A stretch of 61,828 nucleotides of DNA, filler included. It is 4 parts of 4 records of this genome, joined end to end, with 100 filler letters (N's around TTAATTAATTAA, not from the genome) between each part and the next. Parts side by side here need not be neighbours in the genome. Positions count along the whole stretch, not along the records: positions 37,443 to 54,069 come from DRR723986_3158; 3 more parts are not named here. The stretch is one strand, 5' to 3'. The position numbers were made by a program, and so were the translations under genes. Every line of letters begins with the position of its first letter. Positions within the stretch are counted from its first letter, which is position 1. Of this stretch, positions 1 to 61,828 are shown one piece after another. The notes beneath the pieces are model-generated. The model made no database searches. It worked only from the letters and a program-made list of their open reading frames with translations, and was not told the DNA's origin.

Positions 1-269
1 TAGCTGAGCGGCAGAACGGTCATGTCCAGCAGACCGCGAGACAGCGGCTTATACTGTTCGCGCGCCTTCAAAAGCGACTGGGACGGGAAAATCTTGATGT
101 CGAGATCGACACCGGCTGCCGCCACGTCGTCGGCAACCATCTGGGCCACCTTGTGGCGAACGTCGCCGGTGGACCACTGGTGAGACAGGCGCAGCTCGGT
201 CGCGTTGGCGGTGAGCGCGCTGGCGAAAAGCGTCACGGCAGCAACCGACGCTGAGAATTTGAAGTTCAT
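1..269 (-). CDS. dctP: TRAP transporter substrate-binding protein (5' part; runs off the window start)
   Basis: Not in the ORF track; translated by hand from the ATG at 269 (GGGAGG RBS upstream): MNFKFSASVAAVTLFASALTANATELRLSHQW...IKIFPSQSLLKAREQYKPLSRGLLDM. This is a signal peptide followed by a DctP-type N-terminus. Confidence 0.85.
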   Translation of the reverse strand, partial: MNFKFSASVAAVTLFASALTANATELRLSHQWSTGDVRHKVAQMVADDVAAAGVDLDIKIFPSQSLLKAREQYKPLSRGLLDMTVLPLS

Positions 270-346
270 TTTTTCCTCCCTGATGGTTCCGGACGGGAAC
301 CGGAATTTGATCTTACCCTCATGTGATGTTTTTCTGTCAAGTCATT

Positions 347-356
347 TTGTATACAA
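347..356. promoter_or_regulatory. Perfect palindrome TTGTATACAA, likely operator of the adjacent GntR (FadR/VanR-type) regulator
   Basis: Palindrome lies between divergent dctP and gntR, next to a minus-strand TTGACA hexamer (335-340). TGTATACA cores are typical GntR-FCD operators. Confidence 0.65.
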
Positions 357-393
357 GATCGACAATATTGCGCGCGAAAAACTCCTATGCTAA

Positions 394-1059
394 ATGCGAA
401 ACATGGAAAGAAAACGATCCGACCGCATCGCGGATGCGCTTGAAGGGCTGATTTTCGACGGCACTTTCGCAGATGGCGACAGGCTGGACGAGGTTCAGCT
501 TGCCGGCCGGTTTTCGGTTTCCAGAACACCGGTCCGGGAAGCCCTTCACAGGCTTTCCCAGTCCGGTCTGGTCGTGCAGATACCCCGCCGCGGTGTCTTC
601 GTCCGGCAACCCGGTCCGGTGGAACTGATCGAAATGTTCGAAGTGATGGCAGAGCTGGAAGCCGTGAGTGCGCGCCTGGCTGCCGCGCGTATTTCCGAAA
701 CTGCCCTTGCCGATCTTCACGCTGCGAACGAGCGTTGCAAACATGCCGTCGAGGCGCAGGACACGGATGGCTACTATCTGGAAAACGAGCAGTTCCACGC
801 CATCATCTACCGCCAGTCAGGCAACCGTTTTCTGGAGCAGGAATGCCTTCGCCTTCAACGGCGTCTGCAGCCCTTCCGAAGGGTGCAGCTGCGCGTGCGC
901 GGGCGCATGAAACAATCCATGGCCGAACATGAAGACGTCGTTGCCGCCATCGAGGCTGCCGACGGTGAACGGGCGGCGGCTGCCATCCGTCGGCACGTTT
1001 CCGTACAGGGCGAGAAATTCCATCACCTGATGGCAAGCCTGAAGCCCGCAGCCGAGTAA
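394..1059 (+). CDS. GntR family transcriptional regulator (wHTH + FCD)
   Basis: FSVSRTPVREAL HTH signature; FCD motifs NEQFH and SMAEH. Confidence 0.93.
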   Translation: MRNMERKRSDRIADALEGLIFDGTFADGDRLDEVQLAGRFSVSRTPVREALHRLSQSGLVVQIPRRGVFVRQPGPVELIEMFEVMAELEAVSARLAAARISETALADLHAANERCKHAVEAQDTDGYYLENEQFHAIIYRQSGNRFLEQECLRLQRRLQPFRRVQLRVRGRMKQSMAEHEDVVAAIEAADGERAAAAIRRHVSVQGEKFHHLMASLKPAAE

Positions 1060-1065
1060 GCCCTT

Positions 1066-2130
1066 CTAGAACTCGAAAACCCGGCCATGCTGCTGACGGT
1101 CCGCGGCAGGACTTGTGCCGAGGGCAGACCGGTAGCGTTTCGAAAAATGGGACGCGCTGGCAAAGCCGCAGGCCATCGCGATGTCGATCATGCGCATTGA
1201 GGTGCGGCAGACGAGCTGGCGAGCAATGTCCAGACGAACCTTTGCGTAATATTCCTGCGGGCTGCACTTCAGATATTTCTGGAATTCCCGCTGCAACTGG
1301 CGGGGGCTGACGTCCAGTTTCTGCGCGATCTCCTGCAAGGAGAGCGGCTCGACGACGTTCTCCGTCATCAGGGCGATGCTGCTGCGCACCCGCTGCGAGA
1401 CGGATTTCAGATCATCACGCATGTGCTTGTGCTGCCGCTCGTTGCCACTGCGCCAGTCGTGATGAAGGGCAATTTCGGCGACGTCCGCAGCAACCGCGCC
1501 ACCGTGGACCTGGGCCACAAAGCCGATCATCAAATCGAGCGCGGAGGTTCCCCCGGCACAGGTCATGTACTTGCCGTCCGTCTGAATGAGGCTGTCCACC
1601 AGCCGCGCATCCGGGAACCGTTCCTTGAAGAAATCGGCATATTCCCAGTGGATCGTGCAGTTCCTGTTGTCCAGCAGGCCGAAGTCGGCCAACACATAGG
1701 CACCAGTGCAGATGCCTGCGATCCGGCTGGAGCGGTTGGCCAGTTTCCGGATCGCAACCTTCTGGGCCAGTGTCAGCCCAATGCGCTCCACATCATCACT
1801 GCTGCAGACCGCAAGAAGATCCGGTCGCTCGACATCGCCGATGGCGCAGTCGGCCCGTATGGTGCTGCCGTTGCTGGCAACGGCGTCGCTGCCGTCCAGA
1901 CTGCAGCAGCGATATGTGAAGGCCTTGCGTTTCAACACCTTGTTCGCGATCCGCAGAGGCTCGATTGCAGAGGCAAAGGATAGCAGGGAAAAATTTCTCA
2001 TGAGCAGAAAGCAGATCTCGACGGTTCGCGAGGCAAGCGCCTCTCCGCCGTCATCCCCTTCACTTCGGCCGGGGGCCGGCGAGGATTTCCGCCCTGGGGA
2101 AACTTGTGCTTCGTCCAATCTAGCGCTCAC
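1066..2130 (-). CDS. GlxA-family AraC regulator (DJ-1/GATase-like domain + AraC HTH)
   Basis: ICTGAYVLA, TIHWE, TCAGGTSALDL and C-terminal IAMACGFASASHFSKRY. Start uncertain. Confidence 0.9.
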   Translation of the reverse strand: MSARLDEAQVSPGRKSSPAPGRSEGDDGGEALASRTVEICFLLMRNFSLLSFASAIEPLRIANKVLKRKAFTYRCCSLDGSDAVASNGSTIRADCAIGDVERPDLLAVCSSDDVERIGLTLAQKVAIRKLANRSSRIAGICTGAYVLADFGLLDNRNCTIHWEYADFFKERFPDARLVDSLIQTDGKYMTCAGGTSALDLMIGFVAQVHGGAVAADVAEIALHHDWRSGNERQHKHMRDDLKSVSQRVRSSIALMTENVVEPLSLQEIAQKLDVSPRQLQREFQKYLKCSPQEYYAKVRLDIARQLVCRTSMRMIDIAMACGFASASHFSKRYRSALGTSPAADRQQHGRVFEF

Positions 2131-2403
2131 AGGTATCCTGCCTTCACCATCTTCATCGGCTCGAACCGATCTTGAAGAACCTTCAGCCGGAAATTTAGCA
2201 GCCTGAAAAGCTGCTCCCTATCGGGAAACCGGACTACATTGTCGCAGTTCTTCCGTTGCGCTACCTCGCACACGCCTCACGAAAGAGACCGCCGTTGTGG
2301 TTTACAGGCTCCCAGAATCATCGATAGTACACAGGTCTTGAGCTCTTCATGAACGGTGCGACCCATCCCGGGGCACCGGAGTGACCAACCGAAGGAACAT
2401 TTC

Positions 2404-2997
2404 ATGCTCTACCGCCTCGGCCTTGCCACCGCGTTCGGCCTGTTGACCGCCTCTCCCGCCCTTGCCCATCTGGATCCGTCCGAACACGGCTCCTTTGCCG
2501 CCGGCTTCACGCATCCATTGTTCGGCACCGATCACGTGCTGGCGATGATTGCCGTTGGTCTTTGGGCTGCCCTTCTTGGCGGGCGCGCCGTCTGGGCTCT
2601 GCCGACCGCCTTCGTCGGTGCGATGATCGTGGGATTCCTGCTCTCACTTGCCGGCGTTCCGCTGCCCTACGTCGAACCGTTCATTCTGACATCGGTTGTG
2701 GTTCTGGGTGTCGTTGTCGCCCTTGCCTTGCGCCTGCCACTTGGCGTGTGTGCGGCACTGGTGGGGGTGTTCGGCATATGTCACGGCCATGCCCACGGCG
2801 GTGAAATCGGCTCGGCTGGCGAACTTTCCTATGCCGGTGGCTTTGTTTTGGCGACCGCGCTCCTGCATGCGGCCGGGCTCCTGATCGGCTACGGCGCCAA
2901 TGTGGCCACCCGGAACGATCCCGCCTGGGCAACACGCATCATTCGCAGCCTGGGTGTGCTGACGGCACTCGGCGGGCTGTATCTTGCGACAGCGTGA
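2404..2997 (+). CDS. HupE/UreJ family Ni/Co transporter
   Basis: Signal peptide ending ALA-H, HPLFGTDH and HGHAHG motifs, several TM helices; GAAGGA RBS before the ATG at 2404. Confidence 0.9.
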   Translation: MLYRLGLATAFGLLTASPALAHLDPSEHGSFAAGFTHPLFGTDHVLAMIAVGLWAALLGGRAVWALPTAFVGAMIVGFLLSLAGVPLPYVEPFILTSVVVLGVVVALALRLPLGVCAALVGVFGICHGHAHGGEIGSAGELSYAGGFVLATALLHAAGLLIGYGANVATRNDPAWATRIIRSLGVLTALGGLYLATA

Positions 2998-3047
2998 GTT
3001 CGGCGACTGATTAAAACAGCCGCGACTGTCGTCCCACTGCTCACCCA

Positions 3048-3149
3048 CATCTGAGCATGCGTGCAGCGCTGTTTCGAAGGATGGCCGGCAAACTTCAGAG
3101 CAAGGGCCCATCCTTCAAGATGGACCTGACGGTCCTTCTCAGGATGACG
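3048..3149. repeat. Degenerate palindromic intergenic element (REP/RIME-like)
   Basis: Nested inverted repeats: GAAGGATGG (3076-3084)/CCATCCTTC (3108-3116), hairpin GGACC-tgac-GGTCC (3122-3135), and outer arms CATCTGAG (3048)/CTCAGGATG (3138). Lies between convergent genes. Confidence 0.55.
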
Positions 3150-3206
3150 TAGAGACGGGATGGCAGACAGGGCAGAACACCGAACGGGTAGCCGGTAAAA
3201 GAGATC

Positions 3207-4070
3207 TCAGCCGATCTCGATATCCAGACCCAGATCCAGAACCGGAGCCGAATGGGTGATCCAGCCTGAGGAGATCAGGTCAACCCCGGCTTCGGCGACG
3301 GCCTTGACCGTATCGAGCTCTATTCCACCGGATGCTTCCAGTAGAACCTTGCCTCCGGCCTTTGCGACGGCCTGCTTCAAAACTTCAGGCGGCATGTTAT
3401 CGAGCATGACCACGTCCGGACCGGCGGCAAGTGCCTCGTCCAGCTGTTCCAGCGTGTCAACTTCCACCTCGATCTTCACCAGATGACCGGCGAATGCCTT
3501 GGCGGCTTCGATGGCTTGCATCACACCGCCGGCGACCGCGATGTGGTTGTCCTTGATCAGGATCGCATCGTCGAGACCGAAACGATGGTTGGAACCGCCG
3601 CCACATTTCACCGCATATTTCTCGAACGCACGCAGACCCGGTGTCGTCTTGCGGGTGCAGACGATGTCCGCCTTGGTGTGTGCGATCAGATCGGCGAATT
3701 TCGACGTAGCCGTCGCAATGCCTGACAAGTGACCCAGGAAGTTCAGCGCCACCCGTTCAGCGGCCAGAAGCGCGCGGGCCGGACCCTCGATCCGGGCGAC
3801 GACTGCCTTGGGTGACAGCCGGTCACCATCTGCCAGAACGGCCTCGAAATGCAAACCGGCATCCGTCTGACGAAAAGCGCTCTCGGCGAAGGCCAGCCCG
3901 GCGAGAACACCCGGTTTGCGCGCGGCAATCACGGCGGAGGCTTTTGCATCGGGTGGCAGCGTTGCCTGGCTGGTGACGTCACCCGCCCGGCCCCAGTCTT
4001 CCAGAAGAGCGGCCTTCACGGCTTCATCCACCATCAGGCGTGGCAGCTCGGGCAAAAATCTACGGGTCAT
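3207..4070 (-). CDS. nadC: Nicotinate-nucleotide diphosphorylase (quinolinate phosphoribosyltransferase)
   Basis: TRKTTPG, HRFGL, LIKDNH, IEVEVD, MLDNM and EASGGI motifs; operon with nadAB. Confidence 0.97.
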
Positions 4071-4082
4071 GCGCCTCTCCGG

Positions 4083-5684
4083 TCAGGCAGTTTCCAGGGC
4101 CTCGGCGGTGATGGCTTCGACTTCCTTCAAGGTGGTATAGGAGCGGCTTGCCATGTCAGGGTTTTCCTGCGGGAAATCCTTGCGGAAATGCCCGCCACGG
4201 CTTTCCTCGCGCTTCAGCGCCGCCGCGGTGATGATACGCCCGGCGACCATCATGTTGAGGATCGACTGGCGCACGCAATTCTGTTCAACCTGCGCAATAT
4301 CGGCCAGGGCCGTCTTGAGGCCGGCCGCGTCGCGCAGCACGCCGACATTGCGCGCCAGTGTCTTGCGCAGAACGGTGATCGCTTCCCGCTCCTCGACGTT
4401 GCGCTGGCTCGGCAAGCCAGGAGCATCGTCCATCTCGTTCCAGTAGGCACTGCGCGGGGTCGGCATCAGGCCCTGGATATCTTCCGCGATGCGCGCGGCA
4501 AAAACGACCGCCTCCAGCAGCGAATTGGATGCCAGGCGGTTGGCGCCGTGGGCACCGGTTGAAGCCACTTCACCCGCGGCCCACAGACCGTCAAGCGACG
4601 TCCGGCCGTTGGCATCGGTCAGGACCCCGCCCATGTGATAATGCTCCGCGGGCGCCACAGGCAGCAGATCCTTTGCCGGATCGATACCCGCTGCGGAGGC
4701 TGCGGCGAAGACGGTCGGAAAATCGTCCTTGAACCTTTCGCCGATCGCTGTCCGGCAGTCGAGGAAGGCCCCCCGGCCTTCGGACACCTCCCGGTGAATG
4801 GCCCGGGCAACGATGTCGCGCGGCGCCAGTTCCAATTCCGGGTGAACACCTTCCATGAAGCGTTCGCCGGCCTTGTTGACGAGGGTAGCTCCCTCGCCGC
4901 GCAGGGCTTCGGTTGCCAGAGGTGCCGGATCCTTGCCGAGATCAAGCGCGGTCGGGTGAAACTGCACGAATTCGGCATCGGCAATCACCGCACCGGCGCG
5001 GGCCGCCATGGCAAGGCCATGACCGTTGGCTTCGTGCGGGTTGGTCGTCAGTTCGTAGAGGTGACCGATGCCGCCGGAAGCAAGCACCACGGCCTTTGCC
5101 GGGAATATCAGCCGTTCCAGGCCGCCGCGCCGGCGCGCCAGGACCCCGGTTACATACCGTCCCTCGCCGATGAAGCTTTCGCCGATGTAGCCTTCCAGAA
5201 TACGGATCGACGGTGTCTTGCGAACAGCGGCGATCAGGGCATCCATGATCGCCCGGCCTGCCATGTCGCCGCGCACACGTACGACCCGGCTCTGGGAATG
5301 GGCGGCTTCGCGCGAAAACTTCAGCCGGCCTTCAAGATCCTGATCGAACGGAACGCCATAGGACAAGAGGTCATGAACCCGGGCACTGCCTTCGCGGGTC
5401 ATCTCTTCGACGATCTTTTCCTCGCAGATGCCGCAGCCGGCCGCCAGCGTATCGTCGCGGTGTTTTTCCACCGAGTCCTGCTCGGAGATCGCAGCGGCAA
5501 TGCCGCCCTGCGCCCAGGCAGAGGACGCTCCCTGCCCGATCGGTGCGTTGGTGATGACGGTGACCGGACGCGGGCTGAGCTTCAGCGCGCAGAAAAGGCC
5601 TGCCAGACCTCCCCCCAGAATGACGACATCATCCACATCCTTGCCTATATAGGCAGGTGCAAAATCCTCAACCGACACGGCCAT
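4083..5684 (-). CDS. nadB: L-aspartate oxidase
   Basis: GGGLAG FAD motif, [46 protein letters not shown]; start taken at MAVSV. Confidence 0.96.
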
Positions 5685-5783
5685 GGGAAACTTCCTGGAA
5701 CAGACGGGGCAAAAGCCCCAAAGAAACTCCCGGGCCGGCAGGCCCGGAAGCAATCGCATAGATGCGGTTTAGACCGAAGCCGG

Positions 5784-6866
5784 TCAGATTTTCAAGTTGA
5801 TCATCCGCTCGACCGCGGTGCGGGCCCTGTCGGCCACCGCCGGGTCGACGACCACTTCCTCTTTCATCTCCAGAAGAGTGTCGAGGATCTTGTTCAGCGT
5901 GATCCGCTTCATGTGCGGGCAAAGGTTGCAAGGGCGGATGTAGTCGACACCCGGCGTTTCGCTGGCAACATTGTCCGCCATGGAGCACTCGGTGATCATC
6001 ATCACCTTTTCCGGACGCTTTGTCTTGACCCAGTCGATCATGTGCGCGGTGGAACCGGCAAAGTCGGCTTCCGCGACCACTTCGGGCGGGCACTCCGGAT
6101 GGGCAATGATCTTCACGTTCGGTTCGATCTTGCGATAGTCACGCAGCTCTTCCGCGGTGAAGCGTTCATGCACTTCGCAGGCACCGTCCCAGACCAGAAC
6201 CTCGACGTCGGTCTTGTTGCCGACATTTGCGGCCAGATACTTGTCCGGGATCAGGAACACCTTGTCGACGCCGAAGCTTTCCACGACCTGCAGCGCGTTG
6301 GAAGACGTGCAGCAGATGTCGCATTCCGCCTTCACATCGGCAGACGTGTTCACGTAGGTGATGATCGGGATGCCGGGGTTCCGCTCGCGCAGGGCCCGCA
6401 CATCGGCACCGGTGATGGATTCAGCCAGCGAGCAGCCTGCACGCATGTCCGGGATCAGCACGGTCTTTTCCGGGCTCAGGATCTTCGAGGTTTCTGCCAT
6501 GAAGTGCACGCCGCACTGGACGATGACTTCCGCATCGGTGCGGGTCGCCTCGATGGCCAGCTGCAGGCTGTCGCCAACGATATCGGCAACACCGTGGTAG
6601 ATATCCGGCGTCATGTAGTTGTGCGCCAGGATAACCGCGTTGCGCTGCTTCTTCAGCTTGTTGATCGCATGGATGGTCGGCGCCAGAGCAGGCCATTCGA
6701 TGGCCGGGATGATGTGCTTGACCTTCTCGTAGATCGGCGCAGTCGCCTCTGCGACCTCCGGCGTATAACGCAGGTCCGGGCGCTCCAGCTTGCCGAAACG
6801 CTCCAGTGCCGTCAGTCCGGCGGCAATCGGTGCTCCAACCGGTGCTTTGGTCTGGGCAATGGTCAT
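5784..6866 (-). CDS. nadA: Quinolinate synthase
   Basis: [36 protein letters not shown] and CPHMK motifs (three 4Fe-4S cysteines). Confidence 0.97.
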
Positions 6867-6918
6867 GGCGACCTCCCTTTTTTGCGCGGCGCGAGGGGTA
6901 TTTTGTGCCGCTATTTAA

Positions 6919-6939
6919 TTATACTCAACTTGAGCATAT
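6919..6939. promoter_or_regulatory. NadQ-type operator upstream of nadABC
   Basis: TTATACTCAACTTGAGCATAT matches the alphaproteobacterial NadQ palindrome ttATRCTCannntGAGYATAa (consensus recalled). A weaker copy lies at 6975-6995. Confidence 0.8.
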
Positions 6940-7329
6940 CAGAGGCAAAAGAAAACGGGCGGTGATGCCCATACTTTTGCTCTTTCGGAGTTTATATAGT
7001 CATCAGCAAATCGAAAATCTACATAAATCCGAAAAATTCTCGCATGGAATCCGATTCGCCTTTGTTTTCCTGAGCTTAAGGCGCAACTTTTCCGTTTCCG
7101 GAAAGCCGGCTAACAATTATCGCCTTCACACACGAGATGCAAACGGCAAAACCAACCAGGCTCTGACAGCATCTGCTGCTGCGTTTACACCGCGAACGCG
7201 CGACGCACTGGCGTGATCCAAGTTTTGCCGTTCCATTTGCAACGTTGATCAATCCATCAAAATTACGCGTTTTGCGATTGGATGGCTTCAGACTATTCCT
7301 ATCGTAATATCACGATCAGAGACACATCC

Positions 7330-8565
7330 ATGACAACAGCTTCCTCCACCGGCCGGGTCGGCCCGAATATCCCGCTGGTGATTTCCTGCGGCTGTTTGAT
7401 CGCGCTCATTTCGTTCGGGCCGCGTTCCGCAATGGGCCTGTTCTTTCAGCCCATGACCGAGGCCAGGGACTGGAGCCGCGAGATCTTCGCACTGGCACTG
7501 GCGATCCAGAACCTTATGTGGGGCATCGGACAGCCGATCGCCGGCATGATGGCCGACCGTTTCGGAACCTGGAAGACCATGACACTTGGCGCGGTCCTCT
7601 ACTGTGCCGGCCTTTTGCTGATGATCGACGCGGAGAGCACCGTCGCCCTGCACATTTCCGCAGGTGTACTCATCGGGCTCGGCATTGCGTGTTCGTCCTT
7701 CTCGCTGGTTCTGGCGGCTTTCGGCCGTGCCGTCTCGCCTTCACAGAGAACGCTGGCCTTCGGTATCGGCACAGCCTCCGGATCTCTCGGCCAGTTCCTG
7801 TTTGCCCCACTTGGTGGCACGCTGATTGCCAGCATCGGCTGGCAGCAGACCCTCATCGTCTTCGCCGGCCTTGTGGCAATTGTTCCGCTTCTGGCGATCG
7901 CGCTCAGGGGCAAGTCGGAGATGCCGAAAGACAGCAATCCGGCGAATGACCAGAAGCTGACCTCCGCCATTTCCGAAGCCTTCGGAACACGCGGATTTAT
8001 CCTGCTCACCTTCGGCTTTTTCGTCTGCGGCTTTCACGTCGCCTTCATCACGGTGCACCTGCCGCCCTATATCGCCGACCTTGGGCTTGACCCCGCCTGG
8101 GGCGCTACGGCCATCGCCCTCATCGGTCTTTGCAACATCGCGGGTTCGCTGCTGTCAGGATATATTTCCGGCCGCTATTCCAAGCCGATCTTCCTGTCGC
8201 TGATCTACCTTGGCCGCGCCGTCGCGATTTTCGCCTTCATCATGCTGCCGGTCACGCCTGCCTCGGTGCTCGTGTTCTCCGGCGTGATGGGTCTCCTGTG
8301 GCTGTCGACCGTGCCGCCGACATCGGGCCTCGTCGCCGTCATGTTCGGGCCGCGCTACATGGCAACCCTGTTCGGCTTCGTCTTCCTGTCGCACCAGGTC
8401 GGCTCGTTCCTGGGTGTGTGGCTCGGCGGCAAGATCTACGACGAAACAGGCTCCTATGACGCCATCTGGTGGCTGGGCATCGCCCTCGGCATCTTCGCCG
8501 CCATCGTGCACTGGCCGATCCAGGAAAAACCCGTTGACCGGCTCGCTGCTGCACCTGCCGAGTAA
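7330..8565 (+). CDS. MFS transporter
   Basis: About 12 hydrophobic segments, GMMADRFG motif A, GFFVCGFH and SHQVGSFLG. Confidence 0.92.
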   Translation: MTTASSTGRVGPNIPLVISCGCLIALISFGPRSAMGLFFQPMTEARDWSREIFALALAIQNLMWGIGQPIAGMMADRFGTWKTMTLGAVLYCAGLLLMIDAESTVALHISAGVLIGLGIACSSFSLVLAAFGRAVSPSQRTLAFGIGTASGSLGQFLFAPLGGTLIASIGWQQTLIVFAGLVAIVPLLAIALRGKSEMPKDSNPANDQKLTSAISEAFGTRGFILLTFGFFVCGFHVAFITVHLPPYIADLGLDPAWGATAIALIGLCNIAGSLLSGYISGRYSKPIFLSLIYLGRAVAIFAFIMLPVTPASVLVFSGVMGLLWLSTVPPTSGLVAVMFGPRYMATLFGFVFLSHQVGSFLGVWLGGKIYDETGSYDAIWWLGIALGIFAAIVHWPIQEKPVDRLAAAPAE

Positions 8566-8607
8566 GAGACGCCGGATCTTCAAACTTGAACGTTGAGGCA
8601 CAGAACG

Positions 8608-8637
8608 AAAAAGGCGGGCTCAAGGCCCGCCTTTTTT
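8608..8637. terminator. Bidirectional intrinsic terminator between the MFS gene and glyS
   Basis: AAAAAGGCGGGC-tcaag-GCCCGCCTTTTTT. Confidence 0.85.
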
Positions 8638-8675
8638 GTTTGTCAGTACAATTTCGCTTAGCCGGCCAATTCCGT

Positions 8676-10763
8676 TTACCCAGCCACTTTCGAGAAGTCC
8701 GCCACCACGTGGGTCGCATCGCGGATTTCAGCAAGGAGCTGCAGGCGGTTCATGCGCAGCGTGGCGTCCTCGGCATTGACCAGGATATCGTCGAAGAAAC
8801 GGTCGACCGGAGCACGCAATTTCGACAGCGCTTCCATTGCCCCTTCGAAGTTCTCGCTTGCCACGGCGTCGGCCGCTTCAGCCCGGGCCACATCGATGGC
8901 AGCGGCCAGATCGATTTCGGCCTGCTCCTGGAAGTGGTCGGCGTGCGGCTTGCCGGAAACAGGGCTGCCGTCCTTCTTTTCCTCGGCCTTCAGAATATTG
9001 ACCGCACGCTTGTAACCAGCCAGCAGGTTGGTGCCGTCGTCGGACGATACGAACTTGCCAAGCGCCTCGACACGGCGAACCACCATCAGGAGATCGTCCT
9101 GGCCTTCCAATGCAAAGACCGCGTCGATCAGATCGTGGCGCGCACCTTCATCCTTCAGGTGGACTTTCAGGCGATCGCCGAAGAAGGACAGCAGATCGGC
9201 TACAAGGGCTGCGGGATCGCTCGCTTCAACACCTTGAAGATCCAGAGCGCAACGAATGGCATCGCCCAGCCTGATCCTGAGGTTGCTTTCCAGAATGATC
9301 CGGATCACGCCCAGGGCGGCCCGGCGTAGCGCATAGGGGTCCTTGGAGCCGGTCGGTTTTTCGTCGATCGCCCAGAAACCTGCGAGCAGGTCCAACTTTT
9401 CGGCAAGGGCTACTGCAACGGCGACCGGGTCGGTCGGCACGCTGTCACTAGGTCCCTGCGGCTTGTAATGCTCTTCGATAGCCGTTGCCACCGACGCATC
9501 CTCGCCCTGGGCTGTTGCATAGTAGCGGCCCATGAGGCCCTGCAATTCCGGGAATTCGAACACCATGTTGGAGACAAGGTCCGCCTTGGCGAGTTCCGCC
9601 GCGCGTCTGGCCTTGGTTTCATCCGCCCCGGCAACCGTAGCCAGTTCGGCCGAAAGCGCGATCAAACGCTTCACCCGTTCGCCAACGCTGCCGAGCTTTT
9701 CGTGAAACTTCACTTCATCCAGCTTGGGCAGGTTGTCCGAAAGCTTCGACTTCAGGTCGGTTTCCCAGAAGAAGCGGGCATCGGACAGGCGTGCGCGGAT
9801 AACCTTCTCGTTGCCGGCCACGATCAGCTTGCCGCCATCGTCGGCAATGATGTTGGAAATCAGCACGAACTTGTTGGCAAGGCGCCCAGTGGCCGGGTTC
9901 TTCAGCACGAAGCACTTCTGGTTGACCTTGATGGTCAGCTGAATGCACTCGTCCGGGATCGTCAGGAAATCCTCATCGAAGCTGCCCGTCAGCACCACAG
10001 GCCATTCTACCAGCCCGGCAACCTCTTCCAGAAGGCCCGGATCCTCCACCAGATCGAGGCCTAGCGCCAGTGCACAATCCTTGGCGTCATTCTGGATGAT
10101 GTCCTTGCGGCGGTCGGCATCCAGCACGACCTTGTGCTTCTCAAGCGAAGGCGCATAGTCGTCGAAACGGCGCACGTCGAAGGCCTCGTCCGCCAGGAAG
10201 CGGTGGCCGCGTGTGGTCTTGCCCGCCTTTATGCCATCGAATTCGAACGGAACCACGTCCGGCTCTTCCGTTTCCGGACCGAAGGTCGCGACGATTGAGT
10301 GCAGCGGCCGCACCCAGCGTGTGGATCCAGTGCCCCAGCGCATGGCTTTCGGCCAGGGGAAGTTGCGCAGGATGCCCGGCATGAACTCGGCAATGACGTC
10401 GATCGCCGAACGGCCCGGCTTTTCGATCACCGCAACGTAGAAATCGCCCTTCTTCGGGTCCGTCTGGATGGTTGCCTGATCGATCGACGCCAGCCCTGCG
10501 CCTCTCAGGAAGCCTTCCAGTGCCTTTTCGGGAGACCCGACGCGCGGTCCCTTGCGTTCTTCACGTGTGGCGGCAGAGCCGGCGGGAACACCGGCAACAT
10601 GCAGGGCCAGACGCCGCGGGGTCGCGAAGGCCTTGGCACCCTCATACGGCAAACCGGCATCCACCAGCGCATTGGTCACGAGAGATTTCAGGTCTTCGGC
10701 CGCCTTGCGCTGCATGCGGGCCGGAATCTCTTCGCTGAATAGTTCAAGCAGAAGATCGGGCAT
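8676..10763 (-). CDS. glyS: Glycine--tRNA ligase beta subunit
   Basis: [39 protein letters not shown] and [13 protein letters not shown]. Confidence 0.97.
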
Positions 10764-11013
10764 GGATATCTGGACCTTTGGTCTGGTGGAATAACACCGG
10801 AAACGGTTTGCGCCGTCCGTTACCAAGACAACGGAGACTTGTCACCCCCTTTCGCGGAACCGGACAACGGGCGGCCTGCCCATTTTGACGCCAGTCCGTC
10901 TGCTTTGTTTCACTCTTCTTCAAGGATTGCATGTGAAACTGCGCGACTTGTTAGCAGTTGTATGTATTGGGACCGACCTTGTGGCGAACCGGGAAGTTGC
11001 AGACAACAGATAT

Positions 11014-12561
11014 ATGACACGATCTATAGTTGCGTTACTTGCGACAGTCCTTGTCATTTTTACTGGGGTTAAGGTCCTTCCAGTACTTTTCCCGACCTAC
11101 CAAATCCATAATTCGCAAATGACGTTCGACGTGGTCACCAGCCTCCTTCTGGGCATCGCCATATTCAGTCTGGGATATGGCACGTGGGCAACGCGCCGTT
11201 TGCGCAAGGAGCTGAAGGCAAGATCCTCGGCTCATTCCGAAGCCCTGGCCCTTGCCCAGCACGACCCGCTGACCGGGCTGCCAAATCGCCGCCGGCTGCT
11301 GGAGGCCTTTGCCGATCTGACCCGTGAGGTGAAGCCTGACTGCTTTCGTGCCGTAATGATGCTCGACCTCGACGGGTTCAAACCGATCAACGACGTCTAT
11401 GGTCATGCCTTTGGCGACAATCTGCTGCGAAGCTTTGCCGACCGACTGGCCGAAACTCTCGGCAAGGAAGGCATTGTCGCCCGTCTCGGAGGGGACGAAT
11501 TTGCCATCGTCTCCCCTGTGTTCAAGGACAAATCCGAGGCAGCCGGCTTCGCCAGGCGACTGTTGACGCGGATCAACGATCGTTTCGAGTTCGGCGACCG
11601 CCAGATTTCCATCGGCACAGGTATCGGCATCGCCCTCTACCCCCATGACGGCCACGCGGTCACCGAGCTATTGCGCCGGGCCGATATTGCCCTTTACCGG
11701 GCCAAATCCTCGGGGCGCTCGACCTACCGGTTCTTCGAGGTCGACATGGATGCCTCGATCCTGCATCGCACGCTACTGGAACAGCGTCTGCGCCGCGCAA
11801 TTTCGGAACATGAGGTGAAGGCCTATTACCAGCCGATCCTGGACATGGATTCCGGCCGCATCGCAGGCTTCGAAGCCCTTGCACGCTGGACCGATGCCGA
11901 TTTCGGCAAGGTACCGCCGCTGCAGTTCATCCCGATTGCCGAAGACTGCGGCATCATCTCCGAGCTGACCCAGCATCTGCTGGAGGACGCCTGCAAGGTC
12001 GCTACCACCTGGCCGGACGATCTCTACCTGTCCTTCAATCTGTCGCCGGTGCAGTTGCAGGATCCGGCCTTGCCGACCCAGATCAATGCCATCTTGAAGA
12101 AATTCGAATTTCCGCCCAGACGGCTGGTGCTGGAGATCACCGAAACGTCGCTGGTGAAGAACCCGGAATCGGCCAAACGCATCCTGACCGAGCTGACGGA
12201 AGCCGGCATTTCCATTGCGCTCGATGATTTCGGCGCAGGCCATTCCAGCCTGAGCTATCTGCGCGATTTCCCGATCAAGAAGGTCAAGATCGACAAGTCC
12301 TTCACCGAACGCATGCTGGAAGACAAGCAGTGTGCCGCCATCGTCGAGGCCATACTGGTTCTGTCCAAGGGTCTCGACATCGACGCCGTCGCGGAAGGGA
12401 TCGAGGAAAGCGCGGTCCATGACGCGTTGAATTCCAACGGCTGTCACTACGGTCAGGGCTTCCTTTACGCCGCGGCCGTTACTTCAGACGAAGCCTGCAG
12501 CCTGCTGGAATCCCAGGTCGACGGACGGTTTCCCTTCAGCGAGAAGACAGACGCCGCCTGA
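11014..12561 (+). CDS. Membrane-anchored GGDEF-EAL protein (diguanylate cyclase/phosphodiesterase)
   Basis: Two N-terminal TM helices, HDPLTGLPNR, RLGGDEF, FEALARW, LEITE and DDFGAG; no RxxD I-site before GGDEF. Confidence 0.93.
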   Translation: MTRSIVALLATVLVIFTGVKVLPVLFPTYQIHNSQMTFDVVTSLLLGIAIFSLGYGTWATRRLRKELKARSSAHSEALALAQHDPLTGLPNRRRLLEAFADLTREVKPDCFRAVMMLDLDGFKPINDVYGHAFGDNLLRSFADRLAETLGKEGIVARLGGDEFAIVSPVFKDKSEAAGFARRLLTRINDRFEFGDRQISIGTGIGIALYPHDGHAVTELLRRADIALYRAKSSGRSTYRFFEVDMDASILHRTLLEQRLRRAISEHEVKAYYQPILDMDSGRIAGFEALARWTDADFGKVPPLQFIPIAEDCGIISELTQHLLEDACKVATTWPDDLYLSFNLSPVQLQDPALPTQINAILKKFEFPPRRLVLEITETSLVKNPESAKRILTELTEAGISIALDDFGAGHSSLSYLRDFPIKKVKIDKSFTERMLEDKQCAAIVEAILVLSKGLDIDAVAEGIEESAVHDALNSNGCHYGQGFLYAAAVTSDEACSLLESQVDGRFPFSEKTDAA

Positions 12562-12570
12562 CCGCGCCCC

Positions 12571-13797
12571 TCATCCTCCGAGAAACAGAAGGATGATGAC
12601 CGCATTGGCCAGATCCACGAAGAATGCGGACACGAGCGGCAGGATCAGGAATGCCTGGGTTGCCGGGCCAAAGTGTTTGGTGATTGCGGTCATGTTGGCA
12701 ATGGCCGTCGGTGTCGCGCCCAGTGCAAACCCTGCAAAGCCCGCACCCAGCACCGCCGCGTTGTAGTTTCGGCCCATCAACGGATAAAGCGCCAGGATGA
12801 TGAAGGCGGCCGCAACGACGACCTGCGTGAAAAGAATGAGCAACATCGGCCCTGCCAGTCCCGCGATGGTCCAGAGCTGCAGGCTCATGAGTGACATCGT
12901 CAGAAAGATGCCAAGTGCAAGGTCCGACAAGACCGCCAGGGACTTGGACCGGGCTGGCCAGGTCATTTTCGGAAAGACCAGCGGCACGGTGTTTGACAGC
13001 ACGATGCCACAGAAGAGGCAGCAGACGAAGACCGGCAGATCGAGGCCTATTCCCGCGCTCAAGGCTTCCTGAAGCGCGACGCCGAGGCCAATGGCAATAT
13101 TGAGAACCAGCAGCGAGCGCATCAGCCCGGTGTGGGTCACGCTCGTGTCTGCCTCTCGTTCCATCTCAAGGCCGATCATGGGGGCTTCTTCCGGGCGGTT
13201 CGGATCCGGTTTGCCACCCCGTTTTTCGATCAGAAACTTGCCCACCGGACCGCCAAGAAGGCTGGCGGCGATCAAGCCGAGCGTCGCCGTCGCAGCACCG
13301 ATCTCGACCGCCCCTGGAACGCCATAGTCGGTGGCCAGCTTCGGCCCCCACGCAATTGCCGTGCCGTGGCCGCCAACCAGCGAAATGGTGCCTCCAAGAA
13401 GGCCGAACCCTGTGGGCAGACCCAGCGCCGCCGCAATGCCTGAGCCGACAGCATTCTGCAGCAGCATGTAACAGACGGTGAGCATCAGCAGGATCAGAAG
13501 CGGCTTGCCCCCCTTGGCCAGGTCCATGAAGCGGGCGTTCAAGCCGATTGCCGTAAAGAAGCAATACAGCAGGTAATCACGCGACTGCAGGGAGAACCCG
13601 ATTTCCGTTCCAAGCCCCAGGTAGACTACGAGGGACAGGAACGCGACAAGCAGGCCGCCTGATACCGGTTCCGGAATGTTGAACCTGTCCAGAACCAGAA
13701 TCTTCTTGTTCAGCCGCACGCCCAGGAAATAGACGAGGATTGCCAGATTGAAGCTGACAAACTCCGTTAGCGTGATTGTTTCGCCGGCCATCCGCAC
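12571..13797 (-). CDS. gltS: Sodium/glutamate symporter
   Basis: NIPEPVSGGL, GGHGTAIAW and GATPTAIANM motifs. Start is GTG 13797 or ATG 13791. Confidence 0.93.
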   Translation of the reverse strand: MRMAGETITLTEFVSFNLAILVYFLGVRLNKKILVLDRFNIPEPVSGGLLVAFLSLVVYLGLGTEIGFSLQSRDYLLYCFFTAIGLNARFMDLAKGGKPLLILLMLTVCYMLLQNAVGSGIAAALGLPTGFGLLGGTISLVGGHGTAIAWGPKLATDYGVPGAVEIGAATATLGLIAASLLGGPVGKFLIEKRGGKPDPNRPEEAPMIGLEMEREADTSVTHTGLMRSLLVLNIAIGLGVALQEALSAGIGLDLPVFVCCLFCGIVLSNTVPLVFPKMTWPARSKSLAVLSDLALGIFLTMSLMSLQLWTIAGLAGPMLLILFTQVVVAAAFIILALYPLMGRNYNAAVLGAGFAGFALGATPTAIANMTAITKHFGPATQAFLILPLVSAFFVDLANAVIILLFLGG

Positions 13798-13873
13798 CCC
13801 CGCTCCTGCTTGATGCTTCCACTATGCCGTTCGAAGCAGCTTGCGCAAGGCGGAGCTGACGATCCTCAGCTCG

Positions 13874-15820
13874 TTACCAGCCGCCGCCACCGCCACCGCC
13901 GCCACCGCCGCCGGAAAAGCCGCCGGAGGAACCCGACGATCCGGAGCTGGAGGATTTCGGAGCTGGCAGAGACGACTGGAAGGAGCCAGCCATGGAACTT
14001 GCCGTCCGGCCGAGGCTGTCGGACACGTGCCGAGCATCGAAGTGATTGCCGGAGTACCAGCCCGGATGGTAGCTGGCGGCCGCAGCCGCCCCGGCAGCGG
14101 TTGTCAGCCAGGCCTCGAAGGCCTTTGCCCAGGGCTTTTCGACGCCAAGCGCAACGGCGTAGGGCAAAAGCTCCTCGAAATGATCCGTGCTCATATCCGG
14201 AAGCTTTTCCATATTGAGCCGCTCCTTTTCCGCCACGCTCAGATACATCCGAAGACCCTCGATTTCATCGAGAGCCTGGCGGCCGATTGCCGTCGGTGCG
14301 CCGATCAGGAAAAAGAACAGGATGTTGAGGGCAACCAGCGCCACCGCGATGAACGGCAGAACAGGCAAGGAATCCACACCGCCATTCACATGGAAGGCAC
14401 CGAAAGCTGCCCCTGATATTGCGAGACCAAAGACTATGAAGATCAGCGCCATACGCAGTTTCATGCTGGCGAAGCGGAAGATGGCCCTCCCCAGATTGAC
14501 TGAAATGACGGTCGCAAAAACGGAAAAGACCAGAAAGACGATGACGAACCCTTCCTGACCCGGCTGCAGTCCACCGAAAGCCAGCAGCGCGACAATGGTA
14601 ACCAGGCTTAGTATGAACCCGGGAATGAGATAGCCCCTGTTCGCCCTGAAAAAGACGTTTCGGCTCTCCCGCTCGATAGCCGCCCGGAATTTTTTCCCCA
14701 GCGCCTGGATAGAGGTGCCGTTGTCCTTGTTGAGGGTCAACGGACTCCCCCGTCCGCTTAGCCAGTCCTCAAGCGCAGCTTCGCCCCTGGGCAGCCCGAA
14801 GCCCGGGATCTGACCTTCCCGTCCTTTCCGGTTCAGAACCAGAGTTGTATCGCCATCCGTCTCTTCAAGTCGCAAGCGTTTCTTGACCGCGAGGTTGAGG
14901 CAGGCTGCAGACAGGGCTACCCAGCCACCATCCCCGAACCCTCGGTTGACAATGTATTTGGCAAGAGCCGGCGAGATGCCGGAAGGCGGTGAAAACCTCG
15001 GGAAAACAACACCTTCAGAAGGATCCCGGCCAACCATCCACCAGGCTGCGAAATAATAAAGCAGCACCAGCAGCACCCCGGCTCCACCGATCAGCTCCGA
15101 TCTGTAGTCCTCAACGAAATACTCCAGCTGTTCGGCTTCCGTAGGCGCTGCAATTGCGCCTTTCGGAAGGCTGACGTTGATCGACAAGCCTTCGTAAGCC
15201 CCCAGAACTTCGGTTGTCCGAAAGATGACTTCAGAACCCCCCTGGGCGCTTTGTGCCTCAAAGGCATTGCCGGTTTCGCCATAGCCGCCCGTATAGGCCG
15301 TCCATGCGCTGGCTTTCACCCCTTCCGGCAAAACGACCCGCGCAATGGCCTCATCAACGGGGAAGATCCATTCATTGCCTGTCACGTTCCAATAGACCTC
15401 GTCATGGTCTTCAAAGAAACGGATTTGCCGGTTGGTTTCATAGGTGAAGCTGTAGGTGTAATTGCCCGGAGACAGGAAGGTGTATTCATCCCCCACATAG
15501 ATCCGCACACCCCGACCGTTCTCGTTGGTGTGGTAGGAGGCCGGGGCGCCGTCCTGCAGCACCGAGAGCAGCTTGAAGCCGGCCTTGTAGATGCGCCCGT
15601 TTGCACCTTCCACCGCAAGCGGAATATCGCGGAAAATGCCCCGCTTGATCTGATCGCCTTCCGCACGAACGGTAATCGTTTCGGTGACCGTCAGCGTGCC
15701 ATTGCTCGCAACGTCAATGTCGGAAACGAACTTCAAGATGCGTTCGTCTGCTTGCGCGCAAAGTCCGGCAGTCAGCAGGACGAAGACGGCCAGGATGCCC
15801 GCGGAGATCCGGTTCAGCAT
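13874..15820 (-). CDS. DUF2207 domain membrane protein
   Basis: Signal peptide, [36 protein letters not shown], and a Gly/Ser tail ending GGGGGGGW; directly downstream of lemA. Confidence 0.9.
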
Positions 15821-15830
15821 TGCGCGCACC

Positions 15831-16394
15831 TCAGAACTGGACCTTGGGAACCGCGCGGTCAGCCTCGTCTTCGATTTCGAAGTACTCAGCCTTTTCGAAC
15901 TTGAACTGGTTGGCAATCAAATTGGATGGGAAGCTCTCGACCGCAACATTCAGGTTCCGGACCGCGCCATTGTAATAACGGCGCGCCATCTGGATGGCGT
16001 TTTCGATCTCGTCCAGCGAATTGTGAAGGTCGGAAAAGTTCTGACTTGCCTTCAGGTCTGGATAGGCTTCCGCAACTGCAAACAGGCGGCCGAGAGCATG
16101 ACTGAGTTCTCCTTCTGCCTTTGCACGGCCAGCAACGTCATCCTTCGGCACTGCCGAAACTTGCGCGCGCATGCTGGTTACGGCCTCGAGCGCTTCCTTT
16201 TCGTGCGAGGCGTAGCCTTTCACGGTCTCGACAAGGTTGGGAATGAGATTTGCCCGCCGCTTGAGCTGGACATCGATGCCGCTCCAGCCCTCCTCGACCA
16301 TCTGCCGTTTCTTGACAAGTCCGTTGTAAAGAACGATCGCAAAAACAGATAGCGCAATCAGCGCTGCAAGAAAGAACCAGGACAAGACAATCAC
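15831..16394 (-). CDS. lemA: LemA family protein
   Basis: N-terminal [34 protein letters not shown] and ARRYYN. Confidence 0.95.
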
Positions 16395-16579
16395 CTCCAG
16401 AAAATGTGTTCTGGAAGCTAACCGGGAGGTGCTGACTTGTCATCTTCTTCAAGCGACCGACGCCTGAATTGAGTCATTCTGTAATCTTCGACACAGGATT
16501 GCAGATAAGCTTGGGCGAGCTTGCCCGAAACGCCTGAACGAAAGGTCGGCCACCAATGTGCGTCTTGCAACTTTGCAGA

Positions 16580-16909
16580 ATGATCCCGGTTCTTGCGGTG
16601 CTGCCGTTGGTGCTGGCAACGCAAGAGGCCCATGCCTCGCTTGCTGACCAGTATCGCTGTTCGAATGGCGATCTGGTCTTTCACGTCATCTTCACCCCAC
16701 AGGAACCGGGGCCCGCGACGCTTTCCGGACCTGTCGGCGGAAAGGCTCCTACGCAAGTCCTGCTTGACCCGGTTCCGGGCGCTTCGGGAAAAAGTTTCGA
16801 GCGGGGAAGCACCCGGTTTTCCGGCAATCGACAGGCAAGCCACCTGGACATCGGCGACATGCACCTCGCCTGTGAACTGGAGCCCGAGCCGGGCTCGGAA
16901 CCCGAGTGA
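16580..16909 (+). CDS. Exported MliC/PliC-like protein (divergent)
   Basis: Signal peptide (AHA), Y-x-C near the start, ASGKSF resembling SASGARY, and a terminal L-x-C. Start 16580 or 16556. Confidence 0.6.
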   Translation: MIPVLAVLPLVLATQEAHASLADQYRCSNGDLVFHVIFTPQEPGPATLSGPVGGKAPTQVLLDPVPGASGKSFERGSTRFSGNRQASHLDIGDMHLACELEPEPGSEPE

Positions 16910-16963
16910 GCCTTCACAGGTTGCTGGTATCGGGCAAATGAACAGCCTGGATATTGCCTGACG

Positions 16964-16986
16964 AAAACGGGGCCAACCTGGCCCCG
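16964..16986 (-). terminator. Intrinsic terminator of glyQ
   Basis: CGGGGCCA-acc-TGGCCCCG hairpin followed on the minus strand by TTTT. Confidence 0.65.
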
Positions 16987-17027
16987 CATTCAATTGAACA
17001 AGAAGATCCGCCTCAAGGCGGAATGCG

Positions 17028-17996
17028 TTATTCCGCAGCCTGGTTGTGATAGCCGACACCGCCGGCTTCCGTTTCCAGGAAGGCAGCGCCGCAGGCCTTG
17101 GCCAGTTCGCGGACACGCAGGATATAGCTCTGGCGCTCGGTCACGGAGATGACGCCGCGCGCGTCGAGCAGGTTGAAGGCATGGCTGGCCTTGATGCACT
17201 GGTCATAGGCCGGCAGCACCACCTGATGGACATTGGCACCGGCAGCTTCACGCGCTTTCGCACCGGCTTCCAGCAGTGAACGGCATTCCGCTTCGGCATC
17301 CTTGAAATGGCGGAACAGCATTTCGGTGTCCGCGTGCTCGAAATTGTGCCGCGAGTATTCCTGCTCGGCCTGCAGGAAAACATCGCCATAGGTGACCTTG
17401 GCATCGCCTTCCATGCCGTTGTAGTTGAGGTCATAGACGTTATCGACGCCCTGAATATACATCGCCAGGCGCTCAAGGCCGTAGGTCAGTTCGCCGGAGA
17501 CGGGCGAGCATTCAAAGCCTGCTACCTGCTGGAAATAGGTGAACTGCGAGACTTCCATGCCATCGCACCAGCATTCCCAGCCGAGGCCCCAGGCCCCCAG
17601 GGTCGGGCTTTCCCAGTCGTCTTCCACAAAGCGGATATCGTGCAGCTTCGGGTCAAGGCCGATCGCGTAGAGCGAATTCAGATAGAGCTCCTGAAGGTTT
17701 GCCGGTGACGGCTTCAGGATCACCTGGAACTGGTAGTAGTGCTGCAGACGGTTCGGGTTCTCACCATAACGGCCGTCGGTCGGGCGGCGCGACGGCTGCA
17801 CATAGGCGGCCCGCCACGGACGCGGGCCGAGTGAACGCAGCGTGGTCGCCGGGTGGAACGTACCGGCGCCGACTTCCATGTCGTAAGGCTGAAGCACAAC
17901 ACAGCCCTGGTCGGCCCAGTAGCGCTGCAGGGTCAGGATCAGGCCTTGAAAGGAGTTTTCCGGCCGCATGTGCGCCGGCAGGGTTTCAGTCGACAT
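17028..17996 (-). CDS. glyQ: Glycine--tRNA ligase alpha subunit
   Basis: [47 protein letters not shown] and ELTYGLERL. Confidence 0.98.
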
Positions 17997-18285
17997 GAAG
18001 ATGTTCCGCGAATATGGCTGTGCCCGGCGTGCACGTATCGCCGGTTTGGGCGACAGGTGCCACGATGTCGGGGCAAGGTCAAGGCGAAGCGGGCGTGGCT
18101 GTTTCAGATTGACGGAGCGCCGGCACCAAGGTATCCCTCGCACCGGCTTCAGAATGCCTGCCGCTCGCGGACGACAGTCACGGTGAAATTCTGGTCTTCA
18201 AGACTTTCTGTTCCCCACGCATTTCGCGCTGGTGGCAATGCGAGCCCCTCCTTCCCGATCGAAATGCCCATTGATGGAGAACGGA

Positions 18286-19677
18286 ATGTCTTCCGACATA
18301 TCCCGGCCCAACGCCTATACGCATGGGCCAATCCTTCCGACCCTTGCCAGAACCGCCTTGCCCATCATCCTGGTGATGAGCATGAACGGGTTGCAGACCG
18401 TGGTCGATGCCATATTCCTCGGCCTTTTCGTCGGGCCGGATGCGCTCAGCGCAGTCACGCTGATGTTTCCTGCCTATATGCTGCTTGCGGCGCTGGCGAC
18501 ACTTGTTGCCAGCGGCATGTCCAGCGTGCTTGCCCGCAAACTCGGAGCCGGCCTTCATGCCGATGCCGAAGCGGTTTTTGCCGGCGCCCACGGCCTGGCA
18601 CTTGCCATCGCAGGCATCGTGGTCGCCCTCTTCCTGGGTGTAGGTGACGGCCTCACCCGGGCCGCCGCTGACGGTTCGGCGGATATTGCCGGTATGAGCC
18701 ATACCTACATGGCCATCACGGTTGCCTTCACACCACTGATGTTCGTGCTGTCGGTAAATGCTGACGCGCTGCGCAACGAAGGCCTCGCGGTTGTAATGGC
18801 GGGCTTCAGCCTGCTTGTTTCGCTGGCCAACATCGCCTTCGATTATCTGCTGATCGCGGTCTACGATTACGGGGTTGCCGGAAGTGCGGCCGGAACCGTG
18901 CTGGCACAGGCGATGGCGCTTGCAATCATGCTGGGTCTGAGACTGAGCGGGAAAACGGAATTGTCACCGTCCGCGCTCCTGCGATATCCGCTGACATCTT
19001 TCTGGCGCGATATCCTGATGCTTGGTGCACCTCAGAGCCTGAGCTTCATCGGCATCGCCCTGGGGTCCGCTGCAACCATTGCCGCACTGCAGACGGCCGG
19101 TGCCAGCGGTTACGAGGCAACGGTCGCCGCATTCGGGATCGTTACCCGGGTCATGACCTTCTGCTATTTGCCTCTCCTGGGCCTTGCCCAGGCGCTACAG
19201 TCCATGATCGGAAACAATTTCGGGGCAGGTCTGTGGCATCGCTCGGACAGCACCTTGCGGGCTGGCCTGGTTGTGGCCCTTGTCTACTGCGGCCTTGCGG
19301 AACTCGTGCTCACGCTGTTCTCACACCAGGTCGGCTTCGCATTTGTGAACGATCCAGACGTGGCGGCGGAAGTCGGCCGGATCCTTCCGGTGATAATGGC
19401 GCTCTACTTTGTCGCGGGGCCGCTGTTCATGGTTGCGACCTACTTTCAGGCGCTCGGAGATGCGGCTCGGGCAGCTCTGCTGAGCCTCGCCAAACCCTAT
19501 GCGTTCTTTCTGCCGCTGGTGTTCCTGATGCCGGTCTATTTCGGAGAGGGCGGCATCTGGCTGTCCAGTCCGCTGGCGGAACTGATGCTGCTAGTGGTGA
19601 CGCTGGTCCTGCTCGGGATTACCGCGCGCACCGGGACAGCGCGCTGGGGGCTTTTCCGGGCGGTACCGGCAAATTGA
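18286..19677 (+). CDS. MATE family efflux transporter
   Basis: About 12 TM segments, VDAIFLG, NIAFDYLLI, GVAGSAAGT and GNNFGAG; GGAG RBS before 18286. Confidence 0.92.
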   Translation: MSSDISRPNAYTHGPILPTLARTALPIILVMSMNGLQTVVDAIFLGLFVGPDALSAVTLMFPAYMLLAALATLVASGMSSVLARKLGAGLHADAEAVFAGAHGLALAIAGIVVALFLGVGDGLTRAAADGSADIAGMSHTYMAITVAFTPLMFVLSVNADALRNEGLAVVMAGFSLLVSLANIAFDYLLIAVYDYGVAGSAAGTVLAQAMALAIMLGLRLSGKTELSPSALLRYPLTSFWRDILMLGAPQSLSFIGIALGSAATIAALQTAGASGYEATVAAFGIVTRVMTFCYLPLLGLAQALQSMIGNNFGAGLWHRSDSTLRAGLVVALVYCGLAELVLTLFSHQVGFAFVNDPDVAAEVGRILPVIMALYFVAGPLFMVATYFQALGDAARAALLSLAKPYAFFLPLVFLMPVYFGEGGIWLSSPLAELMLLVVTLVLLGITARTGTARWGLFRAVPAN

Positions 19678-19698
19678 AGCCGCTGAAACAAAGCACCT

Positions 19699-19727
19699 GA
19701 CGGCGGGCGGGCAAACTGCCCGCCGTT
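19699..19727. terminator. Hairpin between convergent genes
   Basis: GACGGCGGGCGG-gcaaa-CTGCCCGCCGTT. Confidence 0.5.
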
Positions 19728-19730
19728 GCG

Positions 19731-19916
19731 TCAGGCTTGCGGACGGTACTTGCCGCTCACCGGGTCAAGCACAAGCTTGGCACCGCGGCCATTGGGATCG
19801 GCTTTTGCAGCTGCCCTGGAAATCTGGTTTTCAACTTCGGCCATCTTGCGCTTCACGCGCTGCACGATCCAGTAACCTCCCACGGCCAATGCGGCGACGC
19901 CTATCAATTCGGTCAT
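19731..19916 (-). CDS. Small single-TM hypothetical protein (61 aa)
   Basis: AAGGGG RBS, N-terminal hydrophobic helix, basic stretch and LVLDPVSGKYRP tail; directly follows the S49 gene. Confidence 0.75.
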   Translation of the reverse strand: MTELIGVAALAVGGYWIVQRVKRKMAEVENQISRAAAKADPNGRGAKLVLDPVSGKYRPQA

Positions 19917-19963
19917 GTTTTTTCCCCTTGCTCACCCGATTTTCACACAGGCATTGTGCCTTT

Positions 19964-20827
19964 TTAAAGGCCGTAGCGCATCCACATTGCCCGTTCCTCG
20001 ACAGAAGAGATCAACTCCTCGCCGACCCCGTCCAGCAGTCGGCCCTTTGCCAGGCCGACACCAAGCCCGGCCTTGCGGCCGAAAAGGCCACGCGGTGCCG
20101 AAATCAATTTCGGCTCGGCCTTGTCACCGTACCGGTCCTTGATCACTTCGCGCAGGTCGCCGATCGCGTCGACCAACCCAAGCTGAACACCGGTGCGCCC
20201 GGTCCAGAACTTGCCCGTGAAAAGATCCGGATCATCTGCGAGCACGTCACCGCGACGCGATTTCACCATGTCGATGAAGGTCTCGTGGATCTCGAGCTGC
20301 AGGCTCTTGATGTATTCGATGTCTTCCGGCACTTCCGGCTGGAAGGGATCGAGCGTCACCTTCTTTTCACCTGCGGTATAAACGCGCCGGTCAACGCCGA
20401 TTTTCTTGATCATCTCTGTGAAGCCGAACCCGGCTGCAACCACACCGATGGAGCCGACGATGGACGACGGATCGACAAAGATCTCGTCCCCTGCGAGCGC
20501 AATCATGTAACCGCCGCTGGCAGCCACATCCTCAACGAAAACCAGAACGTCCTTCTCGTTTTCCTTGGCCAGGTCCCGGATCCGCTTGAAGATGAGCCTC
20601 GACTGAACGGGCGAGCCACCCGGCGAATTGACCACCAGGGCCACCGCCGGTGCTTTCTTCATCGAGAAGGCTTTTTCCAGGGGGATGGACGCGGTCGCCA
20701 GGGACAATCCGGACTTAAGCGGCCCACCGCCACCGATTGCCCCATGCAGGCGCACGACCGGAATGACAGGCTTATCGTTTCGAAAGGGTTTGGGAAGAAA
20801 CCGGCGAAGGGATGAAATCACGCGCAA
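19964..20827 (-). CDS. S49 family peptidase (SppA/SohB-like)
   Basis: NSPGGSP, DVAASGGY and VGSIGV. Start may be GTG 20821. Confidence 0.93.
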   Translation of the reverse strand: MRVISSLRRFLPKPFRNDKPVIPVVRLHGAIGGGGPLKSGLSLATASIPLEKAFSMKKAPAVALVVNSPGGSPVQSRLIFKRIRDLAKENEKDVLVFVEDVAASGGYMIALAGDEIFVDPSSIVGSIGVVAAGFGFTEMIKKIGVDRRVYTAGEKKVTLDPFQPEVPEDIEYIKSLQLEIHETFIDMVKSRRGDVLADDPDLFTGKFWTGRTGVQLGLVDAIGDLREVIKDRYGDKAEPKLISAPRGLFGRKAGLGVGLAKGRLLDGVGEELISSVEERAMWMRYGL

Positions 20828-20939
20828 TAGGCCCTGAAAGAGTTCACAAACTCCATCCGATATATGTACGCAAAGCCCGGTTGCAAAGACTCCAGGCCGT
20901 CAAAACCTTGTCGCACGGTTTAACGCGCCCAAGCGCTGT

Positions 20940-21542
20940 TCAACCACCGAAGGCGCTGATCTTCTTTTTGCGCTTGCGTTTCGGCTTTTCGTCTTCTTCT
21001 TTCATGCGCTCCAGAACGTCTTCCGGTTTGGGCTTGGGCGACGCTTCGAACGGCCAGGTGAGCCTGACACCGGCCTGGTTGTTCTTGCGCCAGACAATCT
21101 CTGCACTGATTGGCAAATCGAGACCGGGAATGGAGACCTCGATGTCATCGGGAAGTCGATCCAGCTTGTCGCCTTCCAGCCGGCATCCGGACCTGCTGGC
21201 ATCAACGATCCGACATCTCATTGTTGCCGAATTGGTCTTGCCGCAAACGATTGCCGTGATCCAGACTTGCCGCCGGATCTCGCGGCGTTTTTCGCCTGAC
21301 GTCTCTCGTTTGGTCTGAAAAGAAATTTGCGCTTGCTGATCGCCAAAGGCAATCACGGTCCCGCGGACCAGTTTGTCGAACCCGGCAAGGCGCAAGCCCA
21401 CCTCCTCCTTCAGGAGGTCAACCCTGTCGGACGCAATCCAACAGCCGTTCTCTGTCAGATCATAGGCCGTTGCTTCGAAACACGACATGTCCGCCAAGTC
21501 GACGACGAGCGCCGAAATGCATTTGTCTGCATCCATCGTCAT
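20940..21542 (-). CDS. Tandem PilZ-domain protein
   Basis: The C-terminal domain has RREIR (RxxxR) and DASRSG; the N-terminal domain has only DLTENG. Confidence 0.8.
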   Translation of the reverse strand: MTMDADKCISALVVDLADMSCFEATAYDLTENGCWIASDRVDLLKEEVGLRLAGFDKLVRGTVIAFGDQQAQISFQTKRETSGEKRREIRRQVWITAIVCGKTNSATMRCRIVDASRSGCRLEGDKLDRLPDDIEVSIPGLDLPISAEIVWRKNNQAGVRLTWPFEASPKPKPEDVLERMKEEDEKPKRKRKKKISAFGG

Positions 21543-21735
21543 GACCGGTTGTTAAAATCACCCAGAGCGTTACACACTCAATGTTGCAACCTGTAGTCTG
21601 AAATCCAAGTTAACGCAAGGTCACTTTCGATCCGAAAAAGAAGGATTTCCCTGAACGTTTCGAACAACCCGCCCGGCGAGGTCGAGAAAACGAAGAAACG
21701 TCTGGATGTTTGCAGGAAACCATGCAGTCCGAAGG

Positions 21736-22656
21736 CTATTGCACTGCTTTTTCTGCCAGCTTCTGCTTGATCGCCAGAAAGTCACGCCAGGACAATCGCT
21801 TCTCAAGCGGACTGCGTAAAAGATACGCCGGATGATAAGTGGCGATAGCCGAGATTTCCCTGCCCTTGCAGGGATAGGTCATCCAGCGCCCGCGCATCTT
21901 GCGGATGCCGTCCTGTACCCCGAGCAGGGTCTTGGCGGATGCCGCACCGAGAAAGACGAGCACGTCCGGATTGACCAGTTCGATCTGGCGCAGAATGAAC
22001 GGCTTGCAGATCTCGGTTTCCTGCGGTGTCGGCGTCCGGTTGCCAGGTGGCCGCCAGGGAACCACGTTGGCGATATAGGCCGATGAGCGATCCAGACCGA
22101 TCGCACCCAGCATTCTGTCCAGCAATTGGCCGGACCGGCCAACAAAAGGCAGGCCTTGAAGATCCTCGTCGCGGCCCGGCGCCTCGCCGACAAACATCAG
22201 CTTCGCCTGTGGATTGCCGTCGGCAAACACAAGCTTCTTGGCGGTCAGCTTGAGGTTGCAGCCGTCGAAACCGCCCAGGCAATTGCGCAGTTCCTCGAGA
22301 GTCGGGGCAGATGCCGCCAGATCCCGGGCTGCGGCGATTATCTCCCTGTCGGGCAAGACCGGCGCTTGCCCCGCAACTGCGGGCGGCACGGAAATCGCCT
22401 GGGGAGCGACGGGAGCTGCCGGAACCGGAGAGCCTGTCTGCCCCTGGAAATTGCCTGCCGGGGCCTGTTGCCGGGGCTGCTGAGCAGGCGTGGGGGCTGC
22501 CGCATGCTGACCGGCCAGCGCACGCTGCGCTGCCTGCGCACGCGTCAGCGCTACCCAATCGACGGGTTCGTCCTGAAGAAAACAATCGACACCCGCACCG
22601 GCATAAAAATCCAGCAGGGCTTCAAGGTGTCTCGGGTCGTTCGGGATCTGTTGCAA
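21736..22656 (-). CDS. Uracil-DNA glycosylase family 4
   Basis: GEAPG, FVGRSG, RPPGNRTP and TYHPAYLLR; TTG start at 22656 after GGAGG. Confidence 0.93.
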   Translation of the reverse strand: MQQIPNDPRHLEALLDFYAGAGVDCFLQDEPVDWVALTRAQAAQRALAGQHAAAPTPAQQPRQQAPAGNFQGQTGSPVPAAPVAPQAISVPPAVAGQAPVLPDREIIAAARDLAASAPTLEELRNCLGGFDGCNLKLTAKKLVFADGNPQAKLMFVGEAPGRDEDLQGLPFVGRSGQLLDRMLGAIGLDRSSAYIANVVPWRPPGNRTPTPQETEICKPFILRQIELVNPDVLVFLGAASAKTLLGVQDGIRKMRGRWMTYPCKGREISAIATYHPAYLLRSPLEKRLSWRDFLAIKQKLAEKAVQ

Positions 22657-22785
22657 GAGGCTGCCTCCGGCGCGGAGTTTAACCGCCCCGATCATTTCTA
22701 CAAGCTTGCAGCGCCAGACCACCTTCAATCCGGCCGGTTTTCCAAAGCCTGTGTACATTTTCGAAACTGTCGGCAATGCGCTCGA

Positions 22786-22807
22786 ATTACGTTTACGTAA
22801 ACGTTAA
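22786..22807. promoter_or_regulatory. Overlapping LiuR-like boxes upstream of the ETF-QO gene
   Basis: ATTACGTTTACGTAAA and TTTACGTAAACGTTAA each differ by one base from TTTACGTwwACGTAAA. They contain a perfect 16-bp palindrome (22789-22804) just before TTGACG at 22816. Confidence 0.65.
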
Positions 22808-23076
22808 CTAAGCACTTGACGCCCTGCGCCTGCTTTGGTCTATCTGATGCCCAACTGAAGGAATAGCGGCGAAATTTCGCAATTGCCGATGAAAAATGTC
22901 GTGTTTTGCGCTGCAAAATGGGGCAAATAGGCGGTAAGGGCTAATAGGCGCTGCTTCCGAACGGACGCAGGTAAGTTGCTCTAACAATTGGGCATCAGCC
23001 GTTATCCATACGCTGGTTCACTTGATTTGAGCACCTGGCGGCGCAGAAGTTGCCCTTTGGGCGGAGGGAGAAAAAG

Positions 23077-24435
23077 ATGAGCGAACAAGAAGCGCTTGGC
23101 GAACGCGAAAGCATGGATGTGGATGTTGTGATCGTAGGCGCAGGGCCTGCCGGTCTTGCAGCTGCGATCCGGCTGAAACAGATCGCCAACGACAAGGGCG
23201 AAGAGCTGAGCGTTGTCGTACTGGAAAAAGGATCCGAGGTCGGCGCGCATATTCTCTCCGGCGCCGTGATTGATCCGATCGCTCTCGACAAGCTGCTCCC
23301 GGAATGGCGCGAAGAAGACACGCCGATCAAGACGGCGGTTACCGACGACCACTTCCTCGTGCTGGGGCCGGCAGGTTCCATGCGGTTGCCGAACATGTTC
23401 ATGCCGAAACTCATGAACAACCACGGCAATTACATCGTCTCGCTTGGCAATGTCTGCCGCTGGCTGGCCGAAAAGGCTGAAGCGCTCGGCGTTGAAATCT
23501 ACCCGGGCTTTGCGGCTGCCGAGATCCTCTATGACGACAATGGCAACGTGGTTGGTGTTGCGACGGGCGACATGGGCATCGGCCGGGATGGCAAACCCAA
23601 TGCCATGTTCACGCGCGGCATGGAGCTGCGCGGCAAATACACCCTGATCGGTGAAGGCGCGCGTGGCTCTCTGGCCAAGCAGCTGATCGAGAAATTCGAC
23701 CTCGACAAGGACAGCGACGTGCCGAAATTCGGCATCGGCATCAAGGAGCTGTGGCAGATCGACCCGGAGAAGCACCGGCTTGGCCTGGTACAGCATTCCT
23801 TCGGCTGGCCGCTTGACGGCAAGACCGGTGGCGGCTCGTTCCTCTATCACCTGGAAGACAACCAGGTCGCTGTCGGCTTCGTGGTTCACCTCAACTACGA
23901 GAATCCCTGGCTGTCGCCCTTTGACGAGTTCCAGCGTTTCAAGACGCACCCGGCGATCCGTGACACCTTCGAAGGCGGCAAGCGCATTTCCTATGGTGCC
24001 CGTGCCATTACGGAAGGCGGTTTCCAGTCCGTGCCGAAACTCTCGTTCCCCGGCGGTCTGCTGATGGGTTGTTCCGCAGGCTTCGTCAACGTGCCGCGGA
24101 TCAAGGGCTCCCACAATGCCATGCTGTCCGGCATGCTGGCGGCAGAAGAAGTCATGGCCGCAATCGGCCGCGGCGAAGCACACAACGAGCTGGCCAATTA
24201 CGACACAGCCTGGCGCGAAAGCCCGATCGGCAAGGATCTCTGGCGCGTGCGCAACGCAAAGCCGCTGTGGTCCAAATTCGGCACCGCTATCGGTGTTGCC
24301 CTCGGCGGTCTCGACATGTGGACCAACGAGCTGTTCGGCTTCTCCTTCTTCGGCACCATGAAACACGGCAAGAAGGACGCCGACACCCTGAAACCGGCCA
24401 AGGACTGCAAGAAGATCGACTATCCGAAGCCGGAT
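23077..24435 (+). CDS. etfD: Electron transfer flavoprotein-ubiquinone oxidoreductase (3'-truncated by linker)
   Basis: VGAGPAGL, EKGSEVGAHILSGA, GIKELW, YGARAITEGG, RIKGSHNAM and IDYPKPD. Confidence 0.96.
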
Positions 24436-24535
24436 NNNNNNNNNNNNNNNNNNNNNNNNNNNNNNNNNNNNNNNNNNNNTTAATTAATTAANNNNNNNNN
24501 NNNNNNNNNNNNNNNNNNNNNNNNNNNNNNNNNNN
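24436..24535. other. Artificial contig linker
   Basis: 44 N + TTAATTAATTAA (stops in all six frames) + 44 N. Confidence 0.97.
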
Positions 24536-24537
24536 TT

Positions 24538-24651
24538 AACAAAAACATCAAAAAGCCTGAGACCGCAGCGGAGCCGAAGGCGGAGAAAGGGCTCAAAGCG
24601 CTCAGGCAATTAACAAAAAACGCCGACCCACAAATTGCGGACCGGCGTTGA
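24538..24651 (+). CDS. Possible 3' end of an unidentified gene
   Basis: Open frame from the contig edge, NKNIKKPETAAEPKAEKGLKALRQLTKNADPQIADRR*, converging on argS; no recognisable motif. Confidence 0.35.
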   Translation, partial: NKNIKKPETAAEPKAEKGLKALRQLTKNADPQIADRR

Positions 24652-24688
24652 AATAGGAATGTAAACAAACGCAAAAACTGAGCTGTAT

Positions 24689-26335
24689 TTACATGCTTTC
24701 CGGAGCAGAAATCCCCAGAATCGTTAAACCATTTTTCATGACGGTCTGTGTTAACGCTGAGAGCGCTAAACGTGCCTGTGCCAGTTCCGGTGTGTCGGCA
24801 CCAAGAATCTGACAGTCGTGATAAAACTTGTGGAAAGCCGAAGCTACTTCGCGCAGGTAGTCGCAGAGGAGAACCGGCTCAAGGGTTTCGGAAGCACGGG
24901 CAACGACATCGCTAAAGCGCAGGATTTCCTTGATCAGATGTAATTCGCGAGTATGTGTTAAAAGAGACCAGTTAACACTTTCGGCTGGCTCCAAATTGTT
25001 TTCGGCGGCCTTAACTCGCAGGGATGCGACCCGCGCGTGAGCATACTGCAGGTACAGTACTGGATTTTTCTCGGTCTGATCCTTGGCCAGAGCCAGGTCA
25101 AACTCAAACTGCGTCTGGTTATTGCGCATAAGGAAGAAGAAGCGCACAATATCGGCACCAGCTTCTTCAATCAAATCATCCAGCGTATGCACCTTGGCAT
25201 TGCGCTTGGACATTTTAACAATTTTGCCGTCGTCAGTTAGAGTTACAAACTGATGAATCAGTGGTGTAATTTTACTGACGTCATAGTTTAAGATTTCGCA
25301 GGCTTTAACGATGTCCGGCACTGTAGCCGCGTGATCCGAGCCCAGCACGTCTATGATCCAGTCAAAACCGCGCTCAAATTTATCAATGTGATAGGCTATA
25401 TCGGGCAAACGATAAGTTGGCTCGCCGGTAGATTTGATTAACACGCGATCTTTGTCCATTCCCAGTTTTTCAGTTGCAAACCAGGTGGCACCTTCTTTTT
25501 CGTAAATATATCCTTTGTCGCGTAAGCGCTCCAGGGCTGCCGTTACAAAACCATCGCGATGCAAATTCTGTTCGTTAACAAATGTGGTGTGATGCACCTT
25601 CATGTTTTTCATGGTTTCGACAATGCTCGAAAAGCAAAACTCTTCGGCACAGGCGCGGATTTGCTTCTGATTGGCGTCGTTAACTATCGCGAGAGAGTTG
25701 CCGTAGGAGCGTATGATTTGGCTGGCAATCTCTTTTATGTAGTCGCCATGGTAACCGTCTTCCGGAAATGGGAAGTCGGCTTGCCCCAGCTCTTGCATGT
25801 AACGGGCATAGGTTGAGTCGGTTAACTTCTTCATCTGGTTGCCGGCATTGTTGAAGTAGTACTCACGCGTTACTTCATAGCCGTTCCAATCCAGGATGTT
25901 GGCGACAGTATCACCAATTGCGGCATTACGTCCATGGCCCAGATGCAGAAACCCGGTTGGGTTGGCACTCACGTATTCCACGTTAACTTTTATGCCGGCA
26001 CCTTTGCTGGTTGTACCAACTTTTTCGGGCTCCAGAGCTGCGATTTCGGCTGCGCGTTCGTGAAAAAAGCGCGGGCTGAACCCAAAGTTAATAAAACCCG
26101 GACCGGCAATTTCCACCTTGGGAACAATTTCGGGATCCAGATTCAATTTCTCGATCAGGGTTTCGGCAAGTTTGCGTGGCGCTTGTTTAAGCTGACGAGC
26201 AAGCGTCATGGCCAGGTTGGTGGATAAGTCTCCGTGCTCGGGATTGCGCGGCAATTCCAAAACGATATTGATGTCACCTTCGGCCCCCATGGCCTGCACG
26301 GCTTGCAGGAGGCGCGGTTCTAAATAGGCTTTCAT
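24689..26335 (-). CDS. argS: Arginine--tRNA ligase
   Basis: HGDLSTN, AGPGFINF, EYVSANPTGFLHLGH (HIGH), KMSKR and YLQYAHAR. Confidence 0.97.
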   Translation of the reverse strand: MKAYLEPRLLQAVQAMGAEGDINIVLELPRNPEHGDLSTNLAMTLARQLKQAPRKLAETLIEKLNLDPEIVPKVEIAGPGFINFGFSPRFFHERAAEIAALEPEKVGTTSKGAGIKVNVEYVSANPTGFLHLGHGRNAAIGDTVANILDWNGYEVTREYYFNNAGNQMKKLTDSTYARYMQELGQADFPFPEDGYHGDYIKEIASQIIRSYGNSLAIVNDANQKQIRACAEEFCFSSIVETMKNMKVHHTTFVNEQNLHRDGFVTAALERLRDKGYIYEKEGATWFATEKLGMDKDRVLIKSTGEPTYRLPDIAYHIDKFERGFDWIIDVLGSDHAATVPDIVKACEILNYDVSKITPLIHQFVTLTDDGKIVKMSKRNAKVHTLDDLIEEAGADIVRFFFLMRNNQTQFEFDLALAKDQTEKNPVLYLQYAHARVASLRVKAAENNLEPAESVNWSLLTHTRELHLIKEILRFSDVVARASETLEPVLLCDYLREVASAFHKFYHDCQILGADTPELAQARLALSALTQTVMKNGLTILGISAPESM

Positions 26336-26424
26336 GCGAACTCTACCGAGTAAAATTCATTTAAAATTATGATCCGATGCATGTGGATACACACATCGGA
26401 TAATATCAGCTTATGCAAATCTAA

Positions 26425-28002
26425 CTATTTAAACATCAAAGTGCGGACACTTTCCTCAAAGACGCTTTTATAACTGTCGAAATCTTGCTCTGGCGCCTCG
26501 TATGTGGCGATGACCAGATTCTTGGTGTTCGCCAGTATTAACTGTACCAGGCGAACTGGTTTTGTCGTTGGCAGATGCTGAAATTTGATGTCGCGACGCA
26601 CGCCGGAGTACTGACCAACTTTTATGCGTGATTCCTTAAGCACTTTATTCGCGACGACGCTATCCTGATCGACATTCTGCACAAGTTGTGTACCAAATTC
26701 GAGGATTTTCTGCTGTGGATTGGATGGCTCGGTCAGCTCTACATCACGAAGTAAAGCCAGATTTAAACCAACTATTAGCGGCTTCCGTTCTTCCCCACCC
26801 ACTTCGGTCTCTGAGATAGTGAAGTAGGTTGTATTACCGGACTCGGCCGTACTCGTGTACCAACTTTCGGGCAGGCGTACGGCAAAGTCGCCGCTGGAGT
26901 GCTCAAAAGTTGCCATTGGGTCTGGCGGTGCGTTGAGGCCGAGTTCACGCATGCGCTGACGAACTTTCACTTTGGCCGGCACATCAAATTTGCCGGAATT
27001 AAGACATGCCAGCAGATCCTGCTCCGCTCCTTTGAGGTCACCTTTGGCGGCTTTGGCATCTGCCCTGTGGAAGAGAGCATACGCAGCTTTGGGCTCGCGT
27101 TTCATGAATTCTGTAAGGTCCGAAATTGCAGCATCGTACTCTTCCAGATGGTAGTACGCCAGGGCGCGGTTGAAGTACAGCTGCGGATCATTAAATCCTG
27201 CGATGGCCAAGGCGTTAAAATCAATCAGTCCCTGACGGTACTGCTTGATATCCATGTATGCATTCGCGCGTGAATACATTGCATCCCAGGCACGCGGAGT
27301 CAGCCCAAGCACTTTTGTGAAGTCACTGATGGCCGCGTTGTAATTGGAAAGCATGTATTGTGCGTTGGCACGGTTAAAATAGGCGTCGGAGTTATTCGGG
27401 TTGGCTTCTACGGCCAGGGTATAGTCTTTGATGGCACCGTCATAATTGCCCATATCGTAAAAAGCATCACCGCGCCGCACTAGAATTTCGGTGTCGTCCG
27501 GGCGCAGCTTGAGGGCGCGATTGAAGTCGACAATCCCCTGGTAAAAACGACCGGAGGCAACGTTCGCCATGCCGCGTAAAACCAGTGCATTATCTTCATC
27601 AGGCTGATGTTTTAGTATATCATCCAGATCAAAGATCGCTTCATCAAACGACTGATTCTCCACGTAGGCCAAAGCGCGGTTGAACAGTATATGTGCATCA
27701 CCGCGGCGCAGATCCAGAGCACTTGAGTAATCCTGAATTGCCTTCGGAAACTGTCGAAGTCCAACCAGTGCGTTGGCGCGCCGGACATACAGATCCGGGT
27801 CGCTGGTGTCAATCTGGAGCGCACGCGAGTACAAGTCTACAGCACCAGCATAATTCTGCGAACGCACGGCATTATCGCCCTGATTAATCAATTCCGCATA
27901 TGTTTGACCAAAAACCGTAGCCGGCAGAGCCAGCGGCGCAATGATAAGCGCCAGAAACAGAATTATTGAGCCAGTCACGCGAACAGGAAGAGTACTCATC
28001 AT
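26425..28002 (-). CDS. Exported tetratricopeptide-repeat protein with a C-terminal globular domain
   Basis: Signal/TM segment and roughly nine 34-aa TPR units (e.g. AYFNRANAQY...YNAAISDF). Confidence 0.88.
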   Translation of the reverse strand: MMSTLPVRVTGSIILFLALIIAPLALPATVFGQTYAELINQGDNAVRSQNYAGAVDLYSRALQIDTSDPDLYVRRANALVGLRQFPKAIQDYSSALDLRRGDAHILFNRALAYVENQSFDEAIFDLDDILKHQPDEDNALVLRGMANVASGRFYQGIVDFNRALKLRPDDTEILVRRGDAFYDMGNYDGAIKDYTLAVEANPNNSDAYFNRANAQYMLSNYNAAISDFTKVLGLTPRAWDAMYSRANAYMDIKQYRQGLIDFNALAIAGFNDPQLYFNRALAYYHLEEYDAAISDLTEFMKREPKAAYALFHRADAKAAKGDLKGAEQDLLACLNSGKFDVPAKVKVRQRMRELGLNAPPDPMATFEHSSGDFAVRLPESWYTSTAESGNTTYFTISETEVGGEERKPLIVGLNLALLRDVELTEPSNPQQKILEFGTQLVQNVDQDSVVANKVLKESRIKVGQYSGVRRDIKFQHLPTTKPVRLVQLILANTKNLVIATYEAPEQDFDSYKSVFEESVRTLMFK

Positions 28003-28337
28003 ATCCCGAAGTATCGTTTAGTCTAAAATGCCGGACACAGAAATCGCCACATTCAAATAACGAACAGAGCAATGAATCATTGAAACTGACCGGGAATCAA
28101 GTGCAATCGGTAAAGCGCAATCAATCTTGAAGCGACCGTTGCATTCAATTATCGGCCGATTGCCGACCAGTTGCCGGCGAGAGAACACCGGTATATAACT
28201 GCCGTTACATGCAGCTCCTACGAAGGTAACCCGCTCAGTTAGGAAAACAGGAGTTCAGCCAAAGAGTCGTGCATGCGGAGTTAGGCCGTCACAGCCGCGG
28301 ACGCGCAGCTGCATATTAAAAGTACACGTCTTTGGTT

Positions 28338-28739
28338 CTAGGCATTCGCGCCAGATTCAGACTCGCCAGATTCAGACCCGTTTACGTCCGCAGCGGCGCA
28401 CAAATGTTCCAGAAGGTCATCCAGTTTGTCGTGCGCAAGTATATGCGCGACGCCGGCGTTACGCGCGCGGCGCAGCATTTCGGCATGTGTGGCGGGCGCT
28501 ATACCAATTGTTGAAAGCGGACCAACCAGGCGCAACTCCGCGACGGCATCGCTAAGCTCATATGCACGGGCGGAAAGATCAAGCCAGACCAGATTTATGT
28601 CTGCGTCTAAATCCTGCAGCGCATCAGACACTGAAACTGCAGACTGCACGGCCAGCCCGCGCGCGGCAATCTTGTCATGCAAATGTTTACGGCTGAAGTC
28701 ATTTTCGACTATCAGCAGGATATGCGGTTTAGAGTCCAT
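28338..28739 (-). CDS. Stand-alone receiver-like (pseudo-receiver) protein
   Basis: ILLIVEND, LVWLDL and ARNAGVAHIL follow the CheY pattern, but the conserved Thr/Ser and Lys are missing. Overlaps the upstream gene's stop. Confidence 0.65.
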   Translation of the reverse strand: MDSKPHILLIVENDFSRKHLHDKIAARGLAVQSAVSVSDALQDLDADINLVWLDLSARAYELSDAVAELRLVGPLSTIGIAPATHAEMLRRARNAGVAHILAHDKLDDLLEHLCAAADVNGSESGESESGANA

Positions 28740-29625
28740 TGGTCGAAGTCTGCATTTCGTGGAGAGCGTGTTGCAGGGCACCGACTTCCCAGCGGTTTTC
28801 TTTTTTTGAGTAAGCCAGCATCAGGTTGTTCAGCATGCGCGCCACGACGCTGATGTTATTTACAGGAGTCAGCATTTCATCGGCAAAACGCAAACCCTGA
28901 TTTGCCAGGAATTCCTTGCAATCGCGACGTGAGAGAAAAACACCTTTGCTGTACGCATCGATATAAATGTTAAGGTCGGCGTTGTAGACCACAAAGTGCG
29001 CCGGCATGCCAATGCCTTGAATGTCAATGCCACAGCGCTCGGCCACAAGCATGTAGAGCACCGCCAGCGAAATCGGAATACCTTCGCGACATTGCAACAT
29101 GGTGTGGATAAAAGAATTCCGCGGCTGATAGTAATCATTATCAGCAGCGCGGAATTTTTCTTCATCAAACAAGACGTGGTTAAGGCTCAATACCAGGTTG
29201 AGCTCATTTTGAATGCGGTTGGCGATAAACACTTCGTGGACGCGTAGTGCAAGCCTGTCGAGCTCTTTGGCAATCAGCACCGGGTCCGTATCAAGCGTAC
29301 CGAAGGACGAGATATGGATGAACGCCTGCTCCAGGTTGATATCGCGACGTTGATGTGCCGCACGGCGGACTTCCTGTACAAGCGCTTCCAAACCTTCCAG
29401 CCGGAAACGCTGCAGAACTGCCTGTATGTTCACATGTGCCTGCTGCTCGCGATTCTCAGCACGGAGTTTGTAGAGCGCCGGGAGAATAGCAATGCCATAG
29501 CTGTACAGCCTGTCACGCACCGGGAACATAACGGCAGGGTCACCGTCATCGATCAATGCAGCTATCGCGGCAAATTCGTCGGGGTTAACCGAAGCAGGCA
29601 GTAATGTGTCGATCGTTGAATACAT
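28729..29625 (-). CDS. SirB1/YchA-like transglutaminase-core protein
   Basis: DYYQPRNSF, GIPISLAVLY, GIGMPAHF, YIDAY and RMLNNL. Confidence 0.88.
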   Translation of the reverse strand: MYSTIDTLLPASVNPDEFAAIAALIDDGDPAVMFPVRDRLYSYGIAILPALYKLRAENREQQAHVNIQAVLQRFRLEGLEALVQEVRRAAHQRRDINLEQAFIHISSFGTLDTDPVLIAKELDRLALRVHEVFIANRIQNELNLVLSLNHVLFDEEKFRAADNDYYQPRNSFIHTMLQCREGIPISLAVLYMLVAERCGIDIQGIGMPAHFVVYNADLNIYIDAYSKGVFLSRRDCKEFLANQGLRFADEMLTPVNNISVVARMLNNLMLAYSKKENRWEVGALQHALHEMQTSTNGL

Positions 29626-29696
29626 ATACCCTGTCTGAATGCATTTCGTCGCCAACACGTGCGAATCTCGTCACGCGGAACAATTATCGTAAATAA

Positions 29697-30599
29697 TCAT
29701 TTACCTGGAGCGCTGTGTAAATGATACTCTGAAGGCAGCGAATCGACGATGAGTTCGAAGGCTTCCTGCGGGTCGTCCACAATTTGGAAGAGGTCCAGGT
29801 CCTCGCGTGAAATCATGCCAAAGTCGGCCAGTGCCTTAAAGTTGAAAATCTTATTCCAGAATTTAGTACCAATCAGAATGATCGGAATTTTCTTAACGAT
29901 CTTGCCGGTCTGTACCAGCGTTAGCAGCTCAAACAGCTCATCCATCGTTCCAAAACCGCCTGGAAACACCAACATGGCTTTGGCAAGATAGAGGAACCAA
30001 TATTTGCGCATGAAGAAGTAGTGGAACTCAAAGTTAAGCTCGGGGCTAATATAACCGTTCGGCGCCTGCTCAAACGGAAGTGAGATATTGAGCCCAACAT
30101 TTTTACCGCCGGCTTCATACGCGCCGCGATTGGCAGCTTCCATGATTCCGGGTCCGCCACCGGAACAAACGTAAATGCGTTTGCCATCACGGAATTGCAG
30201 CGACCATTCGGTTAAGAGACGCGCCAGTTCCACAGCGGTCTGATAATACTCAGAGTACACTTCTGCAATGTCAATTTCTTTCTTGAGAGCTTTGAGTGCC
30301 GCTTTGTCCTTTGCGCCGGAAGCAGCAGCTTTGCGAATGTCGTAGTCTGCACGACGGCGTTCCAGGCGCTCAGGCGAAAGAATGCGTGCCGAGCCAAAGA
30401 AGATGGCCGTGTGATGCACGCGATGTTTTTGAAAGGTTTCCTGTGGTTGTAAATACTCTGATAGGATGCGCAACGGACGCGCGGCTTTTCTGTTAATAAA
30501 TTCCAGGTCTTTGTACGCTTTTGGTGAGCGCTCCTGCGCCTCCAGATACTCGTCCGTCGCTTCGCTTACACTGGTTTTTGCCTTTTTTCGCGGTTTCAT
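29697..30599 (-). CDS. LOG/TIGR00730 family nucleotide-binding protein
   Basis: FFGSAR, SGGGPGIMEAANRGA, GLNISLPFEQ, FHYFFMRK and PGGFGTMDE. Confidence 0.93.
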   Translation of the reverse strand: MKPRKKAKTSVSEATDEYLEAQERSPKAYKDLEFINRKAARPLRILSEYLQPQETFQKHRVHHTAIFFGSARILSPERLERRRADYDIRKAAASGAKDKAALKALKKEIDIAEVYSEYYQTAVELARLLTEWSLQFRDGKRIYVCSGGGPGIMEAANRGAYEAGGKNVGLNISLPFEQAPNGYISPELNFEFHYFFMRKYWFLYLAKAMLVFPGGFGTMDELFELLTLVQTGKIVKKIPIILIGTKFWNKIFNFKALADFGMISREDLDLFQIVDDPQEAFELIVDSLPSEYHLHSAPGK

Positions 30600-30697
30600 A
30601 CTTCACCTAATTTCCTCTGTATCTTGACGTTGAAACCTGCAATCCCCAGGCAGACGTGAAAATACGATAATATCTGTTCAAAAATTTGCGGCGGAGT

Positions 30698-31435
30698 TCA
30701 AACTCCGCGCGCCAGTCGATAACCACCATCTACGGCAATCACCTGTCCTGTTATATAACGCGAGGAAACGGCAAAAAATTTAACTGCGTCGAACAAATCA
30801 TCTACAGAACCCTTCCGACGCATTGGGAATCGGCTGTCTTTTATCTTCATCGTTGTGTCCGCTTCATCCCCCGGCACAACGATTAAACCGGGCGCAACCA
30901 CGTTGACACTTACGGCCGGGGCCAACTCCAGGGCCAGGCCGCGCATCGCATGTGTCAATGCGGCTTTGGAGGCGTGATATGGCAGGCGGCCGCGCCAAAC
31001 TTCTTCGGCACCAAGCGATCCGAGCGTCACTATACGGCCTTCGCCATCTGGTCCAATCAGGCGCGCAAATTCCTGCGAACATTCAATTGCAGCATAGAGA
31101 TTAATGCGCATATATTCTTCAAGGTCGGCACGCTGTAACTCTTCGATTGGCTGCGCTGTGGGAAACAAGCCGGCATTGTTGACCAGAACATCCAGGCTTC
31201 CAAAATGCTGCCAAGCATCGGCAATCAATGTACGCCCCTGCCCTTCCTGACTCAAATCGGCCTGGAAAGCCGCAGCACGGCCCGGCTTAGAAGCATTGAT
31301 ATGCTTTACCAGCGCCTCAGCTCCCGCAGCGGAACTGCGGTAATGGACGGCCACATTCCAGCCCAGAGCCCCAAATCGCTCAGCCAATCCACGCCCCAGT
31401 CTGCGTCCGGATCCAGTGATCAATACTGTTGGCAT
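30698..31435 (-). CDS. SDR oxidoreductase, pteridine reductase/FolM-like
   Basis: TGSGRRLG, AVHYRSS, LVNNAG and YHASK; the GxxRR(L/I)G variant is typical of the PTR1/FolM group. Confidence 0.85.
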   Translation of the reverse strand: MPTVLITGSGRRLGRGLAERFGALGWNVAVHYRSSAAGAEALVKHINASKPGRAAAFQADLSQEGQGRTLIADAWQHFGSLDVLVNNAGLFPTAQPIEELQRADLEEYMRINLYAAIECSQEFARLIGPDGEGRIVTLGSLGAEEVWRGRLPYHASKAALTHAMRGLALELAPAVSVNVVAPGLIVVPGDEADTTMKIKDSRFPMRRKGSVDDLFDAVKFFAVSSRYITGQVIAVDGGYRLARGV

Positions 31436-31489
31436 GCTGGACTCCGCTGCTGTAATGCGGTACTTCGCGAACTGCTGTCCGCGCGTACA

Positions 31490-32503
31490 TCAGTGAACAA
31501 ATGGCAGTTTAACGACTTCAAGCTTGTACTCTTTTCCATTGGCATCCAGAGCAGTCTGAATTGTGCCATAACTGGCATACTGATTGCGCAGATAGCCCAG
31601 GGCAATCCAACGCTCAAGCTCCGGTGAATATGCTGAGCTGGTTATCACACCGGTCTGACGCGTCGCGTCGCGAAATGCAGCACCGGAAGGCACCGGGCCT
31701 TCAGCCAGAAAACCAATTAGCCGCTGCTTGACTTTGTTGTATGAATCCAGACGCGCAATGACTTCCTGACCTATATAACAACCTTTTGTAAAACTAACAT
31801 ACTGGACTAATCCCGCTTCCAGTGGATTAAACGCGTCAGTCCATTCGGCTCCGCGTTCTCCCAGGCCGGCTTCCACGCGCAAAACATCATACGTGGCTTC
31901 GTCTACGCGCGGAACGTGCGCAGCAATTGCCGCTAATCCAGTATGCACTTCGGCTTGTTTGGAGCTGTCAAAACACAGCAGAAAGGCAAACTCACACAGA
32001 GGAGCCTGCTTAACTACCAGCACCGGAACGCCGAACAAAACACCCTTGCGCCAGGCGCCTACAGCCATATCATCGGCTGCGGCAATTCCAAGTTCAGCTA
32101 AGCGGTTGGCGGCATGTGGGCCAAAGAAACGAATTGCGGACCAGGCGTCGGAGACATTGCGCGTCTTGAAGTCTTCCATGATGGTGTACTTCGTCAGCCA
32201 CGTACGCGCCGGCGCGGCCGCCCCTGGAGACATCAGCATCAAAATATCCTCGTCGCGATGCACGATGTTGACTACATCGATTATCCGCGCCTTCTCTGTC
32301 AGCAAAACGGTGAATTTGCCGTCCCCGGCTTTCAGATCACTCAGATCGTTGGTCGTCAGCCGCTGCAGCAGACCGGGGCCGTCCACACCGCGGCAGGCCA
32401 ATGCTTCCACGTCCGGATAGTCAAACCAGGCGGCAGATTTTTTGGCCGCGCGGTACAATTCCAGATTGATCGAATGCCCTTCGGCGGCAGGTGTATTTAT
32501 CAT
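31490..32503 (-). CDS. ygfZ: YgfZ/GcvT-family folate-binding protein
   Basis: KGCYIGQE signature, NPLEAGL and LQRLTTND. Confidence 0.88.
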   Translation of the reverse strand: MINTPAAEGHSINLELYRAAKKSAAWFDYPDVEALACRGVDGPGLLQRLTTNDLSDLKAGDGKFTVLLTEKARIIDVVNIVHRDEDILMLMSPGAAAPARTWLTKYTIMEDFKTRNVSDAWSAIRFFGPHAANRLAELGIAAADDMAVGAWRKGVLFGVPVLVVKQAPLCEFAFLLCFDSSKQAEVHTGLAAIAAHVPRVDEATYDVLRVEAGLGERGAEWTDAFNPLEAGLVQYVSFTKGCYIGQEVIARLDSYNKVKQRLIGFLAEGPVPSGAAFRDATRQTGVITSSAYSPELERWIALGYLRNQYASYGTIQTALDANGKEYKLEVVKLPFVH

Positions 32504-32611
32504 AGTGCTGTTTTACCGTTTCGCGTGTTTGTAGATTGCAGTCCGACCTACGCAATTTCACGATGGTAACGATTGATGTCAACTTTGATTTTTCTGGCTC
32601 TGCGCCGCTGC

Positions 32612-34627
32612 ATGCATCAAACGCTCCCAATCTGCATTTTGACGCTCCTGACGTGCCTCAGCACCGATCTCAGCGCGCAGACAGACTGGCGTGTTTTTTT
32701 AAGCGACAAAGGCGGCACAGATTTTGAGCCGGGCAGCGAGCTCTATGAAGCCGCGCGTGCGCAGCTCACCGAACGCTGTTTGGAACGGCGCGCGCGCAAT
32801 ATGGCGCCCGGCACACTTATCAGCCTGGAAGATGCTCCGCTCTACGCGCCCTATCTGCAGGCAATCACCGAAGCCGGCGCTCAAATTCAATTGGAATTGC
32901 GCTGGCGCAATTATGCCGTCGTCACTTGCTCGGAATCAATCGCAGCCGCAATCAAGGAGTTGGAGTTTGTGGACGTGGTGCAACGCTGTGCCAACGTCAC
33001 AACCACACTCAGCTGCGAAGCACCGGCAAGCCGCCTGGTAATTGGTCAGTCAGCCTGCGGCGGACTGGAGTACGGCGAATCCTGGAATCAGGTCGCTTCC
33101 GTACATGCTCCCGAACTGCACACACTTGGCATTCTGGGCCAGGGTGTACGCATTGGTGCTATCGACTCCGGCTTCCGCTGGCGCGACACCCCCGCCCTGC
33201 AGCACCTGAACGTGATTGCCGAACGCGACTTCATCTATCTGGACGACCTGACTGCCGATGAGCCGGATGAACTACCGGGACAGGAAGGTCACGGTACTCT
33301 TGTACTTTCGGCCCTGGCAGGACTGGATGACTCTGAACTGATCGGCATTGCGCCGCTGGCTGAGTTTTTGCTGGCCAAAACCGAAGACCTGCGCTACGAA
33401 CGCCATCGCGAAGAAGACAATTTTGCCGCAGCCGTGGAATGGATCGAAGCCAACGGCGCCGAAGTGCTGACCGCTTCCGTTGGATACCTGGGATTTGATC
33501 AGGACCAGGAAGCCTACGCCGATGACATTCGCGACGGACGCACCAGCATTTGCACACAGGCAATCAACGCCGCCACTGAGCGTGGCTTGCTCTGTGTTAT
33601 TTCTGCCGGTAACACGGGGCCTTCGCCGCAATCGCTCTTGCTTCCGGCTGATGCACCGGACGCGATTGCTGTCGCTGCCGTTTCTCCCGAAGGTCGCATC
33701 GAAGCGTATTCAGCACGCGGTCCCGCAGGCTCAAACCTCAAACCCAATGTCGCCGCGCAGGGCTCTGCCGTTAAAGCGGCGGTCCCCGGCCCCGAAGGCA
33801 ACTACGTCTCAATCAATGGTACTTCCATGGCTGCTCCACTCATCTGTGGTGGCCTGGCCCTCCTGCTCGAACTACACCCCGAACGCAGCGCCCGTGAAAT
33901 TCGTGAAATTTTGTATGCCAATGCCAGCCAGAGCGCGCAGCCGGACAGCGCAATTGGTTATGGCATTGCCAACTTCACGCGCAGCGCGCAGGAACTGGGC
34001 CCGCTTGTTTCCGTCCAGCCCAGTTGGTATCCCCTCGGCTCTGTCCAACGTGTTGTTCTCAGCAGTCAAATTCCCGATGCTCAGGCCACACTTTTTGTCC
34101 GCAGCACCACGCGTGAATTGCTCGAATTCAGCATGTCATTTGCAGCACCAATGCATTACTACGCCGATATCCCGCGCTCACTTTTTAATGACGCCCAGGC
34201 TGAAACGCTCGAAGCCTATATTGAATTTAACGCCCAGGGACAAAACCTGCGCCGCCCGGCGCCAAGCCCTCAGGAGCCCAGTCCGGTATTCAACATTTGT
34301 GCCGACGGTGCCCAAATCGCTTGCGGGCTCGCCGTTGATCTGCTGCCGCGCAGCTTCCCTGCAGCCGCCGATGAAGGCATATTCCCTTCCGTAGCCGGCC
34401 GCACCGACGCGCGCACGATCATTGTCAACAGCAGTAAGCAGCAGCGCTGGCAAGCCAAGGTCTACGATCTTGAGGGACGCCTGCAAAGCGCTGAGGCTAG
34501 TGGATTCCTGGCTCCCGGTTTTAATGCTTTGCCCGTCGATACACGCCGCCTGGCAAGCGGAATGTACCTGCTGCGGCTACAACTACACGATCAAGCCAAA
34601 TATTTTAGCTTTTTTGTCGTGGAGTAA
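32612..34627 (+). CDS. S8 (subtilisin) serine peptidase with T9SS type A sorting domain
   Basis: Signal peptide; catalytic triad IDSG, GHGT and NGTSMAAP; C-terminal VYDLEGR...LASGMYLLRL. Confidence 0.9.
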   Translation: MHQTLPICILTLLTCLSTDLSAQTDWRVFLSDKGGTDFEPGSELYEAARAQLTERCLERRARNMAPGTLISLEDAPLYAPYLQAITEAGAQIQLELRWRNYAVVTCSESIAAAIKELEFVDVVQRCANVTTTLSCEAPASRLVIGQSACGGLEYGESWNQVASVHAPELHTLGILGQGVRIGAIDSGFRWRDTPALQHLNVIAERDFIYLDDLTADEPDELPGQEGHGTLVLSALAGLDDSELIGIAPLAEFLLAKTEDLRYERHREEDNFAAAVEWIEANGAEVLTASVGYLGFDQDQEAYADDIRDGRTSICTQAINAATERGLLCVISAGNTGPSPQSLLLPADAPDAIAVAAVSPEGRIEAYSARGPAGSNLKPNVAAQGSAVKAAVPGPEGNYVSINGTSMAAPLICGGLALLLELHPERSAREIREILYANASQSAQPDSAIGYGIANFTRSAQELGPLVSVQPSWYPLGSVQRVVLSSQIPDAQATLFVRSTTRELLEFSMSFAAPMHYYADIPRSLFNDAQAETLEAYIEFNAQGQNLRRPAPSPQEPSPVFNICADGAQIACGLAVDLLPRSFPAAADEGIFPSVAGRTDARTIIVNSSKQQRWQAKVYDLEGRLQSAEASGFLAPGFNALPVDTRRLASGMYLLRLQLHDQAKYFSFFVVE

Positions 34628-34682
34628 GTCCTGTAACGGACATTCCTCTGCACAATATCTCTACAGTTGGATTCTACAGCCC

Positions 34683-35375
34683 ATGCAAACAGCCCTCATT
34701 ACCGGCGCCACCGGCGGCCTCGGCATTTTTGTGACCGAAAAATTTCTTCGCGAAGGGTGGCGCGTACACGCCACAGTCAACGATAGTGAAGGTCTGGAAA
34801 CCTTAAAACAACGCTTCAACAGCTGGCTGGACGACGGACTCAGCATCTGTGAATGTGACCTGAGCACCGAGCTGGGAGCGCATCAATTTGCCTCCAGCGC
34901 TCCAGCCACACCTAACGCACTCATCAACCTGGTTGGTGGAATTCGGGCCGGCACGCTTATTGACGAGACCTCCATCGAAACTTTTGACATGATGATGACG
35001 CTCAACGTGCGCACCACATTCCTGGTGATTCGCGAAGTAGTCTCAAATATGCGCCGCGAAGGCGGATCCATCGTGACAATCGGTGCGCGCGCCGTTGAAA
35101 TGCCCGAAGCCCGCAAAGCGGCCTACGTCGCCTCCAAAGCTGCAGTAGTCGCTCTTACACAAGCCCTTGCGGTTGAATACAAAAGTCACAACATCCGCGC
35201 CAACTGTATTCTGCCTGGAATCATTCGTACCACGGCAAATCGCGAGTGGGGCTCCGACGATGAAATCGAAAAGTGGACGCCACCGGAAGATATTGCCGCA
35301 ACCGCTTTTGGACTCTGTACTGAAGCCGGTCTGGGCGTCAACGGTGCCACAATCCCCATGTACGGCAAATTGTAA
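34683..35375 (+). CDS. SDR family oxidoreductase
   Basis: TGATGGLG, YVASK and IRANCILPG. Confidence 0.9.
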   Translation: MQTALITGATGGLGIFVTEKFLREGWRVHATVNDSEGLETLKQRFNSWLDDGLSICECDLSTELGAHQFASSAPATPNALINLVGGIRAGTLIDETSIETFDMMMTLNVRTTFLVIREVVSNMRREGGSIVTIGARAVEMPEARKAAYVASKAAVVALTQALAVEYKSHNIRANCILPGIIRTTANREWGSDDEIEKWTPPEDIAATAFGLCTEAGLGVNGATIPMYGKL

Positions 35376-35486
35376 AACCTCCGGCCCGGCCGATTGTGCT
35401 ACACTTTCGGCATACAGAGTTAAGGTCGCAGCTTCGGCCCGAATGTTAACAGTACTCACTTAACATGCATCTTCTGCAAATACCGC

Positions 35487-37316
35487 ATGGCTAAACGTCG
35501 TCGTCGCATTGATCAGGAACCCGCGCCCAAGTTGAGTCGCGAACAGAGTAAACGCGAGATTCGCTTTTTAACCGCTTTTCTGCGGCCCTTTAAATTGCGT
35601 TTTTCCATCGCGCTGTTTCTAATGATCATCAGCTCCGCCGTCAGCGTCGCATTCCCAGCACTAATCGGCCGCCTGGTTGATGTAGTCATGCCTGGCTCAA
35701 ACAGCCTCTTTAACTTCGGTGGTTTTTCGTTTGACCTCGCTGATTTTGCAATCGCAATGGGTGTCCTCCTGCTGATTCAGTCGGTGACGCGCTATTTTAC
35801 ATCGATTAACCTGGCAACGATCAGCGAGAACGTTCTGGCACAACTGCGCGCACAGTTGTTCGGTCGCCTCATGCGTTTACCCATGCGCTTTTTCTCCGAG
35901 CGCCGCGTCGGTGAACTCTCCTCGCGTTTAACAAGCGACTTAACATTAATTCAGGATACGCTCAGCTTTGCGGTTCTCGAATTCATACGGCAGTCCGTTG
36001 TCTTGATTGGCGGCATACTATTCATTGCCGGAATGAACTTCCAGTTAACCGGTTTTGTGCTTTTAAGTGTGCCCCCGCTGGTACTTGTGGCCTATATCTT
36101 TGGCCGCTGGATTCGGCGCTACAGCACACAAACGCAGGACGCCCTGGCACGTGCCAACACAATCGTGGAAGAAAGCCTGCAGGCGATTGCATCTGTTAAA
36201 GCCTTTGGCAATGAACTGTACGAAAGTAGCCGCTATCGCAATGTTATCCAGGAAGGTGTGCGCCTTGGAATAATTGGCGCTAAACTGCGCTCAGCTTTTG
36301 TCTCATTCATCATTTTCGCCATGTTCGCCGGAATTTGTGCTGTTATCTGGAAAGGTGGACAGCTCGTCGAATCTGGTGCAATTTCACTCGGCGCACTCGT
36401 TTCTTTCCTCATGTACGCCATGTTCATTGGCGGTGCCATGGGCAGTTTTTCTGACCTCCTGGGCCGCATCCAGCGCACGCTTGGTGCCTCAGTTCGCATC
36501 CGTGAGTTGTTGGATGAAGTCCCCGAGGAACTGCCTGACGAAACGTTAATTGATGTTCCGACGCTGCGTTCTGTTAAGTTGCAGGATGTCACATTTGCAT
36601 ATCCCAACAACAAAAACCAGCATGCACTTGTTAACATTACGATGGACATTCAGCCGGGCGATCGCATTGCCGTAGTTGGCTCCAGCGGCGCCGGCAAAAG
36701 CACCCTGGCAAACCTGCTGCAGCGATTTTATGCGCCCGACAGCGGAACAATTCATTTCGATGATAAATCGCTGGATCAGTTGGACCTGGCAAGTGTACGC
36801 CACAATGTTGGTATCGTTCCGCAGGATATTGTCCTGTTTGGCGGTACGATTGAAGAAAACATTCGTTACGGTCGCCTCGACGCTAGTGCAGAAGAAGTTA
36901 ACAGGGCCGCAAAACTCGCTAATGCCGAAGAATTTATTAGCTCGCTCGATAAAGGCATGCAAACAGTTGTGGGCGAACGCGGGCAAAAGTTAAGTGGTGG
37001 CCAGCGTCAGCGCATTGCAATTGCACGAGCCATTCTCAAAAATCCACCGATTCTGATTCTGGACGAAGCCACGTCATCACTGGATGCACACGCCGAACAC
37101 CTGATTCAGGAGGCCATGGAACGCCTGATGCAGGACCGCACCACAATCGTGATTGCCCACCGCCTTTCAACTATTCGCCTCTGCAACCGCATCTACGTGT
37201 TTGACAAAGGCCAAATTGTCGAACAGGGCTCACATGATGAACTCCTCGCTCTCGACGGCATGTACGCATATCTCTGCGAACTACAATTTGGCGTTCGTGA
37301 CAGTCTCAACGACTGA
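35487..37316 (+). CDS. ABC transporter, fused TMD-NBD exporter (MsbA-like)
   Basis: GSSGAGKST, LSGGQRQR, ILDEATSSLD and IAHRLST; six TM helices. Confidence 0.95.
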   Translation: MAKRRRRIDQEPAPKLSREQSKREIRFLTAFLRPFKLRFSIALFLMIISSAVSVAFPALIGRLVDVVMPGSNSLFNFGGFSFDLADFAIAMGVLLLIQSVTRYFTSINLATISENVLAQLRAQLFGRLMRLPMRFFSERRVGELSSRLTSDLTLIQDTLSFAVLEFIRQSVVLIGGILFIAGMNFQLTGFVLLSVPPLVLVAYIFGRWIRRYSTQTQDALARANTIVEESLQAIASVKAFGNELYESSRYRNVIQEGVRLGIIGAKLRSAFVSFIIFAMFAGICAVIWKGGQLVESGAISLGALVSFLMYAMFIGGAMGSFSDLLGRIQRTLGASVRIRELLDEVPEELPDETLIDVPTLRSVKLQDVTFAYPNNKNQHALVNITMDIQPGDRIAVVGSSGAGKSTLANLLQRFYAPDSGTIHFDDKSLDQLDLASVRHNVGIVPQDIVLFGGTIEENIRYGRLDASAEEVNRAAKLANAEEFISSLDKGMQTVVGERGQKLSGGQRQRIAIARAILKNPPILILDEATSSLDAHAEHLIQEAMERLMQDRTTIVIAHRLSTIRLCNRIYVFDKGQIVEQGSHDELLALDGMYAYLCELQFGVRDSLND

Positions 37317-37342
37317 TCGTGTTTAACACATTAACTAACAAA

Positions 37343-37442
37343 NNNNNNNNNNNNNNNNNNNNNNNNNNNNNNNNNNNNNNNNNNNNTTAATTAATTAANN
37401 NNNNNNNNNNNNNNNNNNNNNNNNNNNNNNNNNNNNNNNNNN
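37343..37442. other. Artificial contig linker
   Basis: Same 44N-TTAATTAATTAA-44N structure. Confidence 0.97.
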
Positions 37443-37443
37443 C

Positions 37444-39285
37444 ATGGCCGAGATGCACCCGATCCTGTGGACCAGGATCGCCGACCGGCGCCTCAGCCAT
37501 CCCCATGTCAAGGTTGCCGTGCTTTCCACCTTCGAACATCGCAGCTTCGATCTGGCGGACATTCCCGGCGTATTCGTTCCCCAGACGGACCTGATCATCG
37601 CCAATTATATTGCGAACCACATCATCCAGTCCGGCGCGGTGAACGAGGAGTTCGTGTCAAACCACGTCAATTTCCGGAAGGGCGCACAGGACATCGGCTA
37701 TGGCTTGCGACCGGAAAATCCGCTTGAAGCCGCTGCAGCGAATGCCGGCAGCGGCGATTCCGAGCCGATGTCTCTCGAGGAATTCGCCGAATTCGTGAAA
37801 CCCTATACTCTGGATTTTGCAGCGGAGAAGTCCGGAGTTTCAAGGGAGCGGCTTCAGCAGATCGCTGAGCTGTACGCAGATCCGGACACCAAGGTGATGT
37901 CCCTTTGGACCATGGGCGTCAACCAGCATACCCGCGGTGTGTGGATGAACAACCTCATCTACAATATCCACCTGTTGACCGGTAAAATTGCCCAGCCCGG
38001 CAATTCCCCCTTTTCCCTGACCGGCCAGCCGTCTGCCTGCGGCACCGCCCGCGAAGTCGGCACCTTCGCTCACCGCCTGCCTGCCGACCTCGTGGTTTCA
38101 AATCCGGAGCACCGGGCAACAGCCGAAAAGATCTGGAAACTGCCGGCAGGAACCGTTCCTGAATGGATCGGTGCACATGCCGTTCTGCAGAACCGGAAAC
38201 TCAAGGACGGCGAAATCAACTGCTACTGGGTGCAGGTCAACAACAACATGCAGGCCGCCCCGAACATGATGGAAGAAGGCCTGCCCGGATATCGCAATCC
38301 GGAAAACTTCATCGTCGTTTCCGATGCCTACCCAACTGTGACGGCAGAAGCCGCCGACCTTGTGCTGCCAACCGCAATGTGGGTGGAAAAGGAAGGTGCC
38401 TACGGCAACGCCGAGCGCCGCACCCAGTTCTGGCACCAGCTCGTCGACGCACCGGAAGGGGCGATGTCCGACCTGTGGCAGCTGGTTGAATTTTCCAAAC
38501 GTTTCACAACAGACGAAGTCTGGCCGCCCGAGCTTCTGGCCGACAATCCCGATTACAAGGGAAAGACGCTGTACGAAGTTCTATTCGAAAACGGCAATGT
38601 CAACGCCTTCCCCAACAGCGAACGGGCGGAAGACTACGAGAACCGCGAATCCGACGAGTTCGGCTTCTACATCCAGAAAGGCCTGTTTGAGGAATATGCC
38701 CAGTTCGGCCGCGGACATGGCCACGACCTGGCGGATTTCGACACCTACCACCAGGTGCGCGGGCTCCGTTGGCCCGTGGTGGACGGCAAGGAAACCCGCT
38801 GGCGCTACAACGGCAAATACGACCCTTATGTGAAAGAGGGAGCGGCGTTCGACTTCTATGGGAAACCGGACGGCAAGGCTGTTGCCTTCGCCTTGCCCTT
38901 TGAACCGCCCGCGGAAAGCCCGGATGAGGAGTATCCCTTCTGGCTGTCCACCGGCCGGGTTCTGGAGCACTGGCACTCCGGATCGATGACGCAGCGCGTA
39001 CCTGAACTCTACAAGGCCGTGCCCGATGCCCTCTGCTACATGCATCCGGACGATGCCGAGGCTCTAGGCCTGAGGCGCGGTGCGGAAGTGCGCATCAAAT
39101 CCAGACGTGGGGAAATTCTCACCCGCGTCGAAACCAGAGGCCGCAACAAACCGCCCAAGGGGCTGATTTTCGTGCCCTGGTTCGATGCCCGCCAGTTGAT
39201 CAACAAGGTCACGCTGGACGCGACCGATCCGCTGTCGAAGCAGACCGATTTCAAGAAATGCGCCGTGCGCGTAGAAGCAGTGTGA
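37444..39285 (+). CDS. napA: Periplasmic nitrate reductase catalytic subunit (5'-truncated)
   Basis: [48 protein letters not shown] and QTDFKKCAV. Confidence 0.97.
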
Positions 39286-39293
39286 GGTGAGCC

Positions 39294-39764
39294 ATGAAAC
39301 GCTTTGCAATCGGCCTTGCCTGCGCCGCCCTGTTGGTTGCCGCAGCTGCCGCAGCCGCCCAGGAACACATCGCCACCATGCGCCCCGCAACGCCGTTGGC
39401 GGAAAACGGGACGCCTGCCCCGATGCCAAAGCCGGTGAACTCCGACATTCGCCAGGTGCGGAACTATCCCGAGCAGCCACCGCTTATCCCTCACACGATC
39501 GAGGGCTATCAGATCGACAAGAACTCCAACAAGTGCCTGAGCTGTCATTCCCGTACAGCCATTGAAGTCAGCCAGGCGCCAATGGTGTCGATCACGCATT
39601 TCATGAACCGGGACAACCAGTTCCTGGCGTCCGTCACACCCCGGCGGTACTTCTGCAATCAGTGCCATGTGCCGCAGACCGACGCCCGGCCTCTGGTCGA
39701 GAACGACTTTGTCGATGTCGATGAAGTGCTCGAATATGTGAAATCCAAAGAGGGGGCCAAATGA
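39294..39764 (+). CDS. napB: Periplasmic nitrate reductase diheme cytochrome c subunit
   Basis: Signal peptide, QPPLIPH, and two CxxCH motifs (CLSCH, CNQCH). Confidence 0.96.
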
Positions 39765-40411
39765 TGCTGGCCTTCCTCAAAAGGCTCTGGACCACCATCC
39801 GCCGCCCGAGCGTGCACTACAGCCTCGGCTTTCTGACCCTCGGCGGCTTCATCATGGGCATAATTTTCTGGGGTGGTTTCAACACCGCGCTGGAGTTGAC
39901 CAATACCGAGAAGTTCTGCACGGGCTGTCACGAGATGCGTGACAACGTCTTTGCCGAGCTTAAAACGACAATCCACTACTCCAACCGCTCGGGCGTGAGA
40001 GCCACGTGCCCGGATTGTCATGTCCCCCATGAATGGACAGACAAGATCGCCCGCAAGATGCAGGCCTCAAAAGAGGTCTGGGGCAAGATCTTCGGGACGA
40101 TCAATACGCGGGAAAAGTTTCTGGAACACCGGCTTGAACTGGCCCAGCACGAATGGGCCCGGCTCAAGGCGAACAATTCTCTGGAATGCCGCAACTGCCA
40201 TTCCGCCGATTCCATGGACATAACCCGTCAGAGCGGAAGGGCCTCGGAGGCGCACCAACGCTTCCTGTTCACGGGTGAAAAGACCTGCATCGATTGCCAC
40301 AAGGGCATTGCGCATCGCTTGCCGGACATGTCCCAGTCGGCATGGCACGGGGAAAAACCCGAAAAAATGCTGAAGGAAGCCACCGCGTTTCTGGCAACAC
40401 GGCAAGATTGA
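39761..40411 (+). CDS. napC: NapC/NirT tetraheme cytochrome c
   Basis: TM anchor and four CxxCH motifs (CTGCH, CPDCH, CRNCH, CIDCH); ATGA overlap with napB. Confidence 0.96.
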
Positions 40412-40429
40412 TAAATCACACGTCGAAAC

Positions 40430-40459
40430 AAAAAGGCTGGCCTACAAGCCAGCCTTTTT
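40430..40459. terminator. Bidirectional terminator between napC and the CBS gene
   Basis: AAAAAGGCTGGC-ctacaa-GCCAGCCTTTTT. Confidence 0.85.
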
Positions 40460-40463
40460 CACG

Positions 40464-40895
40464 TCAGGCCATCGTAATGTAGCTGCGCATCTGCTCGGCT
40501 TCGAGTTCAACCTGCGCAATCTTGAACTTCACGACGTCGCCGATGGAGATCACACCGGTCAGCTTGCCGTCCTTCACGACCGGCATATGGCGGAACCTGC
40601 CCTGTGTCATGCGAGCCATGACTTCGTTGATGTTGTTCTCTTCGGAGCAGGTAACCACGTTCTTGGTCATGACACCGGAAACCGGTGTTTTCAGCGCCGA
40701 CACGCCTTGCGTACCGACCACGCGAACGATGTCCCGCTCTGACACAATGCCGTCAACGGCACCTTCCTTGTCGGAAACGACCACGGCACCGATCTTGTGT
40801 TTTGCCAGGGTTTCACAAATTTCGCTGAGCAACGCGTCGCTGCGCGCTGTGATAATATCGTGGCCTTTCCCACTCAGGATAGCGGCTACGGTCAT
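40464..40895 (-). CDS. CBS-pair domain protein
   Basis: GIVSERDIV, RFRHMPVV and GVISIGDVVK; GGAGG RBS. Confidence 0.92.
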   Translation of the reverse strand: MTVAAILSGKGHDIITARSDALLSEICETLAKHKIGAVVVSDKEGAVDGIVSERDIVRVVGTQGVSALKTPVSGVMTKNVVTCSEENNINEVMARMTQGRFRHMPVVKDGKLTGVISIGDVVKFKIAQVELEAEQMRSYITMA

Positions 40896-41175
40896 TAAAT
40901 CACCTCCCATGGCATCAATCGGTCCGTTTTACCGGACCAGATCAACCGACGCTCAATCGGAAGCGATCAAACGTCAATAGTTGATCGACCTTAATGTAGT
41001 CTGCCAGCCGGTCTCCGGAAGGAGATGTTCCAGCTGCTCGACCACTTTCGCACCGACTGGGGCCGGACGTCCATTCGAATCCGACAGGACGACCTCCAGT
41101 CGTCAGGTATCATGGCAAAAAAATCAGATCGCGCAAACTGTTGACCTTGCGTCTTGAAGGTACTTTCGCTTCGCG

Positions 41176-41964
41176 TCAGGAATTCCGCCGCTGCGGCACG
41201 GGGTCAAACAGCGGAAACAGGGCAAGTCCGGCGACAAATCCACCAATATGAGCTTGCCAGGCAACACTTGCCGGCTGTCCCGCAACGGGACCGCTCATCA
41301 GGCCGAAGAACAGGTTGAGCCCGAACCATACCGCGACAAAAACCAGAACCTGTTGATTGCGAAGGCATTCCGCAAGCGGCTGCGCCGGTACGAAATAGGC
41401 TGTCGGATCGTTGCTGCGGATCGCACCCAGCGGGCCACCACGCTCGAAAACGAAACGAATGGCCGCAGCCATCTGGCCGGAAATGGCGGCGGATGCGCCG
41501 ATCATCGGCGCCCCTTCCCCCCAGTGGGTGGCAAGATGAGCCAGCGCCCCGCCAACGGAACAGGCCGCCGAAAACAGCAGAAATCGACCTACGCCAAACC
41601 GCCTGGCAACCGCACTGCCGAAAATCGCCATCCAGAGCAGGTTGAAGATGATGTGCATGGCGCCACCATGCAGCAGGCTGTAAGTGACGAAGGCCCAGAG
41701 GCTGGAGAGAAGATCAAAAGACGGCAGACTGCCGAGATAGGCATATTTTACCGGCCAGAATGCAAAAAGTTCGATGATCAGATTGTCCAGGTTCGCCGGA
41801 AGGATCATCACACGCAGAACGTGGATCGCAATCAGGATACCGCCAAGCCAGACGATGATCCCGGGCAGATTGAACACGGGCGGACCGGACGGCCGCTGGG
41901 GAGGTTGTTCCTTCTGGGCTTTTTCGCGCCGGGCGCGTTCTTCATCAATGCGGTAAACGTTCAT
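41176..41964 (-). CDS. Rhomboid intramembrane serine protease
   Basis: HGGAMHIIFN, GASAA (catalytic Ser) and WQAHIGG (catalytic His). Confidence 0.93.
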   Translation of the reverse strand: MNVYRIDEERARREKAQKEQPPQRPSGPPVFNLPGIIVWLGGILIAIHVLRVMILPANLDNLIIELFAFWPVKYAYLGSLPSFDLLSSLWAFVTYSLLHGGAMHIIFNLLWMAIFGSAVARRFGVGRFLLFSAACSVGGALAHLATHWGEGAPMIGASAAISGQMAAAIRFVFERGGPLGAIRSNDPTAYFVPAQPLAECLRNQQVLVFVAVWFGLNLFFGLMSGPVAGQPASVAWQAHIGGFVAGLALFPLFDPVPQRRNS

Positions 41965-42094
41965 GGACCCTCTGCCTTTCCTGTCTTTCTTCTAAGCCAG
42001 ATCGAAGACAAAACAAGAGTGGTTCGACCGCCAGAACAAGCGAAACCGGGAAATAGTGAATTCGACTTCTCCGGTCACAATCCCCAAAAAGCCT

Positions 42095-42137
42095 GAAAAT
42101 ACAAAGCGCCGGCCACCTAAAGGTGACCAGCGCTTTG
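42095..42137 (-). terminator. Intrinsic terminator with no annotated upstream gene
   Basis: Minus strand CAAAGCGCTGGTCACC-ttta-GGTGGCCGGCGCTTTG-TATTTTC. Confidence 0.8.
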
Positions 42138-42300
42138 CGATGCCCCCCAAAACCGGTCGCGTCCCCACGACGCCCGTTCAGGACAGTTGTTCACTCCGGC
42201 CGGCGCTTGTTTTACCGAGGCAGCTCTTGGCGGCTGTACCTATCGGCCCGCGGCCTGACCTGCAACAACAGGTTCCTCCCACCCGCCGTCTATGTGAACT
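42095..42300 (-). ncRNA. Putative G-rich small RNA (or leader RNA) ending in a strong terminator
   Basis: A 16-bp hairpin (42102-42137) whose G-U pairs and U tail work only on the minus strand. G-rich tracts GGCGGGUGGGAGG and GUGGGGACGCGACCGGUUUUGGGGGGC lie upstream. The 5' end is a guess. Confidence 0.5.
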
Positions 42301-42398
42301 GAGTGTTAAGCTGACAGGCAACCGCCCCTAATACAAGCTTTACCGAAAATTAACCTTAATTTCTGACCGCCACTCAAGCTTTCACGCCAACAAGCACT

Positions 42399-42414
42399 TG
42401 GCACGCGCCCTGCT
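42399..42414 (+). promoter_or_regulatory. Sigma-54 (-24/-12) promoter of the PAS gene
   Basis: TGGCACGcgccCTGCT: GG at 42400-42401 and GC at 42412-42413 with exact 10-nt spacing; one mismatch to TGGCACG-N4-TTGCW. Confidence 0.75.
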
Positions 42415-42519
42415 TTGTAAAGGTCAAAAACCAACAGGGAAGCATTTTCGTCCCGTTTTGAAACAAGAACTGTCTTGAGACGAAACACCGGGCGCAAGAA
42501 TGGCAAAGAGGCGAACCAG

Positions 42520-43167
42520 ATGAAACACGGCGTAACGCAAACTCTTTACAACTACTGGGACAATCTTCGCGGCGCCCGTCCTGCACCGAACCGCAGCGAA
42601 GTCGATCCGGGTGAGATCCGCGGTCTTCTTGGTGACACCTTCATTCTGGAGACGAACGGTTCCAGGGACGTGCGCTATCGCCTCGCCGGTACACGTCTGT
42701 GTTCCGCCCATTGCCGGGAACTCAAGGGCCGCAACTTCCTTCGCGGCTGGAGCGTGAAAGACCGTGAAGCCCTGGAAAGCCTGATCGCTGCCATCACCGA
42801 AGATGCGGCCGCGGCCGTGATCGGCATCAACGGCCATACGGAACGCGGACAGATCCTGCAGATGGAAATGCTGCTGGTACCGCTGAATGTTCCAGGTGAA
42901 GGCAGGATCCGTGTCCTGGGAAGCTGCACTCCGATGGAAAAACCCTATTGGATCGGCCTGCATCCCATTTTGAGCCAGTCGATCAGCAGCCTGCGCCTGG
43001 TCTGGCCGGACGAGCGTCCCTATTTCGTGGATTCCCCTGCTTCCACGCTCAACCCGATCCTGCCGCGTTTTACCGCCGAGGGCATCGCCATGCCGACACC
43101 GCCCCTGCCGAGCGGTGCGGAGCGCAAGGTCGGACATCTGACCGTCTATTCCGGCGGCAAGTCCTGA
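42520..43167 (+). CDS. PAS domain protein (PAS_5/DUF1457 type)
   Basis: LYNYWDNLRG, PNRSEVDP, DTFILE, YRLAGTRLC and EMLLVPL. Confidence 0.88.
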   Translation: MKHGVTQTLYNYWDNLRGARPAPNRSEVDPGEIRGLLGDTFILETNGSRDVRYRLAGTRLCSAHCRELKGRNFLRGWSVKDREALESLIAAITEDAAAAVIGINGHTERGQILQMEMLLVPLNVPGEGRIRVLGSCTPMEKPYWIGLHPILSQSISSLRLVWPDERPYFVDSPASTLNPILPRFTAEGIAMPTPPLPSGAERKVGHLTVYSGGKS

Positions 43168-43535
43168 CCCGCACAACATAGCAAGTCTGGTAACATCCCT
43201 GTTCACCTGCGAAATCGGGCCGGCCGAGAATCAGCTGGCCCGAATTCATGTTCGGCACCGGCTGGTTTGCAGCCTCTATTCAGCTGAAAAGAAGTCCTTC
43301 CTTCCGGATTTTTACTCTCGCGTTATTGTACTTTCTCGCCAGAGAGCGCTCGAATTCCGAACATCACGGCCATACCCGCATTTTTATCGATCACAAGTCT
43401 GGACCTGCGCCCCATCTGAGCTACACTCTTACACATCGTTAACCCCAGCTACCTAAAGTGCTTTGAAAGACGTCTTTTGAATCGCATCTCAGCCGGGGAC
43501 AATGCGATTTGCGCACCGTTTTGGATAGAACAGGC

Positions 43536-44171
43536 ATGAGCGCCGGAGTGGCAACAGCAACAGAAGGAAGCAGATCGCTTCAAGTCACTGACCGCCGGCG
43601 CCATCAACGGGTCCAGGTCAATATACTGGGCCGCTTCATGCTTGAAGATCGGCGCGAATATCCTTGTCAGGTTATCGACATGTCGCCTGGCGGCATGGCC
43701 ATGATTACACCGGTCACCGGCAGGGTTGGCGAACGCGTGATTGCCTATCTTGACCACCTGAGCCGCGTCGAAGGCAGGATTTCCCGCCTGATCGATGGTG
43801 GCTTTGCGGTTGAACTGCGCAATACGGTCCGCAAACGCGACAAGATCGCCAATGTTTTGACGTGGCTTGCGAACCGGGACGAACTCAATCTTCCCGAAGA
43901 CCGCCGCCACGACCGCTTCGTGCCCAAAAACCCGATGACGAAGATGATCCTGCCGGACGGTTCGGAACATGTCTGCCGCATCATCGACGTATCCCTGTCC
44001 GGCGCGGCCATCGCCACGGACATCGTCCCGGAGATGGGCGACGCCATCACGCTCGGCAAGATGCATGCACGTGTCATTCGTCGCATCGAAGGTGGCATAG
44101 CCGTCGAATTTGCTGCTGTTCAAAGCCGCGAATTGCTGGAACATCACATATCGGCACCAGAGGAAAGCTGA
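43536..44171 (+). CDS. Tandem PilZ-domain protein
   Basis: Two RxxxR + DxSxxG pairs: RRHQR/DMSPGG and RRHDR/DVSLSG. Confidence 0.9.
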   Translation: MSAGVATATEGSRSLQVTDRRRHQRVQVNILGRFMLEDRREYPCQVIDMSPGGMAMITPVTGRVGERVIAYLDHLSRVEGRISRLIDGGFAVELRNTVRKRDKIANVLTWLANRDELNLPEDRRHDRFVPKNPMTKMILPDGSEHVCRIIDVSLSGAAIATDIVPEMGDAITLGKMHARVIRRIEGGIAVEFAAVQSRELLEHHISAPEES

Positions 44172-44215
44172 CTTTAGCTTTCTCATCAATCGCAAGTGCT
44201 TAGAACCCTTCAGAC

Positions 44216-44241
44216 AGGCCCGGCTTTTTGCCGGGTCTTTT
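44216..44241 (+). terminator. Terminator after the PilZ gene
   Basis: AGGCCCGGC-ttttt-GCCGGGTCT-TTT. Confidence 0.65.
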
Positions 44242-44611
44242 CGTTTCTGCGCAATTTTCCGGGTAGTCGCGTTTCTTTTCTGGTGGCCAGATCCAAAAAA
44301 ATCAAAAAACTTTCATGCCCTTTTCTCACCCTCGAGGACGGGCACAAGGCCCGCTCCAGACCGAAAACCAGGCGATTGAAAACCGATTTCGCACCACTCG
44401 AAAAACACCAATTTCTCGCTAATTCAATGACTTCTGGAGGATGCATCAAATTTTACGAAAATTTTCCTCCAACTTGAATTAAAGTAAATTCAAATAACGA
44501 TAAAAATAAACTCAAACACACATAAAATACAAATACAGTTTTACTTTGGAGATTTTCTCCAAGTAAAAATCATTGAGTCATCGTTGCGTCAGCCTTGGGG
44601 AGGGCGTTACG

Positions 44612-45226
44612 ATGAAATTACTTCACAGAACTCTACTCGCATCTGCAATGTTGCTGTCTTGCACCGTCATGGGATCGGTTGCACAGGCAGAACCCGGCCG
44701 CTTCATGGACATGCAAATGGTTGTCAAGGCACCCGTCGGCTATGACCAGTTCTGCCGTGACAACGTCTCGGCTTGTCCGAAGGAAACATACAAGCCGGTT
44801 GTCGTGAAGCTGGACGAAGCGCGCTGGAACGAACTCATTGCAATCAACAAGGAAGTCAATCGCCGGATTCATCCTATGACCGACCAGGACCTGTTCGGCC
44901 AGGAAGAATACTGGACCTATCCGGTAAACGGATACGGTGACTGCGAAGAATACGTCCTTGAAAAGCAGCGGGTCCTGATAGAAGCCGGCTGGCCGAAGAG
45001 CGCCCTTCTGATCACTGTTGCAAAAGATACCCAGAACTCGGGTCATGCCGTTCTGACGGTACGTACGGACCATGGCGACATGATCCTCGACAACCAGATC
45101 GAGGCGGTGCTGCCCTGGTATTCGACACCCTACCGTTACATCAAGCGTCAGTCCGCCAGCTCGCCCGTGCAGTGGACAGGTATTGCAGACACGCGCGTGA
45201 CGACTGTCAGTAGCGTGTCCAACTAG
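44612..45226 (+). CDS. Periplasmic transglutaminase-like cysteine peptidase (BTLCP, peptidase C93, LapG-like)
   Basis: Signal peptide; Cys-His-Asp triad in GDCEEY, HAVL and ILDN. Confidence 0.93.
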   Translation: MKLLHRTLLASAMLLSCTVMGSVAQAEPGRFMDMQMVVKAPVGYDQFCRDNVSACPKETYKPVVVKLDEARWNELIAINKEVNRRIHPMTDQDLFGQEEYWTYPVNGYGDCEEYVLEKQRVLIEAGWPKSALLITVAKDTQNSGHAVLTVRTDHGDMILDNQIEAVLPWYSTPYRYIKRQSASSPVQWTGIADTRVTTVSSVSN

Positions 45227-45239
45227 GATTGGGATTGGT

Positions 45240-45351
45240 CCGGCTTCAGCCGGCCTCTAGGACGATCCGGTCGCGTCCCCACCCTCCCCATCCCTACCAC
45301 GACCGGGTCCAGGGAACCGGCCCGCCCCCCGCAGGCCGGTTCCCGCCTTTT
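45240..45351 (+). ncRNA. Structured C-rich 3'-UTR element / putative 3'-derived sRNA
   Basis: Hairpin 45264-45309 with a 26-nt C-rich loop, then terminator-like hairpin GGGAACCGGCC-cgccccccgca-GGCCGGTTCCC (45312-45344) followed by GCCTTTT. Confidence 0.55.
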
Positions 45352-45401
45352 CAGGCCCAGCTCATTCGGGATCGGGTCGAAGGGGTCAAGATCAAAGCGG
45401 G

Positions 45402-45929
45402 TCAGAGTTCCCGCAGGCCGGCCTTGAAGCGGCGCCAGTTGCGCACATATCCGTCGGCGGAATTCGCAATCCCGTTCGCCGCTTCCAGCGGCAACGTTTT
45501 CACGACCTTTCCTGGCACGCCCACCACAAGAGAATTGTCCGGAATTTCCTTGCCTTCGGCAATAAGGGCATTGGCACCAATGATACAGTTGGAGCCGATG
45601 ACAGCGCCGTTCAGAATTGTCGCGCCCATGCCCACCAGCGAATTGTCCTTGATCGTACAGCCATGCAGGATTGCCTTGTGGCCGATCGTGCAGTTGGCGC
45701 CGATGGTCAGCGGGTAACCCACGTCCGTATGAAAGACGCAGCCGTCCTGGACGTTGGAGCGCATGCCGACGGTAATCGGCTCGTTATCACCACGCAGGAC
45801 CGCGTTGAACCAGACGCTTGCGGCTTCCTGCAGAATGATATCGCCAATCAGCGTCGCATTCGGTGCGATCCAGTATTCTCCGTTTTCCGGAAAAACGGGC
45901 GTACGTCCATCAAGAGCAAAGACCGGCAT
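45402..45929 (-). CDS. Gamma carbonic anhydrase family protein (YrdA-like)
   Basis: [27 protein letters not shown] and hexapeptide repeats. Confidence 0.93.
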
Positions 45930-45935
45930 GAGACC

Positions 45936-46262
45936 TCAGGTGTAACCAATCATGATCAGGGCAACGTTGATCACCATAACACCGGAACACATGCTCCACA
46001 TGCCGGCAATCGTCGAAGACGCGACCAGCCAACCCAACGGCCGCTTTTCGATCCTGCGTCCGCGAATGGCATTGCGCATGATGATGAAGGGTCCAGCGAA
46101 CACGCAGACAAAAACGCCGGCGATAAACGACAGGATGCCCTCTCCGTCAAAGGCGAACTTCGGCGGCTGCTTCGTGATCAGCTGATAAAGGCTGCCCAGC
46201 ACACCGGACGCAACAAATCCGGCGCATGCGATATATCCAACGATTAGAAGATTGAACAGCAC
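45936..46262 (-). CDS. Small three-TM membrane protein (DUF6949-like)
   Basis: GSLYQLIT...FAGPFIIMRNA...WSMCSG pattern; family name is recalled, not searched. Confidence 0.7.
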   Translation of the reverse strand: MLFNLLIVGYIACAGFVASGVLGSLYQLITKQPPKFAFDGEGILSFIAGVFVCVFAGPFIIMRNAIRGRRIEKRPLGWLVASSTIAGMWSMCSGVMVINVALIMIGYT

Positions 46263-46266
46263 GCCC

Positions 46267-46283
46267 GTTAACCCCTTGTTAAC
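46267..46283. promoter_or_regulatory. Perfect CtrA box (TTAA-N7-TTAAC on both strands)
   Basis: GTTAAccccttgTTAAC; a second near-consensus site, TTAAgaattcgTAAA, lies at 46303-46317. Confidence 0.75.
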
Positions 46284-46445
46284 TCTTTCGCACGGAAAGT
46301 GATTAAGAATTCGTAAAGGGTCAAGAGCAAAGACTGTGCCGAAACGGCAAATGAGCGAAATCCCCTCAATTGAGCCACTTCGAGCAGTATCAACGCCTTC
46401 CCCAAGCGGGACACCTGTGCCGTTTCAGGACAACCTGTCCCATAT

Positions 46446-47174
46446 ATGTGCACAGCCAATCAAGGGACTGAAGTCGTGATACCTGTCTCCTTGCCAGGCC
46501 CGATCAGAACCGATCCCCGCCACTTCACCTGGCTGGCGTTGGCAATGTGTGTATTGGGCACGGCTCATGTTGGCGGGAAGATCTACTCCTGGTCATCCGG
46601 TTGGCCGATGGAGGCAGGCATCAGACAGGACCAGCCCGTCCGCTTTGCGGTTGGCACGACCCGCTTTGAGCTTCCCCTGAACATGATCGCGACGGCTTCG
46701 CAGAAACGGCAGGCCCTTGGTTCCGAAGCCGCGTTTGAAACACTTCGCCTGAACCTGCACTGGTCTTCCAGTGCCACGAAGAACAGCGATGCCGGATGGG
46801 ACACCCCTGCGACGATCCAGGTTGACCTTGAGAGCAATCCCGGCCGGGAGAGCCTGCGGGCAAGGCTTGATCCGTTCTACAGGCGTCTTGCACGCGGCGG
46901 CGAGATGAAGGGGCCTTCTGGACTGAAGGTGCTGAAATTGTCGGCGCGTGGCGCGCCTGCGACGGATCTCATCGTCTACGATCCAACCGTTCAAAACGGC
47001 TTCATCGCACGATGCCGCAAAGACAGCACTTCCGGAAAAGCCGGTTGCCACCGCGCCATCGTGTTCGCCTCGGGTCTGGAGCTGCGCTACAGCTTCGATC
47101 AATCGCTGCTGCCGGACTGGCGCCGTCTCGACGGCGACATCGTTGCCAGCATCGAAGGTTACCGGATGCAATGA
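46446..47174 (+). CDS. Hypothetical membrane-anchored periplasmic protein
   Basis: One N-terminal TM helix and a C-terminal FIARC...CHR...LRYSF segment; start uncertain. Confidence 0.7.
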   Translation: MCTANQGTEVVIPVSLPGPIRTDPRHFTWLALAMCVLGTAHVGGKIYSWSSGWPMEAGIRQDQPVRFAVGTTRFELPLNMIATASQKRQALGSEAAFETLRLNLHWSSSATKNSDAGWDTPATIQVDLESNPGRESLRARLDPFYRRLARGGEMKGPSGLKVLKLSARGAPATDLIVYDPTVQNGFIARCRKDSTSGKAGCHRAIVFASGLELRYSFDQSLLPDWRRLDGDIVASIEGYRMQ

Positions 47175-47201
47175 CCTGACTTGAGCGGATGGCGGAGAAA
47201 T

Positions 47202-47235
47202 GAAAAAGGCGACTCACCAGAGGAGCCGCCTTTTC
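47202..47235. terminator. Bidirectional terminator
   Basis: GAAAAAGGCGACTC-accagag-GAGCCGCCTTTTC between convergent genes. Confidence 0.7.
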
Positions 47236-47260
47236 ACGTTACGATCGAAAAGTCTGAAAC

Positions 47261-47476
47261 TCAGACTTCGTCCAGATCAATTTCAAGGATTGCCATCTGG
47301 AAGTTCCAGCTCAGATCTTCATCCTCATCGTCCCGGAAGATGACACCGATGAATTCATCGCCGATGTAAACTTCAGCAGAGTCGTCCTTGCGCGGGCGGG
47401 CCTGCACCTTGATGGTCTTGTTCTCGAACTTCGAACGCAGATAGGCTTCGATCTTTCGGATTTCATCGGGTTTCAC
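47261..47476 (-). CDS. DUF3126 family protein
   Basis: DDSAEVYIGDEFIGV and SWNFQMAILEIDL; GTG start after a GGAG RBS. Confidence 0.88.
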   Translation of the reverse strand: MKPDEIRKIEAYLRSKFENKTIKVQARPRKDDSAEVYIGDEFIGVIFRDDEDEDLSWNFQMAILEIDLDEV

Positions 47477-47588
47477 GGCGCTCTCCTGTTCTTTGCCTTC
47501 AGCATCAATCTGGCGCGGACCCTACAGGAGCCAACGGAAATGCCAAAGCCTTTCCGCAAGCTTTCCCCGTCTTCCTGAAACCGGAATT

Positions 47589-48425
47589 TCAATTCGTCTG
47601 GCCGGCGTCTTCACCGAGCAGCTGATTCATGCTGCGGGCCGGTTCTGCGCACCCTGCCTTGCCGACGATCTTGGCCGGAACCCCGGCAACCGTCGTGTTT
47701 GCAGGCACGTCCTGAAGCACCACGGACCCCGACGCAATGCGCGAGCAATGTCCGATTTCCAGGTTGCCGAGCACCTTGGCTCCCGCCCCCAGCAAGACAC
47801 CGCGGCGGATCTTCGGATGGCGGTCACCATCTTCCTTGCCGGTGCCGCCAAGGGTGACGCCCTGCAGGATCGAGACATCGTCCTCGATCACCGCGGTTCC
47901 GCCAACAACAATGCCGGTACCGTGGTCGATGAAGATACCGCGCCCGACAGGAACTGCCGGATGGATGTCGATCTGAAAAACTTCCGAGCTGCGGCTTTGC
48001 AGATAAAGGGCAAAATCCTTCCGGCCACGACGCCACAGCCAGTTTGCCAGCCGGTGCGTCTGCAGGCCATGGAAGCCCTTGAAGTAAAGGACCGGCTCCA
48101 GGAAACGGAAGCATGCCGGATCGCGGTCGAAGACGGCAACGATGTCGACCCGGAAAATCTTGGCCAGCTCCGGCTCGTCTGCCAGGGCTTCAAGATAGGT
48201 TTGCCGGATCAATGATGCGGAAACAATGTCCCGGCCCAGCCGGTCGCCAAGGCGATGAACGACGGCCTCTTCCAGGCTGTCATGGTTCAGAACCGTTTCG
48301 TAGACGAAGGACGACAGGGCCGGCTCTGCCGCGACCATCGCTTGTGCTTCATCCCTCAGTTGATGCCAGACCGGATCATGGGTCGGAACTTCTTTCAAAC
48401 CGGTCTTGCTGATCGGTGCCGACAT
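47589..48425 (-). CDS. cysE: Serine O-acetyltransferase
   Basis: RDPAC, YFKGFH, DIHPA, IDHGTG and TLGGTGKEDGDRHPK. Confidence 0.97.
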   Translation of the reverse strand: MSAPISKTGLKEVPTHDPVWHQLRDEAQAMVAAEPALSSFVYETVLNHDSLEEAVVHRLGDRLGRDIVSASLIRQTYLEALADEPELAKIFRVDIVAVFDRDPACFRFLEPVLYFKGFHGLQTHRLANWLWRRGRKDFALYLQSRSSEVFQIDIHPAVPVGRGIFIDHGTGIVVGGTAVIEDDVSILQGVTLGGTGKEDGDRHPKIRRGVLLGAGAKVLGNLEIGHCSRIASGSVVLQDVPANTTVAGVPAKIVGKAGCAEPARSMNQLLGEDAGQTN

Positions 48426-48591
48426 GGCCTGTCTCCTTTTCAAGCCGTCACGAGTGGTCCTTAAAATAGGACTGTCGTCTGATATTCCCAAATCAAACTT
48501 CCTGATATCAGATATGACCGTTTCGAATGAACCCCGATACCTGAAGATTTTCAGCATCTTGCTAACTGAAATCGCAATTTGAGGTTAAATC

Positions 48592-49404
48592 ATGCCAACA
48601 CAAACGTCCCAATCAGCCCCTTCCGGCAACCCGATGGTGATCCGCAACGGTCAGATTGCAGAGCTTGTGTTGAATGCGCCCGACAGAAAAAACGCGCTGC
48701 CTCTTGCGGCATGGCAGGCAATTCCTGGTCTTCTGGCAGAACTGGCACGGGATCCGGACCTGCGCGTCTGCATCGTGCGCGGTGCCGGTGGCAAGAGCTT
48801 TTGCGCGGGCGCTGACATATCGGAATTCGAAGCAATCCGCTCTACGCCGGAAGCCGCCAAGAGATACGATGACATAAATGTTGCCGCCTTCAAGGCGCTT
48901 AAGGCGCTGCCTGTCCCGGTCATTGCGGCAATTGAAGGCCCCTGCCTTGGCGGCGGCCTGGGCCTTGCGCTCGCCTGCGATCTGCGCATTGCAGCTCGTT
49001 CGGCCTTTTTCGCCATTCCTGCAGCGAGACTCGGTCTTGCCTATCCGCCCGAAGCGCTCGGGGATCTGCTGGAGGCCGTTTCACCATCCAACGCCAAGAG
49101 ATTGCTGTTTTCGGCCGAGCGCCTGACGGCCGAAAAGGCTCTGGACATGGGCCTTGTCAATGAAGTGGTGGATGACAGGGATCTGAACCAGCACATCAAC
49201 GCGCTGAGCAAGGCACTCTGCGCCAATGCGCCCTTGTCACTGAAGGCAGCCAAGCAAGCCATCAATCGCCTCGCCCAGCCCGGCAGTCAGGCGGACGCAA
49301 CGGCTGACCTTGCAAATGCGCAGGTCTGTATCGACAGTGCCGACTACCGCGAAGGCTGCAGGGCCTTTCTGGAAAAGAGATCGCCGGTGTTCACTGGCGT
49401 CTGA
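48592..49404 (+). CDS. Enoyl-CoA hydratase/isomerase family protein
   Basis: FCAGADISEF, CLGGGLGLALACDLR and AFLEKRSPVF. Confidence 0.93.
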   Translation: MPTQTSQSAPSGNPMVIRNGQIAELVLNAPDRKNALPLAAWQAIPGLLAELARDPDLRVCIVRGAGGKSFCAGADISEFEAIRSTPEAAKRYDDINVAAFKALKALPVPVIAAIEGPCLGGGLGLALACDLRIAARSAFFAIPAARLGLAYPPEALGDLLEAVSPSNAKRLLFSAERLTAEKALDMGLVNEVVDDRDLNQHINALSKALCANAPLSLKAAKQAINRLAQPGSQADATADLANAQVCIDSADYREGCRAFLEKRSPVFTGV

Positions 49405-49535
49405 CAAGATCGCAAGCCAAGCTCCGAAGCTGAATCAACCTCTCAACCACTTCTGCCAGCAAGTTGAAACGACTCCCGTTTTCACTTCACAGCGAACACC
49501 CGAACACGTCACGACGACTTGTCGGCAAACCTGCC

Positions 49536-50420
49536 TCAGGCCATCGCGGCATCGGTTTTGAGTGCGATCAGGAAGTCCTCTACCGCCCCAGCAAAAACGT
49601 CATTGCGATCACCGGCAACCATGTGTCCGGCATCACGGATATCGGTGAATTTCGAGTGAGGCACCAGCGCCTGAAACTCGCGAACATGGTCCATGGACAC
49701 CAATTCGGAGTTCTGCCCCCGGATCAGGAGAACAGGCACGGAAAGATTGCCCGCCGCAGCCAGCATGCGCTCTTGCGACTCCACCGCCCTGTCTTCGTCC
49801 TGATGATGCTTTGACTTCAGGAAAGCCGGGTCCCAATGCCAGCGGTAGCGGCCATCTGCATGGAGGCGAAGGTTCTTTGAGAGGCCGGACAGGTCCTTGG
49901 GCCGCGAGCGGTTGGGCAGATAGCGGGCGATCGCATCAGCGGCCTCTTCCACATCGGCAAAGCCGTCATCGACCCTGTCTCCCATGAAGCCCAGGATCTT
50001 GGCGACACCACCCATGTCGATCCGCGGCGTGATGTCCACCAGAACCAGCGCGGAAAGACCGCCCCTGTTTTCCTGTCCCTCCGCCAGCATACCGGCAAAG
50101 CCGCCAAGCGACGCACCAACGACAACCGGGTTCGCCTTGTGCAAGGCCTCAACCTGACTGGTGACAGCCACGAGATCCCTGGCGAAATCGTCGAATGTAT
50201 AGTTTCCCGAGGCAACCCAATCGCTTTCGCCATGTCCGCGCTGGTCCAGTGAATAGACCGGGTGCCCGAGATCCGCGATCCTGCGTGCAGCACCGTCCCA
50301 GGAGTGCCGGGTTTGCCCGCCGCCGTGGAGCATGATCACAGGTAAGTCCCCTACCCCGTAACGGTCTGCCACCAGACCGTTCTTTTCCGCGCCCTGGAAT
50401 TCAACACGCTTCGGACCCAT
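49536..50420 (-). CDS. Alpha/beta fold hydrolase
   Basis: HGGGQ, DQRGHG, GASLGG nucleophile elbow and AGHMV. Confidence 0.92.
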   Translation of the reverse strand: MGPKRVEFQGAEKNGLVADRYGVGDLPVIMLHGGGQTRHSWDGAARRIADLGHPVYSLDQRGHGESDWVASGNYTFDDFARDLVAVTSQVEALHKANPVVVGASLGGFAGMLAEGQENRGGLSALVLVDITPRIDMGGVAKILGFMGDRVDDGFADVEEAADAIARYLPNRSRPKDLSGLSKNLRLHADGRYRWHWDPAFLKSKHHQDEDRAVESQERMLAAAGNLSVPVLLIRGQNSELVSMDHVREFQALVPHSKFTDIRDAGHMVAGDRNDVFAGAVEDFLIALKTDAAMA

Positions 50421-50485
50421 GCAACCTCCCTCGATACCCGATCAGCACACCACAGCGCGGCTTGCGCCTCCGGTGGCGTCAGGCC

Positions 50486-51241
50486 TTACGCTTCAATGTT
50501 GTTCAGGAACGCCAGAACGCCCTGCTTGTGCACCTTGTCGCCCACCGCAACCATGTGATCGCGGCCCGGGATCTCCAGAACTTCCGCGTGCGGAATCAAG
50601 GCCGCCAGCTTGTGCGGTGACCCGGCGATATCGTCCTTCGTACCGACGGCAATCAACACCGGACGTTCAATGCGCGCGACGTCTTCCTCGCTGATTTTCT
50701 GCCGCGAGGAGCGCATACAGGCCGCCAGCGCCCGGCGATCGGACCCTGTCTGCTCCGCAAAGGCCCTGAAGGCACGTCCAGTGCGATCGGAAATGTCCTG
50801 GATGCGGTCGGTCTCAAGGGCTGTCGCAATCGGCTCCGGATCTCCGATGCCGGAAATCATGCCGTAGCCCAGACCGCTGAAGATCGCGCGGCGCACCCTG
50901 CCCGGGTGATTGAGGGTCAGGAATGCCGAGATTCTTGCGCCCATCGAGTAGCCCATGACATCGGCACGTTCGATATCAAGATGGTCGAGCAGGCGTTTGG
51001 CATCTTCCGCCATCACCGGTGCACCATAAGCTGCCGGGTCGTAGAACTTCTGACTGTCGCCGTGGCCGCGATTGTCGATGGTAATCACGCGCCTGCCGTC
51101 GCCGACCAGCAAATCGACCCAACCTGGATACTGCCAGTTCACCTGCTTGTTGGACGCGAACCCGTGGATCAGCAGGATCGGGTCCCCCTCACCTTTATCC
51201 TCATAGGCGATCCTAACACCATCGAACTCGAACTGAGGCAT
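50486..51241 (-). CDS. Alpha/beta fold hydrolase
   Basis: IHGFAS, DNRGHG, GYSMG and RDHM. Confidence 0.92.
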   Translation of the reverse strand: MPQFEFDGVRIAYEDKGEGDPILLIHGFASNKQVNWQYPGWVDLLVGDGRRVITIDNRGHGDSQKFYDPAAYGAPVMAEDAKRLLDHLDIERADVMGYSMGARISAFLTLNHPGRVRRAIFSGLGYGMISGIGDPEPIATALETDRIQDISDRTGRAFRAFAEQTGSDRRALAACMRSSRQKISEEDVARIERPVLIAVGTKDDIAGSPHKLAALIPHAEVLEIPGRDHMVAVGDKVHKQGVLAFLNNIEA

Positions 51242-51455
51242 CTAAGACATTAACCCTTACGTAAACGGAAAACACAATTTCACGGTAGAGTAAGGGGTTT
51301 GGGCAGCGAAGGTAAAGCCCATTTCCGGCTCCAGGTGGAGCCTTGCTGCGGTTGTGGATCGCAGATTCCGGGTCTACCCATATATTTTACAAATGGATAT
51401 GGTCCGGAAAATTTGCTATCGGGGTCCAACCCTTTAGAGACAGAGGAATTTCAAC

Positions 51456-51701
51456 ATGGCGGATCATGTCGTCCCGCATTTCCAGAACTCCAGCGGACAC
51501 GATTCGGTGGCGATCGGCGCACGGGAATTCATGTGCATCGGCGCAAATCCTCCGTTTGATCATCCCCATGTCTTCCTCGACATGGGTAGTGAGAACGAAG
51601 TGGTCTGCCCCTATTGCTCCACACTCTACAAGTTCGACAAGACACTGCAGGCAACCGAATCCTCGCCTTCAGACTGCACCTGGACGCCTGTAGCGGCGTA
51701 A
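51456..51701 (+). CDS. zf-CHCC zinc-finger protein (NDUFS6-like)
   Basis: C...HPHVFLD...CPYC; GAGGA RBS. Confidence 0.9.
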   Translation: MADHVVPHFQNSSGHDSVAIGAREFMCIGANPPFDHPHVFLDMGSENEVVCPYCSTLYKFDKTLQATESSPSDCTWTPVAA

Positions 51702-51716
51702 CTTATTGGTCTGTCC

Positions 51717-52919
51717 ATGAGCACGAATGGTGAGACCGGTCTTCCGATCATTATTGCCGGCGCAGGGATTGGCGGTCTAACGGCCGCCCTTTGCCTGCAT
51801 GCTCAAGGGCATGAAATTGTCCTCATGGACAGGGCTCGGCAACTTTCGGAAGTTGGCGCCGGCCTTCAGCTTTCTCCCAACGCCTGCTCGGTACTCGATC
51901 AGCTTGGCTTGCTGGAAGACCTCACCCCACATGCCTACGCCCCGGATTTTGTGAAAATCTGCTCGGCAAAATCCGGCGAAGAGCTCGCCAGGGTGACGAT
52001 GGGCACTTTCCTGAAGGAGCGACACGGCTATCCTTTCTGGGAAATCCACCGGGCAGATCTCCAGCGCGTGCTTCTGGAGAAGGTTCAGGCCAGTGACGGT
52101 ATTTCCCTCCGCCTTTCAAGCGAAGTTATCGATCTGGAATCCTCGCCCTACGAGCACCTGACCTGCGTGTTCCAGGACAATGAGATCTCGGGAAAACTTC
52201 GTTGCAGGGCTCTCATTGGCGCTGATGGGGTCTGGTCCAGGACCAGGCGGCTCATTCCCGGACATGAAGACGCTCATTACAGCGGCCAGGTTGCCTACAG
52301 GGCCACGGTCCCGATCGATGCGGTGCCCGAACGCTGGCGCCGCGATGCCGGCCTCTGGTTCCACAAGAGCGCCCATCTGGTGCATTACCCGGTTCGTGGC
52401 GGTCGGGAACTGAACATCGTCGGGCTGGTAGAAGAGGCCTGGGAGGACGAGACCTGGTCTGCAAAGGCCAACAAGGAAACCCTTCTGAAGATTTTCCGGG
52501 ATTGGCCAACGGAAGTTCGCAATCTTCTCACGATCCCTGACGCCTGGTTAAAATGGGCCCTGTGCAGCGTGGACGCTGGAGGCCCCTGGACCCATGGCAA
52601 TATTGCGCTGATCGGTGATGCCGCCCATGCGATGCTGCCGTTCATGGCGCAGGGGGCGGCAATGTCCATTGAGGACGCAGCGATCCTGGCTGAGCATATG
52701 CCTCAGGACGTCGAAAACATCCCCGCTGCTTTCAGGGCGTTTGAGCGGCAACGCAAACAACGGGTACAGCACATTCAGGGTATTTCTTTCAGAAATGCCC
52801 GCACATTCCACTACGGCGGCGCGATGGCCTTCGCCCGCGACACCGTTTTGCGCCTGTCGACACCAACCAGTCTGGCTGCCAGGTTTGACGATATTTATGG
52901 CTGGACTCCCGGGCAATAG
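51717..52919 (+). CDS. FAD-dependent monooxygenase (salicylate hydroxylase-like)
   Basis: GAGIGG, EVGAGLQL, GADGVWS and GDAAHAMLPFMAQGA. Confidence 0.92.
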   Translation: MSTNGETGLPIIIAGAGIGGLTAALCLHAQGHEIVLMDRARQLSEVGAGLQLSPNACSVLDQLGLLEDLTPHAYAPDFVKICSAKSGEELARVTMGTFLKERHGYPFWEIHRADLQRVLLEKVQASDGISLRLSSEVIDLESSPYEHLTCVFQDNEISGKLRCRALIGADGVWSRTRRLIPGHEDAHYSGQVAYRATVPIDAVPERWRRDAGLWFHKSAHLVHYPVRGGRELNIVGLVEEAWEDETWSAKANKETLLKIFRDWPTEVRNLLTIPDAWLKWALCSVDAGGPWTHGNIALIGDAAHAMLPFMAQGAAMSIEDAAILAEHMPQDVENIPAAFRAFERQRKQRVQHIQGISFRNARTFHYGGAMAFARDTVLRLSTPTSLAARFDDIYGWTPGQ

Positions 52920-52992
52920 ACCCGCTTTCGCTTGAGCCGGGCGTCAAGCTGGGATAAAGCCAATCCCCATCCATGTGTCAGGGAGTGTGAAG

Positions 52993-53736
52993 ATGACCGG
53001 TCAGAGGGCAGATGACGTTGTAACCGCTGCGTTTCTGGTCATCGGGGATGAGATCCTGTCCGGCCGCACGAAGGACAAGAACATCGGCTTCCTCGCCGAC
53101 TACCTGACTGCGCTTGGCATTGACCTGAAGGAAGTGCGCATTGTTCCGGACGAAAAGCCGGAAATCATCGGTGCCGTCAATGCGCTGCGGGCGCGCTACG
53201 ACTACGTGTTCACGTCCGGCGGCATTGGCCCGACACACGACGACATCACGGCCGAAAGCATCGCCGACGCCTTTGGTGTTGCGCTGAACCTTGATCCGCG
53301 CGCTGTCGCAATCATGGAACCCCACTACCCGCCGGGCCAATTCACCCCGGCTCGCCAGCGTATGGCACGAATTCCCGAAGGCGCGGACCTTATCGAAAAC
53401 AAGGTTTCGAAGGCACCGGGCTTCCGGATCGAGAACGTCCACGTGATGGCAGGCGTGCCGTCGATCATGCAGGCGATGATGGACGCGCTTGCGCCTTCGC
53501 TGAAGACTGGCAAGAAGATGCTGTCGGAAACAGTTGCCGCAGACATGCCTGAAAGCCGCATCGCCGAGCGCCTCGCTGCCATTCAGGACGCGCATCCGCA
53601 AACCTTGATTGGCTCTTATCCGAGAGCGACGGACGGCAAGTTCACCACACAAATCGTGATCCGCTCGCGGGACGAGGCGATACTGATGGCCGCGGTCAGG
53701 GATGTCGCGGAAGCTGTCGCCGACCTGTCGGGATAA
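52993..53736 (+). CDS. CinA N-terminal-like (COG1058) molybdopterin-binding family protein
   Basis: IGDEILSG, SGGIGPTHDDIT and AGVP; no CinA deamidase C-domain. Confidence 0.9.
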   Translation: MTGQRADDVVTAAFLVIGDEILSGRTKDKNIGFLADYLTALGIDLKEVRIVPDEKPEIIGAVNALRARYDYVFTSGGIGPTHDDITAESIADAFGVALNLDPRAVAIMEPHYPPGQFTPARQRMARIPEGADLIENKVSKAPGFRIENVHVMAGVPSIMQAMMDALAPSLKTGKKMLSETVAADMPESRIAERLAAIQDAHPQTLIGSYPRATDGKFTTQIVIRSRDEAILMAAVRDVAEAVADLSG

Positions 53737-53751
53737 TCTGAAGGACTAGAA

Positions 53752-54069
53752 ATGGAAAACCCAGCCCAAGACAAAGCATTCCCCGTTTCCTGGGACATGT
53801 TTCACAGAGATTCCCGCGCACTAGCCTGGCGCCTTTCTAGCGAAGGCGAGTGGAAGGCGATCGTCTGCATCACCCGTGGCGGACTGGTACCGGCCGGGAT
53901 CGTTGCGCGTGAGCTTGGCATCCGCACCATCGAAACCGTCTGCATTGCGTCCTATCACGACTACGACAGTCAGGGTTCGCTCAAGGTCATCAAGCCGATC
54001 GACCCGAAGGTCATCGACCTGGAAGACGGTGAAGGCAGCGGTGTTCTGGTGATCGACGATCTGGTCGAC
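53752..54069 (+). CDS. gpt: Xanthine phosphoribosyltransferase (3'-truncated)
   Basis: [16 protein letters not shown] and VLVIDDLVD (PRPP motif). Confidence 0.93.
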
Positions 54070-54169
54070 NNNNNNNNNNNNNNNNNNNNNNNNNNNNNNN
54101 NNNNNNNNNNNNNTTAATTAATTAANNNNNNNNNNNNNNNNNNNNNNNNNNNNNNNNNNNNNNNNNNNN
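54070..54169. other. Artificial contig linker
   Basis: Same 44N-TTAATTAATTAA-44N structure. Confidence 0.97.
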
Positions 54170-54307
54170 AGTAAGCCACCGAGGAACGAAGGGGGCGCAA
54201 CGCTCAAAAGGGACCAAAACACGTTTTGAGGCCCTTGGCCGTTTGTGAGCGACAAGTTAAAGTGAAATACCATGATCGGCTGCGATACGCACCGGAAAGG
54301 TTCCAGC

Positions 54308-55513
54308 GTGAAACGCGGCATTTACCTCCATATTCCGTTTTGTGAAACGAAGTGCATTTACTGTGACTTCTATTCGATAGAAAACACAAGCCAGATAGAT
54401 GCCTTTGTGGCGACGCTGCTGCGCGAAATAGATATGCGCCTGGGGGGACTCGCTACAAACGACAGCCGGGAGATCGATACCGTATTTTTTGGTGGAGGAA
54501 CTCCCTCGCTCCTGCGGCCGGAGCAGATAGGCCAGATAATGACGGCGCTGCGTGGACATATGCAGATTAGTGCCGATGCCGAAATTACGATGGAGTGCAA
54601 TCCGGGGACGGTGAGCGTCGAAAGTTTAAGCGGCTACAAATCACACAGTATCAATAGGCTCAGTTTTGGTGTGCAGTCTTTTTATGAGGACGACCTGCGC
54701 TTTCTTTCCAGAATACATTCGCGGACCGAAGCTTTTGATGCACTCACCACGGCACGTGAAGCCGGCTTTGACAATGTTAACCTGGACCTGATGTTCGCGC
54801 TGCCGAAACAGAATCAGGATCGCTGGCGCGCGAATATGGAACACGCGCTGGCACTGGGACCTGAACACATCTCTGCCTACAGCCTGATTTTTGAGGAGGG
54901 CACGCCGCTGAATGCGATGCGCCTGCGCGGCGAAGTTCAGGAGGCCGATGAAGAGCTGGATGCGAACATGTATGAAGATGTGATGCAGATTCTGGCCGAT
55001 GGTGGATACGAACAATACGAGGTCTCCAACTTTGCACGCAATGGTTTGCGCTGCCGCCACAACCTTAAATACTGGGGTGGCGAAGAGTACTTTGCCGTGG
55101 GGCCTTCGGCACATGGCTACCTGAATTCGACGCGTTACTGGAATATGCGCAATTTAAAACGCTATATGAATATGGTGAATGCGGGCCAACTGCCACTGGC
55201 CAATTCCGAAGTTTTGTCGCGCAGTGACCGGATGTTTGAACGTGCATTTTTGGGGCTGCGCTCGACGGGAATTGACGCTCAGAAATTTGAGCGAGAGTTT
55301 GGGATAGGATTAATGGCGGCGCTGGGGACACATGGGCGTGAGATCTGCGAGCGCGGTCTGGCGCGCATAGACGATGGCGTCTTACGGTTGACAGCTGCCG
55401 GGTATATGGTGTGTGATGCAATTTCTGCCGAGTTGATCAAACGGCTGGAGGACGCTGCTGGTGCGGAATGGAGCCTTGCAACTCAGGGTGCGGTGCAAAG
55501 TTCTGGGAATTAA
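54308..55513 (+). CDS. hemW: Radical SAM heme chaperone
   Basis: YLHIPFCETKCIYCDF (CxxxCxxC), GGGTPS, YEVSNFA and HNLKYW (HNxxYW); GTG start inferred. Confidence 0.92.
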   Translation: MKRGIYLHIPFCETKCIYCDFYSIENTSQIDAFVATLLREIDMRLGGLATNDSREIDTVFFGGGTPSLLRPEQIGQIMTALRGHMQISADAEITMECNPGTVSVESLSGYKSHSINRLSFGVQSFYEDDLRFLSRIHSRTEAFDALTTAREAGFDNVNLDLMFALPKQNQDRWRANMEHALALGPEHISAYSLIFEEGTPLNAMRLRGEVQEADEELDANMYEDVMQILADGGYEQYEVSNFARNGLRCRHNLKYWGGEEYFAVGPSAHGYLNSTRYWNMRNLKRYMNMVNAGQLPLANSEVLSRSDRMFERAFLGLRSTGIDAQKFEREFGIGLMAALGTHGREICERGLARIDDGVLRLTAAGYMVCDAISAELIKRLEDAAGAEWSLATQGAVQSSGN

Positions 55514-55626
55514 GACCTTGCAGTCTGCCGCCAAAGCGGTAAATTACGAGTTTGTGTGTGTTTGGCCGGCTGCGCGTGGCGCGCATCTCCGACGGCCATA
55601 ATTTTCAATTGGATAATGACAACTGT

Positions 55627-58600
55627 ATGGATACAAAAACTCTCCATCGCGCGTTTGGAATCCTGGCGTTTGTGCTGGCGCTCGTCACGTATATGCTGAC
55701 GGTGCAATCTTCCGTTCCATTCTGGGATTGTGGTGAATTTTCATCGGCTGCGATCCAGCAGCAAGTACCGCACCCACCGGGTGCTCCGCTGTTTTTGATG
55801 GTCGGCAAGGTCTTTCACGTTTTGATTCCCTTTGGTGACGAAGGCTGGCGCATTAACCTGGTGTCGGTGTTTTCGAGTGCTTTCTGTATTCTGCTGCTGT
55901 ATTTGATTTCCGTGAGTGTGATCAACAATTTCCGGGGGCATAAACCCAAGGACTTTGGGGATGCTCTGATGGTTTTTGGATCGGCGTTTGTGGGAGCTTC
56001 GGCTTTTACGTTCAGTGACACGTTCTGGTTCAACGCGGTGGAATCGGAGGTGTATGCGGCGTCAACCCTGTTTGTGGCAGTCATCGTGTGGTTGATGATG
56101 CGCTGGCATGAGGAGGCGGACAATCCGGGCCACGAACGCTACATCCTGTTGATTGCCTATTTAATTGGCCTTTCAATTGGTGTGCACCTTCTGGCTGTGC
56201 TGACAATTTTCCCGATAGCTCTGGTGATTTACTTCCGCAAGGCGAATGTTAATCTGATGTCTTTCCTGTTGATGGGCGCGGCGTCGGTAGCCGTCTTCAT
56301 TACGGTTTATCCCGGGATTGTAAAGTGGCTACCGGGACTGATGGATGGTCACTGGATCTCCAAGACGGCGGCAAATGAGTGGCTGATAGAAGACAGCAAT
56401 TTGCTGCGTTTTCTGGCCTATGCGCTGATGGCGGCTGTAACGGGCGTTGCAATCTGGGCTTACCGCAAGGGCAAACCACTTGTAGCTGTTGTCGGCTCCT
56501 GTTTTGTCTTGATGTTCGTTGGATACAGCACATACACACACATTCTGCTGCGCGCCAACGCTCATCCACCAATGAATGAAAACAACCCGAATGACCTTAG
56601 CAGCCTGGTGTCCTACCTGGGCCGTGAACAATATGGTGATGCGCCCTTCTGGCCACGCCGTTATGACACGCGCGGGCATATTCAATACAACTTTGCCAAC
56701 TATGGCGAATGGTATCCACCGGATCGTGAGCGCGTGGTGCGCAATGACGGTGTGGCAATCAGCATCCCGGTGTTTAATGATATTAACACGGCTGGTGAGC
56801 TGAATTACCTGATGGACTACCAGTCCAGCCATATGTATTGGCGTTATTTTGCCTGGAACTATATCGGCCGGGTGAGCGACATTCAGGATGCTCCCTGGAC
56901 CTTTAGCGGCTACAATACGGATGAAGAATACTGGCTATATAATGTCGGATCTTACATTGAACATTTTCCGGTGAAGTTCTTTGCTTTGCCATTGCTCTTT
57001 GGACTGTTTGGTTTCTTCTACCATGCATATCGCGATCCGCGCATGGCGGTGGTCTACTTTGTGTTGTTCCTGCTGACCGGGATTATCGCGGCATTGCAGC
57101 AGAACCAACAGAATCCGCAGCCGCGTGAGCGCGACTATTTCTATACCGGCTCTTTCATGGTCTTTGCGATGTGGATAGGCCTCGGGGTCTATTTCCTGAT
57201 GGACCAAATTCGCGCGCAGCGAGAGAAAGGATATGTGCCGCTGGTTGCAGCCGTACTGCTGGTTTCCTTTGTCGCGGTGCCGGCCAATATGGCCTACCAG
57301 GGCTGGGCGATTCACGACAGGAGCGGTAACTACCTGCCTTTTGACTACGCCTACAACATCCTGCAGAGCGTGGAAGAAAATGCGATCATCTTTACAAATG
57401 GCGATAATGACACATTCCCAGTCTGGTACCTGCAGGACGTAGCCGGCGTACGCCGTGACGTGCGGATTGTTAACCTGAGTCTGGGTAATACGCTCTGGTA
57501 TGTTAACCAGCTTAAGAACGAACGTCCCTGGGGCGCTGAGAAGATTCCGTTGACATTCAGCGATGAATCGATTCAGACGACGGATGAGAATTCGTCGGTA
57601 GCGCTCTCATATTATATCGACCGCGCACGCGAAGTTGAAGTGCGCGTCAAACCTGAGATTCTGCGTCAGTACACCAGCGATCCGGCAGTGATCAGCGGCG
57701 GCAAGATGTCGTGGACGCTGATTGGTGATGAGTTTGGCGGCAATGCTGAGCAACAGGAATATGTGATTCGCGTGCAGGACCAGCTTGTGGCGGACATTTT
57801 GAAAACGACCAAGTTTGAGCGGCCGGTGTATTACTCGATGTCGGTCGGTCCGGATGCATACGCTGGTCTGGAAGACTTCTTCCGGCTGGAGGGCATGTGT
57901 CTGCGCGTCTGTCCGGTCTCACAGAACAATCGTTCGGGCTTCTTTGCATGCAACGAAGCTGTGATGGACCAGACGCTGCTGAACATCATCCAGGGCGATG
58001 ATTACTATACTGAGCAGCGTTATGGCTGGAAGCTGCGCAACCTGAATAATCCAAATGTGTATTACGACGAGTCCAACCGCCGTCCGGTACCGAGCTATCG
58101 CAATATCTACCTGAATTACGCTACGTGGATGTTGAACCAAGGCAACAAAGCCAAGGCTTCGGCAATCATGGATACGCTGGACAAGTATATCTCCACCGAT
58201 ATGTTCCCGATGCCATTTGCAACGGAAATGCAGGTTGCAGAGATTTACAGTCGGGCCGGAGCTGATCAGCAGGCACAGCACTTTGCGCAGTTGGCATTAA
58301 ATTCTTCTGACAGGCTGTTGCAGCCGGGCAATGAGCGCCTTTGGAATGTGGAGCGTTACACGCGTTCGTATAATCCGGCGCAGATTGCAGCGGATGCAAG
58401 CACGATGCTGGGGAACTACGATGCGGCGATGCAATACTGGCGTGACTACGGTGCGTCGATTAACCGCGCTGATGACCCAAGCCTGCGCGGCATCATTGAC
58501 CAGCTGCGCATTGAGAAGTTTGAGTCTCAGGGTAAATACAGCGAGGCAATTGCCGAAGCTGAAGGTATTATCCAGGAGTACCGCTCCTCAGGCCAGCAGT

Positions 58601-58719
58601 ACCTGAACTCACTGATTCCACAGATTGAGTTCCTGATTCTGGATATGAAAAACAAAGCCGGATTCCCGGTTGAAGACGTTGTAGGCGAAGGCGAAGAGCC
58701 CGAAGCCGGCGCAAACTGA
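55627..58719 (+). CDS. DUF2723 (TMEM260-like GT-C) membrane glycosyltransferase
   Basis: FWDCGEF, HPPGAPLF, WFNAVESEVYA, QPRERDYF and FTNGDNDTFP; many TM helices and a long soluble C-terminus. Confidence 0.9.
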   Translation: MDTKTLHRAFGILAFVLALVTYMLTVQSSVPFWDCGEFSSAAIQQQVPHPPGAPLFLMVGKVFHVLIPFGDEGWRINLVSVFSSAFCILLLYLISVSVINNFRGHKPKDFGDALMVFGSAFVGASAFTFSDTFWFNAVESEVYAASTLFVAVIVWLMMRWHEEADNPGHERYILLIAYLIGLSIGVHLLAVLTIFPIALVIYFRKANVNLMSFLLMGAASVAVFITVYPGIVKWLPGLMDGHWISKTAANEWLIEDSNLLRFLAYALMAAVTGVAIWAYRKGKPLVAVVGSCFVLMFVGYSTYTHILLRANAHPPMNENNPNDLSSLVSYLGREQYGDAPFWPRRYDTRGHIQYNFANYGEWYPPDRERVVRNDGVAISIPVFNDINTAGELNYLMDYQSSHMYWRYFAWNYIGRVSDIQDAPWTFSGYNTDEEYWLYNVGSYIEHFPVKFFALPLLFGLFGFFYHAYRDPRMAVVYFVLFLLTGIIAALQQNQQNPQPRERDYFYTGSFMVFAMWIGLGVYFLMDQIRAQREKGYVPLVAAVLLVSFVAVPANMAYQGWAIHDRSGNYLPFDYAYNILQSVEENAIIFTNGDNDTFPVWYLQDVAGVRRDVRIVNLSLGNTLWYVNQLKNERPWGAEKIPLTFSDESIQTTDENSSVALSYYIDRAREVEVRVKPEILRQYTSDPAVISGGKMSWTLIGDEFGGNAEQQEYVIRVQDQLVADILKTTKFERPVYYSMSVGPDAYAGLEDFFRLEGMCLRVCPVSQNNRSGFFACNEAVMDQTLLNIIQGDDYYTEQRYGWKLRNLNNPNVYYDESNRRPVPSYRNIYLNYATWMLNQGNKAKASAIMDTLDKYISTDMFPMPFATEMQVAEIYSRAGADQQAQHFAQLALNSSDRLLQPGNERLWNVERYTRSYNPAQIAADASTMLGNYDAAMQYWRDYGASINRADDPSLRGIIDQLRIEKFESQGKYSEAIAEAEGIIQEYRSSGQQYLNSLIPQIEFLILDMKNKAGFPVEDVVGEGEEPEAGAN

Positions 58720-58740
58720 TTGCTGTAGGCCGTTTGCACT

Positions 58741-59703
58741 ATGCAGGTACCCGAACTCAAAGATATCATGGCAGCGGCGGAGCGTATAGCTCCTTATGTG
58801 CGGCGTACGCCGCTGCTATCGTCTGCAGAATTAAACACACTCTGCGGCCTGGATCTGGTGTTTAAGCCGGAAAACCTGCAGATTGGTGGTGCGTTTAAGT
58901 TTCGTGGTGCCTGTAATACCATTCTCAGCCTTGACGAAGCTACTGCGGCCAAGGGAATTGCAACGCAGAGTTCGGGTAACCATGCTGCCGCCGTATCACT
59001 GGCGGCGCAGATGCGCGGGCTCAAAGCAGATGTTGTTATGCCGCGCAATTCACCGCAGAATAAACGACGTCGGGTACGCGCGGCCGGCGGGACAATTCAC
59101 CTCTGTGAACCCAATCAGGCGGCGCGTAATTCTGAGCTTAACAGAGTAGTTGCCGAAACCGGCGCGTATGTTGTTCATCCGTTTAACGACATGCGGATCG
59201 TATGTGGCCAGGCGACGGTGGCAATGGAGGCTCTGAGCGACGATCCCTCTATAGACCATGTAATTGCACCCGTCGGCGGCGGCGGCATAATGGCCGGTAC
59301 GGCGCTGGGTGTGCACTACACCAAACCGCAGACCACCGTCTGGGCAGGTGAACCCCAAGGCGCCGACGATGCCTGGCTATCAATGCGCGCTGGTGAGATC
59401 ACGCCGACTGCAAAAATCGACACAATCGCCGATGGACTGTTAACAACCGTTGGTGAAGTCACCTTCCCGATTATAAAAGAGCACGTTGAAGAAGTTGTCC
59501 TGGTGGACGATGCTGAGATTGTGCGTGCCATGCGCATTTTGTGGGAATACCTTAACATTATCGTTGAGCCGTCCGGTGCTGTGCCGTTTGCGGCCGCACT
59601 TAAACAAGCCGATCAGCTGCGCAATAAACGCCTGCTGATTATCATCACCGGTGGAAATGTGGACTTGGACCGCGCCTTTAATTTGTTTAAGCAGTATGCC
59701 TGA
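58741..59703 (+). CDS. PLP-dependent threonine/serine dehydratase or serine racemase family enzyme
   Basis: KPENLQ, AFKFRGA (PLP Lys), SSGNH, VGGGG, TIADGL and VEPSGA; no regulatory domain. Confidence 0.93.
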   Translation: MQVPELKDIMAAAERIAPYVRRTPLLSSAELNTLCGLDLVFKPENLQIGGAFKFRGACNTILSLDEATAAKGIATQSSGNHAAAVSLAAQMRGLKADVVMPRNSPQNKRRRVRAAGGTIHLCEPNQAARNSELNRVVAETGAYVVHPFNDMRIVCGQATVAMEALSDDPSIDHVIAPVGGGGIMAGTALGVHYTKPQTTVWAGEPQGADDAWLSMRAGEITPTAKIDTIADGLLTTVGEVTFPIIKEHVEEVVLVDDAEIVRAMRILWEYLNIIVEPSGAVPFAAALKQADQLRNKRLLIIITGGNVDLDRAFNLFKQYA

Positions 59704-59978
59704 GTTTGTTTGTAGTTTTGCTTCTGATTATTGATTCCTGCCTCCGCTTATCGAAATTACCGTTGTGCTTTTGACGCGGCTGCACGGAAGTTTTGGGTTG
59801 TGTTGATTATCGCGATGCGGCTATTCTTGTTCGTTCATGAGCCGCAGGCCTTGCTACTTCTACACTATCATTTATGTAAGTATAGGTTGTTTGAGTAAGT
59901 ATATTGCCGCGCGCAAGTTGAAATGGCATATTTGTGGCAGACAAATTAAACTGATGTTTGTGTGCATAAGGAGAGAAT

Positions 59979-60818
59979 ATGTTGCGGAATACAAAGCGCG
60001 CATTTTGGGTGATTTTGGCGAGTTTTCTACTACCCTTAACTTTACAGGCGTCCGAAGAAGTTAGTGAAGTTAACTATTATGTACATAACCACGGCATGCC
60101 TTCCAAAGGCAAAATCTTAATGGTTGCGAGCAGTCCGTCGGTTTCTGAGCAGACGGGGTGGCCGATTGGTTTTTGGGCTGCCGAGTTAACACATCCGCTT
60201 CTGGTGTTTCAGGAAGCCGGTTACGAAGTGGAGTTGGCCTCTACGAAGGGCGGCAAGATCGAAATGGACAGTTATTCAAATCCGCTGGATAAAAGCGGCT
60301 ACGCAGCGCATGATGTCATTAGCCTTGGGTTTATGCAGCAAGAGTGGTTTAACAAAATGCTGCAAAACACAAGCAAGTTAAGTGAAATTAATGCCGGTGA
60401 CTACGATGCGATTTTTCTGGTAGGCGGCCAGGCGCCAATGTATACATTCAGGAACAATGCGGCGTTGGAAGAGCTGTTTGTGAAGTTTTACGAAAGCGGT
60501 AAGCCGAGTGCGGCTGTTTGCCACGCCACAACTCTATTGCTGGATGCGACTAAGTCCAATGGCAAACTTTTGGTGGACGGCAAGACCTGGACAGGATTTT
60601 GCGATGCTGAGGAGGAGTATGCGGACAAAGCTGTGGGGCAGCAAATTCAACCATACCGCATTGAAACTGAGGCGCGTAAAATACCGAATACGCAGTTTAA
60701 AGTTGCGGCGCCGTTCTCGGCATATGCAATTGAAGATGGCAATCTGATAACCGGGCAGCAGCAAAATTCAGGTGCAGCGGCGGCGCGTCTGTTAGTTGCG
60801 CAGCTGGAGGCATCGTGA
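59979..60818 (+). CDS. DJ-1/PfpI (Hsp31-like) protein with signal peptide
   Basis: GFWAAELTHP (Glu), AAVCHA (Cys-His) and LITGQQ; N-terminal hydrophobic segment ending LQA. Confidence 0.88.
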   Translation: MLRNTKRAFWVILASFLLPLTLQASEEVSEVNYYVHNHGMPSKGKILMVASSPSVSEQTGWPIGFWAAELTHPLLVFQEAGYEVELASTKGGKIEMDSYSNPLDKSGYAAHDVISLGFMQQEWFNKMLQNTSKLSEINAGDYDAIFLVGGQAPMYTFRNNAALEELFVKFYESGKPSAAVCHATTLLLDATKSNGKLLVDGKTWTGFCDAEEEYADKAVGQQIQPYRIETEARKIPNTQFKVAAPFSAYAIEDGNLITGQQQNSGAAAARLLVAQLEAS

Positions 60819-60877
60819 GATTACCGCACAGGAGTGTAGATTCGCGCCGTTGTTTGTATAAACAGTGGCGCGCTACC

Positions 60878-61495
60878 ATGAGGCTTGTGTGTCTGTGCGT
60901 GCTTACGGCCCTTGTTTGTTTGACTCCGCAGCTGCAGGCGCAAAGTTTTGAGTTTATGGCCGGGACTGAACGGATGTTCATTGACGCACAATGGTTAAAC
61001 GGCTTTGATGCGGATTGCCGCTGGACGCTGTTTAGCCGTACGCGCGCGACGGTGGATTACCACGACAATACGAACTTGTTTAGCGGCGCATACTTAAACT
61101 TCACCTCCGCGAGCGGTTATGGTTTAACACTCCTGGGCAGGGCGTCCACACATGGTTCGGGCGGTGACGCAGGCGTGCATTTGTTTAAGCGCAGCCAGGC
61201 ATTTATGCTCTACGCGCTTGCCTCTATTGGCGCCGGGCGGGAGCGCAGTTATAACTGGTTTTCAATTGCGCGTTTTACGCCGCGATTGTCCGAGGAGTTT
61301 AGGTTCTATAGCAGCCTGGAGTTGTTTAGCAGTTTTAACGATGCGGGCCATGCTGCGAGTGTGCAACGCCTGCGCCTGGGGCTGCAGCGCGGCATGTATC
61401 AATGTGGTTTGGCGCTTAACATTTCTGGGCTCGGTGCCGATTACAGTGTTGCCGATCCGAATATTGGACTGTTTGTGCGTGTGCGTTTTCAGTGA
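60878..61495 (+). CDS. Hypothetical exported protein, possible outer-membrane beta-barrel
   Basis: Signal peptide ending LQA-Q, alternating amphipathic segments and C-terminal GLFVRVRFQ. Confidence 0.65.
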   Translation: MRLVCLCVLTALVCLTPQLQAQSFEFMAGTERMFIDAQWLNGFDADCRWTLFSRTRATVDYHDNTNLFSGAYLNFTSASGYGLTLLGRASTHGSGGDAGVHLFKRSQAFMLYALASIGAGRERSYNWFSIARFTPRLSEEFRFYSSLELFSSFNDAGHAASVQRLRLGLQRGMYQCGLALNISGLGADYSVADPNIGLFVRVRFQ

Positions 61496-61828
61496 GCTTA
61501 AAAGCCGGGCGTGGTCTGCTTGATATCTGCCGTGTTAACTGTGATTGAGTGATTGTATTGCAGGGACGACCGCGGCTCAGCCATGACTGTCTGGCCTTTT
61601 ATGAGTTCTCTTGTTAGTAGCTGAGATAGTTGTGGCAAGACTTAGAGCCTTTGTGAGTAACGCGCCAAATTTGCTTGCAGATAATCACTGCGCATTCCGT
61701 AGGGAAATGCTACTGCTCACTTGTCGATTGCTCAGTTAAGCATGCATGGGGTCTTTGAGGCAGTCTGAGAGGCAGTCCGAGAGCAAGTCTTTGAGACATT
61801 GGGTTGGAAGCCGCCCCCACCAACAAAT

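Follow-up and report, generated by a model that had tools for sequence, protein, structure and literature searches.

Complementary RNA elements flanking a PAS–PilZ–BTLCP gene cluster form a candidate sRNA/sponge-type pair

LapG-type BTLCPs are periplasmic proteases with control over surface adhesins. The gene for a peptidase of this class lies, in the window (the whole 61,828-base stretch of DNA analysed here), within a cluster flanked by two copies of one 16-mer, raising the question of whether RNAs from either side of the cluster pair with each other and control the peptidase. An initial annotation had proposed a three-part switch, formed by a G-rich RNA (here element A), a C-rich element in the BTLCP 3′ untranslated region (UTR; element B) and the BTLCP ribosome-binding site. 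The gene order is rhomboid (minus strand), A (minus), PAS_5, PilZ, BTLCP and B (all plus), then a hexapeptide transferase (minus). Domain search confirmed the PAS and PilZ genes noted earlier, together with the BTLCP domain:

42520–43167, plus strand: PAS_5 (PF07310) gene (domain match E = 3e-37; ATG read from sequence).
43536–44171, plus strand: PilZ-domain gene (domain match E = 5e-18).
44612–45226, plus strand: BTLCP gene (PF06035, LapG/HvyA-type periplasmic cysteine peptidase; E = 1e-62).

The BTLCP/Peptidase_C93 (PF06035) assignment scores 211 bits against a Pfam gathering cut-off of 27, and the gene runs from an ATG at 44612–44614 to a TAG at 45224–45226.

The 16-mer is present, as annotated, at 42153–42168 (copy 1) and 45267–45282 (copy 2), on one DNA strand and with 0 mismatches. 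It is not a dispersed repeat: allowing ≤2 mismatches there is no third match in 61,828 bases, shuffled sequence holds a mean of 0.03 occurrences (0/100 shuffles reach 2), and the nearest genome, G001, has exact copies only at the two syntenic places, plus one 2-mismatch match (reversed-pattern control, 12). Copy 2 lies 41 nt past the BTLCP stop and ahead of a plus-strand terminator hairpin (45312–45344); copy 1 is separated by 16 nt from a hairpin of 17 bp (about 42103–42136) with a U-rich tail on the minus strand only. These hairpins, and the side on which the U tail falls, support the polarity first assigned, with copy 1 in a minus-strand RNA and copy 2 in the plus-strand BTLCP 3′ end. A simple terminator scan listed neither the copy 1 nor the copy 2 hairpin. 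The minus-strand element, situated between the rhomboid and PAS genes with copy 1 just 5′ of its terminator, comprises the following:

42092–42342, minus strand: candidate G-rich RNA A (3′ boundary set by the terminator, 5′ boundary uncertain).
42092–42136, minus strand: rho-independent terminator of A (hairpin of 17 bp at about 42103–42136, U-rich tail 42092–42102; fold z = −5.1).
42142–42148, minus strand: G6C stretch of A that matches, as its complement, the C run of the B terminator loop (14/32 A sequences).
42153–42168, minus strand: A core of 16 nt (14 conserved, 42155–42168), complementary to B (repeat search and pairing count).
42189–42299, minus strand: predicted long-range helix of A, 42294–42299 with 42189–42194 (6 pairs, weak).
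42273–42284, minus strand: SD-like (Shine–Dalgarno-like) G-rich loop of A, RNA reading GGGUGGGAGGAA (predicted hairpin loop, 13/13 aligned Roseibium).

Aligning 13 Roseibium sequences gives A conserved blocks and a consensus fold, in which the core is predicted to form a small hairpin with a GGGG loop, adjoining the terminator. The SD-like loop is degenerate in more distant Roseibium, and the pairs of the long-range helix are mostly unchanged, with one compensatory case in each of two pairs. The terminator stem has been replaced in sequence while its structure and minus-strand U tail are kept (32 Stappiaceae, 12 order-level loci). Of 34 Stappiaceae loci in which the intergenic region is present, 32 have the conserved core running directly into this terminator, and two Roseibium species have no A at the syntenic place. 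Across the order, a heuristic search found clear A-like elements in only 12 of 40 loci; A-like pairing of ≤ −27 kcal/mol occurs in 17/29 loci, against 10/29 in the plus-strand control.

RNA contigs from four runs, which resolve neither strand nor transcript ends, cover the A and B regions; one run, X3, covers this whole region in a single 37-kb contig, as DNA would give. Contigs of two studies, X12 and X5, end at 42338 and 42344, a weak hint for the A 5′ end; a sigma-70 scan of 41800–45600 found no promoter for A. The contigs of both studies continue unbroken from about 42340 across the rhomboid gene, which A precedes by 130 nt on the same strand, and rhomboid–A adjacency holds in 12/12 order-level loci examined. 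A could on these grounds belong to the rhomboid mRNA as its 5′ leader, ending in a terminator of the attenuator type; B, released as a small RNA (sRNA), would pair immediately ahead of that terminator and tune read-through into the rhomboid gene, making A a target and no sponge. We regard this as quite unlikely: the strong 17-bp terminator with its U tail is conserved, the conserved block between it and the rhomboid start looks by eye like a separate promoter, visual inspection revealed no alternative anti-terminator helix, and contigs do not resolve single transcripts.

Element B has the following parts:

45230–45351, plus strand: RNA element B, the BTLCP 3′ UTR (26 pairs, 14 with compensatory change).
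45237–45255, 45264–45309 and 45312–45344, plus strand: hairpin 1, hairpin 2 and the terminator of B, the last followed by a U tail (covariation-supported folds).
45267–45282, plus strand: target of A by pairing, covering the first loop bases of hairpin 2 and the 3′ portion of its 5′ arm.
45273–45299, plus strand: C-rich loop of hairpin 2, with an anti-SD 9-mer at 45282–45290 (invariant, 61 sequences).

Within the 26-nt loop, a single position differs, in one of the 61 sequences. The loop carries repeated UCCCC-type motifs and the terminator loop a C run; directly ahead of hairpin 1 stands a conserved GGGAUU, which resembles an RNase E site. RNA contigs continue from the BTLCP coding sequence into B. 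Nucleotide identity of B within the genus (88–98%) compares with BTLCP amino-acid identity of 63–92% in Stappiaceae, and B ends in the mRNA's own terminator; conservation above that of the coding sequence and such an end are what the sequence of a 3′ UTR-derived sRNA would have. B occurs in contigs of 62 Stappiaceae species (Roseibium/Labrenzia, Pannonibacter, Stappia). Across the order as a whole, 48 of the 151 genomes sampled carry it, as do 36 of the 101 genera, with one weak match among 149 genomes in a one-per-family sample of other orders. The BTLCP gene lies upstream of B in 39/40 order-level loci.

Pairing between the two elements is the best-supported part of the switch. In a scan of 30,896 windows on both strands, A was the top non-self partner of the 33-nt B seed (−43.0 kcal/mol; next-best partner in the window, −37.5). 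Complementarity is kept in 32/34 Stappiaceae loci: 425 of 448 pairing cells are Watson–Crick, 4 are G-U and 19 mismatched, a perfect 14-nt match occurs in 20 of 32 pairs, and B positions 4–9 are paired in all, with the Pannonibacter duplex carrying 3–4 mismatches per 14. In other families the syntenic location is unchanged, and the match survives by compensatory change affecting two positions and by one indel, so that B GUCACG faces A CGUGAC or UGUGAC (f26, f46, f42 and f16), B GUCGAG faces A CUCGAC (f28), and three C in B face three G in A (f50). All covarying A sites lie in the rhomboid–PAS/PilZ intergenic region. The comparison of both intergenic regions finds complementarity conserved and compensatory over family- and order-level distances; an extended, conserved and co-varying match of this kind is the sequence pattern of a sponge or anti-sRNA.

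The copies are direct repeats on one strand that change together, as co-evolving protein-binding sites would, and the repeat might then be a DNA-level feature, either a shared protein site or the remnant of a partial duplication with no RNA–RNA function. Several observations make this very unlikely. One copy sits inside a structured, invariant transcribed element and the other abuts an opposite-strand terminator in 9 families; among the one-sided differences that are tolerated are transitions compatible with G-U pairing, for which selection on a shared DNA motif would give no preference; several lineages extend the complementarity through different flanking sequence; and a remnant would not last across an order. 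The minus strand of the syntenic intergenic region also pairs better than the plus strand with the cognate B seed in 23/29 order-level loci, averaging −28.6 kcal/mol on the minus and −24.1 on the plus strand (Wilcoxon p = 0.0013, overstated since the genomes are related).

We conclude that the A:B pairing is likely functional and that A and B are probably an sRNA/sponge-type pair; the strand and ends of A transcription, the release of B, the direction of every regulatory effect and the contact of B with the SD are inferred. B is a structured BTLCP 3′ UTR that may also be released as a 3′-derived small RNA; A would be a G-rich RNA with a terminator of its own, transcribed from the other strand some 3 kb upstream. 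First contact would be loop to loop, GGGG with CCCC, spreading to a 14–16-bp duplex as both short stems open, and A binding would disable the C-rich loop of B in sponge or anti-sRNA fashion. Another G-rich block of A may, in several lineages, also cover the CUCCCC anti-SD motif of B, a second helix over this motif being predicted in f28, f46, f16 and f51. The further pairing first suggested, between the G-rich block adjacent to the A core and the second hairpin, can be drawn (G6C/GC6, CCGG/CCGG); among the 32 Stappiaceae A sequences the G run is present in 14, shorter or interrupted in 4 and missing from 14, and half of the proposed partner lies within the B terminator stem.

A free B loop would be able to pair with G-rich SD regions, its own mRNA being the first candidate. 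The region around the BTLCP start contains two relevant features:

44579–44614, plus strand: BTLCP 5′ UTR hairpin, arms 44579–44588/44605–44614, loop 44589–44604 (covariation).
44596–44604, plus strand: extended SD, 9 nt complementary to the B loop (enclosing 12-mer exact in 55/57 Stappiaceae loci).

The hairpin holds the ATG in its 3′ arm and the G-rich SD in its loop; 94.5% of cells are paired and 5 of 9 pairs show compensatory change, a level that 0/500 shuffles reached. Folding of the window predicts that the stem may extend into the SD, and RNA contigs of three studies start at 44600–44611, within the hairpin and without its 5′ arm. The B loop at 45282–45290 is, as annotated, the exact reverse complement of 44596–44604, and both loops are invariant within the family; as in icaR, a 3′ UTR motif complements the SD of the same mRNA, here with both partners family-conserved. 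The 9-mer is present in 20 copies in G001, two of them at this locus; 3 of the other 18 precede a start codon with an ORF of at least 60 aa.

Run lengths of loop and RBS did not covary over 30 genomes of the order (cognate 5.87, non-cognate 5.80; permutation p = 0.39), and their pairing energy differed slightly between cognate and non-cognate combinations (p = 0.013, 30 genomes). Outside the family the complement shrinks to 4–9 nt, as any C-rich loop facing a G-rich SD might. In 19 genomes the B loop paired better with BTLCP initiation regions (−20.8 kcal/mol) than with those of the hexapeptide gene (−16.1; p = 0.011), a comparison biased since the choice of BTLCP start codon favoured purine-rich sites. 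By naive duplex energy, the RBS is absent from the 15 best window partners of the B loop. Since loop and RBS do not covary, this contact is only plausible; of the three-part switch, the A:B complementarity stands, kept and covarying, and the leg from B to its own RBS is weaker. Our tentative reading of these sequences is that B may contact the SD of its own mRNA, an assignment that we would not yet expect to hold, and an icaR-like 3′ UTR-to-SD contact is possible. By landing on an SD held in the loop of an AUG-containing hairpin, the B loop would lower BTLCP translation, as in icaR.

That the A:B pairing covaries and the B:SD pairing does not, with BTLCP preceding B in nearly all order-level loci, would suit an A that acts solely on the BTLCP mRNA 3′ end through a 14–21-bp duplex, which might affect termination or, by offering a substrate to a double-strand RNase for instance, mRNA or 3′ UTR stability; the loop:SD match would be functionless. 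This we consider unlikely, as it leaves unexplained both an invariant 26-nt loop that reaches well past the A-binding site and a covarying hairpin whose G-rich SD loop is invariant. On balance we lean towards the whole picture, in which the A:B pair flanks the cluster, the B loop is directed to its own SD and A serves as sponge.

Neither element reaches any family threshold in Rfam 15, and 19 order-level loci compared with Rfam gave one tRNA only at threshold. The weak full-length matches, Atu_L6 with A and ar14 with B, lie on the correct strands. For A against Atu_L6 (RF02505) the score is 26.8 bits (E = 0.00035, 42092–42242, minus strand; gathering 100), in an alignment that rests on the terminator and bypasses the conserved core by a 53-nt insertion. 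B against ar14 (RF02344), whose RNAs carry C-rich anti-SD loops, scores 10.8 bits (E = 5.3, 45261–45353, plus strand; gathering 58.8), and ar14 gave no match at E ≤1 over 41000–46500. The layout was unfamiliar at first annotation, and a search of the literature yielded no description of an A or B RNA. RsaI of S. aureus reportedly uses G-tracks to bind C-rich sRNAs (bioRxiv 10.1101/278127). It is also said to regulate mRNAs under CcpA; it resembles A in that G-rich tracts bind C-rich motifs of other RNAs, and differs in that its partners are neither linked to it in one locus nor 3′ UTRs.

Further parallels can be drawn for each half of the arrangement. In Staphylococcus aureus icaR, a C-rich 3′ UTR motif complementary to the mRNA's own SD, like that of B, pairs with it, blocks initiation and makes an RNase III substrate (PMC3868564); unlike in that system, from another phylum, the SD here lies in a hairpin loop with the AUG, B is order-wide and a separate G-rich RNA complementary to it would be encoded at the locus. 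In Bacillus subtilis, RosA sponges the C-rich sRNA RoxS (PMC8216469), one RNA counteracting a C-rich regulatory RNA by pairing as A would B; RoxS is free-standing and RosA unlinked, whereas at the present locus an mRNA 3′ UTR takes the part of the C-rich RNA and both genes flank one conserved cluster. The Caulobacter crescentus CrfA, which sponges the SisA–D sRNAs (PMC12559287), offers sRNA-on-sRNA sponging in an alphaproteobacterium, a likeness by description only, its host belonging to another order and the B model having found none outside its own.

Between A and the PAS_5 gene lie two conserved sequence elements:

42350–42359, no strand assigned: TTAACCTTAA box that separates A from the PAS promoter (30/31 sequences).
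42398–42415, plus strand: sigma-54-like −24/−12 element before the PAS_5 gene (27/31 sequences in the stretch examined).

Of the regulatory boxes first annotated, the sigma-54-like element is conserved, and the CtrA-like TTAA-N7 box, on the minus strand, is restricted to the window's own clade (10/31 sequences). An order-wide three-RNA circuit, in which the B loop shuts the SD loop, A titrates B to turn BTLCP translation on, and A, under CtrA-type-box (cell-cycle) or sigma-54-linked control, is a regulator of the kind of the HvyA factor X, remains doubtful. In Caulobacter, translation of the capsule-controlling BTLCP HvyA is set by a postulated factor X downstream of CtrA, SciP and MucR, and for SMc00998, the homologue in S. 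meliloti, a CtrA site and a G1 peak are described (PMC4241560). HvyA and the window protein are both alphaproteobacterial BTLCPs; the HvyA study, in its available part, proposed no RNA (PMC4241560), and the likeness to HvyA and SMc00998 is by protein class only. Sampling other orders at one genome per family did not turn up B.

If the reading is true, A and B are two new RNA families, below threshold in Rfam 15, which about one in three of the Hyphomicrobiales/Rhizobiales genomes sampled would carry, linked to the conserved rhomboid–PAS_5–PilZ–BTLCP cluster. One alphaproteobacterial locus would then combine a dedicated RNA sponge with self-pairing between 3′ UTR and SD, two mechanisms until now described apart from each other and chiefly in Firmicutes. 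Since HvyA is under unexplained translational control, the RNA pair offers a concrete candidate for such control, one open to mutation, for the BTLCP of marine Roseibium and possibly, through the order-level homologues, of rhizobia.

The initial annotation had placed two identical copies of a 16-mer on one DNA strand, and both are there, at 42153–42168 and 45267–45282, with no further site in the window at two or fewer mismatches (0.03 expected). Copy 1 contains the 14-mer core (42155–42168) of A, a candidate G-rich minus-strand RNA between the rhomboid and PAS genes; copy 2 falls in B, a structured plus-strand element at the end of a gene for a BTLCP (LapG/HvyA-type) protease. Genes were assigned by domain search and sequence reading, giving the following layout:

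41176–41964, minus strand, rhomboid gene
near 42092, minus strand, 3′ end of A at a terminator hairpin
42520–43167, plus strand, PAS_5 gene
43536–44171, plus strand, PilZ gene
44612–45226, plus strand, BTLCP/Peptidase_C93 gene
45230–45351, plus strand, B, comprising three hairpins, the third a terminator with a C run in its loop
45402–45929, minus strand, hexapeptide transferase gene

Upstream of the rhomboid gene lie a NapC/NirT tetrahaem cytochrome gene (39761–40411, plus strand) and a CBS-domain gene (40464–40910, minus strand). In G001, the closest genome compared (41% of sampled 31-mers in common with the window), the motif occurs exactly twice, both times in syntenic positions, together with one two-mismatch match (reversed control, 12). 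The proposal was open to refutation had the 16-mer been a dispersed genomic repeat, and that attempt failed: because the exact copies in G001 are the two syntenic sites only, the repeat is local.

B is the BTLCP 3′ UTR, given that a BTLCP gene sits immediately upstream in 39 of 40 order-level loci. It is present in all 37 genus genomes searched at 88–98% identity; BTLCP protein identity within the family is 63–92% (median 77%; 59 loci, match covering at least 70%). Scanning species genomes for the B loop returned 62 contigs with a single match each, from Roseibium/Labrenzia, Pannonibacter and Stappia. Across 61 Stappiaceae sequences the 26-nt loop and most of the stem of hairpin 2 are invariant, and compensatory changes, at 14 of 26 predicted pairs, preserve the folds of hairpins 1 and 3. 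For wider searches we used a covariance model built on hairpins 2 and 3, which gives one full-length match in each of 48 order genomes out of 151 (36 of 101 genera); in a class sample of one genome per family (n = 151) it finds only G001 and one weak match (E = 0.009). A 677-nt contig from RNA run X12 has a B-like end whose loop departs from the window's and looks like the B variants found at order level; it therefore probably derives from another organism in that run, which may hold a B homologue of its own.

Copy 1 adjoins a hairpin of 17 bp (fold z = −5.1), which has a U-rich tail on the minus strand only. This arrangement, core followed by minus-strand terminator, recurs in 32 of the 34 Stappiaceae loci holding the rhomboid–PAS intergenic region (window counted; exceptions L080 and L096, two Roseibium species), the terminator stem varying in sequence among lineages while its fold and tail are kept. 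The genomes of L096 and L080 carry the 13-mer at another locus, exactly (L128) and with one mismatch (L133) respectively; at that site it reads in plus sense, roughly 80 nt beyond a plus-strand terminator, is not A-like, and adjoins a CAGCCTTGG string similar to the loop holding the BTLCP Shine–Dalgarno (SD) sequence. In the window's own clade (13 sequences) additional blocks of A are conserved to about 42345, among them an SD-like GGGUGGGAGGAA that a predicted hairpin would place in its loop, what may be a long-range helix, and a small modelled hairpin that would expose GGGG out of the 14-mer. RNA contigs from two studies, strandless and without resolved ends or levels, stop at 42338 and 42344, a weak hint of the 5′ boundary of A. 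All RNA runs are in the form of assembled contigs, and the gap at 44199–44600 in three of the four carries no evidential weight. A small open reading frame downstream of the SD-like loop was rejected: its start codon varies (UUG, GUG, AUG or none, from an alignment read by eye) and indels of 1–2 nt shift the frame between close relatives, for which reasons we consider A non-coding.

Pairing between the two elements was assessed by seed scans, since whole-length duplex prediction of A, B and the BTLCP 5′ UTR against shuffles takes no account of folding within each RNA and returned long 'duplexes' of no meaning. Among 30,896 windows on both strands of the stretch, A pairs best with the 33-nt seed of B, self-matches aside. 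Within Stappiaceae the B 14-mer is invariant, and opposite it the A core gives 425 Watson–Crick, 4 G–U and 19 mismatched cells of 448 (counted as alignment columns); pairing is perfect in 20 of 32 pairs, B positions 4–9 are always paired, and Pannonibacter has 3–4 mismatches. GGGGAG stands immediately 5′ of the core in some of the A sequences.

The initial annotation had named compensatory co-variation across the two intergenic regions as the check on this pairing; run across the order (Hyphomicrobiales, with curated pairs and heuristic detection of A beyond Stappiaceae), the comparison found it. In other families the B core differs, and a matching, complementary A core lies directly before a minus-strand terminator; each of the 12 loci examined, which represent eight families besides the window's own, has such a core between its rhomboid and PAS/PilZ genes. 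One comparison genome (G064) has the A-variant 13-mer exactly twice at a spacing of 2.7 kb, another (G066) a 14-mer with a different substitution common to both copies, and five (G085, G132, G162, G119 and G052) pair through one common double change, with or without one G–U; in G089, B is one C shorter and A one G shorter. Predicted order-level duplexes range from −27 to −47 kcal/mol, with a second predicted helix over the CUCCCC motif of B in four sequence pairs (f28, f46, f16 and f51). The minus strand of the syntenic intergenic region exceeds the plus strand in pairing with B at 23 of 29 loci, although p-values for pairing are overstated because related genomes are not independent. At least three compensatory events are independent (two substitutions and one indel), and we take these order-level changes as decisive sequence evidence for A:B pairing. 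One further A candidate, in L213, was set aside as chance because the sequence around it is GC-rich and coding-looking.

Evidence on the second proposed contact, of B with the BTLCP ribosome-binding site, is mixed. The B loop 9-mer is indeed the exact complement of that site, as first described. The site itself lies in a 5′ UTR hairpin (44579–44614) with the AUG in its 3′ arm and the G-rich SD in its loop. Covariation supports this fold: 94.5% of cells are paired, 5 of the 9 pairs show compensatory change, and none of 500 shuffles scored as high. Of 57 loci, 55 carry a 12-mer of this loop unchanged; in the window itself, the final two G of the SD may be drawn into the stem. Few copies of the 9-mer in G001 stand at ribosome-binding sites (3 of the 18 outside this locus). 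Cognate loop–site pairs from 30 genomes show a small energy signal (p = 0.013) and Watson–Crick runs no longer than in shuffled pairings (p = 0.39); a contrast with neighbouring genes favours the contact, biased by start-codon choice. By naive energy the site falls outside the top 15 partners of the loop in the window, and RNA contigs begin at 44600–44611, which counts against this contact. Contact of the B loop with the BTLCP SD is plausible at most.

Several 9-mer copies in G001 (L231, L233, L236, L237 and L241) are explained by G/C-rich palindromic elements of the type CCCCTCCCC...GGGGAGGGG, which are also inserted in the rhomboid–PAS intergenic region of Pannonibacter (L066 and L089); L237 and L241 have flanks in common, as expected of a small repeat family. 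Just upstream of the 5′ UTR hairpin, a near-perfect palindrome (TTGGAGA-TTT-TCTCCAA, 44546–44569) followed by a conserved GTAAAAA looks like a putative operator overlapping the BTLCP promoter.

A sigma-70 scan found no promoter for A. The PAS_5 gene is preceded in 27 of 31 sequences by a sigma-54-like −24/−12 element (42398–42415, plus strand). Some 40 nt further upstream, 30 of 31 have a TTAACCYTAA box (42350–42359) that may belong to this PAS promoter and not to A. Element and box are conserved out to Pannonibacter, and the PAS 5′ UTR block (42393–42490) is kept also in more distant Roseibium; a TTAA-N7 box is confined to the window's clade (10 of 31). Between the A terminator and the rhomboid start, most Roseibium sequences share a block at 42060–42080 (minus strand; GGTGAAT on the plus strand). 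It may serve the rhomboid gene as a promoter of its own, which bears on the rival reading of A as a rhomboid leader.

In the Rfam search proposed at the outset, A and B match no family at threshold, either on the window or on 19 order-level loci, where one tRNA was the sole hit. We found no description of this A/B pair in the literature covered, which comprised main texts (rhizobial RNA-seq papers may have sRNA lists in their supplements); it yielded no paper on Atu_L6, nothing on sRNAs in Labrenzia/Roseibium beyond incidental matches and no link of an sRNA or a 3′ UTR with either hvyA or SMc00998. As working analogues we take RsaI, icaR (PMC3868564), RoxS/RosA (PMC8216469) and CrfA/Sis (PMC12559287). 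Translation of HvyA, a Caulobacter BTLCP, is subject to an unexplained control acting downstream of CtrA, SciP and MucR, and the study describing it (PMC4241560, section 10) proposes no RNA; we liken HvyA to the window's BTLCP by protein class, not as an established orthologue.

The comparisons establish, at the level of sequence, the potential of A and B to pair and the conservation of that potential. In the mechanism we propose, a kissing contact between A and B would grow into an extended duplex, removing the C-rich loop of B; left free, this loop could occlude G-rich SDs, that of its own BTLCP gene foremost.
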